From: an uncultured Verrucomicrobiae bacterium
Lineage (GTDB): Bacteria > Verrucomicrobiota > Verrucomicrobiia > Limisphaerales > DSYF01
Length of the DNA: 64,000 bases
Reading direction: 5' to 3'
Assembly: GCA_963751435.1 (NCBI GenBank)
Contig: CAVVUP010000028.1
Span: forward strand, 42,608 to 106,607
In this document: one piece after another, positions 1 through 64,000 of the stretch
How the letters are laid out: the number at the start of each line of letters is the position of its first letter
Position numbering within the stretch: position 1 is the first letter of the stretch
Notes under the pieces: model-generated
The model's input: the letters and a program-made list of their open reading frames with translations, nothing else
What the model was told of the DNA's origin: nothing
The model's database searches: none
Position numbers and translations under genes: made by a program

Positions 1-778
1 GAAGCCCCCCGGATAATTCCAGGGGCGGTTTGATTTCGACTCCAATTCCACCGGCAACAGCGACAGCAGCGGTTCGCCCTCCGGGAGCCGCTTTAGGCCG
101 GTCAATTCCGTTTCCACCGGCAGCGGCAGGGAGCGCGGCTGCAATTTGCCCCAGGTGCCGCCGTCCACAGCCACCGCCGCCGCCCACGAGGCATCATCAA
201 AGTCCTCCCCCGTCCAGTCGCCCGGACGCAGCCGTCCGTCAATGACATCAGGAATGGAACTCCAGGCTCCCGGCGAGGGGCGATATTCCGTGTCGGCGCT
301 GCATCGCCAGGACGCGTCCGTGCGCAGGATCTCTTTGCCTTCCGCTTCAAGCAACGCCGTCAAGCCGGGCGCATGGCGCATGATCCGGCCATTGATCGCC
401 GGATAATGATGCACCAGCACCACCAGCGTGTTCGTGCCGGAATGCAGATACGGCGCAAGGTCCAGACTGTCGAACTCCGGGCGCTTGGGATTGAACCGGC
501 CGGGGCCGCGCAGGACGTTCGTTCCGTTCACCCAGAGCAGATAGCGCGAATCGGCGAAGAGATGCAGCGTCGCGGCTGCGGGCGCGCTGGTCGAGGTGGA
601 AGTCCTTTCGAAACGCCACATACGCCTGCTGGCCCGCCGGTGACGCGGGCGACCAGATCATGGACGTCTGCAAGGTGTCTGCCGTCCCGGCACGCAACGG
701 GCCCGCGGCGGTCAGGAGCAGAAACGGCAGGACCGGGGCCAGGCACTGGTGCCGGAAGGTGGTGGAGAATGAGTTCAT
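1..778 (-). pseudogene. Secreted glycoside-hydrolase-like protein, N-terminal part (gene runs off the window start); one frameshift near 598-603
   Basis: ORF 347..778 starts with a signal peptide (MNSF...LLLTAAGPLRA) then IWSPASPAGQQAYVAFRKDFHL. My translation of the third minus frame is open from 600 down to 1. It reads TSAPAAATLHLFADSRYLLWVNGTNVLRGPGRFNPKRPEFDSLDLAPYLHSGTNTLVVLVHHYP..., the same beta-sandwich motif (YxLWVNG...GxNxxAV) as the GH78-like gene at 25442..28231. Confidence 0.6.
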
Positions 779-835
779 CTGGAGGGGTGGTTTCTCTTCC
801 TGGACGGCTGTGGAAATGATGTGTTTACAATCCGT

Positions 836-3800
836 TTATTGAGCCGGTGGCAGTTGTGATTTGAAATGGAACGTGCCGGAACCCACGGCAAACACCGCCA
901 CCCTGCTTCCGTTTTCAAAAGCCGGCAGGCTTGGGCTTGGGCCACGGGCCGGCCCGATTCGGTGATGGTGTGGACATCCCGCGTCGGCACATGGACGGTG
1001 GCCGTTGAGTTGGCAGGAATGGAAATATCCATGACCACAGTGTCTCCGGCGCGCTGCCACCGGCTCACAATGCGGCCATAGCGGCCCGTCATGGTGCGCC
1101 TTGACCCAGGTGAGGTCGCCGACCACCGCCGGCTGGATGATGACTTTCTTGAAGCCCGGTCCCGCCGGATCCGGACGGATGCCGGCGAGTCCGTGATAGA
1201 GCCAGTTGTCCGCCGAGGTGAAGCAGGAGTGAATCTGCGACCAATACCCGTTCCACTGTTCCCACATCGTCGTGGCCCCCTGCTCCACCATGTAGCCCCA
1301 GCCGGGATAGTCCTTTTTCTGGTAGATCCCGAGCACGAGATCATCGCGGCCAATGCTGCTGAGATATTCCAGCAGGAACATCGTACCCAACATGCCGGTG
1401 TCGAGATGGCCGTTGTTCTTCTCCACAATGCAACGCATCAGGTTGTCCAGCACGGCGGCGCGTTCCGAATCGGGAGTGACGCCCATGAGCAACGGGAAGG
1501 CGTAATAAATCTGCTCGTCAATCACGTAGCGGTGGTTGGCGGCATCGTAGAAGGCCGCATGGGTGGCGGCGCGGATGGCGTCGGCGCGCTGGCGGGCGTG
1601 CTCCGCCTCGGCGGTGCGACCGAGAGCGGCCGACATCTGCTCCACCAACTGCCAGAGATGAACCCGGAAACAGTTGCAGAACAACTCGGCCATTTCCTTG
1701 TTCGGCCAGTTTTGGGTGTCCATGCCGCGGTTGGGCGGCACCCAGTCGCCGATGAACTCGAACCCGCCACCCCAGGCATGCAGCACGTCGTCCTTCGACC
1801 GTCCGTCCAGATATTCGCAATATTTCCGTGCGCCATCGAGGTTCTCCTCCAGCACGGCCGGATCGCCATAGTGCAGGTAATGCTCCCATGGAATGCGCGC
1901 GATTCCGCCCGGCCAGGGCGGACCGCCCCCGCCTTTCTCGAACGGCGGCGCGACGTAAGGCAGATAACCCCGCCGCATCTCCAGTCCCAGCCGCCAGTCC
2001 TGCGCCCACTTGGAATAGAAGCTCGCGGCATCGAAGTTCATCATCATGCCCTGGATCGCCACCTGGCCGTCGCCGTAGCCCATGCGTTCGCGGGTGGGGC
2101 AGTCCACATAGTAGCTGCCGAGATTCAGACAGCGCTGCGTCCATCGGTTGACCGTGTGAATGCGGTTGAGCAGCGGATCGGAACAGGCGAACGCCCCCGC
2201 GTCGGACAGCGCGCTCTCGACCAGCAAGGCGACCGCGTCCTCATTCGCCGGCGCACGATCGAGGCCTTCGACAACCACGTAGCGGAATCCGGCGTAGTTG
2301 AACCGGTTGCGGAACATCTCGCCGGGTTGCCCGGAGGAAACGAACTCGCTGGTCTGCCGATAGGTCTGATAGGAATTGTGCCCGCCGCCAATCCGGGCGA
2401 AATCAACACAGCTCTGCCGGCTGATGGCGATGTTGCCGATCGGCGAAGCCTGCACGCCGTCGGGAAACAGGCGGTCGGCGAAATGCATCCGCACCAGACG
2501 TCCGGCGGGAAGTCCGGACATCTTCAACTGCAGCCAACCGGTCAGGTTGCGGCCGAAATCAATCTCGTATCGGCCCTCCGCCAGCGGCGTGATCGAGACG
2601 GGGGCGATCTGCTCGCCAATGCGGTTGGCCGGCGCGGCATGCCAGACGCCCGCCCCGTCCGGCGCGGCGGCATCGGCCACCGGCGACCATCCGGCGGAAT
2701 CAAGCCCCGCCCTGGCCCAATCGGCAATGAAGCGGCCGGCATCCAGATGCTCGCCGCCGAAATTGTGCCAGCTCCAGCCGCCGATATGGCTGAGGTTGCT
2801 GGGCCGGCTCCGCCAGTGCGGTCCGGTGCCGAACGTGAACGGCCGGCTGCCGACCACGGCATCGAGTTGGACGCGCAGCACCAGGTTGTCCGCCCATCCC
2901 TTGGCCGCCCAGATCCCCAGACAGTTCTTTCCGCGCTTCAGCAGCCGGGCCACGTCATACGTCACCACGAACGTGCGGTCGCGCGTGTCCGAAACCGCCG
3001 GCATCAGCACATCGTCGCCGACCTTCTCCCCGTTCACATGCAACTCGAAATAGGCCGGCGAATGGACCGTCACCAACGCTGACTCCGGTGTGGACGGCAG
3101 ATCGAATTCTCCCCGGAACCACGGCGCGGGCACGCCCGGCGCAGCCTGCGGAATGGCAAGCATTTCGAAATCCCGGGCGCGCGACACACCCAACTGGGCG
3201 CCCAGCGTATATTCCACCACCAGTTCCTTGACGATATTGGGCGCGGGATCGCCGCCGAGCTGGTTGAATTCCACCTTGAACGGGAACCGTTTTTCCTCCG
3301 CCACCCGCTTCAGGAAGGGCGTGACATCCACCGCAACTTTTCCATCGATCGTGCGATAGGTGGCCTTGGTCACAACCACACCCGTCGGCGTGGACGCTGG
3401 TTCGGATCCCGCGGCGATCCACTTTGCCTGCCAATCCTCGGGCTTGAGCAGGCCCATCGTCCACTGGGCGGGTTCGCTCCACGCGGAGCGTTTGCCGTCC
3501 TTGTCCCACACGCGGACTTTCCAATGGCACTGCGTCCGCGAGGCGAGGGGCTTGCCGGCGTAGGCCAGCCGGAGGCTTTGATCCGATAGAACTTTGCCAC
3601 TGTCCCAGAGGTCGCCTTCTTCGGCGGCGAGCTTTTTCGGCATCGAGGCGACGAGAATCTGATACGCGGTCTGCCGCTGGTCTTTGACCGGCTCGCCGTT
3701 CCTCTGGTTGTCCTCCATCCGCCAACTCAACTGCGGTTGGGCGATGTCCACGCCGAGCGGCGCGGCCACAGTATCGCAGCGAAGGTCCTTAACCTCCGCA

Positions 3801-3991
3801 GCGGGAAGCAAGGTGGCGCTCGCAAGAAGGGCCAGGCCGGATATTCCACACCGCGCACGAAACGCCGAGAGATTGGAGCGCCGGTGTGCAACCGGCTTGG
3901 GACCATCTGGCAGCGAAAAGCCGGCTGCAAGCCGGCGCTCCGACGAAGCGGTGTGAAATGTCCGGGCCAAGAGGCAAGAGAGAGGTTTCAT
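836..3991 (-). CDS. alpha-L-rhamnosidase, GH78; about 51 C-terminal codons are read out of frame between two compensating indels (~1083 and ~929)
   Basis: 1051-aa ORF. It has the Bac_rhamnosid N-terminal signature (VKDLRCD..PQLSWRMEDN..RQTAYQILVAS..LWDSGKV..CHWKVRVWD), YFELHVNGEKVGDDVL, and the six-hairpin motif DCPTRERMGYGDGQ. It is a paralog of the 6147..9905 N-terminal half. Confidence 0.85.
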   Translation of the reverse strand: MKPLSCLLARTFHTASSERRLAAGFSLPDGPKPVAHRRSNLSAFRARCGISGLALLASATLLPAAEVKDLRCDTVAAPLGVDIAQPQLSWRMEDNQRNGEPVKDQRQTAYQILVASMPKKLAAEEGDLWDSGKVLSDQSLRLAYAGKPLASRTQCHWKVRVWDKDGKRSAWSEPAQWTMGLLKPEDWQAKWIAAGSEPASTPTGVVVTKATYRTIDGKVAVDVTPFLKRVAEEKRFPFKVEFNQLGGDPAPNIVKELVVEYTLGAQLGVSRARDFEMLAIPQAAPGVPAPWFRGEFDLPSTPESALVTVHSPAYFELHVNGEKVGDDVLMPAVSDTRDRTFVVTYDVARLLKRGKNCLGIWAAKGWADNLVLRVQLDAVVGSRPFTFGTGPHWRSRPSNLSHIGGWSWHNFGGEHLDAGRFIADWARAGLDSAGWSPVADAAAPDGAGVWHAAPANRIGEQIAPVSITPLAEGRYEIDFGRNLTGWLQLKMSGLPAGRLVRMHFADRLFPDGVQASPIGNIAISRQSCVDFARIGGGHNSYQTYRQTSEFVSSGQPGEMFRNRFNYAGFRYVVVEGLDRAPANEDAVALLVESALSDAGAFACSDPLLNRIHTVNRWTQRCLNLGSYYVDCPTRERMGYGDGQVAIQGMMMNFDAASFYSKWAQDWRLGLEMRRGYLPYVAPPFEKGGGGPPWPGGIARIPWEHYLHYGDPAVLEENLDGARKYCEYLDGRSKDDVLHAWGGGFEFIGDWVPPNRGMDTQNWPNKEMAELFCNCFRVHLWQLVEQMSAALGRTAEAEHARQRADAIRAATHAAFYDAANHRYVIDEQIYYAFPLLMGVTPDSERAAVLDNLMRCIVEKNNGHLDTGMLGTMFLLEYLSSIGRDDLVLGIYQKKDYPGWGYMVEQGATTMWEQWNGYWSQIHSCFTSADNWLYHGLAGIRPDPAGPGFKKVIIQPAVVGDLTWVKAHHDGPLWPHCEPVAARRRHCGHGYFHSCQLNGHRPCADAGCPHHHRIGPARGPSPSLPAFENGSRVAVFAVGSGTFHFKSQLPPAQ

Positions 3992-4010
3992 AAAATGGAA
4001 AAGAGAGGTT

Positions 4011-6346
4011 TCAGAATGTTCCGACTGGAATCAGGCGCACCGGACCGAGCAGACCAGAGGCGACGAGCGGGTCACTTTTATTCCACAGCCTCCAACTGGT
4101 GAAGGTGTGGCGGCCGGTCGGGCTGGGCTTGCCGTCCAGCAGCCATTGCGGCCAGGCCTTCAAGGTGCCGTTGGTATTGCGGTCGCTCTCCTCCGGCAAA
4201 AGTTCGTCGCCGATCTGGCAATTAACCCAGAGGTTGACCGCCTTCACCTCGATCGTGTTCACGCCGGGTTTCAGCCGCCCGGTTACATCCACCCGGTAGG
4301 GCGACTTCCACAGCACGCCGAGCTTCTCGCCGTTGAGCGTCACCTCGGCCATCACTTCCACCCGCCCGAGATCGAGGAGAACCCGTTGTCCGGTCGCAAC
4401 GCGCGGCGCTTTGAAGGTCGCGCGGTAGATGGCCGCGCCGGAGTAATGGCGGATGCCGTCCTCGGGGCGCCGGCTCCAATCCTCCAATGTGGCGAAGACG
4501 ACCTTTTCCGGTCCGCCCCACTTCGGATCGAAACTCACCTCCCACGGGCCGGCGATCTCAAACGGTTCCGGCAACGAAACCTGAACCGTCCGGCTCCGTC
4601 CGCTTGCGGTCGTGAATACATACTGGCCGTCCTGCCAGATTTCGCGACGGCAAGGATCCAGCGCCGGCGTTGGGGGCGCCACCGTGATGTTGAACTGGAT
4701 GGTGTCCGTATCCGTCCCGGCAGCCTGCATAACTTGGTCGCCAACGGAATATTCCACAGCCAGCGTCTTGACCACCTTGAAGGCAGGGTCATCGCCCCGC
4801 GCCATTTCTTTCACGGGAAGAACGGTCGTGCCGGCATCCACGAATGCCTGCACTTTTTCACGCACGTCGCGGGTCCGTTGCGGATCGTCGAGCACACCGT
4901 AGCGCGCCTTTTGGATGACAATCTTCGGCGCGGGCGGGGTTGCCAGCCAAACCGGTTTGCCGTCGCGTGTGACGCCAGCAATCGGATCAACTCCCGTGGC
5001 CGGCTTGCGGAACACGACAAACACCGACCCGTGCGGTTCCAGCCGCAGGGGCACTTTTGTGACGCCATCCTTTTGTTCAAATGCCAACGCCATCGCGGTC
5101 CGTCCGGTATCCGGCCACCAGAACTCGGGCTGCCGTCCGGTGATGCGAAACAAAGCCATTGCCTCAATGTCGTGCGGCTCGGGATTCGCGACGAAATAGA
5201 TCTCCGCATCCCCGGTGCTGCGGTGGATGTGGCGGAGGTTCGGCCTGGCGGCAAAGTCGGGCTTCACGCCGCGCGAGGCCAAATACTCCGCGGCGGTCAT
5301 GCCCGTGACCAGCCTCGGCCAGAGTTCAGCGGCGAGTTTCGCCACTTCGGCGTCGCCCGCCCCCAGATCGGCAAGGCTTGGTGAACGACGCGGCGGCTTC
5401 GCATCGCCGAGGATGGTCGCCCCGCAGTCCACGAGTTCCTTGATCTTGCGCAAGAGGCGCGGCGTGGCCGTCTCCATCGGCGGCAGGACGAGCACGCGGT
5501 AGCTCATGCCGTCGGGCAGCACGAGGCCACCGTCCCTCACGCTGACGCGGGTCAGCAGCGCCTCAATTGTGCAGCCGTCGAAGTTGTAGCCGCCGCGAAG
5601 GTTCGGGGCGAGCCAGACATCCGCCGGCGGCTCGAACCGACGCGGCGCGCCTTCCGGCTGGAGATAGAGGACATCGGCGACGAACAATCCCTGCCGCAGC
5701 AAATACTGGCAGCGCGCCAGATACTCATGCCACGCCTTCGACTGCTCCCACCACGTCTGCGTGCGCTCGTAATGCAGACCCCACGGTCCCATGGACATGC
5801 CGGGCGCACGATTGGTCCACGGCTGCGCGGCGTAGCGGTGGATGACAAAGCGGTTGATGCCCTCACAGAACGCCCAGTCACCGAGGTCCTTGAGGTTGCC
5901 GGGATGGCCGAGCCATTTTTCCTCCTTATTGGAGGTGAACGCTTCGGCGGCGAGAATCCGTTTGCCGTAAACGTGCGCCGCCGAAGCCATCACCCGGGTC
6001 CATTCGCCCCCGCGAATCTCTGCCAGGCCCAAAACTCGCCCATCGGCTCGTCGGCCTGGCCGCCGTACGCCATCTCGTCCGCAGGCACACGGTCGTAGGC
6101 CTCGATGGACAGCCGCAGACCGTCCCGGTTTGCCAGCCGGCGCATTTCACCGGCGTAATTTTCCGCAATCAAGTCGGAGACCGTCTGCCGCAAATCCCAG
6201 AGGAAACGTTCTGTCACCTCGACGCCGTCCACCACACGGCCCGTGAACGTCGGCAGGAACAGCAGCGGGTCGTAACCGCACCGCGCCCGGAACTCCTCGC
6301 GCATTCTTCGGCGTCCAGTTCTGAACGCCCACCTCCCAACTATCAA
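4011..6346 (-). pseudogene. C-terminal two thirds of a GH106-like glycosidase, separated from ORF 6147..9905 by frameshifts at ~6306 and ~6030
   Basis: ORF 5990..6346 (MREEFRARCGYDPLLFLPTFTGRVV...EPMGEFWAW) and ORF 4011..6032 (AEIRGG..ASAAHVYGKRILAAEAFTS...GDWAFCEGINRFVIH...VTLNGEKLGVLWKSPYRVDVT) align colinearly with the intact paralog 11977..15042 (REDFQKTYGYDPRPYLP...SGEFWLG...SSAAHVYGKSPVWAEAFTS...VRVNGREFPTLWTYPYQVDIT). Confidence 0.8.
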
Positions 6347-9300
6347 TGTGCGTCGCCACCAGCGTCTTGTCCTGCCCGGCCAGCGCCCGGTGTTCAGCGA
6401 CCAGTTGGCCCATCAGGTTGGCGTAATGAAAAGCCGTGGCCTCGCGGCTGAACTTGTCGCACTCCAGGCCGCGACCAGATTCCGGCGCGGGACTATTTTG
6501 CTGACCGGTGGTGGTGTGTCCGAAACGGAGCACGAGCCATTTACCCGGCGGCACGCCCCACGCCAGCCGCCCGTCCTGGTCCATCCGCGCTGAGAGATCA
6601 AGGATGCCGCTGCGGGGAACCACTGCTTTTGCGGGAGCCTCCGCAAACCCAGCCGGCTGCGAGGGCAGGAAGTTTTTCTTCTGGAAAACGGCCTTGTGCG
6701 CGATGTCCGCAATTCGGAAATCGTCGTCCGGTGCCGGCATCGCGAACACCGCGATGTCGCGGTAGAAACCGCGTTCGGCCTTGGGCGGTGCCAGCACGCC
6801 GTGGAACTGGCGCCCGCCCTCCAGCGTCGTCTCGCTCCAAACGACCTTCTGCATGGAGAGTTCCGGCGTGATCCACGGTCCGCCGCTCCCGCACCAGCCG
6901 GCGTCGTTGTTCATGCTGACCTCAAGACCCAGCCGCCGGGCCTCCGCACAGAGGTGCGCGAACAGTTCGCGCCAAAGCGGGCCGGCGAAATCCGCCGGTC
7001 CTCTTGGCGTCCCCTGATCCACCTCCATGTAAATCAAGCCGCCAATGCCGACGCGCGCCATCGCCTCGAGGTCGGCGGTGATTCCCTCCCTGGTCAGGTT
7101 GCCGCTGAGGGGAAACCAATACACCCACGGCCGCGCGGCCGCCGGCGGCGCGCCAAAATGCTTCTCTAAATCCTCCGCCGCCCCGTCCCCGCCGCTCGGC
7201 GGCATCAGCCGCTCCCCACGCCGCTCGGCCGGCACCTGCGCCCCGCCTTTGGCCAGCGGCACTGTCCACGAATGCCGGCCGGAACCGGCCTCGCGTTTGG
7301 AGCCGTCAGGCAGAAACACTGTCGCGGTGCTGTTCGGCGGAACCACGACCTCCAGCGTGAAGACGCCATCCGCCGCCTTTTTCCAATCCACAGCGATGCG
7401 GCCGTAGGGACCGTCGTGATGGGCCTTGACCCAGGTCACGTCGCCGACGACAGCGGGCTGGATGATGACCTGCTTGAAGCCCGGCGCGGCGGGGTCGGGC
7501 CGGATGCCAGCCAGGCCCTCATAAAACCAGGCGCCGGGCGTGCCGGTAACCAGGATGATCTGACTGCCCCAACCGGTCCACGTTTCCGGCCAAGTCGTGA
7601 CCTTGCGTTTCTCCTCGAGAAAGCCCCAACTCGGATACGTCGTCTGGGCCATCATCGTCGCCACCAGATCATTCCGGTTCTCCCGGGCCAGCAAATCCAG
7701 CATCAGCGGCGTGCCCAGCATGCCGGTGTCGAGATGTCCCTGCTTCGCGGCAATCGCGTCCTCCAGTTGCTTCAGGATCACCGGCCGCAATGCGCCGGGC
7801 ATGATCCGGGCCTGCAAGGCGGCGACGAGGTAGGCTTGACGGGTGCAGCGGTAACCCTTCTTTTCCGGGTCGAACCAGGCCTTGTGGATGAGCGGCCGGA
7901 TCGCAGCCAGGCGGTCGTTGCAATGCTTCACATCAGCCTGGTCACCGAGGGCGGCTGCGAAGTCGGCCAGTTGCTGCCAGAGCACCACGCGATAGCAGTT
8001 GTTGAAGAACTCCTGCTCGTCGCGGGTCTCGAAGACGAACCCGTGTTTGTCCTCCGATTCCACCGGGGAAACCCAGTCGCCCAGAAACCACTCGCTGTTC
8101 CTACCGTAAGGGCAGTAGTAGCGCAGGATGTCGTCCTGGGTGTGCGTCTCGATGAAGTCCACATAACGCCTCAGCGCCGGATACGCCTCGGCGACGGCAC
8201 GCTTATCACCGTAGTAGAACAGCAAACGCCGGGCGAGTTCGCTGGCCTGCCCGCCCCACGGCGGCCCGCCGCCGTGATCGACGTGACGGGGGGCGGTGTG
8301 GGCGATGAAACCGTCCTCGCGCTGGGTGTCGCGCCAGTCGTTGAGCCATTTCCGGAAATAGGCCGCGCTCTCGAAGTTGTAGAGGAAGCCGGTGAGAAAC
8401 GCGCCGCCGTCACCGTAGCCTTCCTTTTCGCGGCTCTCGCCGGCACCGAGCACGCCGTTCGGCGTCTGCGTTTTGTAGGTCGCCACCGTGATGCCGTGGA
8501 TGCGGTTGAACAACTCATTTGAACAACGAAATTCCCCGGACGGCGCGAGATCCGTCATGATGGGCAGCGCCTCGGCCTCGTCCGGTTTTGGCGTGCGGGT
8601 CAACCCGCCAATCACCACATAACGAAAGGCGTGCTGGTTGAACTTGCTGCAAAAGACATCCTCCGATTGGCCGCCCGCGACATAGATGTCCCGCTGGTTG
8701 AAGGTCTGGAAGCCATCGGGGTTGGGCATGTGCTGGAGTTTCGGCTGGTCGAGATCGGCGTAGTCCAAAACGATTTCCTGCCCCGGTTTGAGCCCGGCGA
8801 GTTTCAGCCGCATCCAGCCGGTCAGCGTCGTTCCGAAATCAATCACCCACTTGCCATTGACCTGATAAATTTTGGCGGGCGCAATCGGCTTTCCGATCCG
8901 GTTCGGCGGCATCGCCAGCCAGCAGTGGGTGACCGCCGGCGCAGCCACTTCCCGGGCGGGAGACCAGCCGCTGTCGTCGAGCGCGGACCGATTCCAGTCC
9001 GCGACACATTTCGCCGCGTCCCACCGCTCGCCGCCCATGTCATTCCAGCCCCAGTTGCCGACCTGGCTGAGGCAACTGTCCACCGTGCGCCACGACGCAT
9101 CGGTGCCGATGACAGTGTGGCCAGCCCCAGTTTGGATTTCGAGTTGGGCGCGCACGATGGGCGAGTTGTGAGGATTGCCGTAGCGCGGTTGATACCAGCC
9201 CGGCGCGAGCCAGAGCGCGACGGTGTTCGTTCCCCGCTGCAACGAGCCGGCGACGTCATGCACCGTGTAAAACATGCGCTTGGGAAAATGCGAATACGCC

Positions 9301-9905
9301 GGCGCGAGGACATCGTCGCCGACTTTCTGACCGTTGAGGTAAAGCTCATACAGGCCCGGCGTGTTGACGAAAACTTGGGCGCGTTTGACGTCGGACGACA
9401 CAACGAACGTGCGGCGCAGCCAGGGATAGGAAATCCCATTGGTGGCCGGATGAACAATCCATTGCGCCTGCCAATCCTCCGGTTTGAGCAGGCCCATCGT
9501 CCACTCGGTGGGTTCGCTCCAAGCGGAACGCTTGTCGTCCTTGTCCCAGAGGCGGACTTTCCAATGGCACCGCGTCCGCGAGGCGAGCGGTTTGCCGGCG
9601 TAGGCCACCCGGAGGCTTTGGTCTGAGAGCACCTTGCCGCTGTCCCAGAGGTCGCCCTTGTTGGCGGCAAGTTGCTGTGGCGTCGAGGCCACGAGAATTT
9701 GATACGCGATCTGGCGCTGATCTTTGACCGGCTCGCCGTTCGCCCGGTTGTCCTCCATCCGCCAGCTCAACTGCGGTTGCGCCATGTCCACGCCTGCCGG
9801 CGCGGCCAGGTCCTCACAGCGAAGGTCTTTGACCACGGCCGCTGGAAGGAGGGCAGCCGTGGCAATGAACGTCAGGATGCAGAGTAAAGTTCTTATAAAA
9901 TTCAA
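6147..9905 (-). CDS. GH78 alpha-L-rhamnosidase fused in frame to the N-terminus of a GH106-like glycosidase (ORF ends prematurely at a frameshift)
   Basis: 1252-aa ORF with a TTG start overlapping the GH127 stop (TTGA). Residues 1-~880 are GH78, a paralog of 836..3991. After the linker GGAQVPAERRGERLMPPSGGDGAAE it continues as DLEKHFGAPPAAARPWVYWFPLSGNLTREGITADLEAMARVGIGG. This matches the mature N-terminus of 11977..15042 (LERDFRNPPETTQPRCYWYWF..SKEGITRDLEAMKRVGIGG). Confidence 0.8.
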   Translation of the reverse strand: MNFIRTLLCILTFIATAALLPAAVVKDLRCEDLAAPAGVDMAQPQLSWRMEDNRANGEPVKDQRQIAYQILVASTPQQLAANKGDLWDSGKVLSDQSLRVAYAGKPLASRTRCHWKVRLWDKDDKRSAWSEPTEWTMGLLKPEDWQAQWIVHPATNGISYPWLRRTFVVSSDVKRAQVFVNTPGLYELYLNGQKVGDDVLAPAYSHFPKRMFYTVHDVAGSLQRGTNTVALWLAPGWYQPRYGNPHNSPIVRAQLEIQTGAGHTVIGTDASWRTVDSCLSQVGNWGWNDMGGERWDAAKCVADWNRSALDDSGWSPAREVAAPAVTHCWLAMPPNRIGKPIAPAKIYQVNGKWVIDFGTTLTGWMRLKLAGLKPGQEIVLDYADLDQPKLQHMPNPDGFQTFNQRDIYVAGGQSEDVFCSKFNQHAFRYVVIGGLTRTPKPDEAEALPIMTDLAPSGEFRCSNELFNRIHGITVATYKTQTPNGVLGAGESREKEGYGDGGAFLTGFLYNFESAAYFRKWLNDWRDTQREDGFIAHTAPRHVDHGGGPPWGGQASELARRLLFYYGDKRAVAEAYPALRRYVDFIETHTQDDILRYYCPYGRNSEWFLGDWVSPVESEDKHGFVFETRDEQEFFNNCYRVVLWQQLADFAAALGDQADVKHCNDRLAAIRPLIHKAWFDPEKKGYRCTRQAYLVAALQARIMPGALRPVILKQLEDAIAAKQGHLDTGMLGTPLMLDLLARENRNDLVATMMAQTTYPSWGFLEEKRKVTTWPETWTGWGSQIILVTGTPGAWFYEGLAGIRPDPAAPGFKQVIIQPAVVGDVTWVKAHHDGPYGRIAVDWKKAADGVFTLEVVVPPNSTATVFLPDGSKREAGSGRHSWTVPLAKGGAQVPAERRGERLMPPSGGDGAAEDLEKHFGAPPAAARPWVYWFPLSGNLTREGITADLEAMARVGIGGLIYMEVDQGTPRGPADFAGPLWRELFAHLCAEARRLGLEVSMNNDAGWCGSGGPWITPELSMQKVVWSETTLEGGRQFHGVLAPPKAERGFYRDIAVFAMPAPDDDFRIADIAHKAVFQKKNFLPSQPAGFAEAPAKAVVPRSGILDLSARMDQDGRLAWGVPPGKWLVLRFGHTTTGQQNSPAPESGRGLECDKFSREATAFHYANLMGQLVAEHRALAGQDKTLVATHIDSWEVGVQNWTPKNARGVPGAVRLRPAAVPADVHGPCGGRRRGDRTFPLGFAADGLRLDCGKLRR

Positions 9906-11980
9906 AACCCTTCCAGGAACGACGGGCTGTCGTGGGCCTGGAACCAGATCGCGTAGGAATACGCGGCGGAATTTCGCTCGGGTTTGGGGCGGTCCTGGCG
10001 ATACCAGCGGCCAATGTTGGCGAATGGCAGCATGAGCACGCTGGCTCGGCCGCCGCTTGCGGCGGCGAACGTGGCTTCATAGGCCGGACCGATGAGCCCG
10101 GCTGGTTTGGCGGCGGGACGGATGGCGGCAGTGTCGGGGATGGCTCCGAGGTCTTCGCCGACGTTGGCGGGTGGCGCCACCCGCGCATCGTTCCACCAAA
10201 GGGTGTCGGCGGCGTAAACGACCGGGCCACGGGTGAGGGCCCAGGGCGGGCTGTCGCCGTCCACCGGCCGGTGCATGATTTCCCCGCCCGGCAGCCGGTG
10301 GATGATGGTTCTCCATGGCGCGTCGGAGCGCACCCACTTCAGTTCCATGCCGAGCGACAGTTTGAGGGTATCGCCGGTTTTCCAAACCCGTTCGATAGCG
10401 CGGTAGGTTCCGGGAGTGACGCCGGATTGTTTCCGTCCGTTGAGCCAGAGCCGGGGCGCGGCGCACCAGGAGGGAATCCGCAGGCGCAAGGCAATGGGCG
10501 ACGCGGGCGCGGATTCCACGGTGAGAAGAATATCCGTGCCCTCGGGGTAGTCCGTGTCCTGGCGGAGGCGGAAGTTTGGGCCGCCGCCGAGCGGGACGGC
10601 GGCGGTGGAGGCGGCGTATTGGTTGACGAAGATGCCGCTTTCATCCTTACCGTAGAGGAAGGTGGGCAGCAGGGAAACCATGCGATGGCCGCTGGAGGTG
10701 CAGCAGTCGGGACCGTGGTAATACCCCTCGGGTTTCACGCCGTTGGGCGGGGTGTGGTAGCGGTAGGTTTCACCATCAACGGCCTGGGAGGCGAAGACGT
10801 GGTTCCACAGGAGTTTTTCCATGGCGTCGGCGTATTGGGTTTCGCCGGTAAGTTCGAGGAGGTATTGGGTGAGTTGCAGCCATGACATGGTGGCGCACGT
10901 TTCGACGACGTGGCCGGTGACGGGTTTGACGTAACCGGCTTCGTAATGTTCGCCGACGCTGACGCCGCCGGTGACATACATTTGGCGCGAGGCAATGTCG
11001 TTCCAGGCCCCGACGACCTTGCGCAACAGGGAGGCGTCGCCGGTGATTTCGTAAAGCCGGAGGAAGCCGAGAAAATTCATGTGGAAGGTGTGGGCGTGGA
11101 CATAGGGCTGGACCTCGTGCATGCCGAGGGTGCCGGCGGCGACCTGGTCGAGTTTCGAGAAGCTGTTCCAGCCGCTCCACGAGTCGATGTTTCCCACGAC
11201 CCACTTGCTCCAGTCGGTATAGCTCTGATCACCAGTGGCCAGGGCCAGACGCGTCATCGGGTCAATGAGCAAGGTGCCTTCCCAGCCGTAATGCACGGCA
11301 TGCCCGGCAATCTGCGAAAACCCTTGCAGCACCCGCTCCTTGTTTTCCGGCGGACGCAGGTCGCTTGGCCAGAACCCGGCTTTGTCCGGACCGATGGTGT
11401 GGGTGAAATAGTCGCCGAGTTTTTTTGCGGATTCGAGCGCGGCCTTGTCGCCCCATTGTTCGTAGGCGGTGATGAGCGCGTGGAGTTTGAAATACAGCTC
11501 GTAGGGGTCCATGCCGCGCAGCGGTTTCTCCGGCGTACGGATGTCTTTTGCCGTGATGCCGACGTAACCATCCGGTTCCTGGCTGGCGAGGATGCGCGCG
11601 AGGATCGTCCGCGCCTTCTCGCGCAGCGCAGGATCCGAGTGGGCCGAGGAAAGCACCGCGCTCTCCAGCCATTTGCCGTCCTGTTCACCAGCCCACCACC
11701 AGTCGCGGTGGTTCCGTAACTCGACAAGGCGGGTGTATTTGTCGATGTCGAACCCGTGAAGCGAACCGGTGCGGTTGGCGTCCCAGCGTTGACCCAGAAA
11801 ACCTCGCAGCTCGGGCACTTCATGGACGGTGAGCGGTTGTTGCACGCGGTTGGGCGCGGCGTGAAGCGCGGCGGCTCCGAGCGCAAGTGACAAGCCCATG
11901 GAGACGAAAGCCGCTTGAAATCCGGGGCGCGGAAGGCTTGTCAATATCATGTTCTTCGGTGGCGGTTTTGGTGTAGTCAA
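9902..11980 (-). CDS. GH127-type beta-L-arabinofuranosidase (DUF1680 family)
   Basis: 692-aa ORF with a signal peptide. It has the GH127 hallmark metal/catalytic Cys motifs VETCATMSW and GPDCCTSSGHRM, plus HAHTFHMNFLGFLRLYEITGD. The start may be the ATG at 11950 (MILTSLP...). Confidence 0.8.
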   Translation of the reverse strand: MTTPKPPPKNMILTSLPRPGFQAAFVSMGLSLALGAAALHAAPNRVQQPLTVHEVPELRGFLGQRWDANRTGSLHGFDIDKYTRLVELRNHRDWWWAGEQDGKWLESAVLSSAHSDPALREKARTILARILASQEPDGYVGITAKDIRTPEKPLRGMDPYELYFKLHALITAYEQWGDKAALESAKKLGDYFTHTIGPDKAGFWPSDLRPPENKERVLQGFSQIAGHAVHYGWEGTLLIDPMTRLALATGDQSYTDWSKWVVGNIDSWSGWNSFSKLDQVAAGTLGMHEVQPYVHAHTFHMNFLGFLRLYEITGDASLLRKVVGAWNDIASRQMYVTGGVSVGEHYEAGYVKPVTGHVVETCATMSWLQLTQYLLELTGETQYADAMEKLLWNHVFASQAVDGETYRYHTPPNGVKPEGYYHGPDCCTSSGHRMVSLLPTFLYGKDESGIFVNQYAASTAAVPLGGGPNFRLRQDTDYPEGTDILLTVESAPASPIALRLRIPSWCAAPRLWLNGRKQSGVTPGTYRAIERVWKTGDTLKLSLGMELKWVRSDAPWRTIIHRLPGGEIMHRPVDGDSPPWALTRGPVVYAADTLWWNDARVAPPANVGEDLGAIPDTAAIRPAAKPAGLIGPAYEATFAAASGGRASVLMLPFANIGRWYRQDRPKPERNSAAYSYAIWFQAHDSPSFLEGF

Positions 11981-14900
11981 TCTGCACCCGACCCAACCAG
12001 CAGGCGCACCGGACCGAGCAGGCCGGCCGGCTGCAGAGGATCGCCCGCCTTGAAAGGGTTGTGCGTGAGCGAGGTGCGGCGCTCTTCCTTCGTCCGTCCC
12101 GCATCGCCCACCAGGCGGTTGTGCCAGCTATTCACGACTTCCACCGTCAATTCATTTCGACCGGGCTTCAGCGCGGAAGTGATGTCCACCTGGTAGGGAT
12201 AGGTCCACAAGGTCGGGAACTCCCGGCCGTTGACGCGGACCGTGGCCATGGATTCGACGCGGCCGAGGTCGAGCTTGATGGCCGGCGGCCGATTTGAAAT
12301 CTGAAATTCCGCCGTGTAGGTCGCGCGGCCGGAATGGAACTTGATCTCCGGCTCCGGTCGCTCGGTCCATGACACGAGCGCATCAAACGTCACCCGGCGC
12401 TCCGGAAAGGCGACCTGCCACGGTCCGGTGATTTCCCGGGCGGCTGCCGCTTCGGCAGATTCGAGCGAGGCTGTGCCGGGCGGCACGGGACCAAAGACAA
12501 CGAAAACCGAACCAATCGGTGGCAGGCGCAGATCGAGCGACGAACAGCCATTGGTTTCGGTGTGGCTGACGCTTTGGATTTCCGAGTTGACCGGGTTCCA
12601 TAGGCTGGCCGGGCGGCCTGTGACACGGAACGTGATGGTTTCGGCGCGCTCCTTCGCCGATTGGTTCGAGAGGAAGTAGAGGTCGACCTCTGGCGTCCGC
12701 CGGTGGGTCCAGAGGATTTCGGGCGGGGCGATGACATCCGGTGGCAGCGCGAGCGCGGCGGGATCGGGCAGTGCGTCCCAGGTGGCGTGGCGGCGCACTG
12801 CCTCGTCGCAGGCCGGGTGGTTTTGCAAACTGGGCGAGCGTGTTGGCTTCGGGCCTATGATTTTGGCTCCGGCTTGGGCGAGGTCGCGCAGGCGGCGCGC
12901 CACGGCCGGGCGCATCGTCGGGGAATCCGACAGGATCAGCGCGGCATAACTGGCGCCATCAGGCAAGACCAGGCGACCGGCGCGCGCTTCCAGGCGGTTG
13001 AGAATGGCATCGGCATTGATGAAGTCATAGTCGTGCCCGGTCGGAATCGGCGGCGGCATGGGCCCGGTCATCTTCGGGGCGTCCTCGGTGATGAATATGG
13101 CGTAGTCCGCCACGGGCTGACCGGCTTGCAGCAGCACCGAACAGCGGCGCAGGTAGTCAATCCAGGACTTGGATTGCTCGAACCAGGTGTTGTGGCGGTT
13201 GAACTCGGTGCCGAACCAAGCGTTGAGACCGGGTTGTTGCCCGTCCGGCTGGTGGATATAGACATGCAGCACAAACTGATTGATGCCCTGACAGAAGGCC
13301 CAGTCGCCCTGGGCCTTGAGGTCGCGCGGGGTGGTTTGGAAGGTGAGATTTCTGGAGGTGAAGGCCTCGGCCCAGACGGGCGACTTGCCATAAACGTGGG
13401 CGGCCGACGAGGCATCGCGGATCTCCACGGTATTGTGATTGCGCCCGAGCCAGAACTCGCCGCTGACCTCATCGGTGTAGGCACCGTAAAGCAGGAACTC
13501 GGAGGGGAAGCCGAAATGCCCGTAGTTCTCCAGCCAGAGCTTCATGCCCTGGGCATGGGTCAAGTCGCGCAGGCCGCCGACGTAATCGCGGGCGATGCGC
13601 TCGGCGACGAGACGGCGCAGATCCCAGAGGAACCGATCCGTCGCGTCCGCCGAGCCGACGACGCGGCCGTAGATCGCGGGGAGATACGGCCGCGGGTCGT
13701 AGCCGTAGGTTTTTTGAAAATCCTCGCGCAGGCCGTCGGTCCAGTTTTGCAGGCCGGTTTCGTAGCTGTCGGCGATGATGTATTTCCAGGACGCGCGCTC
13801 CTCGGGTTTGAGGCGTCGCAGCAATTCGCCGACATAGGCATCGAAGAGAGTGGCCAGGTGCTGCCGGTTCATTTTGTCCACCTCGGGACCGGTCAGGCCT
13901 AGGGAAGCGGGTTTGTTCATCGTGCCGGTCGGCACCATGCCGACGTGCTGGAGGATCCAGTTTCCGGGCGGGACATCCCAGACGAGCGAGCCGTCGGGTT
14001 GCACCTTTCCGGTAAGATCAACGACGCGGGACGGATCAATCGCGAGCGACGCCTGGTCGCCTTCGGACGCGGGCGGCCAGACATAGGCATCGAAGGGCGG
14101 CACGCTGTTTTCATGGGACTTCAACAACGCTTTCCCGGCGAAATCCTCGACCCGCGCGGCGGGTGAAAGCCGGATTTCACCCAGCGATTTCTCCGCCGCG
14201 AACGGCAGGCCATTCGTGGTGAAATCGAGCCGGAAATAACGCGCGGTGACCGCGGGAAACGACACCGCCACCGGCGCGAGGGAAACCGGCCCAAGCCCGT
14301 GTTTGAGCGTGGTGCGGGCCACCGTGAATTTCCGGATCGATCGGAATTCCACGCCGTCATCCGAGGCCAGCAACTCGGCCTTGGCATTGAGCACTTCTTT
14401 GGGCTGGACGATCAGGCTGCGCACGGTGACCGGCGCTTGGGCGGCGAAACGCACCGTGTTGCCCTGCTTTTCGATCACCGGCACCACGACATCGTCGCCT
14501 TCCGGCGCGGGAAAGGCGAGCAGCGCCACGGATTGGAAGTTTTCGGCATTCGTCCCAGTCGGCACGGGCGGCTTGCCGGTGAAGCGCTGGGGTCCCTGAA
14601 GGCGGATTTCCTCCTGAACCAGATAGCGCATGGCCTGGTTCGGCTTCACCCACGGGCCGCCCGACTGGCTCCAGCCGGGGCAGTTAAACAGGCCGATATC
14701 CACACCGAGCCGGGTGCCCTCGCGCACGGCATGTTCGAGATTGTCCCACCAGGGGTCGGTGAGCGGCTTCGGGTTGAGTTCGGTGCGGGTACCAATGGCC
14801 CCACCGATGATGCCGATGTAAGCCCCGCCGATGCCGACGCGCTTCATGGCCTCCAGATCCCGGGTGATGCCCTCCTTGCTGACGTGGTCGTCGAACCAAT

Positions 14901-15042
14901 ACCAATAGCAGCGCGGCTGGGTGGTCTCCGGCGGGTTGCGGAAATCCCGCTCCAACGCGGCGACCTCCGCGCGGCAAGGCAGCGCGACGCCAAGGAAGGC
15001 GGCCGCGAGCAGGAGAAGTTTGGCACGAGATAATGCGTTCAT
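11977..15042 (-). CDS. GH106-like glycosidase (putative alpha-L-rhamnosidase) with C-terminal galactose-binding-like domain; intact
   Basis: 1021-aa ORF. It has a signal peptide (LLLLAAAFLGVALPCRA), a YWYWF..EGITRDLEAMKRVGIGG N-terminus and a C-terminal VNGREFPTLWTYPYQVDITSALKPGRNELTVEVVNSWHNRLVGD. The family assignment is from memory of PF17132-type proteins and is not searched. Confidence 0.65.
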   Translation of the reverse strand: MNALSRAKLLLLAAAFLGVALPCRAEVAALERDFRNPPETTQPRCYWYWFDDHVSKEGITRDLEAMKRVGIGGAYIGIIGGAIGTRTELNPKPLTDPWWDNLEHAVREGTRLGVDIGLFNCPGWSQSGGPWVKPNQAMRYLVQEEIRLQGPQRFTGKPPVPTGTNAENFQSVALLAFPAPEGDDVVVPVIEKQGNTVRFAAQAPVTVRSLIVQPKEVLNAKAELLASDDGVEFRSIRKFTVARTTLKHGLGPVSLAPVAVSFPAVTARYFRLDFTTNGLPFAAEKSLGEIRLSPAARVEDFAGKALLKSHENSVPPFDAYVWPPASEGDQASLAIDPSRVVDLTGKVQPDGSLVWDVPPGNWILQHVGMVPTGTMNKPASLGLTGPEVDKMNRQHLATLFDAYVGELLRRLKPEERASWKYIIADSYETGLQNWTDGLREDFQKTYGYDPRPYLPAIYGRVVGSADATDRFLWDLRRLVAERIARDYVGGLRDLTHAQGMKLWLENYGHFGFPSEFLLYGAYTDEVSGEFWLGRNHNTVEIRDASSAAHVYGKSPVWAEAFTSRNLTFQTTPRDLKAQGDWAFCQGINQFVLHVYIHQPDGQQPGLNAWFGTEFNRHNTWFEQSKSWIDYLRRCSVLLQAGQPVADYAIFITEDAPKMTGPMPPPIPTGHDYDFINADAILNRLEARAGRLVLPDGASYAALILSDSPTMRPAVARRLRDLAQAGAKIIGPKPTRSPSLQNHPACDEAVRRHATWDALPDPAALALPPDVIAPPEILWTHRRTPEVDLYFLSNQSAKERAETITFRVTGRPASLWNPVNSEIQSVSHTETNGCSSLDLRLPPIGSVFVVFGPVPPGTASLESAEAAAAREITGPWQVAFPERRVTFDALVSWTERPEPEIKFHSGRATYTAEFQISNRPPAIKLDLGRVESMATVRVNGREFPTLWTYPYQVDITSALKPGRNELTVEVVNSWHNRLVGDAGRTKEERRTSLTHNPFKAGDPLQPAGLLGPVRLLVGSGAD

Positions 15043-15067
15043 TGGATTGGCGGATTGTCAAAAGAGA

Positions 15068-17104
15068 TTACCGAGGCGTCCGGCCCTGTGGCAGATACAA
15101 GGGGCGGCTGCCTACACTTTCGGTGGATGACTCAGCAGGTGACGCTACCGTGGGAGAAGATAAGGCGGAATCCCAGCCATCAGGATGAAACTGCACCTCT
15201 CCCTTGACCACCGGCAGCACCCTGCCGTCCACCGTCGCCCCGGTCACGCGGCCGGACACGTGAATCGCAAGCGGCACTCGCGCCGCCCACCAAGAGTGGG
15301 GCGCGGCGGCCTCTACCCGCACGATCAGGCGTTGCGCATCGCCGGAGCCCGTGACGCGGGCCCCCTCGCGCAGGAGTTTCCAGACCATCAGATCGCCCTG
15401 CGAGGCATACCAGACACCGGGTCGGCGACCGTAGGTGTGGAGCGTCTCCTCGAAGGCCAGCCAATCCGCTTCCGTGACGATCTCGTAGGTGTGGCCCCAG
15501 AGATAGAAGACCCCCCGCGTGGCATTGGTGGCGCGCTGCCATTCCGCCTCGATCCGGTCACGGGCGGCGAGGAAATGGGCGCTGGTCTTCAGGACAAGCG
15601 GATCGCCAAGGTCATCGAGCGAGAGCGGCCCGTTCATCGTGCTGCGGCAGGAAAGATAGCCCGCGTCCTGCTGCGCGCGGAGGACGTAGTCGCCCTGCGC
15701 ATCAAAAGCGGCGCCATAGTTGAACGGATAGGCGAAGGAGATCACCGGATGGCCGGTCTTGCTTTCGAGAAACCGCCGCATCAGCACGCTTTCGTCGCGG
15801 CAGCGCCGGGGCGACTGCAACGGATAGAAGGGGTGGCTCCAGGAATGGGAGCCGACCTCCATGCCAAGGTCCTCTAGTTCCTTCCAGCGATTTACCATGC
15901 GGGAATTCCGGTTGAAAAAGAACGAGGCGCGCCAGCCGTGGCGGTGCAGCAGTTCCGCGGCGCGCTGGTCCTGCGGAATACCGTCGTCCCATGATTGCAC
16001 GGCCGCCATGCGGGCTCCGCCGGGAAAGTCCGCGAGGGAAACTTTGGCCGGGTCGAGACCGCTGCCAACGACCTCGATCATGTATTGCCGGCGCTCGGCG
16101 CCAAACAACGGGATGACCGACTCCTCCAAGCCGGCTGGAGAGACTGGCGACGGGCTTTCAAAGCGCCGCTCCAGCAGCGCCCGTTGCGGCGTGCCGCCGA
16201 CCGGCCGGATTTCCGATACTATTCCCGTGAGAAACGTCGTCGTCTCCAAGGCTGGGGGCGTCACGAACGATCCTCCTCCGGCCTGGGTCCACCGCAATGA
16301 AACCGGCCTGTCGGTGATCACGCGCAGATGCCCGCCGCCGAGATCCGCGGGAAACCGGAGTTGGTCCGGCTCGACCCCGAGTGCCAGCGCTTCCATGAAG
16401 GCGCTTCCGGAAGCCGGTCGACCATTCCTCACGCTCAAGCCGACCAGGGGAGCGGAGCGCATGTTGCGGGTTTGGTTCTTGCCCCAGCGGATGGCGGCGG
16501 CTGGACGGGACAGGTAAATGCCGAACCGGCAAAGCGGGTTGCCGCCGGTTTTCGACGGAGCGTGATAGAGGTTCACCGACAGGACAGAATTCCCGCCGGC
16601 ATCGAGGCATTCGAAATCAATCAGTTTGCGGGTATTGTTTTCCGGCCCGAACTCCAGCTCCACGGTGTGCCATCCCGCTTCCAGGGCCGAAGGAAGACTC
16701 CATGTGGCGGATGTCCCGTTGGTTGCGGCGGCCTCGAAAGCAATCGCGGGGATGCCATTGGAAAGGGTGGTCCTTCCAGAACCATCTGCCTGCTCGATCA
16801 AAAGCTTCACGCCGCCGTGGGCGGGATCATCGCCCTGCGCCATCGTAGAAATTGCAAGACTGCCATCGCGGGTGCGCAGCGCCTGTTCGATCTGACCAGC
16901 CGTCTGCCGCTGATTATTCACGGGAGTGCCGTTCCTTCGGTTGTCCTCCATCCGCCAACTCAACTGTGTTTGTGCGAAGTCCACGCTGACCGGCGCGACC
17001 TGATTTTCGCAGCGTAAATCGCGAAAAGCAGCGGCGGGTAGAATGTAACAACTGCCCGCCAGACAGAGGGCCGCTAGGAATCGGATTATTACCTTCCGAT
17101 TCAT
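15068..17104 (-). CDS. Polysaccharide deacetylase (CE4/NodB-type) with a chimeric N-terminus borrowed from GH78 genes
   Basis: 678-aa ORF. NodB motifs are present: SWDDGIPQD and GSHSWSHP. Residues 25-68 (AAFRDLRCENQVAPVSVDFAQTQLSWRMEDNRRNGTPVNNQRQTA) match the first ~65 residues of both GH78 genes. Confidence 0.7.
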   Translation of the reverse strand: MNRKVIIRFLAALCLAGSCYILPAAAFRDLRCENQVAPVSVDFAQTQLSWRMEDNRRNGTPVNNQRQTAGQIEQALRTRDGSLAISTMAQGDDPAHGGVKLLIEQADGSGRTTLSNGIPAIAFEAAATNGTSATWSLPSALEAGWHTVELEFGPENNTRKLIDFECLDAGGNSVLSVNLYHAPSKTGGNPLCRFGIYLSRPAAAIRWGKNQTRNMRSAPLVGLSVRNGRPASGSAFMEALALGVEPDQLRFPADLGGGHLRVITDRPVSLRWTQAGGGSFVTPPALETTTFLTGIVSEIRPVGGTPQRALLERRFESPSPVSPAGLEESVIPLFGAERRQYMIEVVGSGLDPAKVSLADFPGGARMAAVQSWDDGIPQDQRAAELLHRHGWRASFFFNRNSRMVNRWKELEDLGMEVGSHSWSHPFYPLQSPRRCRDESVLMRRFLESKTGHPVISFAYPFNYGAAFDAQGDYVLRAQQDAGYLSCRSTMNGPLSLDDLGDPLVLKTSAHFLAARDRIEAEWQRATNATRGVFYLWGHTYEIVTEADWLAFEETLHTYGRRPGVWYASQGDLMVWKLLREGARVTGSGDAQRLIVRVEAAAPHSWWAARVPLAIHVSGRVTGATVDGRVLPVVKGEVQFHPDGWDSALSSPTVASPAESSTESVGSRPLYLPQGRTPR

Positions 17105-17107
17105 GGC

Positions 17108-18520
17108 TTAGTCCTTTTCCAACAAGTCCACTGAATCGGGATCTTTGCCGATGCAGGTCTTCGGGCGTCCGTCCGCGCGGTAAACAACTATCAAAGTCTT
17201 GACGACGCCATAGGCAGGATCGTCGCCGTCCGCGAGTGTGGAAACCGTGAAGCGTCCATCGCCGGTGCGCATCGCCTGTTCGACCTTGGCCTTCACGTCG
17301 CGAATCCGCGCCAGGTTGTTGCCATTCAAATCGCCATAGGTGGCAGACTCGATGACGATCTGGTTCGGCGAATAGCGCCGGAGAGCCGCCAACGGGACGG
17401 GCGGGATGACGAAATCCTTGTCGCCGATGGTGGCATCCCACTGCAACGGGCGGATGTTGCCGTCCTCGGTAAATTCCAGCGGCCGACTCCAGTATTGAAA
17501 ATCGTGCCCCTTGACGCCGTCGGGCCGCGAACCCCAGCGGTCGCCCATCCAGAGATAAACCGGGCCGCGCGGCGTGGGCAATTGGGCGACATACGTCTGC
17601 TGCGCGGCGATGATGGGGTTGCCCAAGGCGTCGCGATTGATGTTGCCACGGATTGCGTATGGACCGAGCGGTTTCTCCGCCACATAGACGCGCGCCCCAC
17701 TGCCCTCGGGACAGAAGCAGCAGCAGTTGTCGAAAAGCGCGTAGTAAAGCTTCTTCCGCTTGAAGAGCGCCGGCGCTTCGCAGCCATCCGCGAGAAAGCC
17801 GCTGTTCTCCAGGGTCGAACTCAAATAGTCTGGCGCGAGCTTCTCGACGGAGATCGAGTGCTTGTTGGCAATCGAGGTATAGATCAGGTACCCGGTGCCG
17901 TCGTCGTCCACCAGCAGGTTGTGGTCGCCGGGCTTTGCCTGGGCAACCTTGACGTTGCCGTTCCGGATCACGAACGGCCCCCGCGGCGTGCCGCTCGTGG
18001 CCACGCCGTACTGGCCGTCCCACAGCGTGGCATACCAATTGTACCAGAGCACGTATTCGCGGGTCCGCTTGTTGTAAACGACGTACGGGCGGTAGTAGAC
18101 GCCGTCGGGCGGATTTTGGAGCAGTTCGCCCTCCAGTTCCCACGTCACCAAATCGGCCGAACTGTAACAGCGGTAGCGGTTATTCTTGTTGAAGCCGTCC
18201 GTGGTGCCGTAGGCGGTGCCGTAGAGGTAATAGCGGTCGCCAAACTTCTGCAGGGAACCGTCGTGGGCATCCACAATCTGCCCGTCCGCCGTGCGGCGCG
18301 GCTGGCGGTTGCTGATGACGGGGCCGGTGGAAACCTTCGCCCCGGTGCAAACGGCACAGCCGGCCTCCACCAGCGCGACGAAGGACAGCGCCGCCGCCAG
18401 CAGGCCGCGGCCAAGAATCAATTGTGCCTTCATGGGGAAGTTCTCCTTTAACCTAACCTGAATGAACTTCTGCCGATCAACCTTCAAGTCGGTTGTGACC
18501 GTTGAAGGTTGCAAGTTCAA
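17108..18520 (-). CDS. GH43 family glycosidase (five-bladed propeller) with C-terminal small beta-sandwich module
   Basis: 470-aa ORF with a signal peptide. It has IVDAHDGSLQKFGDRYYLYGTAY, LWYNWY and CEAPALFKRKKLYYALF, and resembles the N-terminal module of 21979..25413. The C-terminal module is ATYGDLNGNN...VEQAMRTGDGRFTVSTLADGDDPAYGVVKTLIVVY. Confidence 0.65.
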   Translation of the reverse strand: MNLQPSTVTTDLKVDRQKFIQVRLKENFPMKAQLILGRGLLAAALSFVALVEAGCAVCTGAKVSTGPVISNRQPRRTADGQIVDAHDGSLQKFGDRYYLYGTAYGTTDGFNKNNRYRCYSSADLVTWELEGELLQNPPDGVYYRPYVVYNKRTREYVLWYNWYATLWDGQYGVATSGTPRGPFVIRNGNVKVAQAKPGDHNLLVDDDGTGYLIYTSIANKHSISVEKLAPDYLSSTLENSGFLADGCEAPALFKRKKLYYALFDNCCCFCPEGSGARVYVAEKPLGPYAIRGNINRDALGNPIIAAQQTYVAQLPTPRGPVYLWMGDRWGSRPDGVKGHDFQYWSRPLEFTEDGNIRPLQWDATIGDKDFVIPPVPLAALRRYSPNQIVIESATYGDLNGNNLARIRDVKAKVEQAMRTGDGRFTVSTLADGDDPAYGVVKTLIVVYRADGRPKTCIGKDPDSVDLLEKD

Positions 18521-18549
18521 CTTTGAGCGTTGAGCGTTCCTTCTTCAAA

Positions 18550-19980
18550 TCAGCACACCACGACCGTCTCCAGGCCGAGCAACTTGCCGAGGATTTCGAT
18601 CTGGTGCGCGACGTGGCCGACGCCGACGGCGCAGTGGTGCGCCGGGCCGTGCGCGTTCCAGCCGTTCATGAAGCCGCGCGCGCCGACCGGGAACTTGTAG
18701 CGACTGTTGGTATTGCCGATTTCCAGGATCGGCCCCGGAACCGACTCGCCCTCCGCCACGAGCAGCTTGAGGCGGTTGTCGGCCGTCTCCACCACGCTGA
18801 GCAGGGTGACGGGGCCGTGCTTGACGGACATTTCCACGGACAATCCCTTCCCCACCTTGCCATGATAGACGGTGAGCGGGCGCACCTTCGTCCGGCCCTG
18901 GGCGATGGCGATGTGGCCGGGGCCGTCGTGGCCCATCAGGACCACGTCATCATTCCAATCCACCGCGTAGTATTCGGTGAACGAGCCGCCCGCGCCGAGG
19001 ATGTCCATGATCTTCATGGCCTGGACATTCTTGATCTCGAGCTCGCCGGCGACGGGACAGCCCCGGGCGGTCAGGAGCGAATTGCCAAGGATGATGGAAC
19101 TGAGCGTGTCCTCGTTCTCGGTGATGCCGGTGCCCATGTAGTAATAGGCCATCGAGCCCAGCCGCTTGTCCGCGACCAACCGGTCCAGGGCTACCGAGGT
19201 GCGGGCCGCCCGGGCCAGTTCTTCCTCCGAACAGTCCGACTGCACGTCAAATTCGGTCCGGAACAGCGCGACCCGATCCGCGATCTGCGATGGGCTCACC
19301 TCACGGCGCAGGGCGCTGAGTTCGTCCACCTCCAACAGTTCGATATGCGTGCCGAAGGCGGCGCTCTGGAGGGTGAGGTCGGAGTAGATGTCGAGCATGC
19401 CGCCGTAGTAATGGCCCATGACGCCGAGTCGGTTGTGGGACATGACGTGGGCGACCTTCGCGGCGTTGATCCAGCGATCGATCTCCTGCCAGACGTCCGG
19501 GTCATTGTGCAATTGCCCGGTGATCTGGAAGAAGGGCAGGCGGGCGCGGGTGAGGACGTTGGCGATTTCCGGCACCGGGCAGGCGCCGCAGTGGGCGAGC
19601 CATTCCCCGGTCATGGCGCGGCGGTCGCCGGAACGGTTGAACTTCTCGTAGGGGATCGCCGCCAGCGGTGAGAGGTTCAGCACCACCACCGGCACCTTGG
19701 CGCGACGGATCAAGGGCAGGACGGTCGAGGACAGGGCGTAGGTGGTGGAATGAAGGAAAATCAGGTCCACCTCGTTGCGGCGACAGGTGTGCCCGGCGGC
19801 ATACGCGGCGTCCACGTTGTCAATCAACCCGAGATTGACCAGTTGGAGACCCGGCCGGGCCAGTTTGCCGGCCACGACCGCCATGTCGGCTTCGAGCTTT
19901 TCCTTGAGGCCGGGAAACTGCGGCCAGTAGGCATCGAGACCGATGCCGGCGTAGGCGATATTGAGAGCAGGAGATGTCAT
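18550..19980 (-). CDS. L-arabinose isomerase (AraA)-family sugar isomerase
   Basis: The ORF is read from the ATG at 19980 (MTSPALNIAYAG...). Its architecture is colinear with AraA as I remember it: GELEIKNVQAMKIMDIL..GGSFTEYY..VLMGHDGPGH and ...HGPAHHCAVGVGH near the C-terminus. Confidence 0.65.
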   Translation of the reverse strand: MTSPALNIAYAGIGLDAYWPQFPGLKEKLEADMAVVAGKLARPGLQLVNLGLIDNVDAAYAAGHTCRRNEVDLIFLHSTTYALSSTVLPLIRRAKVPVVVLNLSPLAAIPYEKFNRSGDRRAMTGEWLAHCGACPVPEIANVLTRARLPFFQITGQLHNDPDVWQEIDRWINAAKVAHVMSHNRLGVMGHYYGGMLDIYSDLTLQSAAFGTHIELLEVDELSALRREVSPSQIADRVALFRTEFDVQSDCSEEELARAARTSVALDRLVADKRLGSMAYYYMGTGITENEDTLSSIILGNSLLTARGCPVAGELEIKNVQAMKIMDILGAGGSFTEYYAVDWNDDVVLMGHDGPGHIAIAQGRTKVRPLTVYHGKVGKGLSVEMSVKHGPVTLLSVVETADNRLKLLVAEGESVPGPILEIGNTNSRYKFPVGARGFMNGWNAHGPAHHCAVGVGHVAHQIEILGKLLGLETVVVC

Positions 19981-20067
19981 GCGGGAATTCTCAGCAGACT
20001 TGTGACCCGGGTCCAGCACCAAGATTCCCGGGACGCAAGCCCCGACCCACCGCTCCGGCAACCCACT

Positions 20068-21840
20068 TCAATCGTGTTGGGAAGGTTGTTGGGACTGAAT
20101 TGTTCTGCGATGCAGGCGGGGGCCGGTGATCTTCAAGCAGTAGGCGTACTGGCAGGGCTTTTCCGCAGGCAGACTGACAACCAACCCCTCGTCGGTCTGC
20201 CGCCAATCGAGTTTGCCACGGTGCCCCAGCAGGGTGACGTCGGTGATCTCGCCCGCGCCTTGGGCCAGCGAGCGGATGACGGCCTTGCCGTCCTCCGGCC
20301 ACGCCATCAGCCAGGCATAGACGGCGCCGTCCTTGGCGGTGAATCGGATGTCCCTGGCAGTGTAGGGAGTGCGGACCTGGTCCGGGCCGAGCCGTCCATT
20401 CGGCATCACCACCTGTCCCTCGCCCCAGGCGTCCCAAGCCCGGCTGCCATAGACCCCTTCGGAATTGACCCGCATCCAGTCGCCCATCTGCTGGAGCATG
20501 GCCACGCACTGCGGCTCGAGTCCGCCCTCGGGATCGACGGGCACGGCGCAGGCATAGTTGCCGCCGCGCGAGATGTATTCCAACAGACTGCGCACCAGGT
20601 TCACCGCCTCGTAGGTGTAGCCCGGCGCGTAATACCAGTCGCCGATGGGGTTCTCCCCGATCCACGCCTGGTTGGTCATGATCTTGTTCGGGATGTTGAC
20701 CTCATAGGTCATGCCGACGGCGGGGTTGCCCTGCTGGAACTTGATGAGCGCCAGCGTGTCCACCTTGCCGTGCTTCGCCAGCGACCGGTTGTAGAAATGC
20801 GCCACCACCCGGCGGGCGGCGTCGCACTTGAAGCCGGACCCGCTGTGATCGCCACTGAACGGTTCCGAGGAATTGCCGTCGGTGTAGAACATGTCGGGAT
20901 CATACTGGTCGATCGCGTCCATGATGCGCAGCGCCCAGCGTTCGGCATACCATTGGGCATAGGCCTGGTGATCTTGAAAGATGCCTTTGCGGGTGAAAGG
21001 AATCTCCGCGACCTGATCGTATTCGCCGAGGTTGATGTTGTAGAGCAGACGCGGATCGAGGCCTTGCCACCATTGGCCCTGGCCGTCGGCGAGAGTCAGG
21101 TGGCCATCGTAGGGGATCCCGGCTTTCGGCCCCTGGGCGTCCGACTTGTAGGCGTCCGCCCACCACCACCAACTGTATTCGTGATGGAAGGTGATGCAGA
21201 ACCGCATGCCGAGCTTGCGAGCCTCCTTCGACCAGCCGCCAATCATGTCCTTCTTGGGACCGACGTTCACCGCGTTCCAGGGGTTGTAGGCGGAGTTCCA
21301 GAGGTCGTAGTTGTCGTGGTGCACGCCGACCACCATCATGAAGCGCATCCCTGCGTCGTGGAAACGCTTTGTGAGGGCCGCGGCATCCCATTTCGGCGCC
21401 TTCCATGCGTTCAGCACGTCCTTGTAGCCGAACTCGGACGGGTGCCCGAAGTTCGAGAGGTGATTGTTGTAGGCGGGATGGCCCTGGCGATAGAGATTGC
21501 GCGCATACCAGTCGCCGCTCCGGCCCGAGGCTTGCGGACCCCAGTGAACGAAGACGCCGAACTTGGCCTGGCGGAACCAATCGGGCGCACCCGGATAGTT
21601 CTTCTTGATCGAATCCCACGTCGGCTCGAAGGGTCCCGGCGCGATCTTGAACTCCATTTTCACCTCGGAAAACTCCTTCGGATCGGCGGGTCGCTTGCTG
21701 TTCGGCGCAGCGGGAGCTGGAACCTCCGGTGCCGAAGTCAGCGACCATCCCGGCGACGGGGCGAAAGTGGTCTGCGCGGCCAGCAATGAGGGGCTCAGGG
21801 TGAGCATACAGCCAATGGACCAGATTGATCTTGTTTTCAT
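20068..21840 (-). CDS. alpha-L-fucosidase, GH29
   Basis: 590-aa ORF with a signal peptide. It carries the GH29 signature WFRQAKFGVFVHWGPQ, HDAGMRFMMVVGVHHDNYDLWNS and a C-terminal beta-sandwich. Confidence 0.8.
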   Translation of the reverse strand: MKTRSIWSIGCMLTLSPSLLAAQTTFAPSPGWSLTSAPEVPAPAAPNSKRPADPKEFSEVKMEFKIAPGPFEPTWDSIKKNYPGAPDWFRQAKFGVFVHWGPQASGRSGDWYARNLYRQGHPAYNNHLSNFGHPSEFGYKDVLNAWKAPKWDAAALTKRFHDAGMRFMMVVGVHHDNYDLWNSAYNPWNAVNVGPKKDMIGGWSKEARKLGMRFCITFHHEYSWWWWADAYKSDAQGPKAGIPYDGHLTLADGQGQWWQGLDPRLLYNINLGEYDQVAEIPFTRKGIFQDHQAYAQWYAERWALRIMDAIDQYDPDMFYTDGNSSEPFSGDHSGSGFKCDAARRVVAHFYNRSLAKHGKVDTLALIKFQQGNPAVGMTYEVNIPNKIMTNQAWIGENPIGDWYYAPGYTYEAVNLVRSLLEYISRGGNYACAVPVDPEGGLEPQCVAMLQQMGDWMRVNSEGVYGSRAWDAWGEGQVVMPNGRLGPDQVRTPYTARDIRFTAKDGAVYAWLMAWPEDGKAVIRSLAQGAGEITDVTLLGHRGKLDWRQTDEGLVVSLPAEKPCQYAYCLKITGPRLHRRTIQSQQPSQHD

Positions 21841-21978
21841 AAGTCTTCAGTGAGGGTTCAGCAGGTACGGGGCCTCGGTGCTTCCGAAATCCCAATGGTC
21901 ATCGTGTGCGTCCTTGATCATGTGTCACCCGTTGGGTCGTTGCAACGGACACTGACATCGACCGGAATCGCGGACCGC

Positions 21979-24900
21979 TTATTCAGACGTGAAAGTAACA
22001 CGCCAGCGCACCTCGCGGGCAACGGGCGAGCGGACCGTGACGCGTACGAGCCCCGGCTCCTCGATCAGCGAGGCCGTGACGCCGGCGGCCCGGTCGGCGG
22101 CGGAAAGTTCGACTGCGCGCGCTTTCCACGTGCGGCCGCCATCGCGCGTGCCGGCGATTCGCAATTCGTAGGGGTCGTTGCCGATCAGGCGGCTGACGCC
22201 GGAGAGGGCGGAGTCCTTCCACCGCTCCTCCACCACGTCAGTCATCCCCTGGGTCACATGGCGCGAGGTGCTGAGCAGCACGGGCCGGCCTTCGGCGGCG
22301 CGCACGGCCAGCACGCGACATTCCTGCGCCGGCACGTCGAACGCGAATGCCCCCCTGAATCCCGGCACGAGCTGATTGGCCCAGAAATCGAACACGTGGT
22401 AGGTCGCCTCCGATTCGAGGCCGGCCTTCGCCGCACCGCACTCCAACTTCACCGGCTGCTTGTCCCAATTGAAGAGCCCGAGCACATCGCGACGTCCGGC
22501 GGCCGGCTTGGTGCCGGTGACCAGCCAGATGCAGGGCACGTCACGCTCAAAGTAGTCCACCGGACGCGCGGCGGCACCGTGGGCGGCCATGGTCCGCTTG
22601 AGTATCTCGATGCGTTCCGGGGGAAGTGTCGGGAGCCAATCGCTGTTGAGCCAGAACGAGCCGCTCACCGCGATCCACGAGGTGATGAGCCGGGCATGCG
22701 TCAGCGGGATCGAAGCGCGGACGTAGCACGGGTCGGGGTCGTTCCACCAGACCCGGCCGTTGAGAAAGTAGAGGCGCGAGCCGCGGATCGGGCCGCGGAT
22801 GATGGCCTCCCAGTCGGGACCGTTGTCCGGCCCGATGCGCATCGAGTCCACCAGCCCCATGGAGCCGCCGAAACTGCGCATGTTCTGGCTGGCGCAGCAG
22901 CCGGAGAAGAAAACGTCGGGCCCGGCCGCGCGGCGGATCAGCTTCAGCCCGTCGCGGAAGGTTTCGATGCCGGTCTTGTTCGGGTCATGGAACGGCTGAT
23001 GGTTGCCGATCTGGTCGTCCTTGTAGCCGTCGTTGACGTAGATCTGTTCGGTGCTGGTGCCGGTCCACAGGCCGTCCATCTTGAAGTAGGTGTAGCCCCA
23101 GCCGCGGATGGTCTTGATGAGGGAAGTCAGGTGCGCCTGGACCTCCGGGTGCGTGAGGTCGAGGCTGGTGCCGCCCCACGAGGTCTCGTACGGCTTGCCA
23201 TCGAGGCGCTGGGTGAACCAGTGCTGGCGTTCCTTGTATTCCGGATCCTGGTGGTTGCGCGCAAAGGGCATGAACCAGAGGCCGGCGGTCAGCCCGAGCC
23301 GGTTGATCTTTTCCGCGACCGGCTGCATGCCGTTCGGATAAGGGCCGTCGGGCTTGGCGCGATCGAACCCGCGTCGCGGGCCGTTGTACTGGCCGCCGTC
23401 CTGCCACTCGTCGTCGATCTGCACGAAGGAGAATCCGAACGGCTTGAGCTCGCGCGACGCGAACTCGGCCAGGGCGACGACGTCCCGCTCGTTGCTGGCG
23501 CCGGCGCCGTTCTTCGGGTCGCCATGGCCGCCGACCTCCGAGTACCAGGTGCAGTAGCCACTGACCTGGGGATGCAGCTTGATGTGGTACTGCTTGCGGA
23601 TGGCGTCGGCGAACCACTCCTCCCCGATGCGCGCGTCGTCGAACAGGCCGACGGCCAATGTCTCCAACCGTTCGGACTTGCCCGGCGGAACCCGCAGATG
23701 GCCGTAGTCAATCTGCGCCTTGAACTCGACCCTGCCCTCCCGGATGCCGGAGAAGAGCACGCCGTCACCGCGGTCGTGGGTGATCCAGCCGGCCACCACG
23801 CCCCGGCGGGTTTCGGGATCCGCGCACGTCAGGAAAACGTAGCTGCCAGGGTGCTTGTCGGGCGCCGTGAGACCCGCTGTGCCCATCGTGCGCAGCGCGT
23901 CCGCGGGCCTGCCCAGGTCGAGGCTGAAGGTGGCCGGAACGACCCGCTGGAGGTCGGTTGCCGCCGCGCCGTCATTCGTGAGTTGCTTGCGGATGAACAG
24001 GAACGGCAAGTCTCTGTAGAGTTCCAATGAAGTGGCGCCGTCCACCTGCGGGACGAGTATTCTCCGCCCCTTGCCGAACACCGGGTCGCTTGCTGCTTCG
24101 GTCCGAACCGCGGCGCTTGGGGGACGCGTCAGTAGCGCGGGGTTCCACTCGTCCGTCCAGTCCACCTTGAACCCCTGCCCCTCGAACCGGACCGGCAGCC
24201 AGAAGTAACGCCCGTCAATCGCGTTGTCCGGACGCCACTGGTCAAACAGGGCGATGAACGTGCCGGGACGCCCCTGCACCGGCAGCAGGAAGGTGCTTTG
24301 CCCGCCGAACGCCTTCTCCGGCCCGAGTTTCATCTGCGGGTTGAATCCCACGCACGGGTTGCCGAGCTTGGTCCAGGGGCCGAAAATCGAGTCCGCCACC
24401 GCCGAGCGCGCCGCGTTCGGCGCCCAACCGGTGCAACCGGACGAGATCAGATAGTATCTCCCCTTGTGCTTCATCATCGCCGGGGCTTCGTTGTAGTCCA
24501 TGGGGAACACGCGGATATACTTCCCGGCAGGTTTCAGGTAGTCGTCGGACAATTGAGAGATCTGCAGCGTCGAGTTCTCCTCGGAGGCGTAGAGGTGATA
24601 GGCCTTGCCGTCGTCGTCCACGAACAGGTTCATGTCGCGCGCCATCTGGCCGCCGGCGAAGTCGCGGCGGAGGATCGTGTATTGCTCGCTTGCGAAAGCC
24701 GGCATGGAATCGCCGGTGATATGGGCCTGAGCCAGCGCTGCCGCCTCCCCGGTCGCCAGCGGTTTCTGCTGGTCCTTCGGCACGTTCAGCGGCCAGACCC
24801 CGGCGTTCGGGCGCATCGAATAGAGGTAAGTGAACGGGCCGGTCGGCGCGTCCGCCACCGCCACGCCGCTGCGCGCGGCCCCGTAGCCCTGGCCCTTGAG

Positions 24901-25413
24901 TTCGAGATGGAACCACATCACGAACCTGCCGGTCCGGGCGTTGAAGATCACCTTGGGCCGCTCGATGATGCAGCCCTTGACGATTTCACTGCGCGGGTCG
25001 TCCGAGACCTTCAGCGCAATGCCTTCGTCCTTCCAGTGGCGCAGGTCGCGAGACGAATAGACATGCACGCCCACCTGCGCCACGTTCCCGGCCTGGCCTT
25101 CGACCTTGTGTTCCCCATACCAATAATAGGTGCCCTGGTGGAACATCACGCCGCCGCCGTGCGCGTTGATGTGCGCGCCACTCGTGTCCGGCCAGATCTC
25201 CCCCTGCCGCAGAGGCGCGGACGCCTCCAGGCGCCCGTCCGTGATGAACTCCCGGCCGGAGGCCTTCTCTGCAACGGCGAACGTCCCCGCGCCTTCGTCA
25301 TACTTCACCGCCAGCGTTCCGTTGTCGACCGTGTGCACGGCGGCGACTGCCGAAAGAACGGCACTGCCCAAAACCGCCACGGTTGCGAATGGTATTCCCA
25401 TTTTCTTCATCAT
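21979..25413 (-). CDS. Two-module glycosidase: N-terminal GH43 (exo-beta-1,3-galactanase-like HGGG..YYWYGE) + C-terminal alpha-galactosidase-like (GH36/GH27 melibiase fold)
   Basis: The start is taken at MMKKMGIPFATVAVLGSAVLSAVAA (25413). The N-terminal module has INAHGGGVMFHQGTYYWYGEHK. The C-terminal module has FSFVQIDDEWQDGG, GLWFMPF and GYTYFKMDGLWTG. Confidence 0.65.
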   Translation of the reverse strand: MMKKMGIPFATVAVLGSAVLSAVAAVHTVDNGTLAVKYDEGAGTFAVAEKASGREFITDGRLEASAPLRQGEIWPDTSGAHINAHGGGVMFHQGTYYWYGEHKVEGQAGNVAQVGVHVYSSRDLRHWKDEGIALKVSDDPRSEIVKGCIIERPKVIFNARTGRFVMWFHLELKGQGYGAARSGVAVADAPTGPFTYLYSMRPNAGVWPLNVPKDQQKPLATGEAAALAQAHITGDSMPAFASEQYTILRRDFAGGQMARDMNLFVDDDGKAYHLYASEENSTLQISQLSDDYLKPAGKYIRVFPMDYNEAPAMMKHKGRYYLISSGCTGWAPNAARSAVADSIFGPWTKLGNPCVGFNPQMKLGPEKAFGGQSTFLLPVQGRPGTFIALFDQWRPDNAIDGRYFWLPVRFEGQGFKVDWTDEWNPALLTRPPSAAVRTEAASDPVFGKGRRILVPQVDGATSLELYRDLPFLFIRKQLTNDGAAATDLQRVVPATFSLDLGRPADALRTMGTAGLTAPDKHPGSYVFLTCADPETRRGVVAGWITHDRGDGVLFSGIREGRVEFKAQIDYGHLRVPPGKSERLETLAVGLFDDARIGEEWFADAIRKQYHIKLHPQVSGYCTWYSEVGGHGDPKNGAGASNERDVVALAEFASRELKPFGFSFVQIDDEWQDGGQYNGPRRGFDRAKPDGPYPNGMQPVAEKINRLGLTAGLWFMPFARNHQDPEYKERQHWFTQRLDGKPYETSWGGTSLDLTHPEVQAHLTSLIKTIRGWGYTYFKMDGLWTGTSTEQIYVNDGYKDDQIGNHQPFHDPNKTGIETFRDGLKLIRRAAGPDVFFSGCCASQNMRSFGGSMGLVDSMRIGPDNGPDWEAIIRGPIRGSRLYFLNGRVWWNDPDPCYVRASIPLTHARLITSWIAVSGSFWLNSDWLPTLPPERIEILKRTMAAHGAAARPVDYFERDVPCIWLVTGTKPAAGRRDVLGLFNWDKQPVKLECGAAKAGLESEATYHVFDFWANQLVPGFRGAFAFDVPAQECRVLAVRAAEGRPVLLSTSRHVTQGMTDVVEERWKDSALSGVSRLIGNDPYELRIAGTRDGGRTWKARAVELSAADRAAGVTASLIEEPGLVRVTVRSPVAREVRWRVTFTSE

Positions 25414-25441
25414 CGTCGTTGCCTTCTGAATCGTCAGGATC

Positions 25442-28231
25442 TCAGTGTTCGCCCGCCGAGAACACCCATTGGCCGGGATTGACCTCGTAACACTCATACC
25501 CGCCGATCCGTCCTTTGTAGGCCGCCCCGGGAACGGCGTCGGCCGGCTGGCCGTTGATCCGCACCGCGCCGCGCACCGGCAAGCCGACGGTCGCCTTGGT
25601 TCCGGCAGGGGACGTCAGCGTGAGCGTGAACTGTCCCGCCCCGCGCACGATGCCGGCCCGGATGTTCCCACGAACGGTCGGCACCACGGCACCGGCCTGT
25701 TGCAGCGGACCCATTTGAGGTTTGACGTGATACGTCGCAAAGCCCGGCGACGTCGGCGCAATACCCGCGACGTATTGCGACATCAGGGTGAGCGGGCCGC
25801 CGGACCATGCGTGGTTGAGCGTTCCCCCCGTGCCGAACAGTTCCCACAATGTCGTGAGGGGGCTGTCCACCATCTCCTGATAACGCAACTGCATGCGGGC
25901 CAGGGCGGCGGCAGGATCGTCCATGAGAAAGAGCGATTCCAGCACATACTTTTCCATGTAGGGCGAGGCGTTCCGGGTGCCGGCCAGGATCGTCTTGATC
26001 GCCGGGTACTTGTCCGTGCCGGCGATCCCGGCCACGACCGCCAGTCCGTTGGCGCGGTCGTCTGTGATCCCGCCGTATCCCGGATCACGGTAGGCGCTGC
26101 CGTTCCAGAACCGCTGATTCACCGCGTCGACGATAGCGTCCCGCTGCCGGCGATAGGCCGCGGCTTCGGCCGCTGTGCCCACCACATCCGCCATGCGCGC
26201 CGCGCCGTCCAGCGCCAGGCAGAACCACGCGTTGTCCAGCACCCGGGTGTCAATGTTCTCCCCCCAGTCCGCCCAATCCCAACCGTTCTCGCCCGACCGA
26301 TGCACAATCAACCCCTCACTGTCCGTCTGCCAGACCGAAAGATAATCCTTCACATGCGGATAGACGTTGGTGAGGGTCTGGGCGTCGCCGGTGTTGAGGT
26401 AATAGGTCCAGAAGCCGTATTTGCCGACACTGGCCAGCATCTGCTGGGGAAGCTCCTTGTCCCAGTTACCCGCCGGGATGGGAGAGAACAGGGTTTGGGT
26501 CGGACGCTGCCAGTGGACCAGGTTGTACATGCACTTGCGAATCAGCGCGTGCGACGAGGGGCTGAGCGAATAAAACACCTCGCCCAACTCGACCACGATG
26601 TCGCCCCACCACGCCGCGCGCTCGCGGTCCGGGCAGTCCATGAAGTTGTCGCGCATGGTGACATACAGGGTGCGCTGCGCCTTGGACCAGAGTTTGTTGT
26701 AGAACTCGCGGTCGCAGGTGAAGTGGCCGCTGAACTCGGTGTCGTAGCCGCTTTCACGGTATTTCAGGCCGAGGATCTGCATGCCGGCCGGGATTTGATA
26801 CACGACACTGTGGCCGTTCATCCAGGCCGGGGTCTCGAATTCCTGCACGCCGTCCCGGGTGACGTACTCGGCGTTGATCTCGTTGGCCGTGTTGTCCGTG
26901 CCCACCTTGAGGAACTGCCCGGACGGCCCGGACACCTTGAGCCAGGGCGTCACCTGGGCGTTGTAGGGCAGCCGTGCGGTGATCGCGGCGCCGGTGCTGA
27001 CGCTGGGAAGCGCGGCGGCATTCTCGTAGTCCTTCAGCCCGTAATCCTTCCACTGCGGAATCTCCCGCGGCCAGAGACGATTCCACGGTGCCGCCGGCGG
27101 CACCCCGAAGACGCTGGCTGCGTTCCACGCGCCATCGTCGAATCCGGGGCTGTTCCAACCCGGAAGGTCCAGGCGGGCGTCGAAGTGGACGGAGCTTTCC
27201 GGCAACCGGAAATTCGGCGTGTTGCCCGCCTCACCAAAGGCAGGGTGCCGGAGAACTTTCCAGGAGGCGTCCGATAGGATCCGGTTCGTCCCGGCCTCGA
27301 GTTCGAACAGGAAGCCGGCCTTGCCGCTGCTCTTGTGCGCGAACCCTTCCTTGCCCCAATACCAGGCGAGCACCGCGATGGTGTTGCTGCCCTCAGCCAG
27401 CCAAGGGCCGAGTTCGACCACATCAAAGTAGGTGTCCGATGGGTTCGGCCCGCGCTTCAAGCCGCCTTCGCGCACGACCATCTGGCCATTGACCCACAGC
27501 CAATACTTGGAATCCACCGCGATGCGCGCCAGGGCGGAAGCGGGCTTTCCCGCCAAAGAAAAGCTCTTACGGTAACAGGTCCAGAGATTGCGTTGCTCAG
27601 ACACGGGGCTCGTGTCAACGCCCAGCCAAGGCTGCATGCCCAGGCCACCCAGCACGCGTACCGGTTTCCATACGTTGGGGGACATGTCCCCAGCGCCTTC
27701 CCATTGGGCATCGGTCACGACTTCGTGACGCGAACCGTCTGCGCACACGATCTGCAGCTTCCCAATCAACCCGGCGGCATTGACCGGCCCGGAGGCCCGA
27801 TCATTGACAGCCTGCACCTCGATTTGATTGATGCCGGACCGCAGCGCCGTGGTGATGTCCACCACCGTCGCACGCCGCCAGTCCGTCCCACCCCCACACA
27901 ACTTGCCGTTGACGACCAGCTTGAAACGGTCGTCCGCAGCAAAGGCCGCGACAGCACAGGCCACCGGTGAGGACCCGTTCCACTCAATTTCCCGACGAAA
28001 GGTCCGCGCGCCCCCCGGGGCATTTCGGGTGGGATCCACGCCGACCTCGTCCGCCCAGATCCAGGAAGCGCCGGCCAGGCTCATCTGGGGGAGCGCCTGC
28101 GGACCCAACCATTGCCCCCGCCATGCCTGATCCGAGGGCGACTCCGCCGGAGCGGAGCACGTGGCCATCCAGGCCAGAAACAGGGCTGGCGTGATTCGAC
28201 TCACCGTTTGACGACGCAACATAAGGAACAT
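25442..28231 (-). CDS. GH78-like (alpha-L-rhamnosidase-related six-hairpin) glycosidase
   Basis: The start is taken at MFLMLRRQTVSRITPALFLAWMATCSAPA (ATG at 28231). It has SKYWLWVNGQMVV..GSNTIAVLAWYWG and the six-hairpin motif MDCPDRERAAWWGDIVVE. The first 81 residues of ORF-track entry 25442..28474 read through the repeat-rich leader. Confidence 0.7.
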   Translation of the reverse strand: MFLMLRRQTVSRITPALFLAWMATCSAPAESPSDQAWRGQWLGPQALPQMSLAGASWIWADEVGVDPTRNAPGGARTFRREIEWNGSSPVACAVAAFAADDRFKLVVNGKLCGGGTDWRRATVVDITTALRSGINQIEVQAVNDRASGPVNAAGLIGKLQIVCADGSRHEVVTDAQWEGAGDMSPNVWKPVRVLGGLGMQPWLGVDTSPVSEQRNLWTCYRKSFSLAGKPASALARIAVDSKYWLWVNGQMVVREGGLKRGPNPSDTYFDVVELGPWLAEGSNTIAVLAWYWGKEGFAHKSSGKAGFLFELEAGTNRILSDASWKVLRHPAFGEAGNTPNFRLPESSVHFDARLDLPGWNSPGFDDGAWNAASVFGVPPAAPWNRLWPREIPQWKDYGLKDYENAAALPSVSTGAAITARLPYNAQVTPWLKVSGPSGQFLKVGTDNTANEINAEYVTRDGVQEFETPAWMNGHSVVYQIPAGMQILGLKYRESGYDTEFSGHFTCDREFYNKLWSKAQRTLYVTMRDNFMDCPDRERAAWWGDIVVELGEVFYSLSPSSHALIRKCMYNLVHWQRPTQTLFSPIPAGNWDKELPQQMLASVGKYGFWTYYLNTGDAQTLTNVYPHVKDYLSVWQTDSEGLIVHRSGENGWDWADWGENIDTRVLDNAWFCLALDGAARMADVVGTAAEAAAYRRQRDAIVDAVNQRFWNGSAYRDPGYGGITDDRANGLAVVAGIAGTDKYPAIKTILAGTRNASPYMEKYVLESLFLMDDPAAALARMQLRYQEMVDSPLTTLWELFGTGGTLNHAWSGGPLTLMSQYVAGIAPTSPGFATYHVKPQMGPLQQAGAVVPTVRGNIRAGIVRGAGQFTLTLTSPAGTKATVGLPVRGAVRINGQPADAVPGAAYKGRIGGYECYEVNPGQWVFSAGEH

Positions 28232-28440
28232 GATTGTTTCCACCGCAAACCCTGTCACGCTGAAATGGGGGCGTACGACAGAATTATGGGAGGGCAGATG
28301 GATACTTCGCGCGAAGGCGCAAAGGCGCAAGGTCGGATTGACCAAACAAGAGCCCCCCTGCCGTTGCGCTGTGGCGCTCGGTGCTGTCTGTGGTTGATGC
28401 CTGCCCCTGAACCTGCCGTTCCGGAGCGCGGGTCCGCGAC

Positions 28441-28781
28441 CCGCAGCGGCCTCGAACAGGCGCGACGGCCTCAAGCTCGGGGAGTGCTGGCGGTAGGGCG
28501 CTGTGCGGCTTCCTTCCAGTTCGAGGGCGGGTTCCCAGTCCGAGGCTGCTGCGAGTTGGGGACAACTCGCGCTCCGTAAACGGACGAACGGCGGACCGCG
28601 GATTGTCTCAATCCGCAGCGGCCTCGAACAGGCGCGACGGCCTCAAGCTCGGGGAATGCTGGCGGTAGGGCGCTGTGCGGCTTCCTTCCAGTTCGAGGGC
28701 GGGTTCCCAGTGCGCGGCTGCTGCGAGTTGGGGGCAACTCGCGCTCCGTAAACGGACGAACGGCGGACTGCGGATTGTCTC
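28441..28781. repeat. Tandem direct repeat, 2 x ~172 bp (28441-28612 and 28613-28781), ~96% identical, with internal GC hairpins
   Basis: Direct reading shows both units start ccgcagcggcctcgaacaggcgcgacggcctcaagctcgggga and end cggacgaacggcgga(c/t)gcggattgtctc. Each contains the 8-bp stem gcgagttg-gggN-caactcgc. Confidence 0.9.
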
Positions 28782-28903
28782 TTTCGGGGAACAACCGTAG
28801 GACACTTCTGATCCCTGAGGGCACAAGAGAATGAGAGAAGGACCCTAGCCAAAAGGAGCTCGGTGGTTCGGATACTCGCGGCGGACGCTTTGAGCAGAGC
28901 AGT

Positions 28904-29161
28904 TCAGCCCGCCGGAGGAGCGGACGGCGGAGCTTGGGGGGCCAAAGCCCGGGCCTGCGCCTCGTGGCGCAACTGCCGCCGGACATGCAGGGCATAGGCA
29001 AATGCGATCAACAGCAAGCCGCCGCCAACGACCCACGACGGGTCGCCCGACAACACCGCCTGGGCCGCGGACGCCGCGCTCACAACTGTCTCACTGGAAG
29101 CATTCATGGCACTACCAACATCGCCAACAACAACAGAAATCACACCGCTCAAAAAGCTCAC
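28904..29161 (-). CDS. Hypothetical small single-pass membrane protein (weak call)
   Basis: 85-aa ORF with a GTG start (an internal ATG gives 67 aa). It has a hydrophobic stretch WVVGGGLLLIAFAYAL followed by HVRRQLR. Codon third positions are atypically AT-rich for this genome. Confidence 0.25.
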   Translation of the reverse strand: MSFLSGVISVVVGDVGSAMNASSETVVSAASAAQAVLSGDPSWVVGGGLLLIAFAYALHVRRQLRHEAQARALAPQAPPSAPPAG

Positions 29162-29291
29162 AACGCAGCCCGCTCAAGGCAGCGAACTGACCCACCCTCG
29201 AAGCCCGCGGGCCTGATCTCCGCGAACATTCTCCCCTGCCCTCCCGGGAGAAAGGCCCGGTCCCAAACGCCAAAATCGGTCAAGAACCGGT

Positions 29292-29318
29292 CTGAAAATC
29301 GGTCCGCTTCCGGACCGG
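29292..29318 (-). terminator. Putative rho-independent terminator after the PEP-CTERM gene
   Basis: On the minus strand the sequence reads GGTCCG-GAAG-CGGACC followed by GATTTTC, immediately downstream of the stop at 29341. Confidence 0.5.
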
Positions 29319-29340
29319 TCCCCCGCCGCGCCGCCCCCTC

Positions 29341-30000
29341 TCAGTCCTTCTTCAGGCGCCGCCGCACCAGCCCGCCCAGCGCCAGCACCCCGCCAAAAAT
29401 CCCCAACGCCACGTGCGCCGGTTCCGGCACCGCCGTGATGTCCAGGCTCCAACTGTCCAGCGTGCTCTGCTCTACCCCTCCCACGACATCCATGAAATAC
29501 AGCGTCCACGTGCCGTTGGGATTCTTCCCGTCATACAGCCCCAGCGGATTGCCCCCATTCTGCCGAAGCGCGCTGTCAAAGGCCGCCCCCGACGACAGCG
29601 GGCTGATCGCCCGCCCGTCCGGCGCCCACATCCCGGTCAGAACCGCGTCGCCTGCCGTGTGGATGTCGGTCGCCCCGTCGCTCAAAGTGACGTTCATCCC
29701 GGCGCCTGCGGAGCCAAACGGGTTGAGGGTCGTCAGGCCAATCCGGTTCAGCAACACGGCCGTCGTGCCGTCATACACCAGGTACCCGTAGAGATCGCCG
29801 TTGTAGCCTCCGGTGAGGTTCAAGAGCACGTTCACGTCGGTGAGCGAGCTGGCCTCGCCCGACACGGTGATTGAACTCGAGTACCAGGTCACCCCGTCCT
29901 GCGGGATCAAGGCGGTGAGTTCGCCGCTGGTATGCAGCGCCGACTGGGCCGGCAGGGCCAGACCAATTGTTACCATCGCGATCCAATGAATCTGTTTCAT
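29341..30000 (-). CDS. PEP-CTERM-anchored protein with proprotein-convertase P-domain-like module
   Basis: 219-aa ORF with a signal peptide. It has P-domain-like motifs (DVNVLLNLTGGYNGDLYGYLV ... NPNGTWTLYFMDVVGGVEQSTLDSWSLDIT). The C-terminal sorting tail is VPEPAHVALGIFGGVLALGGLVRRRLKKD. Confidence 0.8.
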   Translation of the reverse strand: MKQIHWIAMVTIGLALPAQSALHTSGELTALIPQDGVTWYSSSITVSGEASSLTDVNVLLNLTGGYNGDLYGYLVYDGTTAVLLNRIGLTTLNPFGSAGAGMNVTLSDGATDIHTAGDAVLTGMWAPDGRAISPLSSGAAFDSALRQNGGNPLGLYDGKNPNGTWTLYFMDVVGGVEQSTLDSWSLDITAVPEPAHVALGIFGGVLALGGLVRRRLKKD

Positions 30001-30039
30001 ACGTCTGTTCCTTGATGATTGTTCGTCCGTCGCCGTTCC

Positions 30040-33000
30040 TCAGTTGCCCAGCCACTTTAGCCGGTAGAATGCCGATGTCCACCCCTCGGGCGGAGTGTCG
30101 GTGACCGTGATGCGGGCGTTGGCGTCCGGCACCACGTTCTGGTAACTCGAAAGTGCGGCCCATGGCCCGCTGGTCGTCGGCGCCCGCTCTACGTCGTAAT
30201 GCCACCCGTGCACCGCTTGGAAGATGACCGTCACGGTCCCGTTCGTCACCGTGATTTCCTGGGCCGCCCCCACCGGCTGGCTGTCCACCGCGATGGTGAG
30301 GTTGGCTGAGGCACTGATTCCACCCCGCGCGTCATGCACCCGGTAGGTCAGCGTGTCGGTCGCATTGCTTCCCGACGCCGGGGTGTAAAGCAGGTAGGTA
30401 CCGTTGGTGGTCACCGTCGCTCCCTGACTGCCGGTGCCGGTCAACTCGAAAGCCATGACGGAGTCGCCATCAGTGCTGTCCGGATCACTGCATGCGGCCA
30501 GCAAATCGCTGAGCTTGATGCGGAGGGGCTGTCCGTAGGACCGGATCTGATTCGCGGCGGGAGCGACCGGAGCCTGATTAACCCGCACGCGCCCCTCGGT
30601 CGAGAGCCGTCCCGTCCACCAGTTCAGCCCCGTCCCCAGGGACGGAAGGTCGAGGACGGCAAAGCTGCCGCCCAGTGAAACGGCGTCAAACAAATCGAAG
30701 TCCTCGCCACCCGTGAGCGCCGCGCCGACATTGGCGACAGTGAGCGTGCCGCCGAAGGTGAGACTGCCGCCGCTGCGCACCAGCTTGTCGGCATTCTGCA
30801 GAGTGGCGCCCCTGTCAATTTCCATCAACGTCACGCCGTTCAGAACCGGGCTGCTGCCCAGCGTGAGCGTGCCGATCGAGGCGCCGGGGGACAAAGTAGC
30901 GCCAGAATCGACCGTCACCGCGCCGCCGAGGGTGCCGCTGCCGCCCAAGCTGGCACCCGAGGCGACGGACACCGCGCCGCTACCAATGATGCCATTCACC
31001 AGCAACGTGCCGTTGCTGACGGTGGTCGCACCACTGTAAATGCCCGCCGGACTGCCGCCGCCGTAGAGCGTGAGAGTTCCAGCACCCAGCTTGGTGAGCG
31101 TGCCTGCCCCGCCCTCATCCACCAACGTGTAATGGATGCCGATGTTGTGTCCCGCCGTGTCGAAGATCGCGCCCGCCGGCTTCACAAAGATGACATTCCA
31201 ACTTTCCCAACCGTTCATGGTGATGAAGTTGTCGGTATCGGCGGTGGCCACGATGCGAGTGCCGCCGAGATGCATCGAGCCGCCGGCTTGATTCCACACC
31301 ACCATGGAGGCGGCAATGGACGGCGTCCGGAGCGTGCCGCCGGAGAGATTGAACCGTGATGCCAAACCGGAAACGCTGAGGCCGCTGCTCAAGGTCACGT
31401 CGGCGTTATCCTGAAATTGAACCGTCTGCCAGGTTTGTGCGCCGATCGAGCTCATCGTGACTACGGCGTTGCCGCCGAAGGTCAAAGTGCCGCCATTCAC
31501 CGCAGCACTGCCCAGCGAACTGGTGCCAGCGGTGAAGGCGAGCGTGCCGCCGTTGACCGCGGTACTGCCGCTGTAGGTGTTGTTGCCGGAGAGTGAGAGG
31601 GTGCCGTTGCCGGACTTGGTGAAGCCGCCATTTACCAAGGCACCACTCAGCGTGATGTCGCCTGCCCCGCCAAGCTGCGGAGTGGTCGTGCCGTTAAACG
31701 TGACCGTTCCGGCATAGCTCGCAGCGGTGTTGGTGTTTTGGTTCGCCAAGTTGCCGTTGTTGAGCATGATGCTGCTGACGGTGATGCCGGTCTGGCCGTT
31801 GAGGTCGAGTGTGCCGCTGTGAACCTGGGCGGTCTGGCCGTTCGGGCCAAGAGCAGTGGCGCTGAGCAGTTTCACCGTGCCCGCATTGCCCGTGGTGCTA
31901 TGTCCGATGATGGTCGAGTTACTGTCGGTGTAGGTAGAACTGTTGTTGCCGCCGAGTTCGACGGTGGCATTGCCATCGCCGCCTATCCACACGCGGCTGC
32001 CACCGCCGCCGGTCAGGTCCATGGTGAACGTGCCGCTCTGGAGGTAGGCGTTCCGTCCGTTGAGATTGATCGTGCCATTGTTGATGGTGCCGACCGCGCC
32101 ATTTCCAGCGCCACTGCCATTCAGATCGCCGCCGAGAGTTTGCGAGGTCGAGCCGAGATTGAGGGTCGCGCCGTTCCTGACAGCCAGTGATCCGCTGCCA
32201 AGGGTGCCGCTACCGGAGATTTGGAGCGTTCCGTCGTTAACCGAAGTTCCCCCGGTGTAGCTGTTGTTGCCGGAGAGGTTGAGCGTGCCGGAATCAGCTT
32301 TGGTGACACCGCCCGCCGATGCCCCGTGACGGTTGTGCATTGCGCCGCTGATGTTGAGGGTGCTGCCGCTGCCCACGCTGAAGGTTTGCGTGCCGGTCAC
32401 CGCCAGATCAGCCGAGATAGTCGAGCTTGTGGCTCCCCCGGCCGTCACTTGGGAAGCGATGGTAAAATTCCCCCAGTCGGCACTCGGCCCACCGCTGCCG
32501 GTCACCATGCCGCCATTAAGCGTGAGGCCCTCCAAAATACCATTTCCAACCGTGCTGGAATGGAGCGTGCCGCCCGCGTTGACGGTGATGGAACCGGCCG
32601 ACCGTCCGTCAAACCACGGATTGCTCGATCCTGTCGCCCAAGGCACCGTGGCCCGGAGCGTGCCGCCGTTGCCGATGGTGATCGACCCCATCCGGATAAA
32701 CTGGCTAGTGAACTCCACGATCCCGCTCACAATGTTCAGGCCGCCGGAGAGATTTTGATAATAGACATTGGCATTGTTGTCGCCGGCACCGGCATAGAGG
32801 GAAAGCGTACCCGCACCCTGCTTGAGCAACCCGCCGTTGGAGAGCGCTGATTGGATGGTAGCGTTGACGACCGTGTGGATGATGCGCGTGGCACCGCCAA
32901 AATCAAGGGTGCCGTTGGCGAGGGTATAGTTGCCGGAGCCGGTGCTATTGAACCACAGGCTCTTGGGTGTCACGGAACCGGAGATCGTGACCGTCCCGGC

Positions 33001-33828
33001 GGTGCCGGTGCCGACCCCGAAGATGGCGTCGTTGTTGTCGGCCCAAGTGACCTGACTGCCATTCCACCACTTGTTGGCATCGCCCCACGTCCCGCTGCCG
33101 TCCACGGCACCGCCACTACCATCGCCGCCATTCCAAGTCCAAGCGCCTGCCGGCGGAGTGCTGGGGGTGGTAAAGGAGACCGCCAGCACCGGGCGATAGG
33201 CAGCCGTGCCATTTTCCTTCGAGGCAAAATGCAGACCGCTGGTGGTGCCTGAATTGATGATGATGAGGCCGTTGTTGGCGTAGGTGCCATTGGCCCAGTC
33301 CTGCGCCAGCCCCGTCACATCCCACGTGATCGCCTCGCCGACACCAGGATTTGCGGTGGAACTGGCCCGGACCGTCCCGTCGTAATCGCCGCCGCCCGTG
33401 GCCCAAGAATTGGCGCCGTTATATCTGTTCCACGTCACGCCCATTTCGGTCCATGCCTGCGTCAGGCGGTAGATGCTCATGGTCTCCCCGGTCGGATTGC
33501 CACCATACGGGTTGGTCACATGCAGCGTGAGCGCCGCCGAGTTGAGGGTCGCCCCGACCGGCACCGGGAATTGCAGCAGACTGCGATCTCGGGCTTGGTA
33601 GATGGCAATGTCGCCCCCAGCGCCGTCATTACTATCGCGCCCCCAATCAGCATTGAAAACGCGGCTGTCTGCAATGGGGCTGAGATTCAGTGTCCCGGTG
33701 TCGGCGTGGGAGGCAAGGCCGGCAAGCAGCGTCGCGGCGGCGACAATGGTCACACCGGTCACCCGCGCGCAGCGGACCTGGGGGTTCATTTCTGAAAACG
33801 CGAGATAGGATTTCGAGATCGGGTTCAT
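30040..33828 (-). CDS. Giant secreted protein: DNRLRE-like N-terminal domain + many autotransporter-associated beta-strand (PATR) repeats + cadherin/Ig-like C-terminal modules
   Basis: The ORF is intact (1290 aa in the track; start taken at MNPISKS, 33828). The N-terminus has ADSRVFNADWGRDSNDG...RSLLQFPVPVGATLNSAALTLHV...YRLTQAW. GxGTLTLxGxNTYxGxTxVxxGTL repeats run throughout. The C-terminus ends AFYRLKWLGN. Confidence 0.8.
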   Translation of the reverse strand: MNPISKSYLAFSEMNPQVRCARVTGVTIVAAATLLAGLASHADTGTLNLSPIADSRVFNADWGRDSNDGAGGDIAIYQARDRSLLQFPVPVGATLNSAALTLHVTNPYGGNPTGETMSIYRLTQAWTEMGVTWNRYNGANSWATGGGDYDGTVRASSTANPGVGEAITWDVTGLAQDWANGTYANNGLIIINSGTTSGLHFASKENGTAAYRPVLAVSFTTPSTPPAGAWTWNGGDGSGGAVDGSGTWGDANKWWNGSQVTWADNNDAIFGVGTGTAGTVTISGSVTPKSLWFNSTGSGNYTLANGTLDFGGATRIIHTVVNATIQSALSNGGLLKQGAGTLSLYAGAGDNNANVYYQNLSGGLNIVSGIVEFTSQFIRMGSITIGNGGTLRATVPWATGSSNPWFDGRSAGSITVNAGGTLHSSTVGNGILEGLTLNGGMVTGSGGPSADWGNFTIASQVTAGGATSSTISADLAVTGTQTFSVGSGSTLNISGAMHNRHGASAGGVTKADSGTLNLSGNNSYTGGTSVNDGTLQISGSGTLGSGSLAVRNGATLNLGSTSQTLGGDLNGSGAGNGAVGTINNGTINLNGRNAYLQSGTFTMDLTGGGGSRVWIGGDGNATVELGGNNSSTYTDSNSTIIGHSTTGNAGTVKLLSATALGPNGQTAQVHSGTLDLNGQTGITVSSIMLNNGNLANQNTNTAASYAGTVTFNGTTTPQLGGAGDITLSGALVNGGFTKSGNGTLSLSGNNTYSGSTAVNGGTLAFTAGTSSLGSAAVNGGTLTFGGNAVVTMSSIGAQTWQTVQFQDNADVTLSSGLSVSGLASRFNLSGGTLRTPSIAASMVVWNQAGGSMHLGGTRIVATADTDNFITMNGWESWNVIFVKPAGAIFDTAGHNIGIHYTLVDEGGAGTLTKLGAGTLTLYGGGSPAGIYSGATTVSNGTLLVNGIIGSGAVSVASGASLGGSGTLGGAVTVDSGATLSPGASIGTLTLGSSPVLNGVTLMEIDRGATLQNADKLVRSGGSLTFGGTLTVANVGAALTGGEDFDLFDAVSLGGSFAVLDLPSLGTGLNWWTGRLSTEGRVRVNQAPVAPAANQIRSYGQPLRIKLSDLLAACSDPDSTDGDSVMAFELTGTGSQGATVTTNGTYLLYTPASGSNATDTLTYRVHDARGGISASANLTIAVDSQPVGAAQEITVTNGTVTVIFQAVHGWHYDVERAPTTSGPWAALSSYQNVVPDANARITVTDTPPEGWTSAFYRLKWLGN

Positions 33829-34116
33829 GGGTTTGGTTCCTTGAGTGGTGGGACGGGCGATGGCCCGCGCTAACGCGATCACAACTTTGACATCAGCACA
33901 AACTTCGTTCACGACAGGTGAAATGGATAATCGAGGTTCATTTTGTCAGGCTTTTCACGGCTGCCAATGGCGAAACCCAACGTTTTCATGTCCTTTCTTC
34001 ACACAATTGGGCGTTTAACCGGGCAGGAGGTCAGACAAGAGCCTCAGATCGCCAGAGGTCAGAGAGATGCCCAATGGGGACAGGCGATGCTGTCCCATGC
34101 CTCTGTGCGTGCACCC

Positions 34117-37100
34117 TTACTGGGACAGCCGGAAGAAGACGCTGCCTTTCGTCGGGTCGACTGTCACGCTGACCGGACTGGTGCCGCCGCCGGGATAATC
34201 AAACCAGTTCGTGCCGAAACCGGTGCCCAGGCTGTTGGTCTGCGACTGGAGTTTGAAACTGCCCGTCCAGGAGAACCGCAACGCGCCGCCACCGAGGTTG
34301 GTGAGCGCGAGCGTCGGCGGCGGGATGACCGCCAGGCTCAAAGTGCCCGCTGGCCGGGGCGAAGGTCGGCATGACACCCCCCACGGACGGTTGGAGGACA
34401 ATGTTCGTGAAGTTGCCCGTCTTGGTGCCCGAGGCGGTGAACAGGTTGAAGGTTTCGCCGCCCACCCAGGTCGCGCCGGTGACGTTCGTCACGATGAGCG
34501 TCCCACCATAGGTGATGTTCGTCACCCCAAGGACGCGGTCACAGACCGGCGTGGCGCCGGATTTGCCGATCTGGAAGCGCGCGGTGCCGCCGAGCACGAG
34601 GTCGTTGCGGATGGTGAGAACTTCGTTGAGCGCGATTGAAATTCCCGGCTCCAGCGTCCCGTCGGAAACCCCCACCGGTCCGTTGATGACGCCGGTGCCG
34701 TCGAGCGTGCCGCCGGTGTTGGTCACCGCCGTGTTCGCCAAAACACCGGTTACGCGCAGCGTGCCCGCGTTGATCGTCGTGGAGCCGGTGTAAATGTTCG
34801 TGCCGGAAAGCGTCCAGGTGCCGCTGCCGGATTTAATTAGGTAAGTGCTCGACGGACTCGATCCGCCGCCAATGACGCCGCTGACCACGCCGTCACCGCT
34901 GCCGAGCAACTGCCAGTAACGTCCGGCCAGACTGTTGTTCAACGCACCGGAGACAGTGAGCAGACCTGCTTGCGATTCGAGGTTATACATGTTGCCGCCC
35001 GTGTCGGTCTGCATCGCTCCGGTCCAGGTATTCGTGCCGGAAACATTGCGCAGGTGCGGCGTGTCGGCGTTGTTGCCCTGCTTGCCGACGAGGGTCAAGG
35101 CTTCACCCGCAATCACCAGATTGGTGCCGGCCAGTTCCAGCGTGGCGGGGCTGTCTCCGCCCTGAACGGACGTGCCGCCGGCGGAGGTGCCCAGCGCACT
35201 GCTGTGCGCGATCCGCAGTTTGCCGTTCCCGACCGCCGTGGTGCCCGTGTAGGTGTTTCCCTTGGTGAGCGTGATGGTGCCGGAGCCTTCCTTGGTCAGG
35301 TTGCCCGTGCTGCCGCTGTTGGCAATGGTGCCGTCAAAGGTGCTGCTGCCATTGGCCACGCCGATGGTGAAGTCCGTGTAGCCAGCGCCATGCCATAGCC
35401 GGTCTTGATCGTGCCAGTGCCGCTAATGCGATTCACCCGTACGTTCGGCCTCCACACCGTCGAAGATCGCGCCCGCCGCCACGTTCAAGTCGGACTGGTT
35501 GGCGTCCCAATCCTCGTTGCCGTTCGATCCGCCGGTCAACGTGCCGCCCTGCACATCAATCAAGGCGCTCGAACCGAGCGCAAACGTCGCGGCAGTAGTT
35601 CCCCAATACGCCCGATTCGCGCCGGATTTTCGGAGTGTGCCGGAGCCGGAGAAGGCCGTCGAACCGTAGTTCTTCTCGCCGGTGGCGGTGTTCAATTCCA
35701 GCACCGCGCCGGAAACGATGGTGTGGGCTGAACTCGAGTGGTTGTTGCTGATGACCAAGGTGCCGGCGCTGACCGTGGTCGGCCCGGTGTAGGTGTTGGC
35801 ATTCGAAAGCGTCAGCGTGGCCGGGCCACTCTTCCAGCAGACCACCGTTACCGCTGACGGTTTGAGACAAGGCCCGGGTGGCTTGAAGGTTCAGCGCGAA
35901 CACGCCGTTGTTGCTCGCCACAATGCTCGTGGAACCTGCCAGGGCGCCGTCAGCTACGCCGTCGCCGAGTTGCAGCACGCCGTCCTTGATGGTCGTGACG
36001 CCCGTGTAGGTATTGGTGCGGCTCAGAACAACCGTGCCGGCGCCCAGCTTGGTCAGCCCGGCGGAACCGCCCACCACCGTCGCCACCACCCCGGTTGCGC
36101 CACCTTGGGCAGACAGATCAGGAGTCGTTCCGCTCAAGGTCAATGTGTTGCTTTGAATCGTGGCAGAGCTGTTGAACGTGACACTGTTGGCCATCATCCC
36201 GGGTGCCAGATTGATGGTGCCGGACGGGCCGCCGATGATCGCTTTGTCACTGCCAGAGTTGGGCCAGAGCGTGCCCAAGCCCCACCAGTTCGGCGTGACC
36301 GTGTCCCAAGTGCCGTTGCCGACGAGCCAGTGGTAGGCGGTGGGGGCGCCGTTGCCGATGGAGACGGTGAACGAGGTGGGCGTGGCCCATTCGCCATCCA
36401 TGACGAACAGCGTGATGACGGCGGACCCGCCCAGGCTGCCCGTCGGGGTGATCGTGACGGTGCGATTGGTGCCGGTGCCGCTGAGGAAAATGCTGTTGGC
36501 CGGGACCAGATTCGTGTTCGAGGAGGAGACGGTGACATTCAGACTGTCGACGGCGGTGTTCGGGTCACCGATGATGAAGGGAATCGGCCCGGTGGACATG
36601 TTGGTGCTGACGACTTGATCCGCCACGGTGCTGATGGTGGGCGGGTCGTTGAAGATGCCCATGTCCCGGCGCATGGCGGCGACGACCATCGGGCTGACCT
36701 GCCGCGCCTTGGTGGAATCCTCGTTGGGGTAATTGATGTTGTAAGGCCAGAAGTGGGCGCGGGTCGCAGCCGATCCTGCTGTTATGGTCAATCTGGTAAA
36801 CAAGGTTGTTGGCGTGCGGCCCCAGCCACTGGCCGTTGGCGCGGTGGTAATCCCATTGCCCGGCCGTGCCGGTGCCCATGACGTGCGTCATTTCGTGAAT
36901 CGCCGTGCGGGTGCTGATCGAACCGCCAAATGTGATGGGGCCTCCATGCCCCGCGTTGGCCGTCGGAACGCTGGAGTTGTATTGGATCTTGATGTTGCCC
37001 CCCAAACGTCCGTAAGTGCCATAGGCGTTGTAATAGGAAAGGCAGCCATTCATGGAATTGGTGATGGCCGTTTCCTTGCCGGCTGGCCAACTCTCCTCGC

Positions 37101-39525
37101 CGCTGGTGTAATACGTCAAGGCCGTGGGTCCCGTGGAGGCGGGGCCGCCCACGATCAAACTGCCCCGGCCGAAGAAATATTCCGGATGCGTCGTGCGATT
37201 ATACACGCCGGCCGGCATGGTCACGCCGTTGATGACCAGGGCTCCCACCTTGTCGGTGTCGTCATGCCACAGGTCAAGGATACCGCCGCGATTGATGATC
37301 ACGGTCGCGGTGTCGGACAGCGTCGCGCGCATGACGCGCAGGACGCCCTGCTCCACGATGGTGTTGCCGGTGTAAGTGCTGCCTTGCGCCCAGCAGGGAC
37401 CATCTGCCCGGCGCCGCGCTTGATGACGGAGCAGCCGCCCGTGATGGCCTTCCAGAAATGCCCGATGCCCGCGCCGGTGAAGATCAGGGTGGGATTGCTG
37501 TTGTAAACGAACGCCGCCGTCCCGTTGAAATCGTGCAGGAACCAGTCGGCACCCGCCGCCGTTTCAAACGTCGCGCCGCCGTTGACGGTCACGCCCCGAC
37601 CGTAGCCGGTGATGCCGTTCATGCGGATCGTCCCGCCGTTCACCACGAGGTGCTCCGGGCCGTTGCCCAGCAGCCCCAGCGAATCGTCGTTGTGCATCCA
37701 CCACTTATCCAACTCGAGGGTGGCCCCGGCGTTGACGGTGACGACCGCGATTTCATTGGCGGTGCCGTAATACAGCCGGCCATTGCCCGTGACCGCGAGC
37801 GTGCCGCCGTTGACGGTGACATTGCCCACGAAGGTGTTAGTCGTGTTCAAGGCAAGCCGCCCGGCGCCTTGTTTGGTCAGTCCGGTTCCCCCGGCAATGC
37901 CGCCGCTGCCGCTGATCGTGTAATTGCGCGTGGCGTTGCTCACCGTGATGCCGGAAGGGGTGACCGTGTTGGTCAGCGTCACCGTGGTATTCCCGGAAAG
38001 ATACGTCTCGTCGAAGATCACGGCGTCGCCGGCAGTGCCCGGCTCCTGATAGGCGGTGGCCGCGCCCCCGGCGTCCTTCCAGTTTGGCGTGTTGGTGTTC
38101 CAAACCCCAGCGCCGCTGGTCGCCCAACGGATGGGGGCGTTGGCGTTGGAATCAATGACCAGATAGAGCGTGTTGCCCGACACCAGCAGATGGCCCGTGA
38201 CAGGGCGCACGCTTAACACGGTCACATTGGTCGGCGTCAGACCGGAGACACTCGTCCACGCTATCAGGGGATATTGGGTTCCGGGGGTGCCGTCGAGGTT
38301 GCCGCCCGCTTTGACGGTCAACGCCGGCCGGGTGGTGAAGGTGGCGGCGCCGAGGACTTTCAGCGGGGCCACCGTCAGGCTGGGAGCGACGCCAACAAAG
38401 TTGAACTCCAGATCGGACCGGGTGCCGGCGTTGTTGACGGTAAGGCTCGCGCAAGCCCACTGGCCGCGCCGCGTTCACCGTTGAGACTCCGAGCGTGGCG
38501 GCATTTCCGGCAGTGGCGGCGAGGCTCACGGCGCTGTTGGAACAGGCACCGCTCGTCGCCATCACCAATTTCCCGGCATTGATGGTGGTGGCGCCGGCGT
38601 AGGTATTGACGCCGGACATGCTCCAGGTGCCGGTGCCGGTTTTCAACACGGCCGGCGTGTTGGCGTTGTCGAGCACGCCGCTGAAGAGGTTGTCGCCCGT
38701 GGAACTGCCGCTCAAATCCAACGCGCGACCGCCGGTGCTGGCCGTGATGTTGCCCGTCAGTTTGAGACTCCCGCCGTCGCTGATGATTTTCGTATTCCCG
38801 TTGCCCAACGTCATCGTAAAGGAGCCGGCGATGGTGTTGTCTCCGGCAAGGTTGCGGACGACGCCCGAAATACCGCTGGTCGTGAAATCAATGGTATCGG
38901 GCAGGAAGATGTCGCCGTCGGAACCATCGAGTTCCAGCATCTTGGTCAGGGAGGCCGCAATGGTCATGGTCTTGGCTCCCGCGCCCAGGCCGGCGGCCTG
39001 GGTAATACGAAGATTCCCGGCGCCGAGGTTGATGTTACCGGTGAACGTGTTGGCTCCGCTCAAGGTCAGCGTGCCGCTCCCTGACTTATTCAAGCCAGCC
39101 GTGCCGGCGAGAACGGATGAAACACTGGCGTCGGCATTGTTCACGAAGGTGGGCGTGGTGCCGCCCAGACTGAGGGTGTTGCCGGCAATGGTGTAGCCCG
39201 CCGCATTGAAGGTGATGGTATTCGCCGTGAGGTTGGTGGTGAGCGTCACGACGCCCACGCCCGTGGCGCCAAAAATGGCGCTGTCCGGGGTGGCACTGTT
39301 CCAAAGCGGCCCGCCCCAGTTGGAGTCGGTCTCGTTCCAGTCCATGCTGACCGCGCCGGTCCAGGTCAGGGTGGCGGCCTGCGTCGGCTGCACGGTCAGA
39401 ACCAGCAACCCCGCGGACGCTGCAACAATCAGTCCAGCCAGCCACTGGGGCCGGTTGGAGCGGTTCTGAAAGGAAACTTCCGGATCGGTAGGGCCGCACT
39501 GGGCGCGGCCGGGGCGTCGAGGCAC
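34117..39525 (-). pseudogene. Giant PATR-repeat surface protein with an embedded HExxH (HEMTH) metalloprotease-like module, interrupted by ~7 frameshifts
   Basis: Seven consecutive minus-strand ORFs join colinearly: 38152..39753, 37299..38372, 36565..37356, 35556..36803, 35423..35845, 34199..35359 and 34117..34401. My hand translation places the junctions at ~38460, ~37390, ~36780, ~35836, ~35447, ~35395 and ~34347. Examples are SGNGGLL|KSGPATLTLSNANTYTG and APASG|TLSLAVIPPPTLALTNLGGGALRFSW. HEMTH lies at 36883-36897. The start is uncertain; a GTG at 39525 precedes the leader NRSNRPQWLAGLIVAASAGLLVLTVQPTQA. Confidence 0.75.
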
Positions 39526-39823
39526 CGACGCCCTGCCGGAACGGAAGCCACTGCCGACAATCAGTCTAATGGCGCAAACACTCGACGCCGAACAGGTCCG
39601 ATTGGATCGCGGTAGAATCGGGGGAGCCGGAGGGCGGAAAGCAGATTTCGGTTTCACTGCCAATAATTTGAGCCAGCGCATTTGGTTAAAAGTTAGCAAC
39701 TGTCGCCACCCGGACAAGGCCCCCGCTATCATCCTTTTGGACGATGGGCGCATCTGGGCCGCGCCCGGATGGGCTCCTGGGGGATGGCTGAAGACAGGCC
39801 TCCTGGTTCACCCCTTGAAAGGC

Positions 39824-42637
39824 TTACATTGTCCGCAGCGCATAAAGGAGTTGAGGGGCACTTGCGGGGATGGAAACGATCAGCACCGTTGGATTGGGGA
39901 CAAAGGTTCCGTTCGTCACGACGGTCCAATTTGCGAGCGGCACATCGAGGGTATCGCTGCTCAACAAGGCAAACGCCGATCCCGGCTCGCCGACGACGGA
40001 AAGTCTCAAGTCGGCGCCGGGGACGACCGAGACAGCGGAAAAGCGGGGCGATTGGGCCCCGCCCATGCGGAAGCGGAACGTGCGCGTCGGGGGTGTGGTC
40101 ATCAGTGCATTGAGATCCAGGTAGGTGGGGCCATCGAGCTGCAAGGTGAAGGTGATCTCCCAGGCTGCGGTTTCGGCGTTGTAATCGCACTGCCAGAAGT
40201 CATTGCCGTTCACCGCCTGGCTGATCGCAACCCAGGCATCGCCGACCTTTTCCTCCAACAGAGGGGCGCGATAATCGCTCAAGCCCGTGATCGTGACGGG
40301 AACGCAGCCCAGGCCGCCCGTGACGGTGAACCCGGCGCGGTTGTTGGTGGCCTCAAGCTGGATGGGAAAGAGCCGATCCAACCGGCCCCATTGCGGCGTG
40401 ACCGAGAGATTGTTCCCCACGGCTTCGCGCAATCCGATCTGGCAGCTGTTCTGGTAGTTGGTCAAGGCACGACGGAAACTGCGGTTCGGCCCGTAATAGT
40501 TGCTCGCGAACCTGGGAATGTAGAACCGGACAATCTCGGCCTCCACAAAATCTCCCGCCTGAAAAGCAATCACCCCCGGCGGCGGGACGAGGTCGAAGAC
40601 GGAACCGCCAACCACACTGCGCTCCACAAGGTAGGGCGGCACGTTGCTCGCCCCGTTGATTCGCGCGCGCCACGAACGAATAACAAAGCCGCGATCAGCC
40701 GCCGAGTAACCCGATTCCGCCGGCGAATCGAGCGTCATGGTCCACGGCATCGGGCCGGTCAGCGCGACCGGCGTCCCGATGTTCCGGTTCTGGTTGAACG
40801 TGGCGGTCCACTGGCGCAGCGGTGCAAGATTGGTCGCGTTGCCATAGGCGAGTTTCGTGCCGTTGTTATAGGCGTAGGTGTCCGCCGCCTGTTGGAAAAA
40901 CACGAGCCGGGAGAAGGTCAGGTCGGACGTCACCTCCACCCGCAGCCGATGAACAGCGCGGGTGTAGTCATCCGAGCGAAACAACCCGGCGCTGTAGCTG
41001 AACTCCATCTTGCCGTCGTCCGTCTGCCCGGCGAACACCGCCTCCGCCAGGTTCGGACAATAGCGCAGGTAGCGAGTGCGCATGCGAGCGTGCAGCCGTT
41101 GTTGACCGCCGCGGTCGTAGTAACGCAGGAAGGACGCGCCGCCGGCGTTGGCGCACCATTGGCCGGTGCGACCCTGCGCGTCGGTGACCAGCATCGGACG
41201 GGAGTCGGTGCAATCGTTGTCGGTGAGACCGTGGTCAACGTCGTAGCAGAAGGCCTCCCCGTAGTTGCCCAACGCCGCCTCATCCCATTGGGAAGCGCCG
41301 TGCCCGTAGTAGCCGATGACGGACAACTGCGAATGCGTTGCGGCGGGCATCCCGCCCCAATTCTGTCCCACCATCGTCAACTCGAAGCTCAGGTGGGTCT
41401 GGGGCGGAACACTCAGCATCGTCAGGCCATGGAACCACCAACCGGCAAAGCCGACGGGGGGAAGCGGTCCATGCCAGTTCTTCGACAACTGGACCGGAAT
41501 GCCGATGGGATTCAAGTCGGCATCGCGCAACACCGCGCTGATGCCAGGAATGTAAAAGGGCGCGCCATCGAAATTGAGCCGGGCCAGGCGGGCGACTGCA
41601 CTGCTGTTGGTGACGTTGATCCGCACACGCAGGAGGCCATCCCCGCCGGTCGTGCCGCTGGCGGGCAGAAACACGCGATGGCAGCCCCGGTCGGCATCGT
41701 AGGTATCCGACAGGATTCCAGCGTCCGGAACAATCCCGGTCGCGGTCACCTGCAATGGGGACGTTTCGCCGGCCACAGCATTGGTCAACGCCATCGCAAC
41801 GTCCGTCGCAACGGGGTAAGCAATCAATCCCACCGATCGCTCCTGGCCGGCGCTCCAGTTGGTCGCCATGGTCCGAACGGTGACCGTGCCATCACTCGAA
41901 TTCACCGCCAGCGTGGAACTGTCACCGCTCTTGAGGAACACGAAGCCGCCGCCATCCGGCGTCCGCAGCGCCACGCCGCCGCCATGCGCCACGGGTGAGC
42001 CGGCGGCGTTGGTCAGGCCGAACGTCATTTCCAGCGTGGCATCGGTGACCGCACTCCCGGGCACCAGGCGCAGCACAAAGGAAACGCGGTCCGGCCACGC
42101 GGCCACCTCCAACCCGCTCAACTCGGAATTCAATGACAGGCCGCCACTCACCGCGACCTTGTGAAACCGGCGCTGAAAAAACTTTCCGCATTCCACCAGA
42201 TAGACATCCGTCGGGGATGAACTGGCGGGAACGACATTGTTCGTCGAGCCGGTGCTGACCAAGCGGCAGCCAAAGGACACCGGCTGCGAAGGCGGAACAC
42301 TCTGAGTGGAAGACTCGCCCAGCACGGTTGACTCGGAAACTGGGCCGGCAAGTGGGAAGAACGCGGTGGGTGTGAACCGGGCGGTGTCGAAGGACAGGCC
42401 GTAGCGGCTGGTTTTGATGGCGTAATGGGCGGACGAGACGCCGTTTGACCACCACAGGTAGCCAAATTCGCGGACGCTGGTGAAGGTCTCAGATGGAAGC
42501 GTGCGGTCGGCAGCATCCGGCGTGACTTCGCCCCCCTGCATGCGATAGGTGGCGTGCGCCACCCCCGCCAGCCCCAAGGCCAGCAGTGCGAGACGCATCA
42601 TTGCATGCCATGACCTGCTTGGCTCAGCCATTTCCAC
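39824..42637 (-). CDS. Large secreted protein of unknown function (no family recognised)
   Basis: 937-aa intact ORF with a signal peptide (MMRLALLALGLAGVAHA, so the start is possibly 42601). I recognise no catalytic or repeat motif. It is Trp/Tyr-rich, for example NWHGPLPPVGFAGWWFHGLTM and GQNWGGMPAATHSQLSVIGYYGHGASQWDE. Confidence 0.7.
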   Translation of the reverse strand: MEMAEPSRSWHAMMRLALLALGLAGVAHATYRMQGGEVTPDAADRTLPSETFTSVREFGYLWWSNGVSSAHYAIKTSRYGLSFDTARFTPTAFFPLAGPVSESTVLGESSTQSVPPSQPVSFGCRLVSTGSTNNVVPASSSPTDVYLVECGKFFQRRFHKVAVSGGLSLNSELSGLEVAAWPDRVSFVLRLVPGSAVTDATLEMTFGLTNAAGSPVAHGGGVALRTPDGGGFVFLKSGDSSTLAVNSSDGTVTVRTMATNWSAGQERSVGLIAYPVATDVAMALTNAVAGETSPLQVTATGIVPDAGILSDTYDADRGCHRVFLPASGTTGGDGLLRVRINVTNSSAVARLARLNFDGAPFYIPGISAVLRDADLNPIGIPVQLSKNWHGPLPPVGFAGWWFHGLTMLSVPPQTHLSFELTMVGQNWGGMPAATHSQLSVIGYYGHGASQWDEAALGNYGEAFCYDVDHGLTDNDCTDSRPMLVTDAQGRTGQWCANAGGASFLRYYDRGGQQRLHARMRTRYLRYCPNLAEAVFAGQTDDGKMEFSYSAGLFRSDDYTRAVHRLRVEVTSDLTFSRLVFFQQAADTYAYNNGTKLAYGNATNLAPLRQWTATFNQNRNIGTPVALTGPMPWTMTLDSPAESGYSAADRGFVIRSWRARINGASNVPPYLVERSVVGGSVFDLVPPPGVIAFQAGDFVEAEIVRFYIPRFASNYYGPNRSFRRALTNYQNSCQIGLREAVGNNLSVTPQWGRLDRLFPIQLEATNNRAGFTVTGGLGCVPVTITGLSDYRAPLLEEKVGDAWVAISQAVNGNDFWQCDYNAETAAWEITFTLQLDGPTYLDLNALMTTPPTRTFRFRMGGAQSPRFSAVSVVPGADLRLSVVGEPGSAFALLSSDTLDVPLANWTVVTNGTFVPNPTVLIVSIPASAPQLLYALRTM

Positions 42638-42801
42638 ACATCCTCGGCTTCGGGTTATTCAATGACCGGGAATCATGCATCCCCCACTCCCACTCACTTT
42701 ATAGAGCCCCTCGCAGTGTCGGGGCTGCTGCATGGGTCTTTCGCATGGTCAACAGATCCCCCGCATGGCGGGCGCACCAGCCGCCATCCCGTTGGATGAT
42801 T

Positions 42802-43038
42802 TTAGTGTCCCGCCAAACCCGCACCTCCGGGTGTCTGCGCCCGCCGCGACTGTCGCCAGTGCGCCCGGTGATGGACCACCCAGCTCACCAGCGCACACTC
42901 GAACCCGATGTCCCGCCCCGCGCGCTGGGACTCGAACCACTTGTGTTTGAGAATCTCTTCCCGCTCCGCCACGAACTCGCGGTAGAGCGATGAGCGTTCC
43001 ACCCATTCGCGCTCCCCCAAAGGGTTTTCAGGGTTCAT
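42802..43038 (-). CDS. Small conserved hypothetical protein (KHKWxESxxAGxDxGFE motif)
   Basis: The ORF is 93 aa in the track, with the likely start at MNPENPLGEREW (ATG at 43038). It contains the motif REEILKHKWFESQRAGRDIGFECALVSWVVHHRAHW. A 6-bp hairpin ggagtt-gtccg-aactcc lies in the 5' region (43062-43080). Confidence 0.5.
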   Translation of the reverse strand: MNPENPLGEREWVERSSLYREFVAEREEILKHKWFESQRAGRDIGFECALVSWVVHHRAHWRQSRRAQTPGGAGLAGH

Positions 43039-43296
43039 GTTTGCAGATTCAAGCTTAGAGTCTTGGAGTTCGGACAACTCCAATAATACCGGTCACATCC
43101 GTCCGACATGGCCGGTGGTTTTCAGTCCAGTATCGCCGTTTCCTGAACCGGGTCCACAGAGCCGGCATCATCCTTTTGGCTGATGCCGCCGGAGGGGGGA
43201 CGGAACTCCTCTGCGGAGGTTTCAGCCGGATGAATCCGGGGTTCCATTTTCAGCTTCATGACTCGGCAGGGGCGTTGTTCAGATGCGCCCGAAGAC

Positions 43297-44535
43297 CTAT
43301 TTGAAACCGTTTCCGCGCATCGAATGCTTCTTGCGATACTCGACCGGGGTTGATCCCGTGTGCCGCCGGAAGAGTTCCGAGAAATAGGCCTGCGAACCGA
43401 ACCCTGAAAGCTCGGCAATCCGGGCCATGGGAAGATCCGTACCGAGCAGCAACTTGCGGGCGCGTTCCAGGTGCACCCGTCGGATCTCATCGGCCGGAGA
43501 GCGGCGCAAGTAGTCCATGAAGCGCCGTTCCAACACCCGACGTGAAACACCCACATGCTGGGCGATTTGCTCCACATGCAAGGCTCGGGCGGCGTGCTGG
43601 CGCAGAAAGCTCAGGGCTCTAATGAGGATGGGGTCGCCCAAAGCCAGGGTCTCGGTGGATTGGCGCGTCACCACGCCGACAGGGGCGATCAAGGTGGGGG
43701 AGGCTGGAACCGGGCGCCCGTGCATGATGTCGTCCAGCATCTCCGCGGCGAGGTGTCCAATACCATGCCCGGCCACAGTGATGCCCGAAATGGGCACCAC
43801 CGAGGTCTCGCACAGCACCTCATCATCCGCCTGGCTGAGCACGGCCACTTCCTCCGGCACATGCAGCCCCGTCTCGTGACACGCATAGACGATCTCCCGG
43901 GCACTGCTCGCATTCCAACAGAGAATCGCCACGGGCTTGGGAAGTTGCCGGATCCATTCCCCCAAGCTGGCCAAATCCAACCGCCAATCCGGCTCCGCGC
44001 CAGCGGCCGGTCGAACCGCCAAGGATGTGAAATCGCCACCGCTCACCCTGACCAGTTCGGCAAAGATTGCCCGGTGCTTTTGCACGTAATCCAAGCCCAC
44101 CAACCCGAAATAGGCAAAGTGTTTGAACCCGCGCTCCAAAAAATGCGCGGACGCCAGCCTCGCGGAGGCTTCCAGATCGGTCGAAACCCGCGGAAACGTC
44201 GCTTCCGGGATTTCAATGCCGGAGACATTGACCACGGGGATTTGAAGCGCAGCCAGCTCGCGCGCCATCTCGGACGTGCTCACGCGCGCGATGACGCCGT
44301 CCGCGCGCCAGCCTGGCGGAAGCCGGAGGCGTTCCTCAATCCCGCGGGCTTCGACGAACACTTCCCACGACGCATGTTTGAGGCGATAGGAATTGATCCC
44401 GTGCAACACCGCCCGGCCCCAGGTCGTGGACGTGTCTACCAGCAGGGCGACACGATGCCAACGCGCCCCGTTCAAACGGGTCGACCGGCTGGCCCGCGGC
44501 GCCACCCCGACCACATCAGATATCGGTTTCATCAC
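43297..44535 (-). CDS. XylR-type transcriptional regulator (periplasmic-binding-protein-like sensor + AraC-family HTH)
   Basis: 412-aa ORF. The N-terminal part is RVALLVDTSTTWGRAVLHGINSY...WEVFVEARGIEE...ADGVIARV. The C-terminal AraC HTH is VEQIAQHVGVSRRVLERRF...MARIAELSGFGSQAYFSELFRRHTGSTPVEYRK. Confidence 0.8.
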   Translation of the reverse strand: MMKPISDVVGVAPRASRSTRLNGARWHRVALLVDTSTTWGRAVLHGINSYRLKHASWEVFVEARGIEERLRLPPGWRADGVIARVSTSEMARELAALQIPVVNVSGIEIPEATFPRVSTDLEASARLASAHFLERGFKHFAYFGLVGLDYVQKHRAIFAELVRVSGGDFTSLAVRPAAGAEPDWRLDLASLGEWIRQLPKPVAILCWNASSAREIVYACHETGLHVPEEVAVLSQADDEVLCETSVVPISGITVAGHGIGHLAAEMLDDIMHGRPVPASPTLIAPVGVVTRQSTETLALGDPILIRALSFLRQHAARALHVEQIAQHVGVSRRVLERRFMDYLRRSPADEIRRVHLERARKLLLGTDLPMARIAELSGFGSQAYFSELFRRHTGSTPVEYRKKHSMRGNGFK

Positions 44536-44735
44536 GACAGCAGTGGAACAAATCGGTTGTTTCGCCCCCGATCAGCGGGGACAGCACACTGCAACCTACA
44601 AACCAAGCCCCGAGTCTTTCGGCCTGGTCGCAGTCGGAAGAACGTGCCCCCCGCCCCCCCCCGCGCAACTACCCGAGCGGGTAGGTGCAGGGCAAGCCTT
44701 ACCCAAGCATGTCCAAGCTCATGCCCCAGCGTACG

Positions 44736-44770
44736 CAAAACGGCGGTTGCCGTCGCCGGCAACCGCCTTT
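44736..44770 (-). terminator. Rho-independent terminator downstream of gap
   Basis: A perfect 11-bp stem ggcggttgccg / cggcaaccgcc with loop tcgc sits at 44742-44767. It is flanked by AAAA on the plus strand (TTTT on the minus strand) and lies 20 nt after the gap stop. Confidence 0.75.
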
Positions 44771-44790
44771 CGTGAAGTCTATCGATGGGC

Positions 44791-45894
<1,104 letters not shown>

Positions 45895-45973
45895 CTAGCG
45901 GGAGGCACTCTCCGGTCAACGCGGAAGTGTAATCGGAGCCGGGCAGGGGTGCATGACAAAAAAGTGACCTAGG

Positions 45974-46004
45974 ATGGGCGCGCTTCGTGGCGCGCCCATT
46001 TTTG
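45974..46004 (+). terminator. Orphan canonical terminator-like hairpin (plus strand) in the gap upstream region
   Basis: The stem is atgggcgcgc-ttcgtg-gcgcgcccat (10 bp) followed directly by TTTTT. No plus-strand gene lies upstream of it in the window. Confidence 0.45.
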
Positions 46005-46094
46005 GGTTGCTAGATTGTATCTTGTAGGATACAAGCAGCCATGCCAGATTCCATCCAATCCCTCCGTTCCCAACGCGATGCCGTTCTTGAGCGA

Positions 46095-46380
46095 GGGTAG
46101 GGGTCAAACCATAGTCTTGACCGCGTAGCAGTGATTCGTGAGGCTCGTAGCCAATGCCACGTAAACTGCGAGTGGAGTTTCCTGGGGCCATTTACCACGT
46201 CATGAGCCGTGGGGATCGGCGAGAAGACATCTTCCAAGGGTAGGGGTCAAACCATAGTCTTGACCGCGTAGCAGTGATTCGTGAGGCTCGTAGCCAATGC
46301 CACGTAAACTGCGAGTGGAGTTTCCTGGGGCCATTTACCACGTCATGAGCCGTGGGGATCGGCGGGAAGACATCTTCCAA
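46095..46380 (+). repeat. 143-bp perfect-but-one tandem duplication covering the left REP-like hairpin, 5' UTR and first 28 codons of the RAYT-like gene
   Basis: Unit 1 (46095-46237) and unit 2 (46238-46380) differ at one position that I can see (a at ~46222 versus g at ~46365). Confidence 0.9.
46154..46243 (+). pseudogene. Truncated duplicate of the RAYT-like gene start (29 codons then TAG)
   Basis: It reads MPRKLRVEFPGAIYHVMSRGDRREDIFQG*, produced by the 143-bp duplication. Confidence 0.6.
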
Positions 46381-47262
46381 GACGATGTGGACCGGCAGGA
46401 TTTCCTCAAAACCTTGGCGGAGACCTGTCAGAAAACCGATTTCCAAGTGCATGCCTATTGCTTGATGGGAAACCATTTTCACCTGGTGGTGGAAACGCCC
46501 GAGGCGAACCTGGTGGCGGGAATGCGCTGGCTCTTGAGCACCTACACCATCCGACTCAATCACCGGCACAAGCTGGCCGGGCATGTCTTCAGCGGGCGTT
46601 ACAAGGCACTGCTGGTGGAGGGCAACGGAAACGGCTACTTGAAGACGGTGTGCGATTACGTGCATCTCAATCCGGTGAGAGCCGCCTTGTTGGGGGCGGA
46701 GGAACGGTTGTTGAGCTACCCTTGGAGCAGTCTGGGGTGGTATCTGGCGGCGGCGAAGCATCGGCCGCGGTGGATGCGGGTGGATCGGTTGCTGGGGGAA
46801 CATGGGATTGGAGCCGACGATGCGGCGGGGCGCAAGGCGTTTGAGCGGCGGATGGAGGCGAGGCGGCGGCAGGAGATGGATGAGGTTGAATACGAGCCGT
46901 TACGCCGGGGGTGGTGTCTGGGTGGGGAGGCGTTTCGCAAAGAGATGCTGGAGCGGATGGAGGGGCAGTTGGGGGAATCGCATGCCGGAGAGTTGAAACG
47001 GGAGAGTGCAGAGGCCCGGGCGGAACGGATCATCGGCGAGGAACTCAAGCGTCAGGGTTGGAGCGAAGCGCAATTGCGGCAGCGACGGAAGAGCGACCCG
47101 ATGAAGCTGGCGTTAGCGGCGCGGTTGCGACGGGAAACCATCCTGACAGTGGGATGGATTGCGCAGCGGCTGGAGATGGGGACGAGGAAGAGTGCCGCCA
47201 GCAAGTTGCACCATTGGGCCAGCGAGGAACAAAGAAAGGGGAGGGCCAAGACTATGGTCTGA
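46297..47262 (+). CDS. IS200/RAYT-like HUH (Y1) transposase with C-terminal HTH-like extension
   Basis: 321-aa ORF. The Y1_Tnp features are AIYHVMSRG, the HUH motif GNHFHLVVE and the catalytic-Tyr region GHVFSGRYKALLVE. The C-terminal part is DPMKLALAARLRRETILTVGWIAQRLEMG. Confidence 0.8.
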   Translation: MPRKLRVEFPGAIYHVMSRGDRREDIFQDDVDRQDFLKTLAETCQKTDFQVHAYCLMGNHFHLVVETPEANLVAGMRWLLSTYTIRLNHRHKLAGHVFSGRYKALLVEGNGNGYLKTVCDYVHLNPVRAALLGAEERLLSYPWSSLGWYLAAAKHRPRWMRVDRLLGEHGIGADDAAGRKAFERRMEARRRQEMDEVEYEPLRRGWCLGGEAFRKEMLERMEGQLGESHAGELKRESAEARAERIIGEELKRQGWSEAQLRQRRKSDPMKLALAARLRRETILTVGWIAQRLEMGTRKSAASKLHHWASEEQRKGRAKTMV

Positions 47263-47266
47263 CCCC
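47244..47266. repeat. Right REP-like inverted repeat of the RAYT unit (overlaps the stop codon)
   Basis: See 46095..47267. The sequence ggccaagactatggtctgacccc contains ...aag act atg gtc tga. Confidence 0.7.
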
Positions 47267-47478
47267 CGTCATACAAAACCCATGACCCCCGTCACGTCAC
47301 GCGAATTGGGTGCGTGCGAAGCGAGACTGTTGCAAGTGAGTACTGTAGAGCATTAAGCGTGAGCTGGCGCTTGAGCGAAACGTGGTTATCCGGCAGGCGG
47401 GTGAGTAGTTTGAGGTGGGATAGGAAACTCAAACACAAACCACAACATACCGGAGAACCACTATGAAGATCATGGTCG

Positions 47479-47486
47479 GAATTGAC
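47479..47486. repeat. 8-bp target-site duplication GAATTGAC (left copy) of the IS256 insertion
   Basis: An identical octamer directly abuts both IS256 ends. Confidence 0.85.
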
Positions 47487-48916
47487 GGGGCTGTAAATTA
47501 ATTCGTGTAAATGGCCAAACGAAAGGACAATGAAAGTTATGGCCATTACCGATGCAGTATTGAACGAACTCCTCAAAGACTACCAAAAGCCTGAAGATCT
47601 GTTGGGCAAGGACGGGCTGCTTAAGCAGTTACAGAAGCGCCTGCTGGAAAAAGCCATGGGCGCGGAGTTGACGGTGCATTTGGGTTACGACAAAAACGAC
47701 TCCGCCGGCGACAACAGCGGCAACTCCCGCAACGGCACTACTCCCAAGACGCTCAAGGGAGAGTTTGGGAACCTGCCCCTGGAGACGCCGCGCGATCGCA
47801 ACGGGACCTTTGAACCGCAGATCGTGGCCAAGGGGCAACGGCGCTTCGAGGGTTTCGACCAGGCGATCCTCAGCCTGTATGCCCGGGGACTGACGACGCG
47901 CGAGATCGAGGGGTATCTCTTGGAGATCTACGGAGTGGAGGTCTCACCGGGTCTGGTGTCGCAGGTAACCGAGGCGGTGTGTGCCGATGTGAAGGTCTGG
48001 CAGCAGCGGCCCTTGGAGGAGGTTTACCCCATCGTCTATTTTGATGCGCTCTGGGGCAAAGTGCGCACCAATGGGCAGGTGGTCAAAGTCGCGGTGTACC
48101 TGGCCCTTGGGATCAAAGTCGACGGCAACAAGGAGGTGCTGGGGATGTGGTCGGCCAACAGTGAAGGGGCCAAGTTCTGGCTGCACGTGTTGACCGAGCT
48201 CAAGAACCGAGGGGTACGCGACATCTTTATTGGCTGCGTGGATGGGCTTAAGGGTTTTCCGGAGGCCATGGAAGCGGTCTTTCCGGCGACGCAGGTGCAG
48301 TTGTGCCTGGTGCATATGGTGCGCCGTTCCCTGAGCTATGTGGGTTGGAAGGAACGCAAGGCGGTGGCGGCCGATTTGAAAGCGATCTATCGGGCGGCCA
48401 CGGAGGCCGAGGCCGAGCAAGCGCTGCAGGCTTTTGAACTCAAATGGGACCACAAATACCCTTCCATCAGCAAGAGTTGGCGCGCGCACTGGCCGGAACT
48501 CATCACCTTCCTGAAGTATCCGGCCGAGATCCGCAAAGCCATCTGCACGACCAACGCCATTGAATCGCTCAACCGGTCGTTGCGGAAGATCAGCAAGAAT
48601 CGTGGGGTATTTCCTCACGAGGAGTCGCTCCTAAAGCTTTACTACCTGGCGTTGGAGCGGGTGGCCAAAAAGTGGACTATGCCGATTCACGACTGGACCG
48701 CGGCGCTCAACCGTTTTGCCATTGAATTTGGCGATCGGATGCCCCGGTTGGATTGAGCACCCATGAGCCGGAAGATTTATTCAGTTTTACCGCAGGGGGC
48801 GCGAGCTAAGGCTCAAAGCTCGCCCCCTGCTCGTTTTATCTCAAACCGAAAGCTCGGGAAGTTAGGACAGTTAAACCAAAACAAAAAACCATTTACACAG
48901 ATTTCTTTACAAAACC
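47487..48916 (+). mobile_element. IS256-family insertion sequence, 1430 bp, complete
   Basis: The imperfect terminal inverted repeats are ggggctgtaaattaattcgtgtaaatggcc (47487-47516) and the reverse complement of 48887-48916, ggttttgtaaagaaatctgtgtaaatggtt. It has a single transposase ORF and an 8-bp target-site duplication. Confidence 0.9.
47530..48756 (+). CDS. IS256-family (Mutator-type) transposase
   Basis: 408-aa ORF with LKGEFGNLPLETPRDRNGTFEPQIV, LYARGLTTREIEGYL, VYFDALWGKVR, DGLKGFPEAMEAVFP..QLCLVHMVR and CTTNAIESLNRSLRK. Confidence 0.95.
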   Translation: MKVMAITDAVLNELLKDYQKPEDLLGKDGLLKQLQKRLLEKAMGAELTVHLGYDKNDSAGDNSGNSRNGTTPKTLKGEFGNLPLETPRDRNGTFEPQIVAKGQRRFEGFDQAILSLYARGLTTREIEGYLLEIYGVEVSPGLVSQVTEAVCADVKVWQQRPLEEVYPIVYFDALWGKVRTNGQVVKVAVYLALGIKVDGNKEVLGMWSANSEGAKFWLHVLTELKNRGVRDIFIGCVDGLKGFPEAMEAVFPATQVQLCLVHMVRRSLSYVGWKERKAVAADLKAIYRAATEAEAEQALQAFELKWDHKYPSISKSWRAHWPELITFLKYPAEIRKAICTTNAIESLNRSLRKISKNRGVFPHEESLLKLYYLALERVAKKWTMPIHDWTAALNRFAIEFGDRMPRLD

Positions 48917-48924
48917 GAATTGAC
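48917..48924. repeat. 8-bp target-site duplication GAATTGAC (right copy)
   Basis: See 47479..47486. Confidence 0.85.
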
Positions 48925-50681
48925 CTGCACAGCAACAACGCCCTTTGCGGCCTCATGGACGAAAAGGGGCGTCGTCTCCTGCACAAGAAGCTGCCCTGCG
49001 ACTTGGGCGCCATCCTCGAACTGCTCAAACCACATCAGAAACGCATCGCCACCATCGGGATCGAATCCACCTTCAACTGGTATTGGCTGGTGGATGGATT
49101 GCAAGATCACGGCTATCACGTCGTGCTCGCGAACCCTGCCGCCATGCAACCCTACAGCGGCAAGAAGCACACCGACGATGTGTCCGACGCCTACTTTATT
49201 GCCGAACTGCTGCGCTTGGATTTGCTGCCACTGGCCCACATCCCCAACCGCCAGGTTCGTCCGGTGCGCGATCTCCTGCGCCGCCGATTGCTACTGGTGC
49301 GGCAACGCACCACGCTGATCCTGAGCTTCAAGAGCCTCAACGAACGCACCCTCGGCGAGCGCGTGCCCTTGAGCCGTGTCAAGACCATGAAGGCGACGGA
49401 AGCTCAGGCGCGGTTTACCGCCCCCGCCGATCAACTGCTGGGCGGCGAGCAGATCACGCTGATGGGGCATCTGAGTGATTCCATCACCAAGCTGGAGCAA
49501 CACATCCTGGGCGTGACCGGGAAAACCGCCGCCTACCAGCGGCTGCAGGAACTGCCCGGCATCGGGAAGATTCTCGGCCTGACCATCGCGCTGGAAACGG
49601 GTGACGCCAAACGCTTCGCTGCCGCCGGGAACTTTGCCAGCTACTGCCGCTGCGTGAAGAGTCTGCGGCAAAGCAACAGCAAGAAGAAGGGCGAGAACAA
49701 CCGCAAATGCGGCAACAAGTATCTGGCCTGGGCGTTTGTGGAAGCGGCGCACTTCGCCTGCCGCTACGATGAACAGTGCCGCCGTTTCTATGACCGCAAG
49801 AAGCAGCAGACCAATCCGGTCATCGCGACCAAGGCGCTGGCGTGCAAGCTGGCCAAAGCCGCGTGGCATGTGATGGCCGAGGACGCGCCCTACGATGCCG
49901 AACGCGTCTTTGGGCCGGGCAAGAAAACCGATTTAGGGGAGACCGGTCGGGAGCCAGCAAACGGGTCTGGACACGCGAGCCAGCAGAACTGAATGGACCC
50001 GGCGGGTCTCCCCGCCCACCCGCCGCGGCGGGAGTGGCCCAAGGCGAAAGAATTTTTGGTGATTCGACCAGGCTGTGAGTCAACGCGAGTCTGGACGCGA
50101 AACCGGAAGGGGACGCGAGCCACAAGTCATGACCACTGAATGAACACGGCCTGGCACTGAATGTTTTCTGGCTCCCGGAAGATCGGGAGGAGGGCGTGCG
50201 CTGCGCGGGGACGAAAGTCCGCCTGCGGCAGACCGGACTGACACCCAGGCCGGACGCGACACGCTGGAACCAGATGGGTGACTGAACGGATCACCTTCCC
50301 TGCCGGGAAGGTTGCATTCGCCAACAACGACTGAAATGACAGGAAGGAATCGCGCCTTGAACGCCGCCCGCAACGGCCAAGAAAGACAAAGACAGCTTCT
50401 AAGAAAAGAAAGGCTGGCTGACGGAAATCCATTTTTGCATTTGACCGCCCACGCTAATGGGCGACACGTTTTGGTTTGAGACCCTCACAGGTGCTGCTTT
50501 GACAAGGTTCGCTTGGCTCTCCGACTCGTGCCGGGATAGGGGCTTGGTTGCTCCGCGAGCACCAGCGCTCGTTGCTTCACGTCCTGGGGTTGTTCGGTGC
50601 CGCCGGGGTTGGGTGGCGAATTCCGTTGTCTGCACGCCCGCGAGGCAGTAAATAATCTCCAACTTGAGCCCGTTTCGAACA

Positions 50682-51209
50682 ATGGTCTGGGGCAATGCCA
50701 ACCGCCGCATCGCGGTGTTTGCTCTGTTCACCTACGCGCTGGATCAAACGACCAAGTGGCTGGTGCTGCACCTGCTGCCGGAAGGCGGCGAACACGTGGT
50801 CATCGACGGGTTCTTCCGCTTCGTGCATTGGGGCAACACCGGCGCGGCTTGGAGCCTGCTTCGCGGCAACAACGATCTGCTGGCCATCATCGCGCTCGTT
50901 GCACTGCTGATACTCTTTCTCAGCCGGCATCATTTCGAATCGGGCACCCTGCCGGGACAGGTCGCGTTCGGCATGATCTTCGGCGGCATCGTCGGCAACC
51001 TGACGGATCGGCTGCTCCCCTCGCGCCAGCATGTGATCGATTTTCTCTATTTCTACATCCACCGGCCGGATGGCAGCGAGATCGGGTTCCCGGCGTTCAA
51101 CGTGGCGGACAGCGCCATCTGCACCGGCGTGGCCGTGGTGTTCTGGGTCACCTGGCAGGCGGATCGGACCTCGAAACGCAAGCTGGCCGAGGCGGTGGAC
51201 AGCCCTTGA
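50682..51209 (+). CDS. lspA: Lipoprotein signal peptidase (signal peptidase II)
   Basis: It has [35 protein letters not shown] and [14 protein letters not shown]. The ATG is at 50682. Confidence 0.9.
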
Positions 51210-51237
51210 TCGAGGATTCGGATTCGGGGTCGTCGCA

Positions 51238-52188
51238 GTGAACGAGCGCGTGGACAGCTTCGTCATCGAACGGTCGCTTCCCCAGGAGCGGTTGGACAGC
51301 TATCTGCGCCAGCGTTATCCCGCCGCCTCGCGCAGTGCCTTCCAACGCCTGATCGACGAGGGACACGTCACCATCGACGGCTCCAGGACCAAGCCCACCC
51401 ACAGCCCCAGGGCCGGCGAACGGGTCGAGGTGCGCTGGCCGGAAGCCCGTCCGGCGGAGGCGCAACCGGAGGAAATTCCATTGGACATCCTGTTCGAGGA
51501 CGAGGTCCTCCTCGTCCTCAACAAGCCGCCGGGCATGGTTGTTCATCCGGCCGCCGGGCACGACGAGCACACACTGGTCAACGCCCTGCTCCACCATTGC
51601 CAGGGGCAGCTCAGCGGCGTGGGCGGGGTCGCGCGACCGGGAATCATCCATCGCCTGGACAAGGACACCAGCGGCTGCCTGGTGGTGGCGAAGACCGACG
51701 AGGCGCATGTGGCGTTGTCACATCAGTTTGCCGGACGAAGCGTCCACAAGATTTACCACGCCGTCGTCTGCGGCGAACTCGCCCATGCACGAGGCGAAAT
51801 CCGGGCCGCTATCGCCCGCCATCCGGCCCATCGCAAGCGCATGGCGGTGGACGAGAATCACGGGCGCATCGCGCACACGAGCTTCCGGGTCCTCGATCCG
51901 CTCAACAGCGCCACCCTCGTGGAGGTCGTCCTGCACACCGGGCGCACCCACCAGGTACGGGTTCATTTCCAATCCATCGGTCACCCCGTGGTCGGCGACC
52001 TCACCTACGGTCAACGCCAGAACCGCCGGCTGACCGAACTCACCGGCTACCACGCGCCGCGACAGATGCTGCATGCGCATGAACTGGGATTCACGCACCC
52101 GCGGTCCGGCCAACGCCTGACATTTCAGGCCCCTCGACCGGGAGATTTCCAGGAGGCCCTCGATGCGCTGCGGACTGGCGGTTCCTGA
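51238..52188 (+). CDS. rluD: RluA-family 23S rRNA pseudouridine synthase (RluD-like, N-terminal S4 domain)
   Basis: The GTG start at 51238 avoids overlap with lspA. It has an S4 region (ERLDSYLRQRY...SRSAFQRLIDEGHVTIDG), the catalytic motif GIIHRLDKDTSGCLVVAK and GRTHQVRVH. Confidence 0.85.
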   Translation: MNERVDSFVIERSLPQERLDSYLRQRYPAASRSAFQRLIDEGHVTIDGSRTKPTHSPRAGERVEVRWPEARPAEAQPEEIPLDILFEDEVLLVLNKPPGMVVHPAAGHDEHTLVNALLHHCQGQLSGVGGVARPGIIHRLDKDTSGCLVVAKTDEAHVALSHQFAGRSVHKIYHAVVCGELAHARGEIRAAIARHPAHRKRMAVDENHGRIAHTSFRVLDPLNSATLVEVVLHTGRTHQVRVHFQSIGHPVVGDLTYGQRQNRRLTELTGYHAPRQMLHAHELGFTHPRSGQRLTFQAPRPGDFQEALDALRTGGS

Positions 52189-52285
52189 ACGGAAGGCGGA
52201 AGGCACCGAAGAGGCCTTGTCCAGATGGAGGTGGAAAACAGTGGCCTGCTCACGGTGGCCTCTGCACGTCTCATGGCCCGCCGGT

Positions 52286-53470
52286 TCACCGGTCTGCGGG
52301 GACGGCATCCACCCGCACGTCGCGGCCATCCTCCAGCACGGCCACGCCTTGCACGCGTCCGGTGGTGAGCCGGACTTCGTTGAGAGATGTGACGTCACCT
52401 GTCCGGATGGCGGTCGGAACCAGAGTGTTGGAGAAGAAGTTGCGACCGACTTCCAACTGCCGCTCGGTCAGGCTCAACTGACCATTGAACAGGATCGTTT
52501 GCCCCAAACTTCGATTCGTGCCGGAAGCTGAGAATGTGTAATTGACCATGGACGATCCGACGGATGCTCCGGCAAGTGATGACGGCTTGGACTCCGCCGA
52601 TGCGGTCCCGGACAACAGCCCGGTGTCCAGCCGCCGTCCACCTGGACTGGACACCTGGTTGGCGACTCCCTGGAGCGTTCCTTCATACGTGGATCCATCG
52701 TCGTCCACCACCCGGACCACCGCGCCCTGGTTGAACAGGGTAAAGTTCCGGAGTACCATCCCCTGCGCCGACGCGGCGTCGGTCGGGACCTTCTCCTTCC
52801 CAACCAAGCCCTTCGCGCTGGAGGCCGACGACATCAGCCGCGTGAATGCCAGGTCTCCCCGCCCTTCAATCGATTGGCTGCTCTTGGCCTCCAATGTGGC
52901 TGTGCCCATGTACATTCCGTCCCTTTCGGACTTGAAATAGTCCGGCCCCACCGCGCTTGCAGATGCCGTATTGGCTGGCTCCCTTGGGCCAGGGGCCGTG
53001 GGCGTCTCGAGGGCTGGACCAAGTCGCGCCTCGGCAGCAGGTGCGGCCTGTGCTTCCACCCGCTCAAGTTCATCGACCGCAGTCCCCCCTGCCAGTCCGG
53101 AAACCGGCTCCTTCGGGGGCGACGCAACGGGAGCCATCGCTTGAAACGCGTCCTGGTCGGCGGGTCCGGCGGAAGACGAATCCTTCTTGTCCTGTGCCAG
53201 GCGCATCGGAACCTGCGCCGTCTCGCGGAACCACAATAGCCAGGCGCAGACCGCCAGCGCCAGAAACACAGCCAGCCTGGGCATCCACCCGATCAGCCAC
53301 CTAAATCCGGTTCTGGACTGGCCGGGCGAACGACCATAGTGCCGTTGCACCTCGGTCCGCAGCATCTCGCGTGTGGCCGGATGCATCTCCGGAGAGCCTG
53401 CCTGTTCCCGCCGCCTGGCCCCGGCAGCCTTGAGCAGTTTCTCAATTTGACGTTCGTTCGTTGCCGACAT
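52286..53470 (-). CDS. Putative anti-sigma factor / membrane protein cotranscribed with the ECF sigma
   Basis: The start is taken at MSATNERQIEKLL (53470), 13 nt after the sigma stop. It has a single TM segment (WMPRLAVFLALAVCAWLLWF) and a low-complexity periplasmic region. The function is inferred from position only. Confidence 0.5.
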   Translation of the reverse strand: MSATNERQIEKLLKAAGARRREQAGSPEMHPATREMLRTEVQRHYGRSPGQSRTGFRWLIGWMPRLAVFLALAVCAWLLWFRETAQVPMRLAQDKKDSSSAGPADQDAFQAMAPVASPPKEPVSGLAGGTAVDELERVEAQAAPAAEARLGPALETPTAPGPREPANTASASAVGPDYFKSERDGMYMGTATLEAKSSQSIEGRGDLAFTRLMSSASSAKGLVGKEKVPTDAASAQGMVLRNFTLFNQGAVVRVVDDDGSTYEGTLQGVANQVSSPGGRRLDTGLLSGTASAESKPSSLAGASVGSSMVNYTFSASGTNRSLGQTILFNGQLSLTERQLEVGRNFFSNTLVPTAIRTGDVTSLNEVRLTTGRVQGVAVLEDGRDVRVDAVPADR

Positions 53471-53483
53471 GGTCCACTGCCTG

Positions 53484-54104
53484 TTAGACGGGAAACAACC
53501 CGATGTTCTCCCGTGCAAAGCTGGCCTTGAGCATCGCCTCCAGGCGGTCGAGGCACCGGCTCAATCTCGAACTGACCGTCTTGGGATTCAGATCGAGGGT
53601 CGCAGCCAGTTCCTCGTAGCTCAGCCCGCCAAAGTAGCGCAACTCGACAATCTCGCGGCACGGCAGGTCCAGTTGCCCAACGGCCTGATGCACCAAGCCG
53701 AGCCGCTCCGCGCTCACCAGCGCGGCGTCAGGGGCCGGGGCCGTGTCCGGGGGGTCCAGCGTAAGACCAGTCTCGGGATCTTCGGCATTCAGGGACACGG
53801 GGGCCTGCCCCCCACCCCGCTTCGCAGCCGACTGCTTTTCCAGGAAATCACGGGCCTTGTTGCCCGCGATCCGAAACAGCCAGGTCTGAAAGGCGCAGCC
53901 TCCTTGAAACGCACCGAGGTTCCGGATCGCCGAAAGGAACGCTTCCTGACAGATCTCCTCCGCATCGGAGGGGGTGAGGTTGAATCCAAGCTGGAACACA
54001 AAGCGGTAGGCTGGAGCATAGTGGCGATCAAACAACTCCTCCCAAGCCCCGCCGTCACCGGCACGACACCGGGCGAGCAATCTGGTTTCCGTCGTATCCT
54101 TCAT
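53484..54104 (-). CDS. ECF-type RNA polymerase sigma-70 family factor
   Basis: It runs from MKDTTETRLLARCRAGDGGAWEELFDRHY. It has region 2 (AEEICQEAFLSAIRNLGAF) and region 4 (CREIVELRYFGGLSYEELAATLDLNPKTVSSRLSR). Confidence 0.85.
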   Translation of the reverse strand: MKDTTETRLLARCRAGDGGAWEELFDRHYAPAYRFVFQLGFNLTPSDAEEICQEAFLSAIRNLGAFQGGCAFQTWLFRIAGNKARDFLEKQSAAKRGGGQAPVSLNAEDPETGLTLDPPDTAPAPDAALVSAERLGLVHQAVGQLDLPCREIVELRYFGGLSYEELAATLDLNPKTVSSRLSRCLDRLEAMLKASFARENIGLFPV

Positions 54105-54248
54105 CCAACCGCTGTGCCTGCCCCATTCAATCCTGTTTAGGGCAGGGCCGCAAGCGGGCAACTCCTCGGATCCACGCCTTTCAGCCTGGGAACCAAAGTC
54201 ACCGCGTCGCGCCGCAACGAGGTGCATTTGTTCGACGCCGCCAGCCGG

Positions 54249-54851
54249 ATGTTGCTGGGAGAAAATCCGCCAAGCCGCAAAACCGGGATTGAAACGCCCT
54301 GCGTGTTGGGCGAATCTCGGTGCGTGAATTGGCTGAGCATTGCCGCCGCACTGGGATTGGGTTGCCTCCTGATACCGGGTTGTTCCCGGCAGAAGGAGAG
54401 CGCCCCGACAGTCTCGACCCTTCCTTCACTTCCGACCCAGGCCCAACCGCGTTTGGCGACCCTGAAGCTTTACGTCGGGCCCGCGGAGTTGACTGCGGAG
54501 ATTGCGCGGCGACCCCAGGAGATCATGGCGGGGATGATGTTCCGCACGAACGTCCCGGAGAATGCCGCGATGCTCTTCGTCCTTGGACAACCGCAACGGG
54601 CGGCCTTCTGGATGAAGAACTGCCCCACCCCGCTCTCGTGCGCTTACATTGATCCGGAGGGTGTCATCCGGGAGATCCGCTCCATGGAACCCTTCAACAC
54701 CAATTCCATCGTGGCTGACTCGCCCGATGTTCTTTTCGTGCTGGAAACGGCGGCGGGCTGGTTTGATCGCAACCACATCCAGACCGGGATGCTGGTGCGA
54801 ACCGAGAGCGGCACGCTCATCGAGACCTTTTTTCAGCCTCGAACGCGTTGA
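54249..54851 (+). CDS. DUF192 (COG1430) family lipoprotein
   Basis: It has a lipobox (LGCLLIPGCS) and DUF192 motifs (MAGMMFRTNVPENAAMLFVL...AFWMKNCPTPLSCAYIDPEGVI). The start could be the ATG at 54249 or the GTG at 54324. Confidence 0.7.
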   Translation: MLLGENPPSRKTGIETPCVLGESRCVNWLSIAAALGLGCLLIPGCSRQKESAPTVSTLPSLPTQAQPRLATLKLYVGPAELTAEIARRPQEIMAGMMFRTNVPENAAMLFVLGQPQRAAFWMKNCPTPLSCAYIDPEGVIREIRSMEPFNTNSIVADSPDVLFVLETAAGWFDRNHIQTGMLVRTESGTLIETFFQPRTR

Positions 54852-54865
54852 GCCGAGCCGAAGGG

Positions 54866-56127
54866 CTATTTTGAGATGTCGAAGCACGCACCCTCCGTGG
54901 TGCTGCGGACGTAAAGGCGTCCGTCGCTGACGATGGGTGTGCTCCAGCATTTACCGCCCAACACCTTGGCCCGCGCGATCTGCGTGTACTTCTCAGGCGT
55001 CGGTTTCACCATGACGATTTCCCCGTAGTCCGTCAGGGCGATCAACCGGCCATCGACCAGGACGACATTGCCCATGCCGAATCCTTGCTGTTCCCAGACA
55101 TCCTCGCCGGTCATCAGGTTGATGCACTTGAGCGGGGCGGTGGCGTGCCGGTTGTGGTTGAAGATGCCGTAGACATAGCCTTCGTGAATTACCGGCGTGC
55201 TCCAATGGTTGAGCTGTTTGTTGGGCGTCCGCCAGACCTCCTCGCTGGACCACCGGTCGCCCGTCTTGCGAATCCGGTAAACCCCCGCTCCCACACCATA
55301 TCCCTGCGACACGTAAACCAGATCCCCGGACACAACCGGGGAAATCGCGCGCGAGGTCCGGTAGGGATACTGCTCTCGCCAGAGGGCTTTGCCCGACTTG
55401 GCCTCCACCCCAACCAGGCCGCTTTGTGTAAAGAAGATCACCTGGCGTACCCCATGGAGGGTGGCGGGTGTGGGGGTGGAATGGGTCATGCCGTCATCCT
55501 CAGACTTCCACACCAGGTTTCCCGTGGCCTTCTCGAACGCAAGCAACGCCTCCCCCGCTCCACCCCCATAAACATAAACCACCCCCCCGTCCACCACCGG
55601 CGATGCCGCGCTCTGCCAGGGGATGTTCTTGCCATGGAAATCCTTGAGCACATCCACGGTCCAAACCGGCTTGCCGGAGGCGGCATCGAAACACAATAAC
55701 TTCATTTGCGACGAATAGGCGTAGACCCGATCCCCATCCACGCTCGGTGTCGACCGCGGTCCGTCCCCCCCTGGTTGTGGGGCGCGCCGGAGTCGCCACC
55801 GCCTTGATAGCTGGCTGCGCACAAAGGTTGAAACCACAGTTCCTTTCCGGTGCCCGCGTCGACCGCCACGACCCCTTCCTGATGAACGGAGTCGATGTTC
55901 CGTCGGACCAGCGTGTAAGCGCGTCCACCGCCCACCGCCAGCGAACTGAAACCGGTGTTGAACGGCCTGCGCCACACCTCGCGCGGCCCTCCGCCGGGCC
56001 ACACGCCGGCGATCTTCTCGGGGGACTGGTTGTTGAAGGTGGGACCGTGATACTGGGGCCAATCCGCGGGAACTCCCGTGGTGCCAAGCAGGAGGAGCAG
56101 CAGCAGGATGGGAGGGATGCGATTCAT
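54866..56127 (-). pseudogene. PQQ-like beta-propeller repeat protein (BamB-like fold), one frameshift near 55785
   Basis: The N-terminus comes from ORF 55702..56676 (MNRIPPILLLLLLLGTTGVPADWPQYHGP...GKELWFQ...YQGGGDSGA). The rest comes from ORF 54866..56173 (PQPGGDGPRSTPSVDGDRVYAYSSQMKLLCFDAASGKPVW...). The junction lies in a GC run next to a C homopolymer. Confidence 0.75.
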
Positions 56128-56319
56128 GATGTTGGTCGAAAACTGCTGAAACGATGACGCAACATCGGGACAAGTCAAACTCTTGAACCCCGCGCTCCCG
56201 GCGCCGGATTCACTTTCCCACCGCTCCCCTCCGCCCCGCCGTGCGCCAAAAAATTCCTCGAATCGGGGGTTGACAGGCAAAACCGCATTCATCAACTTAT
56301 CCGCATCCGTTGATACGAC

Positions 56320-56440
56320 GGACTCATAAGGAGTGGCTGAGGGATCTGGCCCTGTGAAGCCACGGCAACCGGTTGCGGCGCGTCTCGCAATGGCTAGGTG
56401 CCAAATCCAGCCCGGCCCGTTGCCGGGAAAGATGAGGAGA
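56320..56440 (+). promoter_or_regulatory. SAM-I (S-box) riboswitch aptamer
   Basis: The sequence is ctcataaggagtggctgagggatctggccctgtgaagccacggcaacc...ggtgccaaatccagc...gaaagatgag. It matches the conserved S-box blocks: cUUAUcaAGAG-GG-GGAGGGA-UGGCCC-AUGAA-CC-GGCAACC...GGUGCCAAAUCC-GC...GAAAGAUGAG. A TTGACA -35-like hexamer lies at 56270-56275 and a GGAGA Shine-Dalgarno at 56513-56517. Confidence 0.85.
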
Positions 56441-56526
56441 GCACGCGCGACCGGTTCGCCTCTTCTCAATGCTACGGGAAGGGGCTCTTTGCTGCCCAAC
56501 TTCCCCCAGACGCGGAGAACGACATT

Positions 56527-57789
56527 ATGCACCAGAAAACAGGCTTCATGCAGGCGTTGAAGTGTCGGGAGTGCGGAAGGGAATATCCTCTCACAGCCAA
56601 CCACGTGTGCGAATACGACTTCGGCCCACTCGAGGTCGTTTATGATTACGACCGGATCAAACGCTCCCTCAGCCATGCGATCATTGAGTCGCGTCCGAAG
56701 TCCATGTGGCGATACCGCGAGCTACTCCCAATCGCCGGCGAACCCACGGTCGGGCAGCAGGTCGGGTTTACCCCCCTGGTAAGAGCCGACCGCCTGGCTG
56801 CGCGGCTCGGGATACGCGAGCTTTGGATCAAGAATGACACGGTCAATTACCCGACGCTTTCCTTCAAGGATCGCGTGGTCAGCGTGGCGTTGAGCCGCTC
56901 GAAGGAACTGGGTTTCAAGGTGGTGGCCTGCGCTTCCACCGGTAACCTGGCCAACTCCGTTGCCGCGAATGCCGCCTCGGCTGGTTTGAAGGCTTACGTG
57001 TTCATTCCCTCGGACCTCGAGCAGGGCAAGGTGCTCAATTCGCTCATTTACGGCGCCCGGGTGGTGGGGATCAAAGGACACTACGACGAGGTCAACCGGC
57101 TGTGTGCGGAGATCGCCGGCAAGTTCGGCTGGGCCTTTGTCAACGTGAACATGCGCCCCTACTATGCGGAGGGCTCCAAGAGCATGGGCTACGAGATTGC
57201 CGAGCAACTGGGATGGAAGGTGCCGCAGCACACCGTCATTCCCATGGCCTCGGGTTCACTGCTGACCAAAATCCACAAAGCCTACCAGGAATTGGCCAAG
57301 CTCGGGTTGGTGGAGGACACACCGCACCACATCCACGGGGCGCAGGCGACGGGCTGCTCGCCGATCTCGACGGCGCATAAAGCCGGGCTGGATTTCTTCA
57401 AGCCGGTCAAACCGAACACCATCGCCAAGTCTCTGGCCATCGGGACCCCTGCGGACGGTTTTTACGCCCTGCGCGTGATGAGCGAAACGCAGGGGGCGGC
57501 CGAGGACGTCACCGATGATGAGATTCGCGAAGGGATCCGGTTGCTGGCGGAATGCGAGGGCATTTTTGCCGAAACCGCCGGGGGCGTCACGGTGGGCGTG
57601 GCCAAGAAACTGATTGCCTCCGGCAGGATTCCGTCCGATGAATCAGCCGTGCTGTGCATCACCGGTCATGGGTTGAAGACGCTCGATGCCGTGGTGGGCC
57701 ATGTCGGCCACGCGGCGGAAATCAAACCCAGCCTGCGCGAATTCGAGGCCCTGACGGCCCATGAAGACAACACCTTGGTAAACGCCTGA
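56527..57789 (+). CDS. Threonine synthase-family PLP enzyme with N-terminal zinc-ribbon (ThrC-like; candidate O-phosphohomoserine-dependent homocysteine synthase)
   Basis: It runs from MHQKTGFMQALKCRECGREYPLTANHVCEYDFGPLEVVYDYD. It has the PLP lysine region NYPTLSFKDRVVSVAL and ACASTGNLANSVAANAA. It lies directly downstream of the S-box riboswitch. Confidence 0.8.
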   Translation: MHQKTGFMQALKCRECGREYPLTANHVCEYDFGPLEVVYDYDRIKRSLSHAIIESRPKSMWRYRELLPIAGEPTVGQQVGFTPLVRADRLAARLGIRELWIKNDTVNYPTLSFKDRVVSVALSRSKELGFKVVACASTGNLANSVAANAASAGLKAYVFIPSDLEQGKVLNSLIYGARVVGIKGHYDEVNRLCAEIAGKFGWAFVNVNMRPYYAEGSKSMGYEIAEQLGWKVPQHTVIPMASGSLLTKIHKAYQELAKLGLVEDTPHHIHGAQATGCSPISTAHKAGLDFFKPVKPNTIAKSLAIGTPADGFYALRVMSETQGAAEDVTDDEIREGIRLLAECEGIFAETAGGVTVGVAKKLIASGRIPSDESAVLCITGHGLKTLDAVVGHVGHAAEIKPSLREFEALTAHEDNTLVNA

Positions 57790-57791
57790 TT

Positions 57792-58067
57792 ATGTCAAAG
57801 AAAGTCCGCATCCCCACCCCGCTGCGCAAACTCACCAACAACGAGGAACTCGTCGAGGTGTCCGGCTCCACCGTCGGCGAGATCATCGCCGAGCTCCAGA
57901 CCCGTTACCCCGGGTTTCAGGAGCGTTTGCTGGATGAAAACGGCCAGATCCGTCGTTTCGTGAATGTGTACGTCAACGAGGAAGACGTGCGCTTCCTGAA
58001 CAACCAAAACACGGTGCTGAAAGAAGGCGACGAGGTCAGCATCATTCCCGCCATTGCCGGGGGATAG
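57792..58067 (+). CDS. MoaD/ThiS-family ubiquitin-like sulfur-carrier protein (C-terminal Gly-Gly)
   Basis: 91-aa ORF ending ...GDEVSIIPAIAGG-stop. The start is 2 nt after the ThrC-like stop. Confidence 0.8.
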   Translation: MSKKVRIPTPLRKLTNNEELVEVSGSTVGEIIAELQTRYPGFQERLLDENGQIRRFVNVYVNEEDVRFLNNQNTVLKEGDEVSIIPAIAGG

Positions 58068-58074
58068 ACTCCAC

Positions 58075-58371
58075 ATGCCTGCCAAACCGAAATCCGTCCG
58101 CAACCGGGTCCGAACCACGCCCGCCACACCGCAGCAGACGCGGCTGTGGCTGATGTATCCTGCCCGCCTGATCCGCGAGCCCATCATCTGGAAGCTTGGG
58201 CGCAAGTTCCCCGTGGTCACCAACATCCGCCAGGTCAGTGTGACCGACGAAATCGGGATCGTGTGCCTCGAAATCGACGGCAAACGTCAGGATGTGAAGA
58301 AGGCCATCCGCTGGCTGGAAAACCTCGGTGTGAGCGTCGAACCCGTCGAAATCAACGTGATCGAGAGCTGA
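58075..58371 (+). CDS. NIL-domain protein
   Basis: 98 aa from the ATG at 58075. RLWLMYPARLIREPIIWKLGRKFPVVTNIRQVSVTDEIGIVCLEIDGKRQDVKKAIRWLENLGVSVEPVE resembles the NIL domain found at the C-terminus of MetN and in methanogen homocysteine-synthesis proteins. This is from memory, not searched. Confidence 0.6.
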   Translation: MPAKPKSVRNRVRTTPATPQQTRLWLMYPARLIREPIIWKLGRKFPVVTNIRQVSVTDEIGIVCLEIDGKRQDVKKAIRWLENLGVSVEPVEINVIES

Positions 58372-58383
58372 TCGCGGCCTGCG

Positions 58384-58785
58384 TCAGTGGCGCTTGTGGC
58401 GCTTGACCTTGAGCTGGGCCAGCGAGTTGGACATGGCCGCCTTCAGCACGGCTTCCTCGTCGGTCGAAACCGTTTCCCGGAGCCGTTCCTCGGCACGACG
58501 CCGTGCTTCCTCGACTTTCGCCTCGTCGATGTTGTCCGCGCGGATCGCCATATCGGTCAGGATGGCCACACGCTCCGCGGTAATCTCGGCGAAACCCGCG
58601 CCCACTGCCAGGAGGATCTCTTCTCCGCCCCTGCGCACCGCGATTTCGCCGGGGACCAGCTGGGTCAGCAGCGGCACGTGGTTGGGGTAAATGCCCATCT
58701 CGCCCTCGATCCCCGGCAGCGTGACCATGTCGACGTTGTCCGAGTAGGTGACGGCTTCGGGGGTGATGATTTCCAGTTTGAGCAT
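58384..58785 (-). CDS. atpC: F1 ATP synthase epsilon subunit
   Basis: It reads MLKLEIITPEAVTYSDNVDMVTLPGIEGEMGIYPNHVPLLTQL... and follows atpD. Confidence 0.9.
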   Translation of the reverse strand: MLKLEIITPEAVTYSDNVDMVTLPGIEGEMGIYPNHVPLLTQLVPGEIAVRRGGEEILLAVGAGFAEITAERVAILTDMAIRADNIDEAKVEEARRRAEERLRETVSTDEEAVLKAAMSNSLAQLKVKRHKRH

Positions 58786-58866
58786 GGCCGGGGTCTCGCT
58801 TCCTTGTTCACGCAACGCGGAGCACGCAATGCCGCCTCTGGGGCATAAGGTGGTGCGTCGCGTGCA

Positions 58867-60282
<1,416 letters not shown>

Positions 60283-60313
60283 CTAAACTCGCTTTTCGTT
60301 ACCGTCGGCACAC

Positions 60314-61192
60314 TCAGCCCAGCGCCATCTGGGCGGTCGTGATCTCGAGCAACTCGCTCGTGATGTTGGCCTGACGCAGTTTGTTGTAATCCAACGTGAG
60401 ATCCTTGATGAGCTGCTTGGCATTGTCGGTGGCATTCTTCATGGCCACCATGCGCGCGCTCTGCTCGCTGGCCTTCGCGTCGAGCAGAAGCTGGTAAATC
60501 GCGTAGTTGACGAAATGCGGCAGCATCGCACCCAACACGTGCCGGGCGTCCGGCTCGAAGAGGAATTCCCTTCCCACCCGGTCTTCCACCAGGGGCTTGC
60601 CTTCGGCTTGGGCCCCCGGCTTGAACCGGCTGATGTCCGACAACGGAAGCAGGCGAAAGCCCTCGGGCTTCTGGCTGATGGTGTTGTAGAACCGGTTGTA
60701 CATCACCAGCACCTCGTCCACTTCGCCCTGACTGAACAGTTCCTGAACGCACTTGGAAATGGCCCGTGACTCGGCAAAGGTCGGCGTGTCGCTGTAAGTG
60801 AAATCCGCAGCCAGATTCCGCTTGGTCCGCCCGATAAACTGGGCGCCCTTGCGCCCGGCGCAGATGAACACCGTGTTCTCGCGGTCCATCTTGGCAACCT
60901 CCCGCAGCAGGTTGGCATTGAGCGCACCGCAGAGCCCCTTGTCCGAGGTGATTAGGAGCACGCCCGTCTTGCGGACCTCGCGCTTCTCGATCAACGGATG
61001 CGTCAGGTCTACCAGGTCCCCACCGAGGTCCGCGAGAATGCTGAGCATCAACTGAGCATACGGACGCCCCGCCAGGGCGGCCTGCTGGGCACGACGCATC
61101 TTGGACGAAGCCACCATCTGCATCGCCTTGGTGATCTTAGACGTGTTCGTGATCGACTTGATGCGTCGACGCAAATCGCGTGTGCTGGCCAT
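60314..61192 (-). CDS. atpG: F1 ATP synthase gamma subunit
   Basis: 292-aa ORF. It has MASTRDLRRRIKSITNTSKITKAMQMVASSKMRRAQ and the C-terminal ITSELLEITTAQMAL. Confidence 0.95.
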   Translation of the reverse strand: MASTRDLRRRIKSITNTSKITKAMQMVASSKMRRAQQAALAGRPYAQLMLSILADLGGDLVDLTHPLIEKREVRKTGVLLITSDKGLCGALNANLLREVAKMDRENTVFICAGRKGAQFIGRTKRNLAADFTYSDTPTFAESRAISKCVQELFSQGEVDEVLVMYNRFYNTISQKPEGFRLLPLSDISRFKPGAQAEGKPLVEDRVGREFLFEPDARHVLGAMLPHFVNYAIYQLLLDAKASEQSARMVAMKNATDNAKQLIKDLTLDYNKLRQANITSELLEITTAQMALG

Positions 61193-61194
61193 GG

Positions 61195-61767
61195 TTATGT
61201 CCTGGCGCGCCCGGCGACTCGATACCGGGGCGCGGTCTCTCTGACGTGAAATCCGATTTCGCGGCGGCTCGCTTCGCCGGTTCCCATCAACCGGCGGATC
61301 GTTTCGAAAACCTCCGCCAGGGACTGGTCGTGTCCGGCCACCCGCTCCTCCAGGTCCGCCAGCTTGGCGGCCAGTTGCCGATGCGTGCTGAGGTAATCGC
61401 GCATCCGGACGAATGCCCTGACCACTTGGACACTGGCTTGGACGGCGAGCGGGCTGTTGAGCACGCTGGCCAGCATGATGGCGCCGTGCTCGGTGAAAAC
61501 GATGGGACGATAACGCGATCCTCCTCGCCCCTTTGAGGTCACAAATTGTGACCTCAAAGCCGCAAACTCCTGAACATCAAGCTCGAAGGCGAAATCTGTC
61601 GGGAAACGATAAGCATTGCGCCTCACAGCCTGCTTGAGGTGTTTGGTGCTCACCCCGTAGATCCTTGCAAGGTCCGAATCCAGCATGACCCGCAGTCCGC
61701 GGAACTCATGGATCAACCGATCCAAGTCCGCCGATCCCTTTCTCCCCTCTAGACTGGCCATATACAT
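61195..61767 (-). CDS. ORF6N-domain (KilA-N-related DNA-binding) protein inserted between atpA and atpG
   Basis: It reads FRGLRVMLDSDLARIYGVSTKHLKQAVRRNAYRFPTDFAFEL...LRSQFVTSKGRGGSRYRPIVFTEHGAIMLASVLNSPLAVQASVQVVRAFVRMR, followed by a coiled-coil tail. The start is uncertain (ATGs at 61800, 61767 and 61761; the track uses the TTG at 61812). The stop is 2 nt before the atpG ATG. Confidence 0.8.
   Translation of the reverse strand: MYMASLEGRKGSADLDRLIHEFRGLRVMLDSDLARIYGVSTKHLKQAVRRNAYRFPTDFAFELDVQEFAALRSQFVTSKGRGGSRYRPIVFTEHGAIMLASVLNSPLAVQASVQVVRAFVRMRDYLSTHRQLAAKLADLEERVAGHDQSLAEVFETIRRLMGTGEASRREIGFHVRETAPRYRVAGRART
61531..61559. repeat. Perfect 29-bp palindrome (14+1+14) inside the ORF6N coding sequence
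   Basis: I checked ctttgaggtcacaa-a-ttgtgacctcaaag base by base. It encodes LRSQFVTSK. Confidence 0.95.
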
Positions 61768-61808
61768 GTTTGAATCAACCACCTGCAACCGGGGCACCAT
61801 GATCGGGC

Positions 61809-63346
61809 TCAACGGTAGGTCTGCTTGAATTCCGTCACCGCCGCTTTCAACGCCGCGCTCAATGCGTCGTCCAAGGCGCCTTTGGCACGGATCTGATCCA
61901 GCAGGTCGGTTTTGCGGGTCGTGAGGTAATCGCTGAGTTTCGCCTGGAAATCTTTCACCTTGTCCACCGGGACGTCGTCCAGCAGTTCATTCTGGACCGT
62001 CCACAGCGTGGCCACCTGCACCTCGACGGTGATCGGGCGGTATTGCGGCTGTTTGAACAGTTCCACAATGCGTTTGCCCCGCTCCAGCCGCTTCTGAGTG
62101 GCCGCGTCCAAGTCCGATCCAAACTGGGCAAAGGCGGCCAGCTCGCGGTACTGCGCCAGCTCCAGCTTGATGCGACCGGCCACCTGCTTCATGGCCTTCA
62201 CCTGCGCCGCCGAGCCCACGCGGGACACGGAGATACCGACGTTGATCGCCGGACGAACGCCCTGGTAGAACAGGTCGGTTTCCAGGAAGATCTGGCCGTC
62301 CGTGATCGAGATCACGTTGGTCGGGATGTAGGCGGACACGTCGCCCGCCTGCGTTTCAATGATCGGGCAGCGCGGTCAGTGAACCGTTTCCATTCGCCTC
62401 ATTCAACCGGGCGGACCGCTCCAGCAATCGGCTGTGCAGGTAGAACACGTCGCCGGGATACGCCTCGCGACCGGACGGACGTTTCAACACCAGCGACACC
62501 TGCCGGTAGGCCTGCGCTTGCTTGGACAAGTCATCGTAAATGATCAGCGCGTCCATCCCGTTGTCCATGAACCATTCGCCCATCGGCGCAGCCGGCGAAG
62601 GGCGCGAGGTACTGGCTGGTGGCGGAGTCGGACGCGGCGGCCACGACAACGATGCGAATACTTCAGCGCACCGTGCTCCTCCAGCGTCGGCGATGACGCG
62701 CGCGATGTTCGACTGCTTCTGCCCAATGGCGACGTAGATGGAGTAGAGCGGACGGTAATCCTTGTCGCCGCGCTCCTCGGCCACCTGGTTCAGGCGCGCG
62801 TTGCTGATCATCGTGTCCACGCAGACGGTGGTCTTGCCGGTGGAACGGTCGCCGATGATCAATTCGCGCTGGCCACGGCCGATCGGGAATCATCGCGTCG
62901 ACGGCCATGATGCCGGTCTGGACCGGCTGGCTGACGGACTTCCGTTTGATGATGCCAGGGGCGATCTTCTCGACCGGATAGTAGGTGTCGGTCTGGATCG
63001 GGCCCTTGCCATCGACCGGGCGGCCGAGCGTATCCACCACGCGGCCGAGCATGACCTTGCCGACGGGCACGGAAAGCAGCTTCCCGGTGGTCTTGACCTC
63101 CAGCCCTTCCTTGACGCCGAGGTAATCGCCCAGGATCACGGCGCCCACCTCGGTTTCCTCGAGGTTCAACGCCAGCCCCATGACCCCGTGTCCGAAGTCG
63201 ATCATCTCGTTCAGCATCACGTCGGCCAGGCCTTCGATCTTGGCCACGCCGTCGCCGACTTCACGGACGACCCCGACATTTTGCTTCAAGGTGGTCTGTT
63301 TGACCCCGGCGATTTGGGCTTCAATTTCCTGCAACAGATTGCTCAT
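61809..63346 (-). pseudogene. atpA: F1 ATP synthase alpha subunit, reading frame broken at >=5 places between ~62345 and ~62885
   Basis: There are three main ORF pieces (62663..63346, 62356..62862, 61809..62339) plus a 62544..62726 piece ([10 protein letters not shown]). My hand translation restores AVDAMIP|[18 protein letters not shown]...ARVIA|[11 protein letters not shown]|[23 protein letters not shown]|[23 protein letters not shown]...SLTALP|[28 protein letters not shown] if single extra bases are removed. Confidence 0.9.
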
Positions 63347-63367
63347 AGCTTTCTCTTCAATCGATCT

Positions 63368-63760
63368 CTAAAAACTTTGCTCCAGCGCGGCCAGGCGCGC
63401 TTCCACGCTGCCGTCATACACATCGCTGCCCACCCGGATGCGCAACCCGCCCAGCAGGTCCGGGTTCCGGATGAACTCGAACGTCAGGCCCGCTCCATAA
63501 AGCACCTCCAGCCGGGCTTTGACCTGGTCCTGTTGGGCGGCATCGAGCGGCGTCGGGCTTTCCACACGGGCCGAGCGCCGGTCGACCTCCAGTTTCACGA
63601 GTCGCTGGAAGTGGTTGAGGGAGGCCAGCCAGCCGCGCGGCTTCTGTTCCAGCACCAGGCGCACCGTGTCGCGCACCCGGGCCTCGTCCAGGCGGCCCTG
63701 CACGAAGCAGCGTCGATAGAGCTGCTTGCCGTCGCGGCGGGATTGTTTGGAACTCTTCAT
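63368..63760 (-). CDS. atpH: F1 ATP synthase delta (OSCP) subunit, short form
   Basis: 130-aa ORF. It has the C-terminal OSCP motif NPDLLGGLRIRVGSDVYDGSVEARL and sits between atpF and atpA. Confidence 0.75.
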   Translation of the reverse strand: MKSSKQSRRDGKQLYRRCFVQGRLDEARVRDTVRLVLEQKPRGWLASLNHFQRLVKLEVDRRSARVESPTPLDAAQQDQVKARLEVLYGAGLTFEFIRNPDLLGGLRIRVGSDVYDGSVEARLAALEQSF

Positions 63761-63776
63761 TCAGGTTCCAGGGTGA

Positions 63777-64000
63777 TCAGGCTGAAATCTGGCGGGTGGT
63801 CTCCTCGACCAGGCGTTTCTGATCCTCCGGGGTGAGCACTTTTCCGGTCACCGTCACCGTGGTCTGAACCACCAGCCGTCCGATTTCCTTCTTCAGGTCG
63901 GCCAGCATGCGCGCGTGGTCCTGCAGGGCCGCCTCGCGAGCCTTGGCGAGGATCTGTTCAGCCGAGGCGACAGCTTTTTGGGATTCCTGTTCCCGCAACT
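63777..64000 (-). CDS. atpF: Fo ATP synthase b subunit, C-terminal part (gene continues beyond window end)
   Basis: It has a charged coiled-coil sequence (AEQILAKAREAALQDHARMLADLKKEIGRLVVQTT) in the position upstream of atpH. Confidence 0.6.
   Translation of the reverse strand, partial: LREQESQKAVASAEQILAKAREAALQDHARMLADLKKEIGRLVVQTTVTVTGKVLTPEDQKRLVEETTRQISA

Follow-up and report, generated by a model that had tools for sequence, protein, structure and literature searches.

A predicted SAM-repressed MetM/MetO-type operon with a NIL-domain component in a Limisphaerales genome: a likely protein-thiocarboxylate-dependent route to homocysteine

Streptomyces albulus converts O-phosphohomoserine to homocysteine by the MetM/MetO route, which was reported in 2024 (Hasebe et al., Appl Environ Microbiol 90:e01247-24) and is outlined in both GapMind 2026 and PMC12172450. 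A SAM riboswitch lies upstream of metM (PMC12172450), and MetM is often misannotated as threonine synthase (PMC12172450; GapMind 2026). In this system, a ThrC-homologous PLP enzyme adjoins a ThiS/MoaD-type Gly-Gly carrier of about 90 aa, and the genes for the E1 (MoeZ) and the hydrolase (Mec) are found at other loci. The CysM/CysO/Mec/MoeZ pathway of Mycobacterium tuberculosis, which leads to cysteine, also combines a PLP enzyme, sulfur supplied as a protein thiocarboxylate and an O-phospho amino acid; CysO serves as the thiocarboxylate donor for CysM. A protein-thiocarboxylate methionine pathway of Wolinella succinogenes (HcyS/HcyD/HcyF/MetY) was reportedly described by Krishnamoorthy and Begley; in this pathway, a JAMM protease is said to trim the C-terminal extension of the carrier, a single residue, and MetY is said to be an O-acetylhomoserine sulfhydrylase. 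The name given to the Wolinella route in one published account is "the protein thiocarboxylate pathway" (PMC5764234). NIL domains are known from two other settings. In methanogens and Desulfovibrio, the NIL domain of the MA1822-type NIL-ferredoxin subunit of L-aspartate-semialdehyde sulfurtransferase has been proposed to be a methionine sensor (PMC12068725), and the N295A substitution in the MetN protein of Escherichia coli, the C2 domain of which belongs to the NIL family, abolishes L-methionine binding (PMC6233128).

Here we describe a three-gene operon on the + strand of a 64-kb stretch of DNA from a Limisphaerales genome (the whole of which is referred to as the window). A SAM-I riboswitch precedes, in this order, the genes for a MetM-like threonine synthase homolog (56527-57789; 420 aa), a MetO/CysO-type sulfur-carrier protein with a predicted beta-grasp fold that ends in Gly-Gly (57792-58067; 91 aa) and a stand-alone NIL-domain protein (58075-58371; 98 aa). 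The ATG of the ThrC-like gene, at 56527, is located 88 nt 3' of the aptamer, and the gaps preceding the carrier and NIL genes are 2 nt and 7 nt; these ORF positions bear out the gene layout given by an earlier, sequence-only reading of this DNA, including the lengths of the two small proteins. We consider it likely that this is a SAM-repressed, self-contained operon of the MetM/MetO type for protein-thiocarboxylate-dependent homocysteine synthesis, with an additional NIL component. The same interpretation had been offered in the sequence-only reading, and two comparisons support it, namely, the same layout in an actinobacterium and the presence of the riboswitch in most of the related loci, both of which are detailed below.

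Among 80 Limisphaerales loci, the ThrC-like gene is present in all 80, the carrier gene in 75 and the NIL gene in 64, and in most of these loci the carrier and NIL genes are downstream of the enzyme gene; the genes flanking the operon vary and are unrelated. The NIL gene is found in 54 of the 65 related loci with sufficient downstream DNA and is absent from the remaining 11. Searches of the 64-kb window by tblastn, for which the ThiF, JAMM, ThiI and TusA proteins encoded at related loci served as queries, produced no matches, so that the earlier statement that the window contains no E1 stands. Neither the window nor the 80 related loci, within 8 kb, contain an E1, a JAMM hydrolase, a separate canonical thrC or another route to homocysteine. 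The atpA gene of the same window contains two frameshifts, which indicates that the assembly contains errors.

The 420-aa protein matches the PALP family (E 5e-68) and scores 277 bits with the thrC model TIGR00260, above the cut-off, and 294.5 bits with NF006050, slightly below the cut-off of 303; by HMM alone, it would be annotated as threonine synthase. It is a fold-type II PLP enzyme, with a Cys-x2-Cys segment near the N terminus and the PLP lysine in an SFKDR motif. The nearest solved structure is that of Thermus thermophilus ThrC (E 2.4e-53), and all the solved relatives are threonine synthases. The TIGR00260 score and these structural matches would fit an ordinary or bifunctional threonine synthase, with the carrier and the NIL protein serving another sulfur-transfer process, and one of the accounts cited above mentions threonine-related activities reported for a cyanobacterial MetM-like "ThrC" (PMC12172450). 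We nevertheless regard such an assignment as highly improbable. Repression of thrC by SAM would make no sense as regulation, and a gene for a Gly-Gly carrier follows the enzyme gene in 75 of the 80 loci and is clustered with it also in Nonomuraea gerenzanensis and in all eight examined contexts of carrier-NIL fusions from other lineages. Furthermore, the window enzyme is 55% identical to, and colinear with, the riboswitch-linked actinobacterial gene of N. gerenzanensis, the SFKDR motif being aligned and conserved between the two, versus at most 38% identity to any other "thrC" of the plasmid collection; the Nonomuraea record, moreover, includes two more ThrC-like places beside the MetM-like one. 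With the ThrC-like genes that cluster with ThiS-NIL fusions, the window enzyme shares 64-68% identity (five loci measured). By homology to MetM, it would produce homocysteine from O-phosphohomoserine and the carrier thiocarboxylate.

The product of the second gene is a member of the ThiS family (PF02597, E 1.8e-20) that also exceeds the cut-offs of NF041918 and TIGR01687. Its C-terminal sequence, ...IIPAIAGG, is followed by the stop codon, leaving a free Gly-Gly. Among solved structures, M. tuberculosis CysO is the best match (3dwg_C, E 9.4e-23, residues 3-91). Together with the PF02597 match, this similarity supports the prediction that the protein is a beta-grasp carrier; the structural model in this case is that of a fused homolog, 58-65% identical to the window carrier, the carrier half of which superposes on CysO with a TM score of 0.88-0.90. 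With the M. tuberculosis pathway, the locus thus shares a CysO-like carrier and the combination of a PLP enzyme, protein-thiocarboxylate sulfur and an O-phospho amino acid, and in other phyla CysM-like, JAMM and ThiF genes cluster with ThiS-NIL fusions. Unlike in M. tuberculosis, the enzyme is a homolog of ThrC rather than CysM/CysK, the predicted product is homocysteine rather than cysteine, there is no adjacent mec gene, and the carrier has a NIL partner.

With the S. albulus system, the locus shares a ThrC homolog adjoining the Gly-Gly carrier, a SAM riboswitch, and the absence of E1 and hydrolase genes from the operon. The differences are the phylum, Verrucomicrobiota, and the third, conserved NIL gene; the sequence similarity was measured via Nonomuraea, which belongs to the Actinomycetes, like Streptomyces. 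In N. gerenzanensis, a SAM-I element (68.7 bits) is followed by the ThrC-like gene and then by the gene for a 91-aa carrier that ends in AGG and is 54% identical to the window carrier. A NIL domain was found neither at this locus nor on the whole Nonomuraea chromosome (E 1e-3). Given that actinobacterial MetM/MetO loci such as this one function with no NIL gene, and that 11 of the 65 Limisphaerales loci lack NIL, the NIL protein is not essential to the chemistry.

The SAM-I (S-box) aptamer, which the sequence-only reading had placed at 56320-56440, was recovered well above threshold by Rfam cmscan at 56321-56438 on the + strand (RF00162, E 1.3e-17, 81.4 bits versus a gathering score of 44.4), in a match that spans the entire P1-P4 four-way junction (model positions 1-108 of 108), and is the sole Rfam match across the window. 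Of the 80 related Limisphaerales loci, 74 have a homologous SAM-I leader upstream of the enzyme gene, and the four weakest of these leaders still score 70.7-83.4 bits. The aptamer is predicted to bind S-adenosylmethionine and to switch expression of the operon. Upstream of it is a putative promoter (56248-56298, + strand) that consists of an A-tract (56248-56253), a -35 box TTGACA (56270-56275), a 17-nt spacer and a -10 candidate CAACTT (56293-56298). In 72 of 73 related leaders, the TTGAC(A) motif, with an A-run ahead of it, is found at an identical distance from the aptamer. Assignment of CAACTT as a weak -10 box is tentative, and it is because of this weakness that a consensus promoter scan did not flag the region. 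Between the promoter and the aptamer, a leader hairpin, UCCGUUG-AUA-CGACGGA (56306-56322, + strand), directly abuts P1. Hairpins with 4 bp or more are found at this position in 73 of the 74 leaders, with sequences that are wholly unlike between clades, e.g. CCCGGGCGACCGGG and CUGCAGGCGACUGCAG, and with a mean folding energy of -7.1 kcal/mol versus -2.8 kcal/mol for shuffled sequences.

The expression platform is, as judged from covariation, an antiterminator/terminator switch. In the predicted antiterminator (56434-56467, + strand), the 3' strand of P1, GAGGAGAG (56434-56441), pairs with CUCUUCUC (56460-56467), with a local fold energy of -15.0 kcal/mol. The core helix is 98% paired in 60 aligned platforms, compared with 57-76% in slid controls, and 7 cells are changed on both sides versus 1.3 expected, a value reached by none of the 500 shuffles. 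The pairing of the P1 3' strand with CCUCUUCUC that had been proposed from the sequence is correct and corresponds to this antiterminator. The second predicted structure is a terminator-type hairpin that was also matched by a terminator scan (56458-56493, + strand), in which the C-rich element GCCUCUUCUC (56458-56467) pairs with its conserved alternative partner GGGAAGGGGC (56476-56485) ahead of a degraded U-tract, UCUUUGCU (56486-56493). This helix is 87% paired in the 60 sequences (54-66% in slid controls) and shows 28 double-change cells versus 10.3 +/- 3 expected, again reached by 0 of 500 shuffles. Both helices thus show more compensatory change than the shuffled and slid controls, as expected of a platform in which the 3' strand of P1 can enter an alternative, mutually exclusive pairing. 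At least six U in eight are present in the U-tracts of 64 of the 74 relatives, but only five in the window, and because of this degradation the efficiency of termination in the window is uncertain. Further downstream, GGGAAGGGGC can form an alternative hairpin with GCCC (56494-56497) and CUUCCC (56500-56505) (56476-56505, + strand; -16.9 kcal/mol), which may hold the 3' strand of the terminator in read-through transcripts; a GCCC(C)-type box is found 3' of the U-tract in 50 of the 74 relatives.

The working mechanism proposed in the sequence-only reading was sequestration of the Shine-Dalgarno region. The Shine-Dalgarno-like GGAGAA, read from the sequence 7 nt ahead of the ATG, is located at 56514-56519 (+ strand), which corrects the original coordinates of 56513-56518; the position given above for the C-rich element, 56458-56467, is likewise a correction. 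A pairing of UCUUCUC with GGAGA(A) is possible in the window and forms part of the minimum-energy structure calculated for 56458-56522 (-23.5 kcal/mol). Taken together with the degraded U-tract and the extended downstream partner of the terminator 3' strand, this pairing would be compatible with a mainly translational riboswitch in this genome, in which the C-rich strand that is freed upon SAM binding occupies the Shine-Dalgarno region. Such a mechanism appears unlikely: the pairing involves merely 5-7 bp and is not conserved, since just 13 of the 74 leaders have 5 nt or more of complementarity to the Shine-Dalgarno region, and the distance from the terminator to the start codon ranges from about 20 to 160 nt among the relatives. 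By contrast, the terminator hairpin, with its covariation support, is intact in the window (-15.3 kcal/mol), and the fold energy of the entire leader is ordinary (z = -1.75 and -0.95). The conserved terminator, in place of sequestration, is the preferred mechanism; an added translational effect in the window is conceivable.

The third protein matches the NIL family (PF09383, 38.8 bits versus a cut-off of 24; E 8.8e-10) and consists of a basic, variable N-terminal tail (approximately residues 1-20) and a beta-alpha-beta-beta-alpha-beta core (AlphaFold model, pLDDT 81.4). The best Foldseek matches of the model are C2 domains of MetN, among them the SeMet-bound form, and 3dhx, 3tuz and 3dhw are the best matches by sequence and by structure. 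N50, the Asn of the N-I-L motif, is invariant in 62 homologs and aligns with MetN N295. Unlike MetN, the window protein is a separate cytosolic protein that lacks an ABC ATPase, and the identity is about 28%. The possibility that it is a NIL-ferredoxin subunit of the MA1822 type was considered and rejected: only NIL was detected in the 98 aa, and there is a single Cys that is not conserved (C/S). The latter feature also makes a role in a persulfide relay unlikely. The locus resembles the MA1822 system in that NIL is attached to homocysteine-forming sulfur transfer, but there is no ferredoxin domain, the partners are a ThrC-like enzyme and a ubiquitin-like carrier instead of a COG1900/DUF39 protein, and the substrate, by homology, would be O-phosphohomoserine instead of aspartate semialdehyde.

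In other phyla, the NIL domain is joined to the C-terminal end of the carrier, immediately behind the Gly-Gly. Among the best 120 clusters (90% identity) found with a ThiS-NIL fusion query, itself included, 119 carry both ThiS and NIL, and the window NIL protein is colinear with the C-terminal half of these fusions (48-53% identity). All eight fusion contexts that were checked contain, in the cluster of the fusion, a gene for a 411-428-aa ThrC-like protein, which is directly upstream of the fusion in five and two genes upstream in three; several of the eight also contain genes for Prok-JAB, ThiF (including ThiF-rhodanese) and CysM-like proteins nearby. Fusion, gene order and conservation tie the NIL protein to the carrier and define it as a dedicated third component. 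The extra NIL component noted in the sequence-only reading is indeed present and is no peculiarity of this operon: its partnership with the carrier is conserved, and in other phyla the two are fused.

The position of NIL directly after the Gly-Gly in the fusions is consistent with its being an adaptor, a chaperone or a pro-domain that does not sense a ligand. When fused, it would cap the Gly-Gly until release by a JAMM protease, and when split, it would dock the carrier to E1, the hydrolase or MetM. In the model of the fusion, the carrier-NIL junction (residues 89-94, pLDDT below 50) is predicted to be disordered, as would suit a cleavage site, and the pTM of 0.78 for the two domains hints at a defined carrier-NIL contact. 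Prok-JAB genes adjoin many of the fusions, and Prok-JAB-NIL (JAMM-protease-NIL) fusions also exist. The JAMM trimming described for Wolinella, where a ubiquitin-like carrier likewise supplies the sulfur of homocysteine, resembles the processing that the ThiS-NIL fusions would require; unlike in Wolinella, the extension in the fusions is a folded domain, not a single residue, and the enzyme of the present locus is a ThrC homolog rather than MetY. Against a purely structural role, the Asn on which MetN depends for methionine binding is invariant, the remaining known settings of NIL, those of MetN and of the NIL-ferredoxin subunit described above, all belong to methionine or homocysteine metabolism, and no JAMM gene was found within 6 kb of three of the fusions (L083, L089 and L091). 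We treat the adaptor as a possibility, albeit a doubtful one; the adaptor and sensor roles are not mutually exclusive. As judged from homology, the NIL protein is probably a methionine-sensing regulator. A more specific proposal, which we make only tentatively, is that it responds to methionine or homocysteine, binds the C-terminal region of the ubiquitin-like sulfur carrier and gates either JAMM processing and E1 activation or sulfur delivery to MetM.

Under the favored scenario of a SAM-repressed MetM/MetO-type operon, transcription would begin at the promoter with the conserved TTGACA box. At low SAM levels, pairing of the C-rich element with the 3' strand of P1 would create the antiterminator, and the three genes would be transcribed; when SAM is bound, P1 would close, and the C-rich element would pair with GGGAAGGGGC to form the terminator-type hairpin, attenuating transcription. 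The 91-aa carrier, by homology, would be adenylated and thiocarboxylated at its Gly-Gly by a MoeZ/ThiF-type E1 encoded elsewhere, and the ThrC-like PLP enzyme would then replace the phosphate of O-phosphohomoserine with the sulfur of the carrier thiocarboxylate, yielding homocysteine. The NIL protein, as a sensor of a small molecule, most likely methionine, could tune the use or maturation of the carrier, or the activity of MetM, post-translationally, and such sensing would complement the riboswitch.

The MetM/MetO route itself has already been described in Streptomyces (2024), and the new part of the present system is the NIL protein. If its proposed role is correct, the carrier would be the first example of a prokaryotic ubiquitin-like protein under allosteric control by a small molecule, and homocysteine synthesis at this locus would be subject to two layers of feedback, by SAM at the RNA level and by methionine at the protein level.

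The predicted operon opens with a SAM-I riboswitch (RF00162; 56321-56438, forward strand), which is matched over the full Rfam model at 81.4 bits (gathering score 44.4; E 1.3e-17) and is the sole Rfam family found across the whole 64-kb window. It is followed on the same strand by a 420-aa ORF of the threonine synthase (ThrC) family (ATG 56527 to 57789; PALP/threonine synthase, E 5e-68; TIGR00260, 277 bits), with GGAGAA 7 nt 5' of the start codon; after a 2-nt gap, by a 91-aa sulfur-carrier ORF (57792-58067) that ends in IIPAIAGG-stop, matches ThiS/MoaD (E 1.8e-20) and exceeds the cut-offs of the SAMP1 and archaeal MoaD models (Pfam/NCBIfam); and, after a 7-nt gap, by a 98-aa NIL-domain ORF (58075-58371; 38.8 bits, cut-off 24). 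The riboswitch and the three-gene layout described in the sequence-only reading thus stand, as does its statement that the window encodes no E1 activating enzyme: tblastn found no ThiF homolog there. Homologs of the JAMM (Prok-JAB) protease, ThiI and TusA are likewise absent from the window, and none of these four proteins was detected within up to 8 kb of the operon in any of 80 related loci.

According to the account of Hasebe et al. (2024) given in GapMind 2026, MetM of Streptomyces albulus uses the thiocarboxylate of the carrier MetO to convert O-phosphohomoserine to homocysteine; as described there, MetM is a threonine synthase homolog that is often misannotated, and MoeZ and Mec are its helpers. 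A SAM riboswitch upstream of S. albulus metM is reported in PMC12172450. With the Nonomuraea gerenzanensis chromosome, contained in the plasmid collection, as a stand-in for S. albulus MetM, the comparison revealed the same layout as in the window, namely a SAM-I riboswitch (68.7 bits), a ThrC-like gene and a 91-aa carrier ending in AGG. The window enzyme and carrier are 55% and 54% identical, respectively, to these counterparts and colinear with them end to end, and both enzymes contain the SFKDR lysine motif and, near the N terminus, a Cys-x2-Cys segment; none of the remaining thrC matches in the plasmid collection exceeds 38% identity to the window enzyme. Among solved structures, the enzyme is closest to threonine synthases (1uim, E 2.4e-53) and the carrier to Mycobacterium tuberculosis CysO (3dwg_C, E 9.4e-23). 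Judged from homology and context, a MetM/MetO-type operon is the best reading of the locus, in line with the homocysteine synthase proposed earlier.

Homologs place the source organism in the Verrucomicrobiota, order Limisphaerales, as Pedosphaera-like. The search for related loci with the ThrC-like protein, restricted to one genome per species, yielded 80 loci from close Limisphaerales relatives, with 80-85% identity in that protein. By tblastn, the carrier is present in 75 of the 80 and NIL in 64; in the 65 loci for which 2.5 kb or more of downstream sequence was available, the respective counts are 60 and 54, and NIL is always a gene of its own. When the ORFs of all 80 loci were clustered, only the three operon genes recurred, and the flanks vary from locus to locus: the next most common clusters cover 20 and 14 loci and by eye appear to be HU/IHF-like and HisRS-like, and the flanking genes recognized in the same manner also include SMC-like, glycine-cleavage-like and ATP synthase genes. 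The three genes are an autonomous unit.

Several variants of this unit were noted. The enzyme-carrier junction is an insertion hot spot in loci L003-L079 (e.g., L005, 1614-2789; L057, 1333-2943; L011, 9240-13413), the inserts being small and unrelated ORFs, in some cases similar to toxin-antitoxin or HEPN/nucleotidyltransferase proteins; the carrier gene is reduced to a remnant in L005 and L057. The inserts were considered as E1 or JAMM genes and proved to be unrelated accessory ORFs or second carrier copies. Eight loci contain two tandem carrier genes, of the subtypes ...PAFAGG and ...PAIAGG (L072, 9260-9592; L074, 9275-9559; probably also L007, L068, L070 and L078), and six (L059, L063, L066, L071, L073 and L076) have solely a different carrier subtype (...IPAFAGG) and no NIL.

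The mode of riboswitch control was addressed by comparing the leaders of 74 relatives, with covariation assessed on a 60-sequence alignment against 500 shuffles and slid controls; whole-leader minimum-energy folds were uninformative, the aptamer coming out misfolded. The relatives' leaders show a conserved design in which a C-rich element, CCUCUUCUC, has two possible partners: the 3' strand of P1, AUGAGAAGAG, with which it forms an antiterminator, and GAGAAGGGG, with which it forms a second hairpin that has UUUUUU after it. For the terminator helix, pairing amounts to 87% (slid controls, 54-66%), and there are 28 double-change cells, a count reached in 0 of 500 shuffles (10.3 +/- 3 after shuffling). 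The antiterminator core shows 98% pairing and 7 double-change cells, compared to 1.3 (0 of 500 shuffles). At least 6 U within the 8 nt after the stem are found in 64 of the 74 leaders, the window sequence being UCUUUGCU. In the window, the terminator hairpin (56458-56485) has a predicted energy of -15.3 kcal/mol, the antiterminator -15.0 kcal/mol, and a downstream hairpin able to capture the G-rich strand -16.9 kcal/mol. The sequence-only reading had proposed a translational platform in which the Shine-Dalgarno region is sequestered; as a conserved mechanism this was abandoned, given that in only 13 of the 74 leaders is the C-rich element complementary, over 5 nt or more, to the 25 nt that precede the start codon, and that the relatives differ widely in how far the start codon lies from the terminator, the conserved feature being the antiterminator/terminator design instead. 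In the genome of the window alone, where a UCUUCUC:GGAGA pairing is possible, there may be a translational contribution. On our reading of the leaders, the operon would be controlled by transcription attenuation of the classical S-box kind.

Additional features were observed in and around these leaders. Just 3' of the U-tract, a GCCC(C) box (56494-56505 in the window; present in 50 of the 74 related leaders) can pair with the G-rich 3' strand of the terminator, as GGGGC-UUUUUGUU-GCCCC, and the window sequence extends this complementarity to GCCCAACUUCCC. In many relatives, including L004, L005, L008, L030, L002 and L003, a long GC-rich inverted repeat (e.g., GGUAGGGCCGAGCUGCCGCUCGGCC...GGGCGGCGCAGCAACGCCGCCCUACC) that looks like a REP- or MITE-like element lies between the terminator and the start codon. 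On the 5' side of the riboswitch, P1 is abutted by a hairpin (56306-56322) that lies outside the Rfam SAM-I model and recurs at this place in 73 of 74 related leaders; its structure is kept, with wholly different sequences between clades and often GNRA-like loops, and its mean folding energy is -7.1 kcal/mol compared to -2.8 kcal/mol for shuffles. Protection of the 5' end or stacking on P1 might be ventured as ideas for its role. Four loci (L053, L056, L077 and L079) contain the ThrC-like gene with no SAM riboswitch at or above the Rfam threshold in all the DNA fetched.

The NIL protein is, by sequence and model, a MetN C2-like domain: its best sequence match in the PDB is 3dhx (E 5.6e-5), the AlphaFold model (pLDDT 81.4) has a beta-alpha-beta-beta-alpha-beta core, and the best Foldseek matches of this model are to MetN C2 domains, the selenomethionine-soaked form among them, with ACT domains coming next. 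No match to NIL was found in the plasmid collection. A search against 1.84 billion cluster representatives retrieved 584 clusters at E <= 1e-3 and 146 at 1e-10, among them stand-alone proteins of about 80 aa and tandem NIL-NIL proteins. In several of the retrieved representatives (P0275, P0297, P0322, P0328 and P0371), NIL directly follows the ...IIPAIAGG end of a carrier; P0388 has this layout too, but with a divergent carrier end, ...LPG. In two others (P0332 and P0348), NIL is fused to Prok-JAB. With the fusion P0275 as the query, ThiS plus NIL was found in 119 of the best 120 clusters (query included), of which the named ones come from metagenome-assembled genomes labelled Deltaproteobacteria, Thermodesulfobacteriota or Limnocylindrales.

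In all eight distinct fusion contexts fetched, the same gene cluster includes a ThrC-like gene encoding 411-428 aa, whose product shares 64-68% identity with the window enzyme in the five loci measured. This gene is located directly upstream of the fusion in five contexts and two genes upstream in the other three, where ThiI and TusA, or a sulfite-reductase-like gene and TusA, intervene. Frequent neighbours of the fusions are Prok-JAB, ThiF (in one case a ThiF-rhodanese protein with the MoeZ architecture), CysM-like PALP genes, ThiI, TusA, ATP sulfurylase and APS kinase, and a SAM-I riboswitch (92.8 bits) stands at the start of one fusion operon. Fusions and window carrier and NIL genes align colinearly: identity is 58-65% in the carrier part (residues 1-91) and 48-53% in the NIL part (residues ~20-97), and the basic N-terminal tail of the window NIL is the counterpart of the fusion linker. 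In the fusion model (pLDDT 86.8, pTM 0.78; low confidence at the Gly-Gly junction, residues 89-94), the two halves match CysO (TM 0.88-0.90) and MetN C2. Thus, gene fusion, gene order and conservation tie NIL to the carrier and to the carrier's protease, and the separate carrier and NIL genes of Verrucomicrobia are a split form of the fusion. The Gly-Gly of a sulfur carrier has to be free, which means that the fusions require cleavage; the neighbouring JAMM protease is the presumed agent.

Two further proteins bear a resemblance to this architecture. P0287 (238 aa), one of the cluster representatives, combines in one ORF a MetM-like PALP fragment, a ThiS end (...ILSAIAGG) and NIL; it probably arose by deletion or is an assembly chimera, but again joins the three parts. 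The Thermus thermophilus "MoaD related protein" (PDB 1v8c, 168 aa) consists of a carrier domain ending in ...PPVAGG and about 80 subsequent residues; in Foldseek it aligns across the whole ThiS-NIL model (E 4.2e-9), with a different domain orientation, and may be a structurally characterized relative of the carrier-plus-C-terminal-domain architecture.

NIL is dispensable for the chemistry as such because the actinomycete loci and 11 of the 65 Limisphaerales loci lack it. A persulfide-relay role was rejected since the only Cys of NIL alternates with Ser. N50 of NIL, which is invariant in 62 homologs, aligns with MetN N295, and the N295A substitution in MetN reduces L-methionine binding to undetectable levels (PMC6233128). 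Given that two other known contexts of NIL, MetN and the ferredoxin subunit of L-aspartate-semialdehyde sulfurtransferase, both concern methionine, the most economical inference is that NIL would be a sensor of a methionine-type ligand that modulates the carrier step; a serious rival is an adaptor or pro-domain that binds no ligand.

Elsewhere in the window, the ATP synthase operon lies downstream on the opposite strand. The atpA gene (61812-63358, reverse strand) occupies three reading frames; compared to the intact ortholog in related locus L052, the frame shifts near 62887 and 62365, reflecting either assembly indel errors or a pseudogene, which is a warning on sequence quality in the window. 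Between atpG and atpA, inside this operon, lies a gene for a 205-aa ORF6N-domain protein (61195-61812, reverse strand; PF10543, E 1.6e-31), with homologs near atp genes in four other Limisphaerales loci. Upstream of the riboswitch operon are a BamB/PQQ-like propeller, an ORF that by eye is sigma-factor-like, transposases and glycoside hydrolases; at 46297-49992 and 34199-39753, we noted three transposase genes in a row (IS200-like Y1, Mutator/IS256 family and IS110 family) and, upstream of this row, four adjacent ORFs with PATR autotransporter repeats.

Both the riboswitch and the enzyme-carrier pair belong to known kinds, and the pathway assignment reproduces, in another phylum, what was discovered in 2024. 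What appears to be new, judged by the searchable literature, is that NIL is systematically associated with MetM-type systems, ThiS-NIL and JAB-NIL fusions among them, and that the operon in Limisphaerales is under S-box terminator control; a search of this literature for "NIL domain" returned nothing tying NIL to sulfur carriers, and the original description of MetM may already mention NIL. The MetM/MetO route has been known only since 2024, and annotations routinely give its enzyme as a threonine synthase. The present analysis suggests that this route, under classical S-box attenuation, is standard in a large Verrucomicrobial order of soil and freshwater, and that outside Actinobacteria the module usually comes with NIL, as a separate gene, fused after the Gly-Gly of the carrier, or on the JAMM protease. 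The adjacency of carrier and NIL is a possible marker to distinguish MetM from ThrC in pathway reconstruction tools such as GapMind. The methionine-sensing hypothesis is directly testable with three small soluble proteins and, if it is true, NIL would link amino-acid feedback to a ubiquitin-like carrier.

Follow-up and report, generated by a model that had tools for sequence, protein, structure and literature searches.

An ORF6N-domain gene, apparently long resident between atpA and atpG in Verrucomicrobiota, carries a conserved 29-bp palindrome

The 64-kb stretch of DNA analyzed here (64,000 nt; hereafter, the window) comes from an uncultured Verrucomicrobiae bacterium and carries an F1Fo ATP synthase operon on the minus strand, in the order atpF, atpH, atpA, ORF, atpG, atpD, and atpC. 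We found that the gap between atpA and atpG is occupied by an intact gene of the ORF6N family (PF10543), also on the minus strand, whose longest reading frame (61195–61812) encodes 205 amino acids (aa) from a TTG codon and matches the Pfam model over positions 3–86 of 86 (E = 1.7e-31; 108.8 bits versus a cut-off of 27.8). As the preliminary description had reported, this frame overlaps the atpA stop and ends 2 nt before the atpG start: at the left junction, the TTG (61812–61810) overlaps the atpA stop codon TGA (61811–61809), while at the right junction the stop codon TAA (61197–61195) is followed by CC and then by the atpG ATG (61192). Since ORF6N homologues are mostly 190 aa long with an N-terminus of M[YFV]MA, the ATG at 61767 (MYMASLEG…) is the probable start, which gives a product of 190 aa and a leader of 41 nt after atpA; this start and the Pfam match agree with the gap-filling gene of ~190 aa first described. 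The AGGA said to lie inside the coding end of this gene was located at 61200–61203. No second copy of the gene, or of the palindrome described below, was found in the window (tblastn; pattern search with up to three mismatches). The features of the locus, from upstream to downstream, are as follows:

61809–63346, minus strand: upstream flanking gene atpA (F1 alpha), in which the frame changes at least four times between 62365 and 62889 (Pfam domains split over separate ORFs; tblastn).
61768–61812, minus strand: leader sequence, or the part of the longest ORF that extends 5′ of the ATG, with a TTG at 61812 in overlap with the atpA stop and only a decayed remnant of the leader palindrome known from relatives.
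61195–61767, minus strand: ORF6N-domain protein gene, 190 aa (MYMASLEG…RART), with stop codon TAA at 61195–61197 (Pfam PF10543, PADLOC PDC-S05, alignment, dN/dS).
61453–61734, minus strand: residues 12–105, N-terminal alpha/beta ORF6N domain, predicted to bind DNA (Pfam residues 34–117 of the 205-aa ORF; AlphaFold2 core pLDDT 84–89).
61531–61559, no strand assigned: perfect 29-bp palindrome CTTTGAGGTCACAA-T-TTGTGACCTCAAAG with 14-nt arms, inside the coding sequence, encoding LRSQFVTSK (residues 71–79).
61288–61452, minus strand: residues 106–160, long single helix, predicted coiled coil with a putative role in dimerization (AlphaFold2, helix 106–160).
61198–61287, minus strand: C-terminal tail with the conserved motif EIGFHVRE..YR and a basic end, also the atpG translation-initiation region (conserved columns).
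61200–61203, minus strand: AGGA, Shine-Dalgarno-like, 7 nt upstream of the atpG ATG and within the ORF6N coding end (sequence reading).
60314–61192, minus strand: atpG (F1 gamma), the downstream flank (Pfam ATP-synt, E = 2.9e-92).

All 42 invariant columns of an alignment of 48 ORF6N sequences are present in the window protein, and tail residues I171, G172, E177, and Y182 are invariant (alignment A1), with the tail kept even in two decayed copies from other operons (L043 and L180). The AlphaFold2 model as a whole is of moderate quality (pLDDT 69); it has no significant structural neighbor, the weak Foldseek matches being BmrR, MtaN, and RacA (E > 0.6), and PDB sequence matches were weak and of coiled-coil type only. 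The long helix of the model probably makes the protein a dimer. MerR-like repressors, which are dimeric and autoregulated, likewise place a long dimerization helix after a DNA-binding domain, although the predicted resemblance is a weak structural one only.

Searches of the window protein revealed no C-terminal Pfam domain (ORF6C, ANT, or KilA-C effector) and no Pfam match to Virulence_RhuM, the phage regulatory protein Rha (PF09669) fell below threshold (20.4 bits versus a cut-off of 29.9), and no nuclease, recombinase, or transposase domain was detected by Pfam, NCBIfam, or PDB sequence searches. A phage anti-repressor (Ant/ORF6-type) was ruled out, as the protein has the N-terminal domain only, without a C-terminal effector, and its neighbors are atp genes. 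A transposable element (IS or MITE) was likewise rejected: there is no transposase domain, no terminal inverted repeats bound the insert, and no duplication is seen at the junctions of the insertion in locus L001 compared with L048 (see below).

The ORF6N family is very large: at E ≤ 1e-3, the query matches ~29,500 clusters (50% identity). The window protein is 34–48% identical to plasmid and phage homologues, three PADLOC models of PDC-S05 were matched (E = 1.8e-49, 1.4e-45, and 3e-33), and PHROG anti-repressor families were matched by the N-terminal domain alone, all of which is consistent with the phage, mobile, and defense contexts initially cited for this family. Compared with the wider group (PF10543; KilA-N/Bro-N/Rha), the N-terminal domain matches the ORF6N model and the LRSQ..TS...FTE.G motifs are shared; however, the window gene lies inside an F1Fo operon instead of a prophage, plasmid, or integrative element, and its protein has a long helix and a basic tail in place of an ORF6C, ANT, or KilA-C effector. 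PDC-S05 is a single-gene PADLOC candidate for phage defense (Nat Commun 2026;17:1427, PMC12881386), and one representative with a RhuM domain reduced the plating of T7 and T5 ~1000-fold in E. coli (PMC12881386). The window gene resembles PDC-S05 in being stand-alone, patchy in occurrence, and strongly matched by the models, but it sits in an essential housekeeping operon and not in a defense island, and it lacks (by Pfam) the RhuM domain of the validated representative.

The lower GC content reported for the 5′ end of the gene was recovered as a modest drop, with 0.55–0.58 in the 5′ half versus 0.60–0.67 in the flanks; GC3 is 0.71 in the ORF6N gene versus 0.82–0.87 in the atp genes and 0.77–0.78 in other window genes. 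A promoter and terminator scan found no such site in or adjoining the ORF6N gene on the minus strand. Because the gene matches no promoter or terminator of its own and its junctions are tight, co-transcription with the atp genes would be the natural reading. A sub-threshold match to the Rfam family gut-2 at 61264–61299 (21 bits; gathering score 39.8) was attributed to chance.

The gene does lie beside the only heavily frameshifted atp gene, as had been pointed out, but nothing was found that connects the two. Specifically, tblastn with the AtpA protein of L009 resolved atpA into three frame-shifted segments plus one internal shift, whereas no frame breaks were seen in atpH, atpG, atpD, atpC, or the 3′ part of atpF as far as this gene, cut by the window end, can be read. 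The shifts amount to a few indels of single-base scale with amino-acid similarity intact in every frame, and atpA is intact in ORF6N-bearing operons elsewhere. Two of the shifts fall at CCCGATC, which raised the idea of a methylation motif, yet other GATCGGG sites are unaffected.

Most relatives have 0–100 nt between atpA and atpG. We found the ORF6N gene at this junction in 6 of ~66 verrucomicrobial species representatives (carriers among 80 atpG loci: L001, L002, L009, L013, L041, and L043), a patchy pattern with clean presence or absence and without universal carriage. All six close homologues that were looked up (P0030, P0018, P0009, P0113, P0026, and P0023) sit between atpA and atpG, and the same arrangement, with differing sequences, occurs in more than 30 independent contigs (JGI, ENA, NCBI, and Logan). 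A chimeric contig that joined a mobile-element gene to atp genes, which the several frameshifts in the adjoining atpA and the metagenome-type assembly might suggest, is refuted by this recurrence and retains next to no probability.

In a set of 55 ORF6N proteins, the 13 atp-resident copies form one clade. The dN/dS of homologue pairs is about 0.1 (0.08–0.24), which reveals strong purifying selection and differs from the value of about 1 named earlier for an ORF not conserved as protein, and ORF6N dS equals or exceeds atpG dS in every pair with an estimate. Taken together, the single clade, the strong purifying selection, and the dS values point to an old insertion that has for the most part diverged together with the operon. 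The proposal of a selfish gene that invaded the operon thus stands insofar as the gene is foreign to the canonical operon, but not as a recent or unique event. The atp-type clade also appears not to be phage-borne, because viral contigs yielded one close protein relative only and 41 palindrome matches in 2.9 million contigs.

ORF6N-bearing operons nonetheless have sister operons without the gene. Loci L001 and L048, whose atp genes are 91–94% identical, differ by a clean insert of 636 nt, and the last 60 nt of their atpA genes are 75% identical versus 91% for the gene body, a divergence confined to this 60-nt stretch. Between L041 and L101, a tract of 72–77% identity within otherwise ~95% identical DNA was read as gene conversion, and L043 and L180 carry decayed ORF6N copies while their atp genes are intact. 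A recent horizontal transfer between L081 and L103 (protein identity of 89% for ORF6N and 74% for atpG) was considered and rejected, since dS is similar (0.84 versus 0.69). An HMM search of the 80 atp loci, translated in all six frames, found no ORF6N remnants at the empty junctions or in other parts of the flanks, and the long gaps in L038, L044, and L045 hold unrelated ORFs and not decayed copies. A core or accessory member of the ATP synthase operon (such as atpI) was also dismissed, given its presence at only 6 of ~66 junctions and its pseudogenization in L043 and L180.

The palindrome at 61531–61559 consists of two arms of 14 nt that are 100% complementary and separated by 1 nt. The chance expectation for such a palindrome in the window is 0, and none of 200,000 synonymous resamplings attained 14 of 14 arm pairs; the encoding uses the rare codons AGG and TCA. 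Among 17 independently chosen genes, 93% of cells are paired and six pairs have changed on both sides, which none of 500 shuffles reached; three pairs vary, and of the 207 instances there, 195 are Watson-Crick, 6 G·T, and 6 A·C. Compensatory changes and rare codons keep the palindrome from Bacteroides to Verrucomicrobia, with occurrences in Bacteroides, Legionella, and Sulfuricurvum plasmids as well as in a gut phage. The peptide it encodes is the most conserved motif of the ORF6N family. We counted 94 copies in 80 metagenome loci: ORF6N genes contain 69, leaders 9, and other positions near an ORF6N gene 5, while 11 stand alone; the palindrome also recurs in tandem. In L099, an intact leader palindrome occupies the equivalent place before the same ATGTATATGGCC start at which the window leader has a decayed remnant.

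ParB/Spo0J offers a parallel, since its gene contains a parS palindrome within the coding region. Like it, the window gene encodes a predicted DNA-binding protein and holds a conserved palindrome with further copies nearby, but the window protein shares no sequence homology or significant structural homology (E > 0.6) with ParB or MerR-like proteins, and its palindrome encodes the most conserved motif.

The best reading, in which we place moderate confidence, is that of an old passenger gene of selfish or defense origin, expressed from the atp transcript, whose dimeric product probably binds its own palindrome. According to this explanation, an ORF6N lineage would have entered the F1Fo operon between atpA and atpG a single time and would since have kept to that exact place, oriented with the operon, in a scattered minority of the Verrucomicrobiota. 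Its inheritance would mostly be with the operon; occasional exchange or loss probably reflects allelic replacement, with recombination taking place in the conserved atp genes on either side, and the gene may undergo conversion with other copies and sometimes decay. The gene is presumed to be expressed within the atp mRNA, with the atpG initiation region in its last codons. Functionally, the gene is most likely a typical member of its family, the stand-alone PDC-S05 candidate associated with mobile genetic elements and defense islands, rather than a contributor to ATP synthesis. The palindrome, as a family-wide DNA element, would most likely be a putative site for the protein dimer that serves self-recognition or autoregulation, with extra palindromes in the leaders of those ORF6N genes that have a 5′ region of their own. 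Against this explanation, ORF6N and atpG identities correlate only weakly (r = 0.49), which bears on the balance of vertical and lateral descent, and a gene retained vertically for so long under purifying selection could have a host function connected with the operon.

That the palindrome acts instead as an RNA hairpin in the atp mRNA (in processing, stability, or translational control between atpA and atpG) strikes us as unlikely, although it is the likeliest of the alternatives. A 12-bp stem forms when the sense strand is folded (z-score of the MFE −3.8 across 101 nt), leader copies lie 25–60 nt before ORF6N start codons, and strict compensatory change is a signature of base pairing; indeed, a protein operator does not need such arm-to-arm covariation, and pairing in a hairpin or cruciform fits at least as well. 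However, the element is family-wide, occurs in many non-atp contexts, and has intergenic solo copies without fixed orientation, and the 6 G·T against 6 A·C pairs amount to no sense-strand G·U excess. Its position in mid-ORF would expose the stem to unwinding by translating ribosomes, no T run follows it, and no Rfam family was matched. An intrinsic terminator or REP-type intercistronic hairpin was ruled out separately, as the palindrome lies inside the coding sequence, no terminator-like site is present on the minus strand, and no Rfam family fits.

Free-standing homing endonuclease genes, such as seg and mob of T4-like phages, wedge between conserved genes, and they resemble the present case as gene-sized inserts at one precise junction of a conserved operon, with presence/absence polymorphism and a hint of a divergent flank. 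An active element of this type, in which the ORF6N protein or a partner, by recognizing either the junction or the palindrome, drives site-specific insertion of the gene into operons that lack it, would account for one clade at one site across two orders with AtpG only ~57% identical, for a Udaeobacter clade nested among ~20 empty Chthoniobacterales operons, and for clean presence or absence between close relatives with a divergent atpA tail beside the insert. Furthermore, ORF6N fragments that start or end at the palindrome, together with the tandem palindromes, suggest breakage and rejoining there. We still regard active homing as distinctly improbable: no nuclease (GIY-YIG, HNH, LAGLIDADG, or PD-(D/E)XK), recombinase, or transposase domain was found by Pfam, NCBIfam, and PDB searches, the empty junctions have neither a common target sequence nor the palindrome, and co-conversion is hinted at by the 60-nt flank only. 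ORF6N dS, never below that of atpG, reveals no recent transfer and indicates long residence instead of recent spread.

A more speculative proposal, to which we give a low probability, treats ORF6N as a self-recognizing module, with the atp lineage as a switch inside the operon or the palindrome as a recombination site that moves these genes. As a switch, the protein may bind the very palindrome in which its recognition motif is encoded; when phage infection or another trigger occurs, occupancy of the internal palindrome (and of a leader copy) may block transcription of atpG, atpD, and atpC, so that no new ATP synthase is made and infection may abort through energy starvation.

Domestication of ORF6N as a regulator of the ATP synthase operon, for example as an autoregulated roadblock at the internal palindrome that tunes atpG, atpD, and atpC or as a spacer that lowers translational coupling to gamma, appears very doubtful. 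Strong purifying selection, long co-divergence with the operon, constant position and orientation, an atpG start embedded in the 3′ end of ORF6N, and the preservation of that end in decayed copies would all suit such a role. On the other hand, the gene is absent from ~90% of related operons, including the sisters of carriers, it is pseudogenized in L043 and L180 while the atp genes remain intact, and dozens of unrelated contexts share this protein architecture and palindrome. The gamma subunit is sub-stoichiometric, whereas beta is required in equal amount to alpha, and a roadblock before atpD would starve beta too.

Other small genes are also found in the gaps of highly expressed operons. PD-(D/E)XK "GxxExxY" proteins in 23S rRNA intervening sequences are small, selfish-looking genes of this kind, and among the atp loci, the atpA–atpG gap of L045 holds a PDDEXK_3 gene, while L080 has an AAA-like ORF and a DUF4276 gene between atpG and atpD. 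These belong to different protein families, and the pattern of one clade at one site was seen for ORF6N alone.

A search of the literature on ORF6N, KilA-N, and verrucomicrobial atpA/atpG found no earlier description of the atp-resident lineage or of the palindrome. If the passenger-gene reading holds, an essential, highly expressed operon hosts a long-lived passenger lineage that is strictly faithful to one junction. The atp-resident ORF6N genes would then offer a natural system of single genes that persist in, move between, and are lost from core operons without recombinases. Given the other small genes of mobile or defense type in the gaps of relatives, atp operons may be recurrent safe harbors. 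For the ORF6N family at large, the conserved intragenic palindrome provides a direct hypothesis, namely that it may be a self-binding site or a recombination site.

At its end the window carries a minus-strand F1Fo ATP synthase operon, with the ORF6N gene between atpA and atpG:

from 63777, minus strand, atpF, running off the window end
63368-63760, minus strand, atpH
61809-63346, minus strand, atpA
61195-61812, minus strand, longest ORF of the ORF6N gene, with a Pfam ORF6N match
60314-61192, minus strand, atpG
58867-60279, minus strand, atpD
58384-58815, minus strand, atpC

The ORF scores 108.8 bits against Pfam ORF6N (gathering score, 27.8), its TTG overlaps the stop codon of atpA, and two bases part its TAA from the ATG of atpG, which bears out the preliminary description of an ORF6N gene filling the atpA-atpG gap; the AGGA of atpG (61200-61203) likewise falls within its last codons, as described. 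The true start is probably the ATG at 61767, leaving a 41-nt leader, because homologues are typically 190 aa long with an M[YFV]MA N-terminus and the related locus L099 shares the ATGTATATGGCC start of the window's ORF. GC3 of the gene is 0.71, lower than in the atp genes (0.82-0.87) and in the window's other long genes (0.77-0.78), an offset repeated in 10 of 10 relatives examined. A prediction scan of the minus strand in and beside the ORF found no sigma-70-like promoter and no intrinsic terminator; the gene may be expressed by read-through of the atp transcript, translationally coupled to atpG. A sub-threshold Rfam gut-2 RNA match in its 3′ region (61264-61299, minus strand; 21.3 bits, E = 0.065, with the gathering threshold at 39.8) is probably due to chance.

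The insert recurs at the same junction in relatives. A scan with the window's AtpG, covering a single genome for each GTDB species, yielded 80 loci, the nearest being Verrucomicrobiota (65% AtpG identity at best), and in 6 of the 80 (L001, L002, L009, L013, L041 and L043) an ORF6N gene lies exactly between atpA and atpG, in the same orientation as the window's and with 52-61% protein identity to it. In the other verrucomicrobial loci the atpA-atpG gap is mostly 0-100 nt, and no ORF6N remnant was found at these empty junctions. A protein search returned thousands of homologues (at least 8,000 candidates), and all six that were traced by exact sequence in JGI, ENA, NCBI and Logan contigs (56-63% identical to the window's protein) were situated between atpA and atpG, with junctions of 0-43 nt. 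The same arrangement in contigs from these four sources excludes a chimeric assembly. In the AtpG scan, the MAG MFD02199.bin.2.8 contributed two different F-type atp operons (L007 and L031, whose AtpG proteins share 63% and 57% identity with that of the window), through either a second operon in the genome or contamination of the bin.

Next, we considered the history of these copies. In a neighbor-joining tree of 55 full-length ORF6N proteins (13 atp-resident and 42 others, the latter from a palindrome-based metagenome sample, plasmids and one phage), all 13 atp-resident copies formed a single clade; they are thus one lineage confined to the atpA-atpG junction. The protein is under strong purifying selection: dN/dS (Nei-Gojobori) was 0.08-0.24 for ORF6N pairs, similar to atpG and far from the value of about 1 that had been put forward as the mark of an ORF not conserved as protein, and 42 columns are invariant in a 48-sequence alignment. 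The window's ORF is a real, constrained ORF6N gene. In every estimable pair, ORF6N dS equaled or exceeded that of the adjacent atpG, so the divergence of the copies is at least as old as that of the operons. Pairwise protein identities correlated weakly between ORF6N and AtpG (r = 0.49; AtpG-AtpA, 0.88), which, because dS shows no recent transfers, we read as vertical descent mixed with conversion and an occasional lateral replacement.

The gene contains a 29-bp perfect palindrome, CTTTGAGGTCACAA-T-TTGTGACCTCAAAG (61531-61559), with two fully complementary 14-nt arms; the number of chance matches expected from shuffled sequence is zero. The peptide it encodes, LRSQFVTSK, is the domain's most conserved motif and is written with rare codons (AGG, 3.7% of Arg codons, and twice TCA, 5% of Ser codons). 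When this peptide was resampled synonymously with the window's own codon usage, none of 200,000 trials reached 14 of 14 pairs, the maximum being 12 (at a frequency of 3.5e-5). The palindrome is kept in 13 of 13 atp-type copies, with changes that are coupled (TCA for Ser accompanies GTG for Val, and TCG for Ser accompanies GCG for Ala; AGG for Arg pairs with ACC for Thr, AGA for Arg with ATC for Ile, and AAG for Lys with ACT for Thr), and the same palindrome occurs in ORF6N genes of Bacteroides, Legionella and Sulfuricurvum plasmids and a gut phage. Among 17 ORF6N genes picked regardless of the palindrome, 93% of cells were paired, six pairs had changed on both sides, and none of 500 shuffles equaled the observed covariation. 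A DNA palindrome is therefore under selection across the ORF6N family. At three pattern-free positions, 195 of 207 pairs were Watson-Crick among the matches listed, and the non-Watson-Crick pairs there split into 6 G.T and 6 A.C on the sense strand, so no RNA-type wobble bias is apparent; Rfam has no family for the palindrome. An RNA hairpin, which would draw on the same pairing, appears unlikely, and the constraint looks like one on DNA symmetry or on DNA hairpin or cruciform pairing.

Scanning metagenome contigs with the palindrome pattern recovered at least 120 stretches, 80 loci of which are listed, with 94 palindromes. Among these listed matches, 69 palindromes fall within an ORF6N gene, at the motif; a further 9 are in leaders, 20-100 nt upstream of an ORF6N start, 5 have some other position close to an ORF6N gene, and 11 stand alone between genes; atp operons account for only 3 of the 80 loci. 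The solitary ones (including L123:572-596, L126:97-194, L131:249-273, L155:3202-3226, L182:3813-3880 and L166:295-319) sometimes occur in close groups of two or three, and the sequence retrieved around them showed no ORF6N gene. In many ORF6N genes the palindrome is doubled in tandem and in frame, so that LxSQxxTS is repeated; the two are identical or different and lie 27-70 nt apart (L120:722-773, L159:1224-1296, L187:724-800, L188:812-881, L178:1970-2040, L106:2650-2737; also L043), an insertion that the protein loop tolerates. In five atp-type genes a second palindrome lies in the leader directly after the atpA stop; the window's leader has a decayed half only. Some leaders of complete ORF6N genes are homologous to mid-ORF6N from the palindrome on (HMM positions ~66-109; L001:1762-1830, L002:5372-5400, L169:2292-2414) and look, by this homology, as if they were partial copies joined at the palindrome.

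Carriage is scattered on the AtpG+AtpA+AtpD tree, and the gene is not universal among relatives, the case in which it would have been an old, fixed operon member: carriers have sisters without it (L001/L048, L002/L007, L013/L020 and the Udaeobacter trio/L030). L001 and L048 share 91% nucleotide identity in atpA and 94% in atpG and differ by a clean 636-nt insert, beside which the final 60 nt of atpA are only 75% identical, suggesting allelic replacement via conserved flanks. Over the operon as a whole, L041 and L101 share ~95% identity, save for a 230-nt tract at 72-77% that spans the ORF6N 5′ half and the palindrome; because this tract resembles the L081/L103 type, it indicates gene conversion between ORF6N copies. 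Patchy carriage with clean indels and conversion tracts is thus accompanied by decay: L043 and L180 are independently decayed atp-type copies that keep the 5′ part and the 3′ end before atpG, the middle, just past the palindrome, being replaced by a GC-rich, MITE-like element with long terminal inverted repeats (L043:5860-5935, L180:1085-1245). Spread by an active homing mechanism could also be invoked for the scattered carriage and seems quite improbable; we favor homologous replacement through the flanking, conserved atp sequence as the route by which the gene spreads and is lost. Since two copies have decayed, the gene is dispensable for ATP synthase, and its domestication as an atp operon regulator is highly improbable.

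The gene does stand beside a frameshifted atpA, as the preliminary description stated, with at least four single-base-scale frame changes in ~520 nt (62365-62889, minus strand; near 62889, ~62700, ~62590 and 62365 by tblastn with an intact relative), but no link to ORF6N is seen, because carriers elsewhere have an intact atpA. The shifted segments retain 58-79% amino-acid identity, with similarity intact in each frame, and the window's other long genes are mostly intact. Two of the shifts consist of an additional C within CCCGATC, a motif not generally affected; either local sequencing or consensus error or very recent inactivation may be responsible. Overlapping minus-strand ORFs at 54866-56173 and 55702-56676 read like the two halves, N- and C-terminal, of a single secreted beta-propeller-type protein split by a frameshift, possibly a second indel, outside atpA. 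Synteny beside the operon appears conserved: in relatives, PALP (ThrC/CysM-like), ThiS-like and NIL-domain genes adjoin atpC (L102:7401-8573; L103:6083-6754), and the window has a matching pair of 463-aa and 91-aa ORFs plus a 105-aa ORF at 56398-58371. Other small genes occupy atp operon gaps of relatives, namely a PDDEXK_3 (GxxExxY-type) gene between atpA and atpG (L045:4098-4559), an unannotated 210-aa ORF between atpG and atpD (L010:3732-4364), ~153-aa ORFs with a signal-peptide-like N-terminus (L053:5493-5957, L056:6885-7346), a 381-aa ORF with an AAA-like P-loop (by eye) together with a Pfam DUF4276 gene (L080:6871-8603), and an 87-aa ORF (L009:6920-7183); from their positions, atp junctions look like recurrent landing sites for small genes.

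An AlphaFold2 model built on the 48-sequence alignment (moderate; mean pLDDT 69, core 84-89) comprises an alpha/beta domain (residues 12-105), a single long helix (106-160), through which the protein may dimerize, and a disordered tail. The palindrome-encoded residues 71-79 run from the last part of helix 65-74 into a Gly/Arg-rich loop modelled with low confidence. Foldseek found no significant neighbor in the PDB, its top non-significant matches being domains of winged-helix-like form and long-helix DNA binders of the MerR, RacA and ParA-partition types, and a PDB sequence search gave coiled-coil noise only. PHROGs matches were N-domains of anti-repressors. The family is large (29,508 clusters at 50% identity with E ≤ 1e-3; 571 at E ≤ 1e-30). 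Non-atp genes of this type are single genes, some amid housekeeping genes (GAPDH-ORF6N-holA, GT4 glycosyltransferase, DUF1501) and others adjoining mobile-element or conflict genes (RadC, Fic, Bro-N/ANT, BCS1-type AAA). PADLOC assigns the window's protein to defence candidate PDC-S05 (E = 1.8e-49), a representative of which, described as Virulence_RhuM-bearing, reduced T7 and T5 plating ~1000-fold in E. coli (PMC12881386); the window's protein, however, has no RhuM match in Pfam. The ORF6N protein family and its defence-candidate status are already known, and our literature searches turned up no account of either the intragenic palindrome or an ORF6N lineage residing in the atp operon. The palindrome is a putative binding site of the ORF6N protein itself, for autoregulation or self-recognition, and the leader copies fit an operator position. 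The role of the family is probably in phage defence or mobile-element regulation, not in ATP synthesis.
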